Shown in pieces: positions 1 to 38,218 of a stretch of 38,218 nt of DNA. Below the pieces are notes generated by a model. That model was not told the origin of the DNA, searched no databases, and was given only the letters and a program-made list of their open reading frames with translations. A program made the translations under genes and the position numbers. The DNA comes from Sulfurospirillaceae bacterium (GTDB lineage: Bacteria; Campylobacterota; Campylobacteria; Campylobacterales; Sulfurospirillaceae). How positions within the stretch are numbered: the first letter of the stretch is position 1; every line of letters starts with the position of its first letter. The stretch spans positions 1 to 38,218 of the forward strand of contig JAWVXD010000013.1 in NCBI GenBank assembly GCA_033723415.1, written 5' to 3'.

Positions 1-343
1 ACTCTACTATCTCTTTGGGTAATGCTGTGAATCCATTACCACTTAAATTTAAACTTTGTAAATTTTTTAACTCTACTATCTCTTTGGGTAATTCTTTTAA
101 TTCATTACCACTTAAATTTAAACTTTGTAAATTTTTTAACTCTACTATCTCTTTTGGGAATTCTTTTAATCCATTAAAGCTTAAATATAAACTTTGTAAA
201 TTTTTTAACTCTACTATCTCTTTGGGTAATGCTGTGAATTCATTACGACTTAAATCTAAACTTTGTAAATTTTTTAACTCTACTATCTCTTTTGGGAATT
301 CTTTTAATCCATTAAAGCTTAAATCTAAACTTTGTAAATTTTT
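1..343. repeat. 69-bp tandem repeat, about 5 copies, encoding the LRR units
   Basis: ACTCTACTATCTCTTT recurs at 1, 70, 139, 208 and 277 (period 69 = 23 codons). Confidence 0.95.
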
Positions 344-595
344 GCATAAAAAATTTACACTTTCTAAGTTTTTGATATTCACATTTATTAAGTTTAAATA
401 TAGCAGACTTTCTATCTTCAAAATATTTTTATATATCTCCAATAAATCTATATTTTTGAGATTTAAACCAATGATTTTATCGTTTTTATCTACGAGATAA
501 CTATCCTGAGTTGTATTGAGTCTCTCTTTAGAATCAACTTTTGTTAAATTAACATAATTTTTTTTCAATAATAGAATTAAATCTTTTATTTGCAT
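1..595 (-). CDS. Leucine-rich-repeat protein, 5' part (runs off the left edge); possibly a Roco-type or other LRR-sensor protein
   Basis: Manual translation from ATG at 595 (AAGGAA RBS at ~601-606): MQIKDLILLLKKNY...KNLQSLDLSFNGLKEFPKEIVELKNLQSLDLSRNEFTALPKEIVEL..., open to the window edge; 23-aa LxxLxLxxNxLxxLPxEIxxL repeats. Absent from the ORF track because it has no stop in the window. Confidence 0.92.
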   Translation of the reverse strand, partial: MQIKDLILLLKKNYVNLTKVDSKERLNTTQDSYLVDKNDKIIGLNLKNIDLLEIYKNILKIESLLYLNLINVNIKNLESVNFLCKNLQSLDLSFNGLKEFPKEIVELKNLQSLDLSRNEFTALPKEIVELKNLQSLYLSFNGLKEFPKEIVELKNLQSLNLSGNELKELPKEIVELKNLQSLNLSGNGFTALPKEIVE

Positions 596-654
596 AAATA
601 TTCCTTTTTTATAATCATTTTACAACTCTCTCAAACATCTCTTTTATCTCCGCT

Positions 655-1050
655 TCATGAGAAATTAAAAACATCTGTCTGCAAGATTCGCTTAGTATTA
701 TAAATTTCTTCTTTTGTTATTTTATTCCTATCATAATATATAAAAAAATCGGAGTTATTGTTTTGTTGTTCGAGTGCAAAAGTGCTAGTGAACTTTAAGA
801 AATTCAAGGAGTGAGAAAGAGCATACATGTATATTTGGTTTATATTGTGTTCATTCAAAACATCAAGGTCATTCATGCCAAGATGAGTGCTGATAATTTG
901 GAATAATCTTGACATTTCACAACCTATTGCCCTTTGAGTCTTTTGTATTCTATTACTTTTAGCACTTTTTTTCAAGACTTTTTGGCAAAGATGACAAATA
1001 TAACTTAGATTTTGTTTTTTTATTACACCTTTATATATAAATATACTCAC
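655..1050 (-). CDS. Hypothetical protein (131 aa)
   Basis: GTG start with AAGGA RBS, 10 nt downstream of the 695-aa gene; no confident family. Confidence 0.6.
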   Translation of the reverse strand: MSIFIYKGVIKKQNLSYICHLCQKVLKKSAKSNRIQKTQRAIGCEMSRLFQIISTHLGMNDLDVLNEHNINQIYMYALSHSLNFLKFTSTFALEQQNNNSDFFIYYDRNKITKEEIYNTKRILQTDVFNFS

Positions 1051-1060
1051 TTTGTCCTTT

Positions 1061-3148
1061 TTATCGTTTCAATTTTTCCATCGCTTTGTCTATTTTTCCG
1101 TACATCTTTGCATCCAAGGTGATTTGAGGAACTAGGATATCTTCTCTGTTGTCTAAACGCACCAATCTTTTGGTACTTAAGGACGGTATCTCTATAGAGC
1201 TGAAGCCATCTGGTTTTTTCCCTGTTAGCTTTTCTATGTGGTTGATCGCATTTTGAAAATCATTTCTGTCTTCGCAGTGAACGACCGGTCCGTCATAGCA
1301 AAATGGCATCAGACGCGATGTGTCACTGAGTCTTCTGTCTCGAAATACTTTGACCTTTGGGTTGCCTGTCGTGATGCTGCTGCCAGGACGATAGGAGTTA
1401 AAAACTACGGTTTGAAGATTTTTGGCATTTTTTATATTCCACTTTATAGCCGCATAAGAAGCAACAAAAAGCACGACCGGGCTCTTGGAGCTTTTGAGCC
1501 AGAGATCCAGTGCATGATCTTCTCTCCAACCGTCATAAAGACCTACCAGATAGACTTTGGTATTTGGTTTGATGAGCGTTTTAAAAGTACGATCTATCTC
1601 TTTCACGGGATCCAACATATCAAACAAAAAGTCAACTTGCCCGTAGTTGTTCTTATACTCGATCTCGATGCGGTGTTTGCCTTTGCTAAAGGTATAAGGT
1701 ATCGATTGTGAATTGCCGCCGCTGTAAACTACCTTACCGTCTATGATCAGTTTCACTTTTGCCCAACTCATAGCGAGTGTGAGCACTTTGTCCGTTTCCT
1801 TGTCAAATCGAAAATCCCCGATCCACAGCGCCACAAAATGATCAGGCGTGATATAGTGAAACTTTTGTTTTTGCGAATACAAGATACTGACTCTAGATAC
1901 TTTTTCAGAGTATATGACCTTATTGGCTCGTCTTGAGTTCATGTAAAAAGCACGAAAACCGCCTAGGGGGATTTGATCATCTTTCACTTTGAGTATCTTC
2001 GACCAAGAGCTTTTTTTATAGGCATAAAACGGATCTTTTCTTCGTTTTTGGGCATTGAGTTTGGCTTCTTGGATCTTTCTTGATATCTCTGCGATCTCAT
2101 CGTATTTTTTTCTATTGAGGTCGATCTCCGGCAAGATGAGATTTGCACTTTGTTGAGAAGGCGTAAAACCAGTTAGCTGCATCCCTGTGTATTGTTTGAT
2201 CTTTTCATTGAGTCGGAGAAATTTCTTGGGACCGTTTCGACAGATAAACCCTAGAGGAGAAGAGTCATGACACTCTGAGAGTTTTGGTAGTTTGGTGATC
2301 TCTGGCAGTTCTTTGGCTCTTAGTATCATCACTTTTTTACAGTCAGTTTCTATGGTCGTGCCGACACCGCTATAAACGATCGCTTTTAGGTGCGCATCTT
2401 CACAATTAGTCAATTTCCAAGATACCGCACCGCCGGAACTTTCCTTTAGAAATGCGATACTAGGATGAGAAGAGGATCCAAGATATACCGTCTTTCGCCC
2501 ATACCCAAAAGCATAATTGAGATGCATTCCCGCTTGCAGATAAGGCTTCAATGCTTTCGTGATATTTTCATCGCTGATGATCGGTTCATATTTGGTCATA
2601 CTGACGAACATCTTCGTAGGAGTCACATCCGTATTATAAACCTTTATACTCACATGATGAAAACCGGGAGAAAATGTATAATCATATGACTGCGTTCTAT
2701 CGATCTCTTTGATGATCTTTGAGTTGATCATAAGATCAGCTTTTGCCCAGGTCAAATTAAAATGAAACGTCTTTTTTACGCTAAAGGGAGTGAAGATCAC
2801 GCCGTCCATCAGGACATAGAAGTCTTTGTTCTTATCGTAAAACATCTTTTTGCTGACGAAGCCTTGTAGATAAAAAGACTTGCCTTGGTGATCTTCGATA
2901 GGATGCCTCCCTGTTCCGTCTAAACTTTGGATGTTCCTATAGGTGATATTGTGATAAGTGATATCGAAAGTGTTGATCGGCAGTTGAAGTACGTGCGGCA
3001 AAAAAGCCCGTCCCAGATACAAAAGCACTGCCAAGACCACTAAGACCAGATTGATCTTTATATGAGGCAGAGGTTTGATGCGGTTGATGATCAAAACAAC
3101 GATGATAAGGATAGCCGGGATACTCACAACGATATCAGAGACGTACAT
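1061..3148 (-). CDS. Membrane-anchored exported protein with two tandem copies of a PA14-like beta domain plus a Cys-containing domain
   Basis: Two N-terminal hydrophobic helices; PA14-like signature (FVALWIGDFRF...KLIIDGKVV...FSKGKHRIEIEY); visible internal duplication; AAGGAG RBS. Confidence 0.7.
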   Translation of the reverse strand: MYVSDIVVSIPAILIIVVLIINRIKPLPHIKINLVLVVLAVLLYLGRAFLPHVLQLPINTFDITYHNITYRNIQSLDGTGRHPIEDHQGKSFYLQGFVSKKMFYDKNKDFYVLMDGVIFTPFSVKKTFHFNLTWAKADLMINSKIIKEIDRTQSYDYTFSPGFHHVSIKVYNTDVTPTKMFVSMTKYEPIISDENITKALKPYLQAGMHLNYAFGYGRKTVYLGSSSHPSIAFLKESSGGAVSWKLTNCEDAHLKAIVYSGVGTTIETDCKKVMILRAKELPEITKLPKLSECHDSSPLGFICRNGPKKFLRLNEKIKQYTGMQLTGFTPSQQSANLILPEIDLNRKKYDEIAEISRKIQEAKLNAQKRRKDPFYAYKKSSWSKILKVKDDQIPLGGFRAFYMNSRRANKVIYSEKVSRVSILYSQKQKFHYITPDHFVALWIGDFRFDKETDKVLTLAMSWAKVKLIIDGKVVYSGGNSQSIPYTFSKGKHRIEIEYKNNYGQVDFLFDMLDPVKEIDRTFKTLIKPNTKVYLVGLYDGWREDHALDLWLKSSKSPVVLFVASYAAIKWNIKNAKNLQTVVFNSYRPGSSITTGNPKVKVFRDRRLSDTSRLMPFCYDGPVVHCEDRNDFQNAINHIEKLTGKKPDGFSSIEIPSLSTKRLVRLDNREDILVPQITLDAKMYGKIDKAMEKLKR

Positions 3149-3150
3149 TT

Positions 3151-3188
3151 ATCGCTCCTTTTTTACAGGCATAGTTCAAAGGAGCGAT
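3151..3188 (-). promoter_or_regulatory. RBS-sequestering hairpin in the leader of the 695-aa gene
   Basis: Perfect 11-bp inverted repeat ATCGCTCCTTT (3151-3161) / AAAGGAGCGAT (3178-3188); one arm is the SD sequence, ending 2 nt before the ATG. Confidence 0.6.
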
Positions 3189-3369
3189 CAAAAATCCACT
3201 AACGGATTTTGAGTTGGTACGGTATATTTTCCATAATTTTCATAAGAATAAAATGAGATTTTTAAATATGCAACTACCAAGCGCCCACTAAGTATGTTTG
3301 TATTTTATAATGATTATTATGATTTTGCAATATTTTTCCGAAGAATTTCTCTGTCATGTTAAATTCTAT

Positions 3370-5817
3370 CTACTTTTTTTGTGTTTTTTTGTTCATGATC
3401 TCCTGTTTTCCTTTTGGATAGCTTGGAATATTTGCTTCGATGATCTCTTTTAACTCGATTCCGTCGATCATCTCTTTTTTTATCAATTCTTTGGCGACTG
3501 ACTCGATAGCCGGCCACAATCGTTTGACCTCTTTTTCAGTCTGCACTTTGGCTTCTTGCATCCAGACTAACATCCTTTGCTCTATCTTCTCTGCAAGGAT
3601 ATCTTTCTGGAAAGCTGTTTCTATGCCGCTTATATTGATATATCCGAGTTCATCATCCATCCCAAATAACGCGATAGCAGTGTATGCTTGCATGCTTGCG
3701 ATCTCTAGGTCATTGATAGCTCCTGTCTCCATGCCGTCTTTTCCAAATTTTTTCATCTTCGAGACACGACCTGCGAGTAAAACACAGATATTAGCAAAAA
3801 GCTCCTCTTTAGAGACAGCATCTATATAATCATCAGCATGATATGAAACAAAACCAAGCGCTTCGCTCCGAGGAGCAACCGTTACCTGCTCGATTTTCAC
3901 ATTTGGGGAGAGTACATAAGAAAGTACTGCATGCCCTGCTTCATGATAAGCTGTCTTTGCCATAGAAGTTTCAATGTCGCGTATTTGTCTGTTTTCTAGC
4001 TTCGTTCCGTATTTGATGACATTTATCTGCTCCAAAAGCATCTCTTCTGTCAATTTTGTCAATCCTTTGCGTGCGGCGTAAAGTGCGGCTTCCTGACCGA
4101 TACGCTTAAGCTCATCTCCGCCCATCCCTGAGATATATCTCACGACTCTCTCTATATTTATATTCTCATCATGCGGTTTTTTCAATATCTCTTTAAGAAA
4201 AAAACGACGAGCTTCCATATCAAGTTTCGGCACTTCTATATGAATATCAATGCGTCCCGTTTCCATAAGCTGTAATGGGATTTTCCCACTCTCACTTATG
4301 GTAATAATAGTAAAGATAGGAGCATCAAAACTCTGTGAAATAGCATCTATTTCTTCTAGTAAAGGTTTAATATTCATCGTTGTGATCATGCCGTTCATCA
4401 AACCCTGAACATCGATATCTTCTAAGATCACGATAGCCGGAGCAGAACCATAGGCTTGTGCGTAGGCATTGTGAATTTTAGCTGCATCAAACAAGTCAGA
4501 ATCTCCTATGGTGATATAGGGCATATCCGCTTCATGTGCAAAAGCACGAGCCAATAGCTTTTTCCCCATCCCTGCGGGTCCGCAAAGAAACATACCTTTT
4601 GGCGGAGTCATGTCGAAGTTTTTCAAGCGTTGCGGCTCTTTCAGTAAAGCTAATATCTCTTTTAGTTCATCCTTGACTCTTTGCTGTCCTGCTATATCAT
4701 GAAATGTAATATCAGATACATGCAAAGCATCTTGTGATGTGACTTTTAGTTTCTCTTCGCTGTAAAAAGCATCTTCGATCAAGCACTCTGCTACTCCGTT
4801 TTTAATATGCTCACGCCAAACAAGTGTTATACGCTGATGTTGTTTTCCTATCTTTTTCAGGAGTAAGTGCTCATCTTTAAGCACCTCTTTGAGAAACATT
4901 TTTGCTTTTTTAGATACCGTATAGCGTATTTGTGTTATATTTGGATCTGCTTTCAAGACTGTGTAAATACGATTAAATACAATTTCGGGCAATTTTTTTC
5001 TGATATGTCTGGCATTTAGATATGGGGAGAGTGAAAGTGTTAAAAGTGAGATGAGTGTATCTATCTGCGTGTACTCGATCTCTACACCGCTTTCTTTAAT
5101 AAAACTTTGTGACATTTCATGCAGCGATTGTGCTCCTATCTTGATCAAGGCGCTTAAACTGAGTCTATTAAAAGGGATGATAGTGCATTCATTTAGAAGC
5201 GAAAGCAGTTTTCTATCAAAGACTTTTTCTTTAATGCCGTTTTTCAGGATCTCTTCTTGCCCTAGTCTTTCCATCAAAAAAGTATGTGCTTGCAGAGGAT
5301 CTTTCTTCAAAAGTTCACGCAGATCTTGACGCCCCAATATTTGACTCAAACGCGTGGTTGTCATGATAACGATGACATGTGAAAAGTCAACCACACTTCG
5401 TTCGGAATCGGAAAATAACGTATATAAAGATAGTTGTACCTGAGGGTCGGCTTTGTCGATATCTTCAAATAGTAAAATCGTATTGGGATGTTTTTCAACA
5501 AAATCAATCACATCCGTTTCGATACTGGCTGCTGTGAGTTGTTCTATGTTAAAGTTATAATTATATTGATCCATCTGAAATGCTTTTAGTTCATCGATCT
5601 CTGGATCGGCATGCACAAGCAGTTCGCCAAGATAACGCTTACCGCAATTGGGAGGACCTATAAAAGTAAATAAAGCTCTGACTTTAGATTTCACCAAGCG
5701 CATTTGAACCAAGGTTCTACTCAAAGTCTCAATCGCAAAATTTTGATCAAATAAACGCTCTTTTAGTTTCAACTCAAGCTGTAGTCCAAATTCATCACCG
5801 TCTTTGTGTTTCATCAT
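3370..5817 (-). CDS. Soluble double-AAA (ClpB-D2-like + FtsH-like) peptidase M41 protein with degenerate Walker motifs
   Basis: GPPNCGKR / LLFEDIDKA; GPAGMGKKLLARA / VILEDID; TAYHEAGHA zinc motif and GAINDL; no TM helices. Confidence 0.85.
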   Translation of the reverse strand: MMKHKDGDEFGLQLELKLKERLFDQNFAIETLSRTLVQMRLVKSKVRALFTFIGPPNCGKRYLGELLVHADPEIDELKAFQMDQYNYNFNIEQLTAASIETDVIDFVEKHPNTILLFEDIDKADPQVQLSLYTLFSDSERSVVDFSHVIVIMTTTRLSQILGRQDLRELLKKDPLQAHTFLMERLGQEEILKNGIKEKVFDRKLLSLLNECTIIPFNRLSLSALIKIGAQSLHEMSQSFIKESGVEIEYTQIDTLISLLTLSLSPYLNARHIRKKLPEIVFNRIYTVLKADPNITQIRYTVSKKAKMFLKEVLKDEHLLLKKIGKQHQRITLVWREHIKNGVAECLIEDAFYSEEKLKVTSQDALHVSDITFHDIAGQQRVKDELKEILALLKEPQRLKNFDMTPPKGMFLCGPAGMGKKLLARAFAHEADMPYITIGDSDLFDAAKIHNAYAQAYGSAPAIVILEDIDVQGLMNGMITTMNIKPLLEEIDAISQSFDAPIFTIITISESGKIPLQLMETGRIDIHIEVPKLDMEARRFFLKEILKKPHDENINIERVVRYISGMGGDELKRIGQEAALYAARKGLTKLTEEMLLEQINVIKYGTKLENRQIRDIETSMAKTAYHEAGHAVLSYVLSPNVKIEQVTVAPRSEALGFVSYHADDYIDAVSKEELFANICVLLAGRVSKMKKFGKDGMETGAINDLEIASMQAYTAIALFGMDDELGYINISGIETAFQKDILAEKIEQRMLVWMQEAKVQTEKEVKRLWPAIESVAKELIKKEMIDGIELKEIIEANIPSYPKGKQEIMNKKTQKK

Positions 5818-5954
5818 ACGCCCCTTGTTTCCAAAGTCCTATCATGACATGCTAACATAATGTATATAAGTTATCTAATTGCCAAAAGCTAAAATTTTCA
5901 CAAAAACTTCAAAATATTCCTAAAAAAGAGTAATTATCCTCTCTACAATAATTT

Positions 5955-6983
5955 TTATATGACTTCTTTTTTGATCCAAGGCATCAGTTTGGTGATGATC
6001 TCATAAGTGATAGTATTAAAATACTTTGCCAACTCGTTTGCATCATCAAACAGACAGATCTCATCTTTGTCACCTGCTACGCACAAACTATCCATAGAAA
6101 CACGACCCAAGATAAGTTGCCCGTTGGCGATTTTAAGATCACCCAAGCCGTCATATCTGAAAAATCCGTCTCCGTATCCTATATCGTAAGTCGAGATCAG
6201 AGTATCTATGGGAGCTTCCCAAACGCCGCCGTACCCGACTCGCTGTCCTTTTTTCAAAACTCTGGTATTAAGGCGCTTTGAGATCAGCGACATGACGGGT
6301 TTTAGATCATACTCAGCGATATTTTTGTCGACATGAGTATAGCCGTAAGTCGCGATACCGCACCTGGCAAAATCATCTTCCAACGCGCCTTCTTGTCTCA
6401 AAAGTGCGGCAGAGTTACAACAGTGAAAATTCGGAAGCGGCATATCTAGTTCATTTATCAAATGTTTCACTTTTTCTTTAGAGGCTTTAAAATTCTCTTT
6501 TTGCCAAAAAAACTCACTGTTCAGCTCATCGGCACTCCTAAAATGCGTAAAAACGCCCCTGAGATTGAGGTCATTTTCTTTGATAAATTCTATCGCTTTC
6601 TCTATCTCATCCATCTGTATACCGTTTCTGTGCATACCCGTGTCTATGGCTAGGTGGATATTTGAGCCTTTTGGGAAGGTTTTTAAAAACTCATAAGAGA
6701 GTGCTGCAAAAGAGATGTTCCCAGAGTGCAGTTCATGTGGAGGATGATCGGCCAAGATCAGGATCTCATCAAAATACTCTTGTATATCCAACGCTTCGCT
6801 CAAGTTTTTGACAGCTGCTTTTTTGATACCGAACTCACTTGCAAGACGTGCCATGATGAGGAGATCATGTCCGTAGGCATTGTCTTTTAGGACTGCCATC
6901 AGTTTGTCTTTGCCCCCAGCCTTGCCTGCCAAAAATCCTAGATTATGAAAATAGTTTTGCTTGTTTATGAGTATCTTTGACAT
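5955..6983 (-). CDS. alr: Alanine racemase
   Basis: AVLKDNAYGH PLP-lysine motif, HLAIDTGMHRNG, VGYGG, IGYGDG, GRVSMD. Confidence 0.96.
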   Translation of the reverse strand: MSKILINKQNYFHNLGFLAGKAGGKDKLMAVLKDNAYGHDLLIMARLASEFGIKKAAVKNLSEALDIQEYFDEILILADHPPHELHSGNISFAALSYEFLKTFPKGSNIHLAIDTGMHRNGIQMDEIEKAIEFIKENDLNLRGVFTHFRSADELNSEFFWQKENFKASKEKVKHLINELDMPLPNFHCCNSAALLRQEGALEDDFARCGIATYGYTHVDKNIAEYDLKPVMSLISKRLNTRVLKKGQRVGYGGVWEAPIDTLISTYDIGYGDGFFRYDGLGDLKIANGQLILGRVSMDSLCVAGDKDEICLFDDANELAKYFNTITYEIITKLMPWIKKEVI

Positions 6984-6988
6984 CGTAT

Positions 6989-7225
6989 CTATTCTGCTTT
7001 TAGATCGTAGGCTTTTACCAAATAACCTCGTAGTTTTCTTGCTTGATAGTCCAGTTTATGAAAGTGGCTGTAGACGCTTTTTGCATCAAGAGTGGGATTG
7101 CTAGAAAAATCATAATTGATACCGCGTTTATCCATAGGAATATTTGCATCCAAAAAATCGTAAAATTCTGTTCTGATCTTGATCAAAGTGTCTAATTCTT
7201 TTGCTATTTCTTCTTTTGTTGTCAT
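6989..7225 (-). CDS. Small hypothetical protein (78 aa), probably co-transcribed with alr
   Basis: ATG with AAGG RBS, 5 nt from the alr start; helical soluble sequence. Confidence 0.75.
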   Translation of the reverse strand: MTTKEEIAKELDTLIKIRTEFYDFLDANIPMDKRGINYDFSSNPTLDAKSVYSHFHKLDYQARKLRGYLVKAYDLKAE

Positions 7226-7382
7226 TTTTTTTGCCTTGAGATGTTTTTTATAAAATTATACTATATTTTCACTGTTCAATATCTCCTTATTTATTAAATT
7301 GACTCTTTTTTTTTACTTTTGTTTTAAATTTCTTTTGTTATGATGCTTCCAGTTATTTATATTAAGATATTAGGTAGTAGAT

Positions 7383-7745
7383 ATGTCTTCACAATTGTTA
7401 CTCTCTTCCATAATAGTGGCTGTTTTAGCTATTGTTATACCCGTACTTTTTTTAGCTACAAGTAAGCTTGGTCCTAGAGAAAAAAGATCAAAAAACAAAA
7501 ACATTCCATATGAAAGCGGTGTCAGCAAGTCCATAGGCGGAAGCGACAAGGCATTTAGCGTTAAGTTTTATCTAGTAGCTCTTCTTTTCGTGCTTTTTGA
7601 TGTCGAGATCATCTTCATGTTTCCATGGGCAGTAACTCTTAGAAAACTCGGAGTTTTCGGATTGATCGAGATGCTTACATTTATGTCTCTACTTGTAGCG
7701 GGACTCATCTATATCTACAAAGCAAAGGCACTAAAATGGCAGTAA
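7383..7745 (+). CDS. nuoA: NADH-quinone oxidoreductase subunit A
   Basis: [27 protein letters not shown]. Confidence 0.96.
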
Positions 7746-8269
7746 ATGAAGTAAATACCGATGAAGCAATATTCGGCGATACAGTTATAACCACAAAATT
7801 AGACAGCGCCATATCATGGGCTAGAGAATCCTCTATGTGGCCTTATATATTTGGTACGGCATGTTGCGCTATAGAGTTTATGAGCGTTGCATCAAGCAAA
7901 TTTGACATCTCCAGATTTGGAGCTGAAGTCGTACGGTTTTCACCAAGACAAGCAGACCTCATGATCATAGCAGGAACAATCAGTTACAAACAAGCCCCTA
8001 TATTAAAAAGGATATATGACCAGATGACAGAACCAAAATGGGTCATCAGTGCGGGAGCATGTGCTTGCAGCGGCGGATTTTATGACAATTATACGACATT
8101 ACAAGGTATAGACCAGATAATTCCTGTAGATGTTTATGTTTCAGGCTGCCCTCCTCGTCCGGAAGCATTTTTGGATGGACTTATGAGAATACAAAAGCTA
8201 CAAGCAAAACCTGGCAAATATCTACAAAATAGAGCGAAAAGAGAATTTAAAGGATTGCTTGATGCTTAA
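7736..8269 (+). CDS. nuoB: NADH-quinone oxidoreductase subunit B
   Basis: [38 protein letters not shown] (N2 ligands). Confidence 0.97.
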
Positions 8270-9923
8270 CAGGTTTGAGACAGAGTTTGTTCACACAAAA
8301 GAAGATGAAAAATACATCTTAGATGTAAAAAATATAAAAGATGCTATAAAATACTTAAAAGAAAATCTAAAATACGATTTTTTAGTTGATATAACGGCGA
8401 TTGACTACTCAAAATACGTTGAAAAACGCCCAAAAAGATTTGCTATTCTTTATATCTTGCGAGATGATAGCTTTAAAAATATGATGATCTTAAAAGCATA
8501 TCTTGAAGAAGATGAGATCATAGAATCCATAACAGATATCTACAAAGCGGCAAATTGGTGCGAGAGAGAAGTTTGGGATCAGTACGGCTTAAAATTTAGA
8601 AATCACCCCAACCTCAAAAGAATTCTCAACCACAAAGAATTTATAGGTTATCCGCTTAGGAAAGATTATCCGATAACACAAGGTCAGCTTTGTACTCAGA
8701 CAGATGATCTTATGGATGAGATGACCCCTAGGCTAAAGGCAAAAGGTTATGACGACAGCGAAGAGTTGATGCTCCTAAATATGGGACCTGCACACCCTGC
8801 AAGTCACGGAACGATACGAACTTTCGTAGCACTTGAGGGCGAGAGTATCGTAACTGCGGTTAGTGAGATAGGCTATCTTCACAGAGGATTTGAAAAATCT
8901 TGTGAAAATCATACATATAATCAAATCATCCCTTATACAGATAGACTAAATTACTGCTCAGCGATCCTGAACAATATAGCATTTGCTCATACGGTTGAGG
9001 GCATGCTCGGTATCGAACTGCCGGATCGGGGCAAATTCATCAGGGTAATCATAGGCGAACTTTCAAGGATCATAGATCACCTTGTCTGCTTGGCAGCGAT
9101 TCTTGTGGATATGGGAGCTTTGACAAACTACTGGTACCTATATAATCCAAGAGAAACAGCATATAAACTACTATCAAAGCTAACAGGTGCCAGACTGACG
9201 AACTCTTATATGAGAATCGGTGGGATGACTCATGATCTATACTATGATTTTGATGAAGATATCAGAGCGTGTATCAGAGATGTCGAAAAAGGTGTCAGCG
9301 ATACGTTGAGCCTGATAGAGCACAACAGGATCTTTCATGACAGAACGCAAAATGTCGGAACAGTCAGTAAAGAAGATGCTATAAATAGAGGATTCAGCGG
9401 TCCAAATCTACGAGCAAGCGGTGTAAATTATGATCTTAGAGTCGCAAAGCCGTATTATTATTATGAAACTTTTGATTTTGACGTAGCGGTAGGAAGTACC
9501 GGAGATATTTATGATCGTATGATGGTCAGATTTGAAGAGATAAGACAAAGTATAAAGATCATAAATCAAGCTATAAGTGTCATACCCGGAGGCAGGATCA
9601 ACGTGGACGATCACGCGGTCTCATTCCCAAGCAAAGAAAATGTTTACTCAAATATTGAAGGTCTGATGAACCAGTTTAAACTTGTGTATGAAGGCGTCAA
9701 AGTTCCTGCCCTTGAGTATTACAGTGCCATAGAAGGCGGCAATGGTGAACTAGGTTTTTATATCGTCAGCGATGGAAGCGGCACCCCATACAAAGTAAAA
9801 GTCAAACCGCCTTGCTTCAACGCGATGGCATCATTACCTGACATCATAGAAGGGGGCATGATCGCAGATGCCGTTCTTACACTTGGAAGTTTAAATATAA
9901 TAGCAGGAGAATTGGATAGATGA
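8262..9923 (+). CDS. nuoCD: Fused NADH-quinone oxidoreductase subunit C/D
   Basis: NuoC motifs ([22 protein letters not shown]) fused to NuoD motifs ([21 protein letters not shown]-terminal GELDR); ATG at 8262. Confidence 0.96.
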
Positions 9924-10411
9924 GTTTTGAATTTAACGCGCAAAATGAGAAAAAATTTAACGATCTTTTAAAAAGATACCCTAGCAAAAATTCTCTGACT
10001 CTTCCTAGCTTGTGGATGATACAGTATCAAGAAGGCTGGATATCTACAGAAGCTATGCAGTATTTGGCTCAAAGATTAGATATGTCGCCTATGGATATCT
10101 ACTCTGTCGCTTCTTTTTACACGATGTTCAATCTAAAGCCTGTAGGACAATATCATATTCAAGTCTGCAAAACCTTGTCATGTATGCTTAGAGGAAGTGA
10201 AGAGATAAAACATACTATAGAAAACAAACTAGGTATAAAAGCAGGAGAAACTACTAAAGATATGAAATTTACTATAACAGAAGTTGAGTGTCTTGGCTCT
10301 TGCGGAACAGCACCTTGCGTTTGCATAAATGAAGATTACATAGAAAATGCGACAGACAAGATGATAACAGAGATATTAGATAACCTAAACAATGAAGAGA
10401 TGCCCAAATGA
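9920..10411 (+). CDS. nuoE: NADH-quinone oxidoreductase subunit E
   Basis: VASFYTMF, VCKTLSC...ECLGSCGTAP [2Fe-2S] N1a ligands. Confidence 0.95.
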   Translation: MSFEFNAQNEKKFNDLLKRYPSKNSLTLPSLWMIQYQEGWISTEAMQYLAQRLDMSPMDIYSVASFYTMFNLKPVGQYHIQVCKTLSCMLRGSEEIKHTIENKLGIKAGETTKDMKFTITEVECLGSCGTAPCVCINEDYIENATDKMITEILDNLNNEEMPK

Positions 10412-11652
10412 TAGAAAAAATAGTAAGCAAAAACTTTGATATTAAAGACTCACATAAACTTAAGGTCGCAAAAGAAAACGGAAGATACTCATCATTAGAT
10501 AAGCTTTTTACAATGAGCGCGCAAGAAGTCATCAATGAAGTCGGCAAAAGTGGACTTAGAGGAAAAGGTGGCGGTGGCGCACACGCAGGCGACAAGTGGA
10601 ACCTCATACCAAATCCAAGTGACAAACCCACTTATCTTGTAGTCAATGCCGATGAGAGTGAGCCGGGAACTTTTAAAGACAGACAAATACTAGAGTTTGA
10701 CCCGCATCTTCTGATAGAGGGAATCATCTGTTCTAGTTATGCCATCAACTCTCACCACGCCTATATCTACATCAGAGGTGAATATGTTTTTTGGGCTAAA
10801 AGGATGCAAGAAGCTATAGATGAAGCATACGATGCAGGTATTATCGGAGAGAGAGTCTCAGGACATGACTACAAACTGGATATCACGCTACATAGGGGTG
10901 CAGGAGCTTATATCTGCGGCGAGAAGACCGCACTTTTAGAATCATTAGAAGGCAAAAGAGGACATCCTAGACTAAAACCAAAGGGAAAAGAGCCTGAATG
11001 GTTTTACGGTTGCCCGACAGTTGTAAATAATGTCGAAACTATAGCCAGTGTTCCTTTGATCATCAAAGAAGGATATGGTGCTTATCGAGCATTTGGAACT
11101 GATCAAAGTCCAGGCACTATGCTTTTTGGACTTAGCGGACACATAGAAAATCCGGGCATCTTCGAATTACCTTTTGGTGTCCATATGCTAGATTTTATAA
11201 ATCAGGTAGGAAAAGGTGTAAAAGGTGGCAGAAAACTCAAAGCTATCATACCCGGAGGCTCGTCATGTGCCGTCTTGAGAGGCGATGAGATTGAAGATGT
11301 AACCCTAGATTACGAATCAGTAAAAAATCACGGATCAAGCCTTGGAACAGGCGGTATGATCTTGATGGATGACACTGTTTTCATGCCCAAAGTCGTAAAG
11401 AACCTATTTGAGTTTTATCACCATGAATCTTGCGGTCAATGTACACCTTGTAGAGAAGGTACGGGCTGGAGCAATAAGCTGCTCGGAAAAATATTGGATG
11501 GAAACGGAACGAAAAAAGATCTTGAAACTCTTATATCTTTAAGCGACGTGCTAAACGGTAAGACAATCTGTGTGTTTGCACCTTCCGTTGCTTATATCAT
11601 AGACAGCTATATCGCAAAATTTGAAGACGAATTTTACTCACTCGTAAAATAA
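10408..11652 (+). CDS. nuoF: NADH-quinone oxidoreductase subunit F (FMN/NADH-binding)
   Basis: SGLRGKGGGG, NADESEPGTFKDR, GAGAYICGE, ESCGQCTPCREG. Confidence 0.96.
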   Translation: MIEKIVSKNFDIKDSHKLKVAKENGRYSSLDKLFTMSAQEVINEVGKSGLRGKGGGGAHAGDKWNLIPNPSDKPTYLVVNADESEPGTFKDRQILEFDPHLLIEGIICSSYAINSHHAYIYIRGEYVFWAKRMQEAIDEAYDAGIIGERVSGHDYKLDITLHRGAGAYICGEKTALLESLEGKRGHPRLKPKGKEPEWFYGCPTVVNNVETIASVPLIIKEGYGAYRAFGTDQSPGTMLFGLSGHIENPGIFELPFGVHMLDFINQVGKGVKGGRKLKAIIPGGSSCAVLRGDEIEDVTLDYESVKNHGSSLGTGGMILMDDTVFMPKVVKNLFEFYHHESCGQCTPCREGTGWSNKLLGKILDGNGTKKDLETLISLSDVLNGKTICVFAPSVAYIIDSYIAKFEDEFYSLVK

Positions 11653-11664
11653 ATCCAAATCATA

Positions 11665-11686
11665 TTGAGCTTCGAAAGAAGCTCAA
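11665..11686. terminator. Hairpin between convergent nuoF and nuoN, probable bidirectional terminator
   Basis: TTGAGCTTC-GAAA-GAAGCTCAA, perfect 9-bp stem with tetraloop. Confidence 0.75.
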
Positions 11687-11710
11687 ACTTTCAATAATAC
11701 TACCAAAATC

Positions 11711-13210
11711 TTAATGAATAGAAAGTGATTGATATGCCAGTTTTGCAGTATCTATCAAGAAATCAACACCAGGGAAATAAGATATGATACTGTTTCCTAT
11801 ACCGCCCCAAATAACGGCTATCGCCATCAATCCTATAACAAGCGGCGGTATTCCTTTTAGCGGTGGCACATTTGTCATCTCCGAACTTGGATAAAAGTAC
11901 ATCAAAGCTATCAACTTGAAGTAATAATACACAGATACGAATGTAGCCAAAATACCTACGACCGCCAATGCAGTGTTACCTGATGCTATCGCACCGATAA
12001 AGATATAAAACTTACCGATAAACCCTATAGTAGAAGGGATACCTGCAAGAGAGAGAACAAATATACCAAGCATTGCTGCCATATACGGTCTGATATGTGA
12101 AAAGCCCCTAAAATCTTCATAAGTAACTCTTACATGATCATCTGAAGCTATATATGAAAGCATACCGAAAGCTCCCATTGAAGAGAGAAAGTATGCGATC
12201 AAGTAAAATATAATAGAAGTTGCAGCCGCTTCTCCGATACTACCGATAGAAACAAATGCTATAAGCAAATATCCGGTATGCACTATACTTGAAGCTGCAA
12301 ACATTCTCTTTAGACTTTTTTGGAAGATCGCCAAAAGGCTACCATACAATAAGGTCAAGATCGCAATCCAAACCAAGATATCATCCAAAATACCTTTAAA
12401 TTGATGGAAATCTACCAAGAAAATTCTCAAAATAAATCCAAATATGGCAACTTTAAAAGTTGATGCCATAAATGCCGTGATAGGAAGCGGTGCTCCATCG
12501 TATGCATCCATAGACCAGTTTTGGAAAGGGAAAGCCGCGATCTTAAATAAGAATGTTATCATGATAAGAGTTCCGCCAGTGATAACTAGAAGCATATTGT
12601 CTTTTGGATGAGCGCTTAAGTACTCACCTATATGCACTAGATTTGTACTGCCAGTTCTTGCGTAGATCAGAGTGATACCAAGAAGCATAATGATACCTGC
12701 CAAAGAGCCAAGCACCAAATATCTGAAACTTCCCTCTACTCTTTTTAGATCATTTTTCTGGAATCCTATCAAAACGTATAAAGATATTGATGCTATTTCC
12801 AAAGCTATGAACGAAGAAAATAATTCAGATGACTGAACCAATAGCAACATACCGAATATAGAAAATAAAAGTAATGAAAACAGTTCTCCTCTAAGCATCT
12901 TGGTTTTTTCAAAATAATGCGTTCCTATAAGAACCGTTATGATTCCGCCCATGAGTATTATAGTCGTAAAATACCCCGAAAAAGTATCTACGATAAGCAT
13001 AGATGAAAGCATCTTTTTATAAGGATAAACCGAGTAAAGATCACCAAAGTTAACTGCGTTTGTAAGTAGAGCCAGTGTTAGAAAAAACAGAGTAACAATA
13101 GCCAATTTGCCTATCGTAAATCTTTTTATAGGGCTTAACAGCATCAAAACAACTGCACCTATGCCTATAGATAAGAGTGGCAATAAATATACTATATCAT
13201 CATGTTTCAT
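11711..13210 (-). CDS. nuoN: NADH-quinone oxidoreductase subunit N
   Basis: Antiporter-like polytopic protein; ALEIASISLY, FKIAAFPFQNW, LSLAGIP, GFIGKF; last gene of the block. Confidence 0.93.
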   Translation of the reverse strand: MKHDDIVYLLPLLSIGIGAVVLMLLSPIKRFTIGKLAIVTLFFLTLALLTNAVNFGDLYSVYPYKKMLSSMLIVDTFSGYFTTIILMGGIITVLIGTHYFEKTKMLRGELFSLLLFSIFGMLLLVQSSELFSSFIALEIASISLYVLIGFQKNDLKRVEGSFRYLVLGSLAGIIMLLGITLIYARTGSTNLVHIGEYLSAHPKDNMLLVITGGTLIMITFLFKIAAFPFQNWSMDAYDGAPLPITAFMASTFKVAIFGFILRIFLVDFHQFKGILDDILVWIAILTLLYGSLLAIFQKSLKRMFAASSIVHTGYLLIAFVSIGSIGEAAATSIIFYLIAYFLSSMGAFGMLSYIASDDHVRVTYEDFRGFSHIRPYMAAMLGIFVLSLAGIPSTIGFIGKFYIFIGAIASGNTALAVVGILATFVSVYYYFKLIALMYFYPSSEMTNVPPLKGIPPLVIGLMAIAVIWGGIGNSIISYFPGVDFLIDTAKLAYQSLSIH

Positions 13211-14692
13211 CTAATTTAATCCTACTTTTAATATGTCTACCAAATAGTGTTGAATTGTCGGTTCAATCTTGTATAAGAACCAGTGAGGATTGATCCCCAT
13301 AGCTATAATAATACCTGCTAGCGTAAATATACCGACCATTTCTTTTATATCCAGATCTTTCATCCCGCTTACGTCATTGTCAGTTTTGACAAGTACGACA
13401 CGTTGGAACAGCCAAAACATAAAACTAGCTGCAACCAAAACCGTCACCGCGGAGATAACACCTGCTAAATGTGAATATTTGAAAAGTCCCATAACGATCA
13501 ATAACTCAGAAACAAAGCCGTTCGTACCAGGAAGTCCGACGATACAAAACAACATCAAAGCGAAAGCAACCGTAAAATAAGGTGCTTTTTTGGCTATCCC
13601 GCCTAATCCTGAGATCGTTCTAGTCCCTAGATCATACTCCATAGTTCCTACAAGCAAGAACAAACCGCCGGTTGCCATAGCATGTGCAACGATAAGAAAA
13701 GCCGCACCCATCATGCCGTAAGAATTGAGTGAGAAAACACCTGCTGCGATAAATCCTAAGTGAGAAGCCGAGGAGTAGGCAAACATTCTTTTTATATTTT
13801 GCTGCATCAAAGCAGCGATTCCAAAATATACCAGACCAAAGATACCAAGGGCTACAAAATACGGTGCGAACTCTACAAACTGCTTAGGGAAAAGTGGAAG
13901 CACAAATCTTACTATTCCGTAAATACCAAGTTTTGCCATGATAGAAGAAAGTAAGAAAACCCCTCCTGTCGGTGAGTTTGAATACGTCTGAGGCAGCCAC
14001 GTGTGAAATGGGAAAAGCGGTATCTTCACGGCAAATGCGATCATGAAACCAAAGAACAACAATACCTGTTCTGTACTTGTAAGTGTCGTGATCTGAATCA
14101 GGTCACTAAGTTGAAAACTCCAAACTCCAAATTCTTGATAAAATTTAACACCCAGATACAATATAGATACCAACATGAACAAAGAGCCCATGATCGTATA
14201 TATAGTGATTTTGATCGTAGAGAAGATTCTATTTCCGGTTCCGTAGATACCTATGATCATGAAAACTGGAAGCAACATCGCTTCCCAGAAAAAGTAAAAC
14301 AAGACCATATCTAAGGAAAGAAGTGCTCCTGATACACCTGTTTGAATCAAAAGCATACTTGCCCAGTATCCTTTAGATTTTTTAGTTTTCCACAAGAACA
14401 GATATGCAAGAGGGATCAATGTTGTGATCAACATTAGGATCATCAAAGAAAAACCGTCTATTCCTAAACTATAATATATACCGTAACTTTTTATCCAAGG
14501 GTGAAACTCACGAAATTGCATGTATCCTTGTAGTTGAAAATTAAAAAATATATAAAGGGATACGGCAAAGATCACAATCGTAGTTGCAAAAGCGATATTT
14601 CTAGTGACCTTCATACCCACAGGGAGTATCAAAAGTGCAAAAGAAACCAGCATAGGTAAAAATATTATAAACGATAAAGGTCCAATATCCAT
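13211..14692 (-). CDS. nuoM: NADH-quinone oxidoreductase subunit M
   Basis: FYFFWEAMLLP, AFAVKIPLFPFHTWLP, AYSSASHLG, GLPGTNGFVSE. Confidence 0.95.
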   Translation of the reverse strand: MDIGPLSFIIFLPMLVSFALLILPVGMKVTRNIAFATTIVIFAVSLYIFFNFQLQGYMQFREFHPWIKSYGIYYSLGIDGFSLMILMLITTLIPLAYLFLWKTKKSKGYWASMLLIQTGVSGALLSLDMVLFYFFWEAMLLPVFMIIGIYGTGNRIFSTIKITIYTIMGSLFMLVSILYLGVKFYQEFGVWSFQLSDLIQITTLTSTEQVLLFFGFMIAFAVKIPLFPFHTWLPQTYSNSPTGGVFLLSSIMAKLGIYGIVRFVLPLFPKQFVEFAPYFVALGIFGLVYFGIAALMQQNIKRMFAYSSASHLGFIAAGVFSLNSYGMMGAAFLIVAHAMATGGLFLLVGTMEYDLGTRTISGLGGIAKKAPYFTVAFALMLFCIVGLPGTNGFVSELLIVMGLFKYSHLAGVISAVTVLVAASFMFWLFQRVVLVKTDNDVSGMKDLDIKEMVGIFTLAGIIIAMGINPHWFLYKIEPTIQHYLVDILKVGLN

Positions 14693-14696
14693 TCAG

Positions 14697-16580
14697 TTAT
14701 CCTAACAAATAAATTAAATATATACTAAAAGAGCTAAGTCCAAGCAACATAAAAAAGGCATAAGCTCTCGTATTTGCACTTTGCATCTTACCCACTCTTC
14801 TACCAAGATTTATAAAACCATGAGACAATCCCATGACTATCCCGTCTATGATGCCGTCATCAAAAGTAAATGCAACAAATGTACTAAACTTCTTTAATTT
14901 TTGTACGATCAAGGCATCTATGATCTCATCAACATAAAATTTATTATAAACGATACCTGAGTTTTTAAGCTCTTGCGTAAAGTCATATCTATAAAACTTT
15001 TTGTATGCCACCAAGATTCCGCTAAGTCCGACAAGAACGCTAGATATCATCAATATCAATTCTTGAGAATGACCGATCTCCATAGACTTTCCGCTCCAAA
15101 CTTTGAGCCATCCGTTTATCATGTTCGATCCGCCAAAGAATTCAGGCAATCCGGCAAATCCGGCAAATGCCGCTCCTAAGGCAAGTAATCCCATAGGTAT
15201 TTTCATACTCAATGAGACATGATGTATGTGCTGTTCAGTATAGTTTTTGCCCTCAAAGGTAACAAAGAAAAGTCTGAACATATAATATGCAGTAAGACCT
15301 GCTGTGAACAAGCCAATAGCATAAATAACATATTGATGATGCTCGAAAGCTTTTAGTAAGATCTCATCCTTACTAAAAAATCCGGCAAAAGGAGGTATGC
15401 CGCTGATCGCCAGATTTGCTACAAGCATCACCGTATATACAAAAGGGATCTTTTTTCTTAGTCCACCCATATTAAATATATTTTGTTCATGATGCAGTGC
15501 TATGATCACAGCACCAGCGCCCATAAATAGAAGAGCTTTGAAAAACGCATGCGTAAAAACATGGAAAAGTCCGCTTGAGTATGCACCAAGACCGACTGCT
15601 ATGAACATATAACCGAGCTGCGACATAGTCGAATATGCAAGTATCTTTTTGATATCCGTTTGTTTTGTCGCAATGACCGCAGCATATAAAGCTGAAAAAG
15701 CTCCTATATAAGCGATAAATACGCCGACATTAGGAATAAGATCATATAAAAAGTGAAATCTTGCCACCATATAAACACCGGCTGTTACCATAGTAGCAGC
15801 ATGTATCAATGCTGAAACAGGTGTTGGACCCGCCATCGCATCAGGTAACCACACATAAAGAGGTATTTGAGCTGATTTTCCCATAGCACCGATAAAAAGC
15901 ATAACACCTATAAAAGTAAGTACGGAAACAGGAACCAAAGGAATATAATCCTGCAAAGCAGAGTAACTAAATCCAAGTTGTCCCGCATAAAAGAATAGAA
16001 CGATCAAACCTATAATAAATCCAAGATCACCGACTCTGTTAGCTATAAAGGCTTTATTTCCGGCGATGACGTTCAAAGGCTCGGTAAAATAAAAACTGAT
16101 GAGTAAGTATGAACAAAGTCCGACACCTTCCCAGCCTATGAACATGATGATCGGGCTATTTCCTAGAACCAACAACAGCATTGATGCCATGAAAAGGTTA
16201 AAATATGAGAAAAATTTACCAAATCCTTCATCATCTTTCATATACCCTGTTGCATATATATGGATCAAAAGTCCTATGAAAGTAATGAACATGACCATAA
16301 ATATAGAAAGATTATCTCCCAAAAAGCCCATATTGATAGTATGTTCATTTATGGTAAGCCACGTATAAGGCTCATATAGAAATGAATCACTGCCGTTTTT
16401 TAACTGTATAAAATACAAAGTTCCGATAACAAAACTTGCAAACGGTGCTGCCAGAGCAAATATACTAAAAACAAAATTTGGTAGTTTTTTTACAGTTATT
16501 GAGAAAAGATACATCACTCCAAGTAAAACCGAACTAAAGAGTGGAATTAAGATTATCCATGCTAAAAATGATGAACTCAT
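14697..16580 (-). CDS. nuoL: NADH-quinone oxidoreductase subunit L
   Basis: GWEGVGLCSYLLI, GKSAQIPLYVWLPDAMAGPTPVSALIHAATMV, HAFFKALLF. Confidence 0.97.
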   Translation of the reverse strand: MSSSFLAWIILIPLFSSVLLGVMYLFSITVKKLPNFVFSIFALAAPFASFVIGTLYFIQLKNGSDSFLYEPYTWLTINEHTINMGFLGDNLSIFMVMFITFIGLLIHIYATGYMKDDEGFGKFFSYFNLFMASMLLLVLGNSPIIMFIGWEGVGLCSYLLISFYFTEPLNVIAGNKAFIANRVGDLGFIIGLIVLFFYAGQLGFSYSALQDYIPLVPVSVLTFIGVMLFIGAMGKSAQIPLYVWLPDAMAGPTPVSALIHAATMVTAGVYMVARFHFLYDLIPNVGVFIAYIGAFSALYAAVIATKQTDIKKILAYSTMSQLGYMFIAVGLGAYSSGLFHVFTHAFFKALLFMGAGAVIIALHHEQNIFNMGGLRKKIPFVYTVMLVANLAISGIPPFAGFFSKDEILLKAFEHHQYVIYAIGLFTAGLTAYYMFRLFFVTFEGKNYTEQHIHHVSLSMKIPMGLLALGAAFAGFAGLPEFFGGSNMINGWLKVWSGKSMEIGHSQELILMISSVLVGLSGILVAYKKFYRYDFTQELKNSGIVYNKFYVDEIIDALIVQKLKKFSTFVAFTFDDGIIDGIVMGLSHGFINLGRRVGKMQSANTRAYAFFMLLGLSSFSIYLIYLLG

Positions 16581-16897
16581 AGAGTTTCCTTTTGCTTCAA
16601 CGAGTTATAATCATCAATATTGATAGAGTGTTTTATCCTAAATAAAGACACTATCAAAGATAAAAATACTGTAGCCTCAGCAGCAGCTATAGCCATAACC
16701 ATCATAGCTATGATCTGTCCGTCCATAGTCGCAAAATGTCTGCTCAAAGTCACCAACATCAGATTTATAGCATTTAACATAAGTTCAATAGACATATAGA
16801 TCACAAATATATTTTTTCTACTTACTACCCCTATAACTCCTATACTAAAAAGAAGTACCGCTAAAAGTATGTATGACATAAACGAAACTACTATCAC
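16577..16897 (-). CDS. nuoK: NADH-quinone oxidoreductase subunit K
   Basis: MSIELMLNAINL, AAAEA. Confidence 0.95.
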   Translation of the reverse strand: MIVVSFMSYILLAVLLFSIGVIGVVSRKNIFVIYMSIELMLNAINLMLVTLSRHFATMDGQIIAMMVMAIAAAEATVFLSLIVSLFRIKHSINIDDYNSLKQKETL

Positions 16898-17400
16898 TCT
16901 CGCTCCTCTTTTCTAGCTAAAACGATTGAACCTATGAGAGCGACTAAAAGTAATATTGAAATTATCTCAAAAGGCACTAACCAGCCTTTAAAAAGCTCTG
17001 TTCCTAATCTATCTATCGTTCCAAAACTATCGGTCAACTTATCAAAATTACTAACGTTTGATACAGTTGCAAATGCTTTTAAAAGTAAAAAATCCACCGG
17101 TATCAAGACCAAGGCCGTAGCTAACATGATCAAAAGTTTATTTGGTTCTTTCGGTACGTGCTTATGCCCTATGTTTAAGAACATAATGATAAAAAGTAGC
17201 AGTGCTATGATTGCTCCTGCATATATGATGATTTGAACCATAAACAAAAACGGCGCACTCAAAAGGGCATATAAACCTGCAAGTGCCATAACGGTCACTA
17301 TAAAGCTAAGAGCCGAGTGAACGGTATTGGCAAAGTATATCATTCCGATGGCACCTGTAATCGCAAATAGACTTAATATTCCAAATATTACATCAGTCAT
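16894..17400 (-). CDS. nuoJ: NADH-quinone oxidoreductase subunit J
   Basis: QIIIYAGAI, PFEIISILLLVALIG; ATG at 17400 with GAGG RBS, overlapping the nuoI 3' end. Confidence 0.93.
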   Translation of the reverse strand: MTDVIFGILSLFAITGAIGMIYFANTVHSALSFIVTVMALAGLYALLSAPFLFMVQIIIYAGAIIALLLFIIMFLNIGHKHVPKEPNKLLIMLATALVLIPVDFLLLKAFATVSNVSNFDKLTDSFGTIDRLGTELFKGWLVPFEIISILLLVALIGSIVLARKEERE

Positions 17401-17899
17401 TGATATTATCCTCAAAAGATTTATTTGCCAAAAGAGCTTCTTTGTCTATAACGAACTCTTCTCTTTTCTCAGCTATAAAAGAAAAAATTCCGGTATCCAT
17501 CCTAATCGCATCGCAAGGGCATGCCTCTACACAACCTCCGCAAAATACACATTCTAGAAGATCTATAGAAAATTTTGCAGGCATTTTTTCATCAACGCCA
17601 TCTGTTCTCTCCGTAGCTTCGATAAATATACAATCCGCAGGACATGCTGTTGAACACATAAAACATGCAACACACCTGACACTACCGTCTTTTCTCTTTG
17701 TAAGTCTGTGAATACCTCTGTATCTGTCTGTAATGTCATCTGGCATAACTTCAGGATAAGCCATCGTTTTTATATTGCTTGTATCTTTTAGATTTCTTAA
17801 AAAATGTGACATAGTTGTTTTCAATCCGCCTAAAATTGCGGGAAGGTACATCTTGTCTTTGAAACTTTTGCCGTGTCTTGGAACTATTTTTACACCCAT
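17393..17899 (-). CDS. nuoI: NADH-quinone oxidoreductase subunit I
   Basis: Two 4Fe-4S motifs CVACFMCSTACP and CVFCGGCVEACP; ATG at 17899 with GGAG RBS. Confidence 0.95.
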   Translation of the reverse strand: MGVKIVPRHGKSFKDKMYLPAILGGLKTTMSHFLRNLKDTSNIKTMAYPEVMPDDITDRYRGIHRLTKRKDGSVRCVACFMCSTACPADCIFIEATERTDGVDEKMPAKFSIDLLECVFCGGCVEACPCDAIRMDTGIFSFIAEKREEFVIDKEALLANKSFEDNIND

Positions 17900-17900
17900 A

Positions 17901-19184
17901 TTAAACTCCAAACACCACTACGATTATCGCGGTAACAAAAATATTTGCTATAGACAATGGCAATAAGATCTTCCAACCTAAATTTTGCAATTGATCATAT
18001 CTAAATCTAGGAAGAGTCCATCTAACCCAGACAAAAAAGAAATTTACAAGCAGCAGCTTTATTGCAAATGTTGCTACTTGAACGATCGCAACCGCTATGC
18101 TGGCTGATGAAGGTGAAATTCCCGTTATCAAAAAATAACCGAGTAATACTATCAGTATGATATTGATAGCAGCTAAAATTCTCACAAGCCAAAGGCTCTC
18201 TTTGTTTCTATTATCATTTATATCAGGCCACGTGTTGTTTTTCAAAATCCAATTTTTAAATTTGTAACTCAAAAATGGCAAGATCACTATAATCGCCATC
18301 ATAAATATATGCATATTTGCTTTTAAAAGTCCTGTGCTTACCCAAGGCAGATTATATCCTCCAAAGAACAGTGTGACCATGAAAGCACTTGAAGCACTCA
18401 TGGCTACGTACTCTCCAACGAAGAATAGTCCAAACTTCATAGCACTATATTCAGTATGAAAACCACCGACTATCTCACTCTCTCCCTCAGCTATATCAAA
18501 CGGTGTCCTGTTCGCTTCTGCAAAAGCCGTGATTATAAATATAACAGCGGCAACAGGCTGCAAGAAAATACCCCAAGATGGGATAATTCCAAAAAACGTT
18601 CCGGATTGAAAATTTACTATGTCAACCAAGTGAATCGAACCATATGTGATCAATAATGAGATCAAAGCCAACGTCATAGATGCTTCATAACTGATGACCT
18701 GCGCACCTGCACGAATAGAACCGAGTAAGCTGTACTTGTTGTTACTTGACCAACCTCCGAGCATTATACCGTAAACACCTAGTCCGGCAAGTGCCAAGAA
18801 CCACAATATCCCAAAGTCCACAGGTAGTGCCTGCATCATGTAAACGTGTGAGCCTATTTGGAGATTATCTGCAAAAGGCATAACCATAAATGATAAAAAG
18901 GCACAGCTAAAAACTATAGCCGGAGCCAATTTAAATATAAATTTTTCTTTGATGGTTTTTGAACTAAAATCTTCTTTGAAAACTAATTTCAGCATATCTG
19001 CAAAAGACTGGATCAATCCACCTAGCCTAAATCCTCCGATGTTACATCTATTCGGTCCCATCCTATCTTGTATAAAACCTGCAACTCTTCTCTCTATCCA
19101 TACCATGACAGGAACAAGACCTAGAGAGAAAATTATCGCCAATAATATATTTATTGTGACTATAATAACTAAAACTGCACTCAT
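17901..19184 (-). CDS. nuoH: NADH-quinone oxidoreductase subunit H (elongated, 427 aa)
   Basis: ERRVAGFIQDRMGPN, AQVISYE, AEANRTPFDIAEGESE, WVRWTLPRFRYDQL. Confidence 0.96.
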   Translation of the reverse strand: MSAVLVIIVTINILLAIIFSLGLVPVMVWIERRVAGFIQDRMGPNRCNIGGFRLGGLIQSFADMLKLVFKEDFSSKTIKEKFIFKLAPAIVFSCAFLSFMVMPFADNLQIGSHVYMMQALPVDFGILWFLALAGLGVYGIMLGGWSSNNKYSLLGSIRAGAQVISYEASMTLALISLLITYGSIHLVDIVNFQSGTFFGIIPSWGIFLQPVAAVIFIITAFAEANRTPFDIAEGESEIVGGFHTEYSAMKFGLFFVGEYVAMSASSAFMVTLFFGGYNLPWVSTGLLKANMHIFMMAIIVILPFLSYKFKNWILKNNTWPDINDNRNKESLWLVRILAAINIILIVLLGYFLITGISPSSASIAVAIVQVATFAIKLLLVNFFFVWVRWTLPRFRYDQLQNLGWKILLPLSIANIFVTAIIVVVFGV

Positions 19185-20698
19185 GGAAGCTCAATCTTTA
19201 CGCTTCTGGCTTTGAGTTTATCAAGACTTATATTTTGGAGAAAACTTTCATCTTTAAGACCACTCAACCAAACATCTTCACACGAGTTTATACCGTCATT
19301 TAATATACTTGCGAGAAGATCTAATATTTTTGAAGACAATATGTCTTTTTTGATCTCACATTTACTAAACTGCACAAAATCGTCACAGTTTATAAATGTT
19401 CCGGCTCGTCCTGTGTGTGAAACTATAGGAAAAACGATATCTAACTTGTCTTTTTGCATAAAATCTTGAGAGCTAAGAACTCCGATCGAACCTTTATATC
19501 CCAAATTGTTCACAAGATTAAAATCTGATCTTCCGACTAATAGGACGAAATCTTTATCTTTTAAACTCTCTTCCAAAGAAGCAAGTGAATCAGGTATCTC
19601 TAAAAGTTCTATCGATCTTCTATTTGGAGTTTTGTCATTTTTTTTCAAAAATTCATCTCCAAAATTTTCATCTATAGTGTTGTCATATCCATTTAGTTCC
19701 AGATCTAGTTTCAAAGATAGCTTTTTAAATCTATACATCTCTTCCAAACTAAGTGTCGGAGAGATTAAGATCAAAGTTTTTGAACCATATCTTTTGAGTA
19801 TTCGCTCCAACTTGAGCTTTGCATATTCAAATTCGCTCTCCATACCTCTTATATAGGCATTTGTTAATCTGTTTTCATTTTCTTTTTTATAATTTAATCT
19901 TCCGTAATCACAAATAAAATACCCGTTTACGTCATCATTAAATCTTGGTCTGTATCTATATACTATATCATCTTTATATTTATCTCTGTGGTGATCCACG
20001 AACAAGGAGCATCCTCGCGAGCATCCATCACATATAGCTTCTGAGGGTTCCAAAAACCAGACTCTTTTGTGAAATCTAAAATCTTTGCTAGTCAAAGCAC
20101 CTACAGGGCATAGATCCACAACGTTCATGGCATATGGGTTTGCAAGTTTAGATCCCGGAAATGTAGTTATGACAGAGTGATCATTTCTCTGTAAAACTCC
20201 AAGTTCATGTGTTTTTGTGATATTTGACGTAAATCTCACACACCTTGTACATAAAACACATCTTTCTTGATCCAATACAACATTTGCACCCAAATCTTCG
20301 TGTTTCTTACCGTGGACTTTTGGAGTATCAAGGCGGCTGTCATAAAGACCGACATCCATGTAGTAGTTTTGTAAGGAGCATTCTCCTGCTTGGTCACAAA
20401 TAGGACAGTCTATGGGATGATTTATAAGTTCTAACTCAAGTATAGAGCGCTTTACTCTCTCTATACTCTCACCTTTTGTTTTTATAACCATTCCGTCTTT
20501 CGTCGGAGTATCGCAAGCGATTTGTGGTCTTTTACTTCCCTCTATTTCAACCATGCACATTCTGCAATTGCCATCTTTTCCAAGAGCAGGATGATAGCAA
20601 AAATGCGGGATATTTATACCATTCCCCAGAAGAACGTCTATAAGTAACGCATTTTCTTCGGTTTCTATTTTTTTCCCATCAACTGTAATTGTTGCCAT
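19181..20698 (-). CDS. nuoG: NADH-quinone oxidoreductase subunit G (short, 505 aa)
   Basis: IPHFCYHP..GNCRMC, HPIDCPICDQAGEC, CVLCTRC, CPVGALT, CDGCSRGC. Confidence 0.93.
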   Translation of the reverse strand: MATITVDGKKIETEENALLIDVLLGNGINIPHFCYHPALGKDGNCRMCMVEIEGSKRPQIACDTPTKDGMVIKTKGESIERVKRSILELELINHPIDCPICDQAGECSLQNYYMDVGLYDSRLDTPKVHGKKHEDLGANVVLDQERCVLCTRCVRFTSNITKTHELGVLQRNDHSVITTFPGSKLANPYAMNVVDLCPVGALTSKDFRFHKRVWFLEPSEAICDGCSRGCSLFVDHHRDKYKDDIVYRYRPRFNDDVNGYFICDYGRLNYKKENENRLTNAYIRGMESEFEYAKLKLERILKRYGSKTLILISPTLSLEEMYRFKKLSLKLDLELNGYDNTIDENFGDEFLKKNDKTPNRRSIELLEIPDSLASLEESLKDKDFVLLVGRSDFNLVNNLGYKGSIGVLSSQDFMQKDKLDIVFPIVSHTGRAGTFINCDDFVQFSKCEIKKDILSSKILDLLASILNDGINSCEDVWLSGLKDESFLQNISLDKLKARSVKIELP

Positions 20699-20907
20699 AT
20701 GATTTTAAAACCTTGTTCAACATATTTTGATAAATATCTCTATAATTTTGTTTGTATTTTACAATGCAAAAACTTTAAGATAGCTGTCAAATATATGATA
20801 AAATTCATACTTAATCTAAAAATTGTATTCTAAAAATCGCTAAACCAATAGTGTTATTAATGAAACGCTTTAATACATATTTAACGATTTAATGTTAAAC
20901 TTCAAAA

Positions 20908-21384
20908 ATGAAAATAAAAAGATTTTATAAATTACTTTTACTGGAAATAGTCGTATTAAGCTTGATATCTGCATATTTTTTGATAGATTCTAGTGACATA
21001 TACAGATGGTATGTAGGCAATACAAATTTTGTAAAACAAAATAAAAATTGTGACCTGCATAAGAATGCTTGTGAGATTAAACTAAAAGACGGAAGCAAGA
21101 TGTCACTATCTATAACGCCTCGTACGATTCCACTTTTAAAACCTATCCGATTTCAAGTTTCCACTCATGGCATAGATACGAAAGTTTTACAATTAAAAAT
21201 TTATGCTACAAATATGAATATGGGTTTTCATGAATCAGTGCTAAAAAAAGTAAAAGAAGGTCTTTATGAAGGCAATATAACACTCCCAACCTGTATAGTA
21301 GGCGGCATGATATGGAATGCAAACATCATCGCCAACAAAACTAACAGAAGTGTCGGCGCGATATTTGAGTTTAAAACCGAGTAG
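20908..21384 (+). CDS. Exported/membrane-anchored hypothetical protein (CDLxxxxC...NMNMG...LPTC)
   Basis: N-terminal hydrophobic helix; Cys/Met motif pattern recalls small Ig-fold proteins often found beside SCO/PCuAC copper chaperones (recollection, unverified). Confidence 0.6.
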   Translation: MKIKRFYKLLLLEIVVLSLISAYFLIDSSDIYRWYVGNTNFVKQNKNCDLHKNACEIKLKDGSKMSLSITPRTIPLLKPIRFQVSTHGIDTKVLQLKIYATNMNMGFHESVLKKVKEGLYEGNITLPTCIVGGMIWNANIIANKTNRSVGAIFEFKTE

Positions 21385-21385
21385 A

Positions 21386-21952
21386 TTACTTTGCTTCTAT
21401 CCCTTCTAGTCCGATATCTATTTTGATTATATCTCCCACAAGTACACCGCCGGCTTCCATGACCTTGTTCCACTTAAGTCCATAATCGAGTCTATTGACT
21501 TTTCCGCTCAAAGAAAGACCGGTTCTTACATTTCCCCAAGGATCAGTGATCGTTCCTGCTACTTCTAGATGTAGTTTTATATCTTTGGTCACGCCACGCA
21601 TTGTCAGCTTTCCATACACAGTATCACCTTCTATCTTTGTAGAAACGAAGGTCAATGTAGGATATTTTGCAGCATCAAAGAAATCAGAACTTTTTAGATG
21701 TGCATCTCGTTTTGCAACTTTCGTGTCTATAGAGTTAACATCGGCAGTACCTTTGACGGAAATAAGTTTTTTTGTTTTGTTATCATAAACAAAGTTACCG
21801 CTAAATTTGTCGAATTGTCCCTCTACCGTAGATATCATCATATGTCTTGCTTTAAATGATACATGTGAGTGTGCTATATCTAGATTGTATGTTCCTGCAA
21901 AAAGCGCGCTGGTCATAGCAATCAAAGCTAAAAATATACTTGTTTTCTTCAT
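21386..21952 (-). CDS. yceI: YceI family periplasmic lipid/polyisoprenoid-binding protein
   Basis: Signal peptide; HSHVSFKARHMMIS, RDAHLKSSDFFD, GKLTMRGVTK, DPWGN, NRLDYGL. Confidence 0.93.
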   Translation of the reverse strand: MKKTSIFLALIAMTSALFAGTYNLDIAHSHVSFKARHMMISTVEGQFDKFSGNFVYDNKTKKLISVKGTADVNSIDTKVAKRDAHLKSSDFFDAAKYPTLTFVSTKIEGDTVYGKLTMRGVTKDIKLHLEVAGTITDPWGNVRTGLSLSGKVNRLDYGLKWNKVMEAGGVLVGDIIKIDIGLEGIEAK

Positions 21953-22076
21953 CGTTCTTCCTTTTTTATTAAAAATTTATCTATATATATTCAAATAAAG
22001 AACTACAAAAGACTATATGTGCACTATAGTATTTTGTTATGTTCACCTCTGTTTTACTACCATTTGGCGAATTATA

Positions 22077-22090
22077 TTACTAATTAGTAA
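22077..22090. promoter_or_regulatory. Perfect 14-bp palindrome in the divergent yceI/ovoA intergenic region, candidate operator
   Basis: TTACTAATTAGTAA is its own reverse complement. Confidence 0.35.
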
Positions 22091-22224
22091 CAATGTCAAG
22101 ACTTATACTAAAATAATTATGTAATTTTTACGTCACAACTATACGAAATATGTAAGGTAAGTTTTAATTTGTTGTGTTATGATTTGACCAAGAGTTCTAG
22201 TTTTACAAAAACAAAAGGGAAATA

Positions 22225-24327
22225 ATGCAAAAAAGCTTGATAACACACAATATACCATTGACTTTTGATGATGTTTCTTTTAAAAGAGCCCAAATTCGAG
22301 AATACTTCTTAAAAACTTATGAACTATTTGAAAAGCAATTTGAGATATTTGTCGATGACAGTGTATTTTATGAAAAACCTGAGCCTCTTAGACATCAACT
22401 AATCTTTTATTTTGGTCATACTGCCACCTTTTATATAAACAAGATGATGCTTGGCAAATATATACAAAAACGCATAAATCCAACTTTTGAATCAATATTT
22501 TCGATCGGCGTAGATGAGATGAGCTGGGATGATCTTGACAAAGTAGAATACGACTGGCCAAGTGTTGATGAAGTGAGAGATTATAGGGAAAAGGTCAAAC
22601 AAGTCGTACTTGATCATATAGATAATGTCACGTTTTCATCTCCTATCTCATGGGATAGTCCGATGTGGGTCGTATTGATGGGGATAGAGCATGAGCGTAT
22701 CCATATAGAGACTTCATCCGTTTTACACAGACAGCTAGATATATCAAAAGTTAAAGAACATCCTGATTTTCCAATTTGTAAAGAGATTGACACAAAGTAT
22801 CCAAAGAACGAACTCTTGAGCATAAAAGGCAAAAAAGTAACATTAGGTAAAAAAAGAGATCAGTTTGATTTTTACGGCTGGGATAACGAATACGGAAGCT
22901 ATGAAGAAGACGTAAAAGATTTTAAAGCTTCAAAATATCTGGTCAGCAACGGCGAATTTTTAGAATTCGTGAGGGATGGCGGATATGAAAATGATGAATT
23001 TTGGAGTGATGAGGGGAAAAGGTGGAAAGCTTATACAAAAGCCGAGTTCCCGACATTTTGGATCAAAGACAAAGAGAGTTTTAAATACAAAACTCTGACA
23101 AAAGTCCTGCCTCTGCCGATGAATTGGCCAGTGGACGTCAATTATCTTGAAGCAGAAGCCTTTTGCAACTATCTCAGTTACAAACTAGACAAGGATATTT
23201 CACTTCCGAGTGAAGCCATGTACCGTGTGCTGAGAGATACTTGCGGCATAGACAATGAACCGCAAGTCGATGCAAACCTCAACTTTGAACACTTCGCATC
23301 CTCTGTACCTGTAGATAGATTCAAGCACGATAAGTTCTATGACATCGTGGGAAACGTCTGGCAGTGGACGACAACGTTTATAGATGGATTTGAGGGATTT
23401 GAAACACATCCTCTTTATGATGATTTCTCTGTACCCACTTTTGATACAAGACACAATATCATCAAAGGAGGTTCTTGGGCAAGTACAGGCAATGAAGTCT
23501 TGGCAAACAGCCGCTATGCCTTTAGAAGACATTTCTTTCAACATGCCGGTTTCAGATATATAGAGGGCAAAAGCAATACAACTTATAAAAAAGAGTACTA
23601 CGAAAAAGACGAGATCATTTCACAATACTGTGAATTTCACTATGGGGATGAACATTTTGGAGTCAAAAATTTTGCCAAGAATATCGCCGATATCGCCGGC
23701 AAATATGCGATAAACAAAAAAAGTGTCCTAGACATCGGATGTAGTGTCGGGCGGACTTCTTTTGAACTGTGCAAGACGTTTGAAAAGGTAACGGGCATAG
23801 ACTTTAGTGCAAGATTTATAAACGTAGCCCAATCTTTAAAAGACAATGGCTATTTGAGATACGAGAAGAAGATCGAAGGCGATATCAAAGAACAAAAAGA
23901 GATCACGCTGAAAAGCTTAGGACTAGATAAGATAAATTTTGAAAAACTTGAATTCTGGCAAGGCGATGCCTGCAACCTCAAACCGCACTTTGAGAACTAT
24001 GACATGATCGTGGCGATCAACCTGCTGGATCGATTGTACAACCCGAAACTTTTCTTGCAAGACGTTTCAAGAAGACTCAATGATGAGGGTATCTTCATCG
24101 TAGCGAGCCCATTTACTTGGAGCGAAGAGTACGTCAAAAAAGAAAATTGGCTCGGAGGAAAAATAGAAAACGGCAAAGTGATCTACTCACAAGATAGACT
24201 CAATGAAATCTTACAAGAAGATTTTGTACCTCTGAGCGATCCTTTTGATGTAGAGTTCGTCATACAAGAGCACGTGAGGAAATTCCAACACACACTAAGC
24301 AAGTTTTCAATTTGGAAAAAACGGTGA
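22225..24327 (+). CDS. ovoA: 5-histidylcysteine sulfoxide synthase / methyltransferase (ovothiol biosynthesis)
   Basis: DinB-like N-terminus (LRHQLIFYFGHTATFY, GVDEMSWDDL), iron motif HERIHIET, FGE-sulfatase domain (GNVWQW, HPLYDDFS, RYAFRRHFFQHAGFRY), C-terminal SAM methyltransferase (LDIGCSVGR, GIDFSARFI). Confidence 0.95.
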   Translation: MQKSLITHNIPLTFDDVSFKRAQIREYFLKTYELFEKQFEIFVDDSVFYEKPEPLRHQLIFYFGHTATFYINKMMLGKYIQKRINPTFESIFSIGVDEMSWDDLDKVEYDWPSVDEVRDYREKVKQVVLDHIDNVTFSSPISWDSPMWVVLMGIEHERIHIETSSVLHRQLDISKVKEHPDFPICKEIDTKYPKNELLSIKGKKVTLGKKRDQFDFYGWDNEYGSYEEDVKDFKASKYLVSNGEFLEFVRDGGYENDEFWSDEGKRWKAYTKAEFPTFWIKDKESFKYKTLTKVLPLPMNWPVDVNYLEAEAFCNYLSYKLDKDISLPSEAMYRVLRDTCGIDNEPQVDANLNFEHFASSVPVDRFKHDKFYDIVGNVWQWTTTFIDGFEGFETHPLYDDFSVPTFDTRHNIIKGGSWASTGNEVLANSRYAFRRHFFQHAGFRYIEGKSNTTYKKEYYEKDEIISQYCEFHYGDEHFGVKNFAKNIADIAGKYAINKKSVLDIGCSVGRTSFELCKTFEKVTGIDFSARFINVAQSLKDNGYLRYEKKIEGDIKEQKEITLKSLGLDKINFEKLEFWQGDACNLKPHFENYDMIVAINLLDRLYNPKLFLQDVSRRLNDEGIFIVASPFTWSEEYVKKENWLGGKIENGKVIYSQDRLNEILQEDFVPLSDPFDVEFVIQEHVRKFQHTLSKFSIWKKR

Positions 24328-24390
24328 TAAGTCTCTAGTTTTAGGGATTTTTATCTCATAAAATATTTTTGATAGTTTACTTAAGACATA

Positions 24391-24432
24391 AAACCCTACT
24401 TTGAGAAAATAAATCCTCTCAAAGTAGGGTTT
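24391..24432. terminator. Long hairpin between convergent ovoA and the cytochrome gene
   Basis: Perfect 16-bp inverted repeat AAACCCTACTTTGAGA / TCTCAAAGTAGGGTTT with a 10-nt loop. Confidence 0.75.
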
Positions 24433-24474
24433 CTATCTCAAAAATTTCGTCATTTAATGATCAGCTTTCCATTT

Positions 24475-26154
24475 TCATGGAGTATATATAGCTGTATCAG
24501 CTGAGACAGTCTCATAATGATTTGTAGTATTTGTATCTAACAACCTCATCAATGCCACTTCCCTTAGATCAGTATCTTTAAAAAGATCTTGGGTAAATCC
24601 GTGCGAGAATGTTTCGTACATCAATGTGACACTTATGTTATAGATGCCGCTTGGCAGACCGCTAACCTCATAATCTACCGTATCACTGCCTCCTACGAAA
24701 TTTGTGTCATTAAGAGCTTCTCCATATGGTTGTGCAGTTGATGGTGTAGTACTTTTGTAACCTAGCGGCAAGATACGATTGTCTTTTAGGTATCTTGATG
24801 CATTCATGAATGTATAAGTGAGTTGTCCGGATGTATCCGCCATAATTGATTCATAGACCTGAACCTCTGATGGGTTAGTGATCTTATCATGGTGAATTTG
24901 ATATCCGTTTGTTATACCATCCACACCTACGATACCGCCTTCTACATCAAAAGCACCTGATTCAAAAACACTTTGATTTGTGTCATTTGTCACTTTGACA
25001 TGTAGCCAGGCACGGTGAATCGGCAAACTGGTTGGAAATTTGTGACCGCTGTGATTACGGATAAGCACTGAAAATGCCAGCGTACCGTTGACATAACTTA
25101 TTGTCGTGATATTGACATCAGCCGCCGCTTTTAGGAATTCTCTTGTATCTGTTATACTCTGATCCAATCTGGCTTCATCCACGATAGAGCCTAACTTGAT
25201 GCGGTTATTTTTGATGATCTCCAGCATATAAGTATTTGCCCCGATAAATCTGTGTTCATGAAACGGTGATCTAGCGGTTAAAGAAGTTCCTCTGGTAGAG
25301 ATAACCACACTACCCTCGGTTATCGGCATATGACAATCCTGACAATTTTTTGTGCCGTTATAGTCGCTGTATTCCCACTCAGTGTACACTGCTTGTTCAG
25401 GAAAAGTGTCACTTGTCAGATTTCCATCTGCGTCTATCACAGGGGTATTGAGATTATGGCAAGTAGCACAAAGTTTGGAAGCTTCTATCTGTGCACCGTA
25501 TACCGGTGTAAACTCGACATTGTTTATCATCGGCGCTTGCTTAGGATCGAGATAAGGACCATAGATCGTACGATCGGTACCAAAATTTTCAGCGATGACG
25601 AATTTACCGGAAAAACCTGCATCGGTTCCTAATTCCGGAGTATTTTCTATCTGATGACAGAGCGTACAGCTTACACCGTCTTTTGCAGCGTCATAGTGTG
25701 GATTTGATACATTTAGAAATCCATCACCGAACATGAGTGTAGGATCACCAATAAATTTGGCGTCAACATAAGCCATCGGCATATGACAGCTACTGCATTT
25801 TGCTTCGATGACTTCTTTAAAATTCGGGTTACGTTTTACTTCACTAGCCACTTTTGCCAAATAAAGAGGATCTATACTGGCATGCCCCATGATCGTTCCA
25901 TGCCATGCTTTGACTATTGAGACATCTTTGTTGGTAACGGTATCAAAAATATTATCATGACATAGCGCACAATTTTGAGAACCGCTAAAGTGTAATGATG
26001 TAAAGTAAGGGTTATAAGGAACAACATCCGCAAAATCATCCAATGTGATATTGTCCTCAGTAGTAGTGTCCTTCGTGTCACTTGATGAATCTATCCAACA
26101 TGATGTAAAAAAGATCATCAAACTTGTCAATAAAAGAATTTTGAGTTCATGCAT
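24475..26154 (-). CDS. Pentaheme c-type cytochrome lipoprotein with C-terminal beta-rich domain
   Basis: Lipobox-like FFTSC; five CxxCH motifs (CALCH, CSSCH, CTLCH, CATCH, CQDCH); GHKFPT motif. Confidence 0.88.
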   Translation of the reverse strand: MHELKILLLTSLMIFFTSCWIDSSSDTKDTTTEDNITLDDFADVVPYNPYFTSLHFSGSQNCALCHDNIFDTVTNKDVSIVKAWHGTIMGHASIDPLYLAKVASEVKRNPNFKEVIEAKCSSCHMPMAYVDAKFIGDPTLMFGDGFLNVSNPHYDAAKDGVSCTLCHQIENTPELGTDAGFSGKFVIAENFGTDRTIYGPYLDPKQAPMINNVEFTPVYGAQIEASKLCATCHNLNTPVIDADGNLTSDTFPEQAVYTEWEYSDYNGTKNCQDCHMPITEGSVVISTRGTSLTARSPFHEHRFIGANTYMLEIIKNNRIKLGSIVDEARLDQSITDTREFLKAAADVNITTISYVNGTLAFSVLIRNHSGHKFPTSLPIHRAWLHVKVTNDTNQSVFESGAFDVEGGIVGVDGITNGYQIHHDKITNPSEVQVYESIMADTSGQLTYTFMNASRYLKDNRILPLGYKSTTPSTAQPYGEALNDTNFVGGSDTVDYEVSGLPSGIYNISVTLMYETFSHGFTQDLFKDTDLREVALMRLLDTNTTNHYETVSADTAIYTP

Positions 26155-26362
26155 AATAAACTCCTTTTATTATGAATTACATTAGTATACATCAACCAAA
26201 ATCTTTTGTCAATATTATTTTTAAAGGTTAATTTAAAAAACCCTTTTAAGATAAAGGACAATTTTAGTATGTATTATCTTTTGAATTTGTGTCAAATACA
26301 CAAGGACAAGGCTATTTAATATCTATATTTTTAGATAATACGTCATATAAAAATATAATTTA

Positions 26363-26382
26363 AAATGCAAAACTTTGCATTT
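26363..26382. promoter_or_regulatory. Palindrome upstream of the pentaheme cytochrome gene, candidate operator
   Basis: AAATGCAAA-AC-TTTGCATTT, 9-bp arms with a 2-nt spacer (too short for an RNA loop). Confidence 0.4.
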
Positions 26383-26393
26383 ATAGATAGATC

Positions 26394-26416
26394 ATGACCG
26401 ATATAAAATCGGTCAT
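26394..26416. terminator. Hairpin just downstream of the haem-binding gene
   Basis: ATGACCGAT-ATAAA-ATCGGTCAT, 9-bp stem, 7 nt after the stop codon. Confidence 0.55.
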
Positions 26417-26423
26417 TTTATTG

Positions 26424-26864
26424 TTATGAGTTTTGTAATTTTTGTATCTGCTTATCGAAGAAATGATTCAAAAGTTCTTTTTGTTCTTTATTTAGTATGG
26501 CATGTTTATGCATCCAAGTATAATTTCCGATAGGCATCAGATCAAGATTTATAAGATGATTTGCACGTTTTAATCTTGCAAGTTTCCTTTGCGGATCCAT
26601 AGTAACCCAATCAGAAAAGTTGATAGCTTTACGTCCTCTGTTTATGTGATCTGCCATGAACCAAGATACCGGTGCAATATTGCTATACCATGGGTATTTT
26701 GTCTCATTTGAGTGACAATCATAACAAGAGCCTTTGAGTACCTTCATAACCTTGGCATCTGCATGTAATTCGACTTTCTTATCAACTTTGGGATCTTTAA
26801 AATCCGGTCTGATAAATTGTATGACAACAAATATGCCTAATACTATAAGAAAAGCATTCTTCAT
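26424..26864 (-). CDS. Haem-binding domain (Haem_bd) monoheme cytochrome c protein
   Basis: N-terminal anchor ending IQFIRP; SCYDCHSNETKYPWYSNIAPVSW...GRKAINFSDW; MP motif. Confidence 0.9.
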   Translation of the reverse strand: MKNAFLIVLGIFVVIQFIRPDFKDPKVDKKVELHADAKVMKVLKGSCYDCHSNETKYPWYSNIAPVSWFMADHINRGRKAINFSDWVTMDPQRKLARLKRANHLINLDLMPIGNYTWMHKHAILNKEQKELLNHFFDKQIQKLQNS

Positions 26865-26960
26865 ATATCTTCCATCCTTTTTGTAAAATAAAATAAAATA
26901 AAAATTATAGCTTTAATTTTTAAATGCTAATAAAACGAAGAATAAAAAATCGATAGTATG

Positions 26961-27809
26961 TTAAAATTCGTACTGCACTCCAAGTATATTTCCTCTCCAT
27001 ACCAAATTTAAAACTCCTTCTTCATACCATCCTACTTCTCCATATGTAGGAATACGTATACCATTGTGGATTTGATAGTTGCTAAAGTGTCCTTCCCATG
27101 GAGTTTTTTTGTACCCTGCCTCAGTGCGTTGGAATCGTCCGGGACTGTAGATCGAAACTATTTCATCTGATTCATTGAAACGAAATTCTAAAGAAACAGC
27201 GCTACCATTATCAGTTAGTGTCGCTATGGCTGATCTTTCATCTTTAGCACTCAATATCACACCTGATTTGGATAAAAAAGCAGTGGGATACCAGGGAAAT
27301 TCTGCTAGATATCTGAGCAATGCCGCCGAATTTAGTTCCTCTTTGTCAGCATCAGAAGCGATAACAAATGTCGAACACAAACTAACCCTACCTGCACCTA
27401 CTCCTGCATCATAACTATCTAAAACACGCAGATGAGTACCAAAAGGCATCTTGATCTTTGCATTCCAGATGAAACCGGGAGCAGATGGTATCACCACTTG
27501 CTCGGCAGTAAAAAAGTACCAGTTATCGCTTTTTATATTTGTACGTATCTTTCCTGATTGGGATAACTTCACCTTTTTTATAGGCTTGTGAACATCTAAC
27601 AAAACATGTTTTAGATAGCCAATAACAGGCGGAGGAAGATTTGTGGAAGATTCAATATCTATATGATCATGTTCGAGATCAGAACATTCATCAACAAGTT
27701 TTTTGCTCATACTGTTCATCTTTTTAGACTCACGGATACGTCCTATGATGACAGCGATCACAAGACTGATAAAACTAACTCCAAGCCAGATCAAACTCCA
27801 CTTGTGCAT
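26961..27809 (-). CDS. DUF6544/DUF6920-like membrane-anchored protein
   Basis: N-terminal TM; LPPPVIGYL, FTAEQ, GFIWNA, LLRYLAEFPWYPTA, TPWEG motifs. Confidence 0.75.
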   Translation of the reverse strand: MHKWSLIWLGVSFISLVIAVIIGRIRESKKMNSMSKKLVDECSDLEHDHIDIESSTNLPPPVIGYLKHVLLDVHKPIKKVKLSQSGKIRTNIKSDNWYFFTAEQVVIPSAPGFIWNAKIKMPFGTHLRVLDSYDAGVGAGRVSLCSTFVIASDADKEELNSAALLRYLAEFPWYPTAFLSKSGVILSAKDERSAIATLTDNGSAVSLEFRFNESDEIVSIYSPGRFQRTEAGYKKTPWEGHFSNYQIHNGIRIPTYGEVGWYEEGVLNLVWRGNILGVQYEF

Positions 27810-28005
27810 TTGTAGATTCTCCTTGTTGATAATGTCATTATAATTTTATGCGACTTAACTATGTATAAAAAGTAAAAAATTACTATAGCTATAACTTTAA
27901 TCTTTGATAATTAAAAAAATATTTAAGAAACTTATAAACCTACTAAAGATACCATTTATTAGGTTTAGTCAACAAAGTAATATTTTTTCATTAGAGGAGT
28001 TTACT

Positions 28006-28131
28006 ATGGAATGGCTCATATTTGGTGTATTTGTTGCCTCTCTTTATTTCTATTTTAACAGAAAAAAAAGTAAATCTGGTCAAGAGATCAAAGAAGATGG
28101 CGCGGAGATCAAAGATACGACAGAAAATTAA
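28006..28131 (+). CDS. Small single-TM protein (41 aa)
   Basis: GAGGAG RBS at 27994-27999, ATG at 28006: MEWLIFGVFVASLYFYFNRKKSK..., a hydrophobic helix followed by basic residues. Confidence 0.65.
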   Translation: MEWLIFGVFVASLYFYFNRKKSKSGQEIKEDGAEIKDTTEN

Positions 28132-28252
28132 TATCATCTAGGATAGTAAGATCAAGCTGAGACTTTGCATCATTGTTGTATCACTTTAAATCTAAAAGAC
28201 ACCTTGTTAAACACGCAATTTATCAAATGATTCACTTCTGAACAAATGCATA

Positions 28253-29425
28253 TCATGCTTTGCTAATAGAACGCTCTAAAAGTACAAAAACCAAAGGTGC
28301 AATTCCCAGTAAAAGCAATGTGATACACAAGATTGCAACGCCGCTATAGTGGTAATATTTCCAAGCAATTGATGGCAATAGTGTACCTAAGCATCCACCC
28401 AAATAAAAAAATGTTTGATACAAAACTGCCGTAACTCCTCGATTACTCGGCACTAACTCACCGATATAAGTCGGTGTTACAGATTGAACAGAGAACATGC
28501 CTAATGTCACAAATCCAATGCCCACAATGATGAAGAGACTAGAGTGAGACAAGGTCAAAATAATGCCCAAGATCAAGATACCAACGCCTAAAAATAAGAT
28601 CCTCACTCGGCCGACGATATCAGAATATCGACCTGCCAACGGGCTGATAAAAACACCTAACAATAAAACGAGGAAAATATTTCCAATTTCACTGCTATTG
28701 AGATTAAACGGCGCTTGGGCCAAGTGATAGGTCGCAAAAGTAGAAATCGCCATAAAAGAAAAAAATACAACGGTCGGTATCAATAAAACAGAAAGGATTC
28801 TAGGATTTGAGAGATAGAGCACGATGTCTTTTTTCTTGATGATCTCTTTTTTGATGATATTTCCTGCCGTATTTGCCGGTAATCCAAAGATCATAGCAAT
28901 CAAAGCTACCAATAAGAAAACTGCAAATACTGCAAATGCCATCCTCCATGAGTAGATATAGGTAACCCAACCTGCCAACAATCGCCCGATCACTGCACCG
29001 AAACTGGTTGCTGCCATATAAATCCCCATGCCCAAACCGACATAAGATTTTGGGTAAATCTCTTGCACGTAAGAAAGCATAATAGCGGTGATGCCGGGAA
29101 CAAAGATACCTTGGAGGATCCGACTAAAAAGCAGAAGATAAAAATTTGATGCAACTGCCGACAAAGAAACGGCAATAAAAAGAAAAAATGTAGAAAAGAC
29201 CATGATGTTTTTCTTACTCCAACGATTTGAGATCGGAGCATAAAACGGTGTTGCGATCATCAAAACAAAAAGCATCCCCGATAGTAGTAAATTCGTCTCA
29301 GCTACACCTATATGAAATACTTGTTTTAAGACAGGCAATATTGCTTGAGGCGTATATATCGTGGAAAATATGACCGATACAACGAAAAAAAGAGTTATGG
29401 AGATCTGAGTCATGGGGCTTTTCAT
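28253..29425 (-). CDS. MFS transporter (YnfM-like)
   Basis: About 12 TM; IYTPQAILP, SRILQG, GAVIGRLLAG, AGRYSDIVGR, FFYLGG. Confidence 0.9.
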   Translation of the reverse strand: MKSPMTQISITLFFVVSVIFSTIYTPQAILPVLKQVFHIGVAETNLLLSGMLFVLMIATPFYAPISNRWSKKNIMVFSTFFLFIAVSLSAVASNFYLLLFSRILQGIFVPGITAIMLSYVQEIYPKSYVGLGMGIYMAATSFGAVIGRLLAGWVTYIYSWRMAFAVFAVFLLVALIAMIFGLPANTAGNIIKKEIIKKKDIVLYLSNPRILSVLLIPTVVFFSFMAISTFATYHLAQAPFNLNSSEIGNIFLVLLLGVFISPLAGRYSDIVGRVRILFLGVGILILGIILTLSHSSLFIIVGIGFVTLGMFSVQSVTPTYIGELVPSNRGVTAVLYQTFFYLGGCLGTLLPSIAWKYYHYSGVAILCITLLLLGIAPLVFVLLERSISKA

Positions 29426-29527
29426 TTAAATCCTTATCAACTATCAATACCAAAGTATGTGAATTGCAAAGTCATAATTATAATTAACTACTCTTAATCA
29501 GTGATAAGATGGAAAAATATTTATATT

Positions 29528-30403
29528 TTACTCTTTTGCTAGTTTTTCTTTTTTGTCTTTGATGATCAAAAACAGTGCTAAGAATACAGCAACGGCTCCG
29601 ATATACATATTGAGTGTAAAAATATCACCCAGCAAGAACACTCCAAGAAGAGAAGCGCTGATCGGAATCAAAAATGTTACGAGTGAAACTTTGAGGGCAC
29701 CTGCTGAAAAAAGCAGTCGAAAATATATGATATAAGCGACAGCAGTTGAGAAAACAGCCAAAAGTATCAAATCTGTAAATTGTGCAAAATGCTCTACTCT
29801 TGTCTGATTGATGTTTGTGTGAAAAACAACATACATGATAACAGTGCTGCTAAAAAGCATGCCAAAAACCGCAAAAAGAGGATTGACTCCTTTGAGGATT
29901 TTGCCAAATATTCCGGCAAATGCATACGAAATCGGTGCTATCATGGCAATCAAAATATGTTGATCTAACGAGAGGCTTCCTTCTGGCAAGATCAAAACAA
30001 CAATACCTACAAAACCGATCATAACACCCAAAAGTTTTGCTCTTGTCAGCTTTTCATCTTTCGTCAAAAGATGTGCAAAAACTGCTGTGAATATCGGAGT
30101 AGTAGCATTGATGATCGAAGCATAAGATGCACTGATACCCTCTTGCGCATAGGCAAAAGACAAAAATGGTATAACATTGTTCAATAGTCCCATTAGAGCA
30201 AATGAAAGCCATAATTTGAGGCGAAGATCAAACTTCACTTTTTTGGTGATCAAAAATAACCAGATCGTGATAGAAGCGAAAAGTACCCTAAAAAACACGA
30301 CTTGTTCAAAAGAAAAATATACTAGTGTTTTTTCAATGAAGTAAAAAGAACATCCCCACAAAAATGAGAGCAGAAGAAGCAAACCAAGATTGACAACACT
30401 CAT
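29528..30403 (-). CDS. DMT/EamA family transporter
   Basis: LWGCSF, LLNNVIPF, ASIINATTPIFT, VTFLIP; about 10 TM. Confidence 0.92.
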   Translation of the reverse strand: MSVVNLGLLLLLSFLWGCSFYFIEKTLVYFSFEQVVFFRVLFASITIWLFLITKKVKFDLRLKLWLSFALMGLLNNVIPFLSFAYAQEGISASYASIINATTPIFTAVFAHLLTKDEKLTRAKLLGVMIGFVGIVVLILPEGSLSLDQHILIAMIAPISYAFAGIFGKILKGVNPLFAVFGMLFSSTVIMYVVFHTNINQTRVEHFAQFTDLILLAVFSTAVAYIIYFRLLFSAGALKVSLVTFLIPISASLLGVFLLGDIFTLNMYIGAVAVFLALFLIIKDKKEKLAKE

Positions 30404-30473
30404 ACGCCGCCTTTAAAATTTTGTTAGTCGAAGTATATATAATTTGTATATCTTAGTCAATCCAAATATTGCT

Positions 30474-30686
30474 TTATAACTTACGCGTAAAATAGGCAGT
30501 ACTTTTATCTGTCGTATTTTCATTCGGTAAGATTACCGCTTGTGCCGCGATGACGTCTGTCCCGTTGTATGTAACAGAAGGTGAGCCGTAAAGCTGATAA
30601 CCTTCTTCGATCAATTTTGATATTCGCTCACAAAAACTTGAATCATCTTTGCCTGTAATCAGACGATATTTCAACTGTTGGTCCAT
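30474..30686 (-). CDS. DUF1737 domain protein
   Basis: YRLITGKDDSSFCERIS...GYQLYGSP...AAQAV. Confidence 0.85.
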   Translation of the reverse strand: MDQQLKYRLITGKDDSSFCERISKLIEEGYQLYGSPSVTYNGTDVIAAQAVILPNENTTDKSTAYFTRKL

Positions 30687-30816
30687 TTTAAATCCTTTTT
30701 AAAAATTTAATTGAAAGATCTGATAAAATTCTACCCAAAACTTCATCAAAAAGAGACGATTTGATTGTTTATTTTATAATATATTGTATACGTCATGTTA
30801 GATCAAAAATTGCAAC

Positions 30817-31437
30817 TCACCTGGTAAAAGCTGAACGAATCAAACCAAAACCGGCTAGTGCAAATATGCCTGATGTAACTGCCTCGATTCTTCGGCGAAA
30901 ACTTCGATACCAAGTCATCATCCCTTGAATCGAAAACACTACCGAGTACATAGCATTGGTTACAAAACCGACCAAGATACAAACAGCCACGGTGATGACT
31001 AAAGTATAGATATCATCATGCAGATTGATGCCGATGGATAGAGCGGCCATCCATGCTATGACTGATTTTGGATTTGACATGTTGAGCAACAAGCCTCGCA
31101 AAAACCACCTATGATCTTTGAGTACACGTATATCTTCCGCCTCTTTCCTACGAGCGCTGCGAGCTGATGAAAACGCAAGCCAAAACAGATAAAGACCACC
31201 GAGTATTTTGAGGATCATAAGTACATAAAGTGAGCCTTGAAGCACCACGCCCATACCGCTGGCGGCGATCATACCCCAAAATATCAATCCCAGAGAAAGT
31301 CCTGAGCTGTATCTTAGACTCGCACTGCGTCCATAGTTCATCGCTATAGTTGCATTTGAGATGGTAGCAGGTCCAGGAGAAACCGCTATGACAAAAAAGG
31401 CGAATGCTGCTGATGCTAAAGGTAAGGAAGCAAACAT
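30817..31437 (-). CDS. LysE/RhtB family exporter
   Basis: AVSPGPA, LKILGGLYLFWLA, FLRGLLLNMSNPK. Confidence 0.93.
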   Translation of the reverse strand: MFASLPLASAAFAFFVIAVSPGPATISNATIAMNYGRSASLRYSSGLSLGLIFWGMIAASGMGVVLQGSLYVLMILKILGGLYLFWLAFSSARSARRKEAEDIRVLKDHRWFLRGLLLNMSNPKSVIAWMAALSIGINLHDDIYTLVITVAVCILVGFVTNAMYSVVFSIQGMMTWYRSFRRRIEAVTSGIFALAGFGLIRSAFTR

Positions 31438-31584
31438 TTGTACTCCAATAATACTATTTTTGAGTCTAAATCATACCATAATATTTAAGATTATATATCT
31501 ACGACAAGCCTAGCAGGCTACTTCATCACTTTTTTGATTTTCTCTTATTAGTAATTTTATGTTAAAATTCATCTTTCACAAAAG

Positions 31585-32841
31585 ATGGATATAAAAAGGC
31601 GAACTTTGGACATAAACTTTGATGCCATAACAAAACTGTTGAACAGATCTGATGAATTCAAGATTAATAGCCTTCTCTATAAAATACAAGGTGATGCCCT
31701 AAAAGATATTATCTCGTCTTTGCACTCTGCAAAAATCCCAAAACAATATCTAACTTATAAAGAATTATTAAGAGAAAAGATCGAATTAAAATTTCAATTA
31801 AAAACAAAAGATACGATACTGTTTTTTGACGATATGATTTATGTTAAAAAGTTTTTACAAGTAGAATCTAAAGACCAGCAAGAAAGAAGATCATGCGGAA
31901 TTCCCGCAGAGGTATTGCAAGAGTATAAAGCAAAATATTTCAAAGATGATTCTCATAAAGAGATCATCTTCCGTTTGCTTGTTTCAGCTATGGAAGATAC
32001 GCTTAGCTATAAAAGGATAGATCCTTTACAATTCAATAAACTATTTATACCTGTTTTTATCAATATATTTGAGATTTTGCTTATAGAAAATACTGATTTG
32101 AACGATGAAGTCAGCATCAAGGGATTTGGGCTGTATCTTTTACGAGAGATGTTTGATGAGATTATGTTATATATCGCGGAAGATATACTATTTAATTTTT
32201 CAAATCACGATAGAAAAGCGATAGAGTTTTTAAGTTTTTTTAGTGTAAATGATACGATAGATGCAAAAGGTGTGAGGCACAAGTCAAAACCTATACTTGA
32301 TGAAAGTAACAATGCATGGAACATAACAACTATTAGATCTATCATGGTTCAGCACATAAAAGCAAAACAAGACCTATATGATAAGAAGAATGCTCTGGTT
32401 GCGATAAATAAAAAGCTTGATTCTTTCTCTCATTCTTTGATGGAATTAACTCAAAAAATCAAAGCTAAAGATTTAAATTATGATGAGATAGATAACAAAA
32501 TTGAAAATATAAAACACACATTACGAAAAACGGAAGAATCAGATAGCCCAACTGTAAAGTATGTGGAAGACGGTGTTGAAAAAGTTCTCGAAAAAAAACT
32601 GCTTACTACCAAATTGTTCAAAAAAGAAGATGAACTTTTGCTTGAGCAGCATGCCTTGAAAAAAGAGATCGATGTATTAGGTCTGCAAGTAGAGAATAAG
32701 AAAAAAGAGGTAGCGACTTGGCAAAAAAAGTACAATGAAGCAAAAGAAGCACTGAGACTTCTAGAAACCAAGGGTCACCCTATAGATGAACTCTACACCA
32801 GAATCAAAAAAGCACTCGCCAAAACTTTGACGATGAGATAA
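31585..32841 (+). CDS. Hypothetical protein with a long C-terminal coiled coil
   Basis: 418-aa ORF; K/E/L-rich heptad-like C-terminal half. Confidence 0.75.
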   Translation: MDIKRRTLDINFDAITKLLNRSDEFKINSLLYKIQGDALKDIISSLHSAKIPKQYLTYKELLREKIELKFQLKTKDTILFFDDMIYVKKFLQVESKDQQERRSCGIPAEVLQEYKAKYFKDDSHKEIIFRLLVSAMEDTLSYKRIDPLQFNKLFIPVFINIFEILLIENTDLNDEVSIKGFGLYLLREMFDEIMLYIAEDILFNFSNHDRKAIEFLSFFSVNDTIDAKGVRHKSKPILDESNNAWNITTIRSIMVQHIKAKQDLYDKKNALVAINKKLDSFSHSLMELTQKIKAKDLNYDEIDNKIENIKHTLRKTEESDSPTVKYVEDGVEKVLEKKLLTTKLFKKEDELLLEQHALKKEIDVLGLQVENKKKEVATWQKKYNEAKEALRLLETKGHPIDELYTRIKKALAKTLTMR

Positions 32842-32906
32842 ATACCAGGAAACCCCACTCACCGACCAAGACTTGGTCGAACTCGTCATGAAGAGATATG
32901 GCATCT

Positions 32907-32976
32907 AATCGAAAAATTACCCCCCCTGCTTCTCAATATTTTTATACTTTTCAACCCAAAGATAGACTAGTTCCAT
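32907..32976 (-). pseudogene. 5' remnant of an ABC/AAA_21-type ATPase gene
   Basis: ATG at 32976 reads MELVYLWVEKYKNIEKQGG*, with NFS following in a shifted frame after a G7 run; resembles the MELVYLWVE.YKNI..QGFNFS N-terminus I recall from Campylobacterota ATPases; has its own TGCTATAAT promoter. Confidence 0.6.
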
Positions 32977-32998
32977 TTGTTTTTCAAAGCTTTAGAAT

Positions 32999-33018
32999 TT
33001 TCAAATCATTATAGCAAA
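32999..33018 (-). repeat. Left copy of a 20-bp direct repeat containing an extended -10 box
   Basis: TTTCAAATCATTATAGCAAA; 19/20 identical to 35933-35952; reads TGCTATAAT on the minus strand. Confidence 0.7.
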
Positions 33019-33064
33019 ATGCAGGGATAAAATTTTCCTCAAACCACCTTTGATCTTTTTACGC

Positions 33065-33220
33065 ATAGTTTTCTCTAGATATTTTTTCTATGTATCACTT
33101 TGGATCTAAAAAATCAAAAACTTGGCTTTCTGTCACAACAATATCAATATCAAATGATTTTCTATTATGAAAATGAAATATAGATAAAGCAGTTCCACCT
33201 CCAAAAATTCACCAGTTTTT
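33065..33220 (-). pseudogene. Decayed AbiEii/AbiGii-type nucleotidyltransferase fragment
   Basis: Minus frame reads NW*IFGGGTALSIFHFHNRKSFDIDIVVTESQVFDFLDPK*YIEKIS; GGTAL...RxSxDxD catalytic signature interrupted by in-frame stops. Confidence 0.75.
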
Positions 33221-33367
33221 TTAGACTTACATGTCGCTAGATAGGTTTGATAAGCTTATAATAAACACTATCGCTTCTTCCAAGGATAAGAAGAAAATTT
33301 ATAAAATGGTGTGAATTGAAAAAATAAACTCAGCCATTTATAACTATATATTAGTCAAAATCTGTAT

Positions 33368-34534
33368 TTATTTTTCAATTTTTATACCACTTTTTTGTAA
33401 CAAATCTCTATATAGCATTGATTCACCACTTGAACCTGGTTTATAATTGTCTGGTGTAAAATCTTCATCATTAATATTTATTTTGTTTAAAACTGTCAAA
33501 AACTGCTCTTTTGAGAGAACATCTCCAAAAGTTCCAAGATGTAGATATAATGGCTTTAAAAAGCGCATCAAAGCTTTAAAACCATTTGTTTTATTTAGGA
33601 TTAACCCTTGACCATTAAATTCCCATGCTACATTCCATCTTTCTCGTACAGCATCAAAATAATTCCAAATAATATCTGTAATTTCTAAATCTTTTTCTTC
33701 AATAAATAGATTTCTGAATATTGTTTTTTCAAGCTTATTTCTGTCTTTTTCCAATGGAGGTTTTTCACCTTTTAAATATATCGTTCTATCATTTCCTGCA
33801 TCAAGTGTTATGTATTTTAATAATGCTTCAACAAATGTTGCTTGCGTAAGAGTTTCATTCAGACGCCCTTTTGTTGCACTTCCAAGTCGTTTGATCCGTT
33901 GATAGAAAGGACTTTTTTCATGTTGATCAAGGGCAACAGCGATATTATGACAGAGTTTTTGAGGACTTCTTGCTTTTGCTAAATCATAAAGATCGTAAAC
34001 TAAACTTTTATTGACTTTTGTTTGAGCTAAATTTACAGTTGAAAATAAAAAAGCTTCTTCCGCAATATCTATATCAACAAAGATACTAACATTTATCTCA
34101 AAATCACCATTTGTATATTCTCTTAATCCTTCTATACGATGTTGTCCATCTAGAACTTTTGCAATGCGATCTACATCAATATTATTTGCAAAATCTTCAT
34201 CATCTCTGTAGTTTTTCAAAATCATTTGATTTTTGGATTCATCAAACTCTGCACATTTACTACTAATAGATAAGATTACAGCTGTTGGGAAACAAGCATC
34301 AGGTGATTTTGTATATTGAATAATTTCTTTTACTCGTTTTTCTTGAAGAGGTCTTTGTATCCCCAAATAAGATTCAAATCCTCGCTCTTCTCCTTCTATT
34401 CTTCTGACATCTGAGAATGTTATTTCTCGCAAAATTTTAGAGTTTATAGAAGCAATATAAAATTCACCAATAGGCTGTGTTACTTTAATACAAGGTACTA
34501 TTTTTTCAAATGGATAGACGATATTTTGTTGCAT
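33368..34534 (-). CDS. DGQHR domain (DndB-like, ParB/Srx fold) protein
   Basis: GIQRPLQEKRVKEI, FPTAVILS, VLDGQHRIEG, FSTVNLAQTKVNKSL. Confidence 0.93.
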   Translation of the reverse strand: MQQNIVYPFEKIVPCIKVTQPIGEFYIASINSKILREITFSDVRRIEGEERGFESYLGIQRPLQEKRVKEIIQYTKSPDACFPTAVILSISSKCAEFDESKNQMILKNYRDDEDFANNIDVDRIAKVLDGQHRIEGLREYTNGDFEINVSIFVDIDIAEEAFLFSTVNLAQTKVNKSLVYDLYDLAKARSPQKLCHNIAVALDQHEKSPFYQRIKRLGSATKGRLNETLTQATFVEALLKYITLDAGNDRTIYLKGEKPPLEKDRNKLEKTIFRNLFIEEKDLEITDIIWNYFDAVRERWNVAWEFNGQGLILNKTNGFKALMRFLKPLYLHLGTFGDVLSKEQFLTVLNKININDEDFTPDNYKPGSSGESMLYRDLLQKSGIKIEK

Positions 34535-34544
34535 TTTTATTCCT

Positions 34545-35045
34545 TCATCTGTGTTTATTAACTTGTTCTAAAAAATCATTTTCACTATTGCGCATAGTAT
34601 TTGATGGATCTGGCATTAAGCTATTATGAATTACTAGAGCAAAATACATAATTACAACAGAAGTTATATAAAAACCTATTGAAACATTTATCCAAGGTTG
34701 ATTTATAGTCATATTGTTTGTTCTCTGAGATATTATAATTATTGTTTCAAAAATCGTAATTATTAAAGTTACCCAAATAAAGAAATGTTTAAAATAAAAA
34801 CGTTTATTTTCTTCTCTATCCTTTATTGCTAAATAAAAAATTGGAGCTAATGTAGTTGCAGCATAAATAAATAATTCACCATTATGTACTAACAGAAAAA
34901 ACCTATCTAAAGAAAAAATATCACTTGTTTTAGAAGATAAAAAGAAATATAAACCCCATAATGGTAATGTAGAAATCATCAACGAATAAAACAGCTCAAT
35001 AAAAGAGTTTTTAAAAATTTGGAAATTAACATTCAGGTCTTGCAT
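34545..35045 (-). CDS. Four-TM membrane protein, candidate effector
   Basis: 166 aa with four hydrophobic segments; sits between dam (3-nt gap) and the DGQHR gene (10-nt gap). Confidence 0.85.
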   Translation of the reverse strand: MQDLNVNFQIFKNSFIELFYSLMISTLPLWGLYFFLSSKTSDIFSLDRFFLLVHNGELFIYAATTLAPIFYLAIKDREENKRFYFKHFFIWVTLIITIFETIIIISQRTNNMTINQPWINVSIGFYITSVVIMYFALVIHNSLMPDPSNTMRNSENDFLEQVNKHR

Positions 35046-35048
35046 ACT

Positions 35049-35852
35049 TTATCCTTGAATTAAATATTCTTTGCTTTTCCCTCTAGCGTTCGCATTACCT
35101 GCTATCACGCTATGCCTTTCAACAGTTGTAATATGAAAATCTTTTTCATATAATTCTCGAATTGATTGGTGATGTGCATTAGTTAACATAATTTTCACTC
35201 CTCGTAATTTAGCTTCTAATAATATGTGATGCAATCTTTCTTGGTCACTCCATTCAAATAATACTTCATTGTACTTAACAAAACCATTGTTATCATGTTT
35301 AACAGTATAAGGTGGATCAACAAAAAGAAAATCATCTTCTTTTGCCATGGCAATTGTTTGTTCAAAATCTAAATTTAAAATTTTTGTATTTTTCAAACGA
35401 TTAGAGATTTCTTGAAAATTATCACTATTTAATATTACATTTGTTTTTGTACCTATTGGCACGTTAAACTCGCCTTTTTTATTTACCCTGTATAGTCCAT
35501 TCCAACAAGTTCTATTTAAATATATAAATTTTGCAGCTGATGTAAAAATAGATTTCGTTTTTTTTGATCTCATGTAATAATAAAAATCCCTATTATGTTT
35601 TGTATGATACTTAATTAATAATTTTTCTACTTTTCCCCAATCTTCTTGAATAGCTTTATATGTATTTATCAGGTCTGTATTCATATCAGAGATAATTGCT
35701 TGTTTTGGATTTTTATTAAAATATACAGCCCCACCTCCAACAAATGGTTCTATATAATTATTAAATTTTTCTGGAAAAAGATTAGCATAATTTACAGTTA
35801 ACCACCTCTTCCCTCCAGCCCATTTTAAAAATGGAACGAGGTTTGTATTCAT
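35049..35852 (-). CDS. Dam-family (D12 class) N6-adenine DNA methyltransferase, with no cognate endonuclease in the window
   Basis: PFLKWAGGK, YIEPFVGGGAV, FIYLNRTCWNGLYRVNKKGEFNVP, FVDPPY; ATG at 35852 downstream of AAGGAG (alternative TTG at 35876). Confidence 0.94.
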   Translation of the reverse strand: MNTNLVPFLKWAGGKRWLTVNYANLFPEKFNNYIEPFVGGGAVYFNKNPKQAIISDMNTDLINTYKAIQEDWGKVEKLLIKYHTKHNRDFYYYMRSKKTKSIFTSAAKFIYLNRTCWNGLYRVNKKGEFNVPIGTKTNVILNSDNFQEISNRLKNTKILNLDFEQTIAMAKEDDFLFVDPPYTVKHDNNGFVKYNEVLFEWSDQERLHHILLEAKLRGVKIMLTNAHHQSIRELYEKDFHITTVERHSVIAGNANARGKSKEYLIQG

Positions 35853-35932
35853 GTATTGAGATATCTCCTTATCCAACTTAAATTAACTATCTTTTATCTA
35901 TTTCAACCAGTTTTATAGCTTTATAAATTTTA

Positions 35933-35952
35933 TTTCAAATCATTATACCAAA
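35933..35952 (-). promoter_or_regulatory. Probable promoter (extended -10) of the dam-4TM-DGQHR operon; right copy of the 20-bp direct repeat
   Basis: Minus strand TTTGGTATAATGATTTGAAA (TGnTATAAT). Confidence 0.65.
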
Positions 35953-35990
35953 TTAGAAAAAGAAAATTTAATTTTTGCTAAAAATTTAGA

Positions 35991-36128
35991 TTATTTTTCT
36001 AAGTCGCAATACTCAATCGTCAATCCACTTGACACATCTTCCTTTTTTATGTCATTTTTTCCAAGATAAAGGATCTTTAGTTTTCTGAGACGCTGAGGTA
36101 GTTTAAGTTTGTGCCAGAAGTGTTCCAC
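35991..36128 (-). pseudogene. Possible 3' remnant of an LRR gene
   Basis: Reads VEHFWHKLKLPQRLRKLKILYLGKNDIKKEDVSSGLTIEYCDLEK*; contains one LxxLxxLxLxxNxI unit; no RBS. Confidence 0.4.
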
Positions 36129-36179
36129 TAGTTTTTAGTTGTTTTGTGTTTTAGATCGTTTCGAATCAAGCTATCCCAT

Positions 36180-37838
36180 TCATGGCTCTTTGATAGCTTC
36201 TTTTGCGTAAGATATGGCAATGTCAAATCTTTTAAAGACATGACCTTCTCCTATCAGATCGATCACTCCGTGTTTTTTAAGATCTTTGTATACTTTGTCA
36301 TTGCATCCTGACATCATGACGACTACTCCGAGATCTCTGAGTGCTTTGATCGTTCCTTGAAGATTGTGCAAAGCAGTAGAGTCGATAAAGGGCACATGAC
36401 GCATCCTGATGATCAAAACTTTACTGGTGTATCCGATAGTAGAAATCGTCTCAGCGTACTGTTTAGCAGAAGCAAAGAACAGTGGTCCTCCGATCTCATA
36501 AACTGCTATCTTGTCTGAAAAACTGGAATAATCACTGATAGCATCCATCTCTTCATCATCTTCGGGCAAAGTATTTGTGTTGATATCAGCCATCCTTTTC
36601 ATGAAAAGAAGTGCAGATAAAACCACACCGACTTCGATCGCCACGGTCAGATCTACTAGAACCGTCAAGAAAAATGTGCTTAGAAGTACTACGGAATCAA
36701 ACGGTGAGCCTTTTAGTATCGAGACAAACGAACGCCATTCGCTCATGTTGTAAGAAACCACGATCAAAATACCAGCCAATACGGACATCGGTATCAGTTT
36801 TGCATAGTCTATAAAAAACATCATGATCAAAAACAAGACGACTGCGTGCGTCATGCCTGCGATCGGAGTCCTTCCACCGTTTTTGACATTTGTCGCTGTT
36901 CTTGCGATCGCTCCGGTCGCGGGGATACCTCCAAAGAAAGGTGCCACGATGTTCGCTATACCTTGAGCTACCAACTCTGTATTTGAGCGGTGATGACCTC
37001 CTATCATACCATCGGCAACTACCGCTGAGAGAAGTGACTCGATGCTTCCCAAAAGTGCGATGACAAGTGCCGGGGCGAGATAATGTGAAAGATCGGAAAA
37101 CTGAACATCCGGTATAGAAAAAGCGATATGGCTAGAAATCGTTCCAAAAAAGGTCTCTATCGTAGTAACAGGCAGGTGAAAGATCTGTACGATTGACGTC
37201 ATGACAAGAATAGCGATAAAAGAACCCGGTATCTTTGTAGTGATATACTTGGAATAAATGCCGATCAAGATCGTGATCAGAGTCACTGCCACGGCATACA
37301 GATTGATATCTCCAAGGTGCGTGAAATAGACGATCCATTTTGCTATAAATTCTGATGGAAGTTTGTTGATATTCAGACCCAAAGCATCTTTGATCTGTGT
37401 CGATAAGATAACCAAAGCGATCCCGCTTGTAAACCCGACTATCAAAGGATGAGGAAAATACTTAAGCAGTGCTCCGAGTTTGAGAACACCAAAGATGATC
37501 AAGATGACACCTGCCATGATCGTGGAAATCATCAGTCCTTTGATCCCGTACTGCTGTACGATTCCAAAAACTATGACGATGAACGCTCCGGTAGGTCCGC
37601 CTATTTGAACACGACTGCCTCCAAATGCAGAGATGATAAATCCTGCGATTATCGCTGTGATCATACCCTTTTCAGGAGATACGCCACTCGCAACGGCAAA
37701 AGCGATCGCAAGTGGCAGTGCGACGATACCTACGATGATACCTGCTAAGATATCCGATACGATCTGTTCTTTTGTAAAACCGCTTTTAAATAACGTCAAT
37801 AATTTCGGCTTAAATATATGTGCCATTTGTTTTTCCAT
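36180..37838 (-). CDS. sulP: SulP/SLC26 anion permease with STAS domain
   Basis: DILAGIIVGIVALPLAIAFA, GGSRVQIGGPTGA, GAIARTATN, C-terminal STAS (GPLFFASA, VPFIDSTAL). Confidence 0.95.
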   Translation of the reverse strand: MEKQMAHIFKPKLLTLFKSGFTKEQIVSDILAGIIVGIVALPLAIAFAVASGVSPEKGMITAIIAGFIISAFGGSRVQIGGPTGAFIVIVFGIVQQYGIKGLMISTIMAGVILIIFGVLKLGALLKYFPHPLIVGFTSGIALVILSTQIKDALGLNINKLPSEFIAKWIVYFTHLGDINLYAVAVTLITILIGIYSKYITTKIPGSFIAILVMTSIVQIFHLPVTTIETFFGTISSHIAFSIPDVQFSDLSHYLAPALVIALLGSIESLLSAVVADGMIGGHHRSNTELVAQGIANIVAPFFGGIPATGAIARTATNVKNGGRTPIAGMTHAVVLFLIMMFFIDYAKLIPMSVLAGILIVVSYNMSEWRSFVSILKGSPFDSVVLLSTFFLTVLVDLTVAIEVGVVLSALLFMKRMADINTNTLPEDDEEMDAISDYSSFSDKIAVYEIGGPLFFASAKQYAETISTIGYTSKVLIIRMRHVPFIDSTALHNLQGTIKALRDLGVVVMMSGCNDKVYKDLKKHGVIDLIGEGHVFKRFDIAISYAKEAIKEP

Positions 37839-37984
37839 CCGCTTATGTTATAGATTTTAAAATGCAGGCTATTTGGCAGTCCTGCTGTTTCAATGCTTAG
37901 ACTATAAAGGCAATAAAATAAAATTATATGAGTTCGGTGGTAGTGCCATCGGACGTAAAGGCTATATTAATATTTAGAGATGAA

Positions 37985-37993
37985 ATTATAGCA
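37985..37993 (-). promoter_or_regulatory. Extended -10 box upstream of sulP
   Basis: TGCTATAAT on the minus strand about 150 nt upstream of the start codon. Confidence 0.5.
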
Positions 37994-38093
37994 CAATGAC
38001 GTAAAAAATGTGTTTAGCATAAAGTGGTGAGAAGAAAAGAGAGTCTCTAAAACTATGAATATCAACTCTCTTTAATAATTTTTAGAGTTAAAT

Positions 38094-38218
38094 CTAGCAG
38101 ATAACCACAGATTTGATCTGAGTATATTCTTCTTCAAGGGCATGTTTTGGTCCCTCTTTGCCGATACCGCTATCTTTCACGCCGCCATATGGCTGTATAT
38201 CAAAGCGTAATGTCGGAA
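38094..38218 (-). CDS. Aldehyde dehydrogenase family protein, 3' end (partial)
   Basis: Manual translation: [40 protein letters not shown]. Confidence 0.9.

What the first reader, a model, noticed from the sequence alone, without database searches (positions are those of the whole stretch)
33368..35952. Candidate new anti-phage system: Dam-family methyltransferase + 4-TM protein + DGQHR protein in one operon
Seen: three co-oriented genes with 3-nt and 10-nt gaps behind one TGnTATAAT promoter, visibly more AT-rich than sulP, with no restriction endonuclease and no dndACDE genes in the window. Known: DGQHR/DndB-like ParB-fold proteins occur in Dnd and Pbe systems. As I recall, they also occur in the two-gene Dazbog system, whose sensitivity has been linked to phage DNA methylation. 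Small multi-TM proteins are common abortive-infection effectors. Inference: this is a methylation-coupled, nuclease-free module in which the MTase marks self (or acts as a guarded decoy for DNA-mimic anti-restriction proteins), the DGQHR protein senses and the membrane protein kills or arrests the cell. It may be a Dazbog-like pair with a dedicated methyltransferase.
Basis: partly seen in the sequence, partly recalled or inferred. Interest (0 to 1): 0.85.

Follow-up and report, generated by a model that had tools for sequence, protein, structure and literature searches.

The report
Methylase-gated membrane DGQHR defence module
Three linked genes (a DNA adenine methylase, a small membrane protein and a ParB-like DGQHR protein) form a widespread, untested mobile cassette that looks like a restriction-modification system in which a membrane-bound pair takes the place of the usual DNA-cutting enzyme.

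Summary
The operon is real and conserved. The membrane gene lies directly upstream of the DGQHR gene in 78 of 78 genome loci with enough flank, and an adenine methylase is adjacent in 59 of 61 full-context loci, under 13 phylum-level labels and in prophages. The methylase slot is filled by three different enzymes (Dam-like D12, MT-A70, long D12), swapped repeatedly, so the methyl mark, not the methylase protein, seems to matter; this disfavours the decoy idea. Reciprocally, 29 of 32 loci of this methylase subfamily carry a DGQHR protein against 0 of 51 controls, in three formats: membrane partner, unknown helical partner, or fused PD-(D/E)xK nuclease. Indirect evidence points to m6A in RGATCY (GATC core). 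Best reading: a restriction-modification-like system in which the DGQHR domain reads absence of the self mark and the membrane protein is the swappable effector or anchor. It did not meet the Dazbog, Dnd, Dpd or Ronin features I could test. No paper describing it was found in 10 searches. Defence, motif and mechanism are all inferred, not shown.

The parts
35942..35950 (-). Extended -10 promoter-like site (TGnTATAAT) upstream of the operon
   Evidence: Sequence; consensus match only, 328 such sites in the genome
35049..35876 (-). D12-class (Dam/DpnM-like) m6A DNA methyltransferase of a subfamily tied to DGQHR proteins; DPPY intact; predicted target GATC core, probably RGATCY
   Evidence: TIGR00571 249 bits, PF02086; DPPY in 105 of 105 aligned members; aligns with DpnM and EcoDam; reciprocal linkage
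34545..35045 (-). 166-aa all-helical membrane protein, 3-4 predicted membrane helices, conserved E17, P28, NGELF (55-59), P68, FP (83-84) and a C-terminal amphipathic helix; no known family or fold
   Evidence: 227 representatives at E<=0.001; alignment A2; AlphaFold pLDDT 93.8; no convincing fold match
33368..34534 (-). 388-aa DGQHR protein: N-terminal ParB/Srx-fold domain (QR 60-61, DGQHR 129-133, FxxxN 164-168) plus a helical C-terminal domain shared with other DGQHR proteins
   Evidence: TIGR03187 216 bits, PF14072; invariant motifs; best structural matches PadC, KorB, sulfiredoxin at Z 6.1-6.8; C-terminal part
32999..33013 (.). Left copy of a 15-bp exact direct repeat (overlapping a second TGnTATAAT at 33016-33008) that brackets the module; possible insertion scar
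   Evidence: only two exact copies in the genome; a third site with 3 mismatches in 22 nt on C6
35933..35947 (.). Right copy of the 15-bp direct repeat, overlapping the operon's promoter-like site

Best explanation
A restriction-modification-like defence cassette without a classical restriction enzyme. (1) The methylase writes m6A on self DNA at a GATC-core site, most likely RGATCY (family shown; activity and motif inferred). (2) The membrane protein and the DGQHR protein are the obligate 'restriction' half, made together by translational coupling (linkage shown; complex inferred). (3) The DGQHR protein's ParB/Srx-fold NTP-binding domain and helical domain check DNA for the mark, as the related DUF262 domain does for phosphorothioate in SspE and DndI (inferred by analogy). 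(4) Unmarked incoming DNA switches on the response at the inner membrane: arrest or depolarisation through the membrane protein, or capture or attack of DNA by the membrane-tethered DGQHR protein (least certain step; I put membrane protein as effector at about 55% and as anchor at about 45%, given steps 1-3).
For: Membrane gene upstream of DGQHR in 78 of 78 genome and 66 of 66 metagenome loci with at least 650 bp upstream; start overlaps the upstream stop in 68 of 79. Adenine methylase within about 2-3 kb in 59 of 61 full-context genome loci, upstream (43) or downstream on either strand (10) for the Dam type, MT-A70 in 5, long D12 in 1. Dam type and MT-A70 never together; MT-A70 rows fall in at least four places of the DGQHR tree, one as sister of a Dam row with SH-aLRT 100. 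Both genome loci without a neighbour methylase have a candidate elsewhere in the genome: the same MT-A70 subfamily with a BglII-family nuclease, or a canonical Dam. Reciprocal test: 29 of 32 subfamily methylases have a DGQHR protein within 3.5 kb, 0 of 51 controls; 16 with our type, 6 with a 500-aa DGQHR plus 440-aa partner, 7 with a DGQHR fused to a PD-(D/E)xK-like domain, so the effector varies and DGQHR is the constant. Motif: MT-A70 and long-D12 substitutes pair with BglII/BstYI-family nucleases (7 of 18 MT-A70 loci); an Acinetobacter system of the same methylase-HTH-BglII layout methylates RGATCY (PMC10287943); Zymomonas CP4-group plasmids carry this Dam subfamily and CP3, of that group, is the only one of 9 strains with RGATCY m6A (PMC8088579). 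Mobility: lower GC than flanks in 58 of 58 loci, patchy spread, 20 close viral loci, with repressor, integrase, tail, portal or spanin neighbours in 10.
Against: No experiment. Little defence-island signal: of 136 flanking genes of the genome loci only a handful hit PADLOC nuclease or defence models. RGATCY avoidance is weak and uneven: O/E 0.82 and 0.72 in Dam and MT-A70 loci but 1.04 in viral loci and 0.97 for the non-palindromic members in flanks. The in-trans MT-A70 has a 24 of 120 background in that family. 3 of 23 full-context metagenome loci lack a methylase in range (two have one at 4.3-4.7 kb). Methylase and DGQHR distances correlate only weakly (rho 0.24 against 0.60 for the membrane-DGQHR pair). 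The motif links are by layout or strain group, not by sequence match to a characterised enzyme; that CP3 holds the plasmid is not shown in the paper. Ssp/DndI sensors respond to the presence of the self mark by releasing DNA, and Dazbog to foreign methylation, so the direction of sensing is not fixed by homology.
Confidence: 0.55

Rival explanations
1. Addiction module: the pair is toxic when the mark is lost and the methylase acts as antitoxin, keeping the prophage, plasmid or island in place; phage defence is secondary or absent.
For: Same linkage data; frequent on prophages and plasmids; standalone rather than in defence islands.
Against: Sister formats of the same methylase carry a nuclease domain or a HerA pair, typical of defence; in 7 loci a nuclease-fused DGQHR gene and our pair flank one methylase. 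Not exclusive with the best explanation.
Confidence: 0.13
2. Guard or decoy (Ronin/PrrC-like): the methylase protein binds and holds the pair inactive and is displaced by a phage anti-restriction protein; methylation is not needed.
For: Precedent: Ronin pairs HsdMS with a membrane effector and works without methylase catalysis (bioRxiv 2023.04.06.535777). In some loci the pair sits beside a complete methylase-BglII system that it could guard.
Against: Three different methylases, MT-A70 among them, replace one another; DPPY is intact in 105 of 105; the methylase can lie on the opposite strand or elsewhere in the genome.
Confidence: 0.12
3. Dazbog-like: the pair detects a foreign or excess modification (phage methylase activity) and aborts infection; the adjacent methylase is a separate protective gene or sets the baseline.
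For: Dazbog is a two-gene system with a ParB-fold (DUF262) protein triggered by a phage cytosine methylase (bioRxiv 2022.08.27.505566); DUF262 and DGQHR are related (PMC4619093).
Against: Does not explain a near-obligate, reciprocal link to an adenine methylase; gene order and domain call differ; no Dzb hit.
Confidence: 0.1
4. Non-defence role: the DGQHR protein is a DndB-like transcription regulator of the methylase or of the mobile element, tethered by the membrane protein.
For: DndB is reported as an ATP-dependent repressor of dnd genes (as summarised in PMC10853773).
Against: Weak similarity to DndB (25 bits against a cut-off of 328); no HTH partner logic; nuclease-fused sister format; methylase often in a separate transcription unit.
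Confidence: 0.08

Closest known systems
Type II restriction-modification systems of the BglII/BstYI family with m6A RGATCY methylase (Acinetobacter baumannii A118 RMC; PMC10287943, passages read)
   Same: Adenine methylase marking a GATC-core site; the module's substitute methylases come with this nuclease family
   Different: In the Dam-type module no BglII-family nuclease is in range (0 of 65 genome loci); a membrane protein and a ParB-fold protein stand in its place
SspE, DndI, GmrSD/BrxU (DUF262 ParB-fold NTPase sensors of DNA modification)
   Same: ParB/Srx-fold domain with DGQ(H/Q)R, QR and FxxxN motifs; modification-gated action is the model for step 3 (PMC11662687 abstract; PMC10952713 passages)
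   Different: No DUF1524 HNH nuclease, mark is m6A rather than phosphorothioate or modified cytosine, and a membrane partner is obligate
Dazbog (DzbA/DzbB)
   Same: Two-gene core with a ParB-fold protein, link to DNA methylation, proposed abortive infection
   Different: There the ParB-fold gene is first and was called DUF262; here it is second, after a membrane gene, hits PF14072 and not PF03235, and has its own methylase
Ronin
   Same: Methylase plus membrane protein without a restriction nuclease
   Different: Ronin uses type I HsdMS and a 61-aa single-helix effector, has no ParB-fold protein and does not need catalysis
DndB, DpdB and TIGR04172 DGQHR_dnd_1
   Same: Same superfamily; TIGR04172 aligns over the full length
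   Different: All below curated cut-offs (25/328, 85/300, 212/450 bits); no dndC or dndD in the genome

Membership tests
Dazbog | First gene carries DUF262 (PF03235), as described in bioRxiv 2022.08.27.505566 | tested here: not met
   First gene of the pair is the membrane protein; the DGQHR protein hits PF14072 and not PF03235 at E<=0.1. I recall that DzbA is also annotated PF14072 elsewhere; not checked.
Dazbog | Match to DzbA/DzbB profile models | tested here: inconclusive
   No Dzb hit for the three proteins or 97 membrane homologues in PADLOC-DB 2.0.0, but I had no positive control showing that the library holds Dzb models
Dazbog | Triggered by phage DNA methylase, abortive infection | not testable with these tools
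   Needs experiment
Dnd phosphorothioation system | dndC and dndD present with dndB | tested here: not met
   0 matches for TIGR03183 and TIGR03185 in the genome rated 100% complete; no Dnd genes among recurring neighbours
Dpd system (DpdB) | NF041060 above cut-off | tested here: not met
   84.7 bits against 300; dpdA and dpdC were not searched in the genome
TIGR04172 DGQHR_dnd_1 | Score above 450 bits | tested here: not met
   211.5 bits
DGQHR domain superfamily (TIGR03187/PF14072) | Score above cut-off with DGQHR, QR and FxxxN motifs | tested here: met
   216 bits against 59; motifs invariant in 46 rows
Canonical type II R-M | Cognate restriction endonuclease beside the methylase | tested here: not met
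   No recurring nuclease next to Dam-type modules; uncharacterised nucleases could be missed
Dam/D12 m6A methyltransferases | TIGR00571 above cut-off, DPPY motif | tested here: met
   249 bits against 115; DPPY
Dam/D12 m6A methyltransferases | Methylates GATC or a GATC-core site | not testable with these tools
   Indirect support for RGATCY only
Ronin | Type I hsdM-hsdS with 61-aa RonA | tested here: not met
   Methylase is a single-chain D12 enzyme, membrane protein is 166 aa and multi-pass

The most novel reading that the evidence does not exclude
A family of restriction-modification-like systems in which a ParB-fold DGQHR NTPase is a general reader of missing m6A at RGATCY and is wired to swappable outputs (fused nuclease, helical partner, membrane protein); in this member, unmethylated phage DNA opens or activates a membrane effector of unrecognised fold, that is, restriction-type self/non-self recognition executed at the membrane without DNA cleavage.
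Probability: 0.3. Interest if true: 0.85.

Novelty: new variant of a known kind. Interest (0 to 1): 0.66.

Why it matters
It would give a function to a large class of 'orphan' Dam-like and MT-A70 methylases and to stand-alone DGQHR proteins (4408 database proteins at E<=1e-20, not all of this subfamily), and would show that absence of a methyl mark can be read by a ParB-fold protein and turned into a membrane response. It makes a sharp, cheap prediction: host or phage Dam methylation should silence the system, so it can be tested with dam+ and dam- E. coli and phages grown on each.

Tried and rejected
Single-protein locus search of genome contigs found nothing; the alignment search did. Fold searches for the membrane protein gave only generic helical-bundle matches (best Z 7.7) and the Atlas only unnamed clusters. 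No solved structure matched the DGQHR profile by sequence; Foldseek rows were ParB-like but above E 0.001. No longer or fused form of the membrane protein among 8000 scored candidates, weak evidence. The 169-aa four-helix protein before a distant Bacillus DGQHR gene did not align with our family (probability 2%). Word-avoidance tests for the motif were inconclusive. blastn of the module against E. coli genomes found nothing and 399 other Gammaproteobacteria had no match (one genome not scored), so the prediction that Dam+ hosts carry the pair without a methylase could not be tested. sulP and the 418-aa left neighbour were not found in same-genus genomes (0 of 12 and 0 of 13), so no empty site could be compared. 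No RNA holder listed. The PF09195 search of the own genome rang nowhere, controls included, so it shows nothing. The tree is the quick version (SH-aLRT only), without L041 and L067, and no one-clade test was run. Literature: 10 searches found no description of this gene trio; the library lacks most subscription papers, and no supplements were read, so candidate lists in supplements of defence-discovery or methylome papers may hold it. PMC12839542 was seen only as a listing.

Full report
Observation. The three genes, their gaps (3 and 10 nt) and the upstream TGnTATAAT are in the sequence as described. The first gene is a D12 adenine methylase (TIGR00571 249 bits), the third a DGQHR protein (TIGR03187 216 bits), and the middle one has no credible family in Pfam, NCBIfam, PADLOC or PHROGs. 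The middle protein folds confidently as a helical bundle (pLDDT 93.8) with two strong and two marginal membrane helices and has no convincing structural match. The DGQHR model's best matches are ParB/sulfiredoxin-fold proteins over residues 19-171, at modest Z of 6.1-6.8. The host genome (2.43 Mb, rated 100% complete) gave no dndC or dndD match and one PF14072 gene.

Conservation. A DGQHR alignment retrieved 277 genome and 283 metagenome stretches, of which the best 80 of each were kept; all counts below rest on those. The membrane gene is directly upstream in 78 of 78 genome loci and 66 of 66 metagenome loci with at least 650 bp upstream, and in 68 of 79 genome loci a DGQHR start codon overlaps its stop. 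Among 61 genome loci with full context, 59 have an adenine methylase in range: Dam type upstream in 43, downstream in 10 (6 on the opposite strand), MT-A70 in 5, a longer D12 enzyme in 1. Among 23 full-context metagenome loci 20 do; several metagenome loci duplicate each other or genome loci, so I lean on the genome set. The loci carry 13 phylum-level labels but are rare: only the own genome among 401 of its phylum, 0 of 399 other Gammaproteobacteria, and 3 of 401 Alphaproteobacteria for the methylase. The pair is lower in GC than its flanks in 58 of 58 loci. Of 31 viral loci, 20 are close relatives; 19 of them show the membrane gene, 17 the Dam subfamily, 2 an MT-A70 with BglII-family nuclease, with repressor, integrase, tail, portal or spanin genes next door in 10. 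Flanking genes rarely hit defence models, so this is a stand-alone cassette more than a defence-island resident.

The methylase is swappable. Dam type and MT-A70 never occur together, and MT-A70 rows fall in at least four places of the DGQHR tree, once as the close sister of a Dam row (quick tree, two truncated rows left out). Pairwise distances of the membrane and DGQHR proteins track each other (rho 0.60) more than either tracks the methylase (0.24, 0.28); kinship inflates all three. The two genome loci without a neighbour methylase have one elsewhere: the same MT-A70 subfamily with a BglII-family nuclease (background 24 of 120 in that family) and a canonical Dam. Enzymes this different are unlikely to share a binding surface, while DPPY is intact in 105 of 105 Dam-type members. 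I infer that the mark matters, not the protein, which lowers the decoy reading.

The reciprocal test. Searching with the methylase alignment gave a clear gap between a subfamily (46-57% identity) and generic Dam enzymes (37% or less). Of 32 subfamily loci (29 viral, 3 genomic), 29 have a DGQHR protein within 3.5 kb; 0 of 51 lower-scoring loci do, one of these being a partial subfamily gene at a contig end. Sixteen are our type, six a 500-aa DGQHR with a 440-aa unknown partner, seven a DGQHR fused behind a domain with a PD-(D/E)xK-like motif (weak hits to Mrr-like, CARF-PD-(D/E)xK and Card1 nuclease models). Some of these contigs are the same as. So the constant unit is methylase plus DGQHR, and the membrane protein occupies the slot that a nuclease fills in a sister format.

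Which mark. The methylase aligns with DpnM and EcoDam across the target-recognition segment (the role of that segment is recalled). The substitutes come with BglII/BstYI-family nucleases in 7 of 18 MT-A70 loci and in the Acinetobacter plasmid locus, whose methylase-HTH-nuclease layout matches the A118 system shown to write m6A in RGATCY and to be bypassed by Dam (PMC10287943, passages). Zymomonas CP4-group plasmids encode this Dam subfamily (46% identity, with the sister DGQHR format), and CP3, of that group, is the only one of nine strains with RGATCY m6A (PMC8088579, section 7 and passages), although the paper could not assign CP3's contigs to plasmids. M.CsaI is a precedent for a GATC-like enzyme that proved RGATCY-specific (PMC3526280, section 11). 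None of these is a sequence match to a characterised enzyme, and word-avoidance tests were inconclusive. I put a GATC core at about 80% and RGATCY at about 60%.

Mechanism. Shown: linkage, intact motifs, swapping, mobility. Inferred: self-marking; sensing by the ParB-fold domain, by analogy with SspE and DndI (PMC10952713 passages; PMC11662687 abstract; PMC4619093 passages); response at the membrane. Whether the membrane protein is the effector or only the anchor is open, since ParB/Srx-fold proteins can be nucleases or NTPases (PMC10853773 passages), and in Dazbog the gene partnering the ParB-fold protein could not be deleted (bioRxiv 2022.05.11.491447, section 10). Overall confidence 0.55; addiction 0.13, decoy 0.12, Dazbog-like 0.10, regulation 0.08.

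Known systems. It works most like a type II system with a DUF262-style sensor, but fails the membership features I could test for Dnd, Dpd, TIGR04172, Ronin and canonical type II; Dazbog fails on gene order and domain as described in bioRxiv 2022.08.27.505566 (passages), while the profile test lacked a positive control. Other papers seen as passages: bioRxiv 2023.04.06.535777, bioRxiv 2024.10.26.620412, PMC12065111 (notes solitary methylases beside Menshen and raises the same idea for DUF262), PMC11711589, PMC9025767 and PMC13390346. Ten searches found no description of this trio; supplements were not read. Earlier AI notes of this scan describe the same module in other genomes; they were read after my own neighbourhood counts and are not independent support. 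What this report adds is the reciprocal test, the three formats on one methylase subfamily and the RGATCY lead.

Verdict. A real, widespread, apparently undescribed and untested restriction-modification-like cassette; new variant of a known kind; interest 0.66.

Noticed in passing
window 32999-33019 and 35933-35953: A 15-bp exact (19 of 21) direct repeat, each copy overlapping a TGnTATAAT site, brackets the module; only two exact copies in the genome. The left copy points at no ORF of 60 aa or more. Possible target duplication or promoter remnant.
   Followed up: partly
window 32851-32910, + strand: A 19-codon open stretch after the 418-aa gene that by recall resembles the C-terminal part of sigma-54; possibly a gene remnant. 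Not tested.
   Followed up: no
window 31585-32841: 418-aa ORF with a coiled-coil C-terminus, no family above cut-off, not found in 13 same-genus genomes.
   Followed up: partly
L009, L024, L043, L104, L113, L114, L151: A 770-790-aa PD-(D/E)xK-DGQHR fusion gene (partial in L104) lies directly upstream of the same methylase that precedes the membrane-DGQHR pair: two DGQHR modules around one methylase.
   Followed up: partly
L227:5810-9134, L229:5831-9245: The same methylase subfamily followed by a HerA ATPase and an unknown 450-aa protein instead of DGQHR: a possible fourth effector format.
   Followed up: partly
L166:3809-7471 (Zymomonas 30.9-kb plasmid): DGQHR (496 aa), unknown 440-aa protein and this methylase subfamily, near a DUF4433 and macro-domain pair; a cultured, tractable host for the sister format.
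   Followed up: partly
L167:3108-5903, L168:427-4303, L171:3995-5924: More distant DGQHR proteins followed by 290-325-aa unknown proteins, two of them behind other methylase types; no PADLOC system matched the partners.
   Followed up: partly
L022:1522-1791: A 17-bit fragment resembling the Dam-type gene upstream of the pair, with MT-A70 downstream: perhaps a replacement caught in progress.
   Followed up: no
L240:6289-7222: A member of this methylase subfamily with no DGQHR gene in range, beside a Tad5 anti-Thoeris gene on a 110-kb viral contig: possibly phage counter-defence by self-methylation.
   Followed up: no
L185 (G000:C2:180417-181283): A second, unrelated D12 methylase in the host genome.
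   Followed up: no
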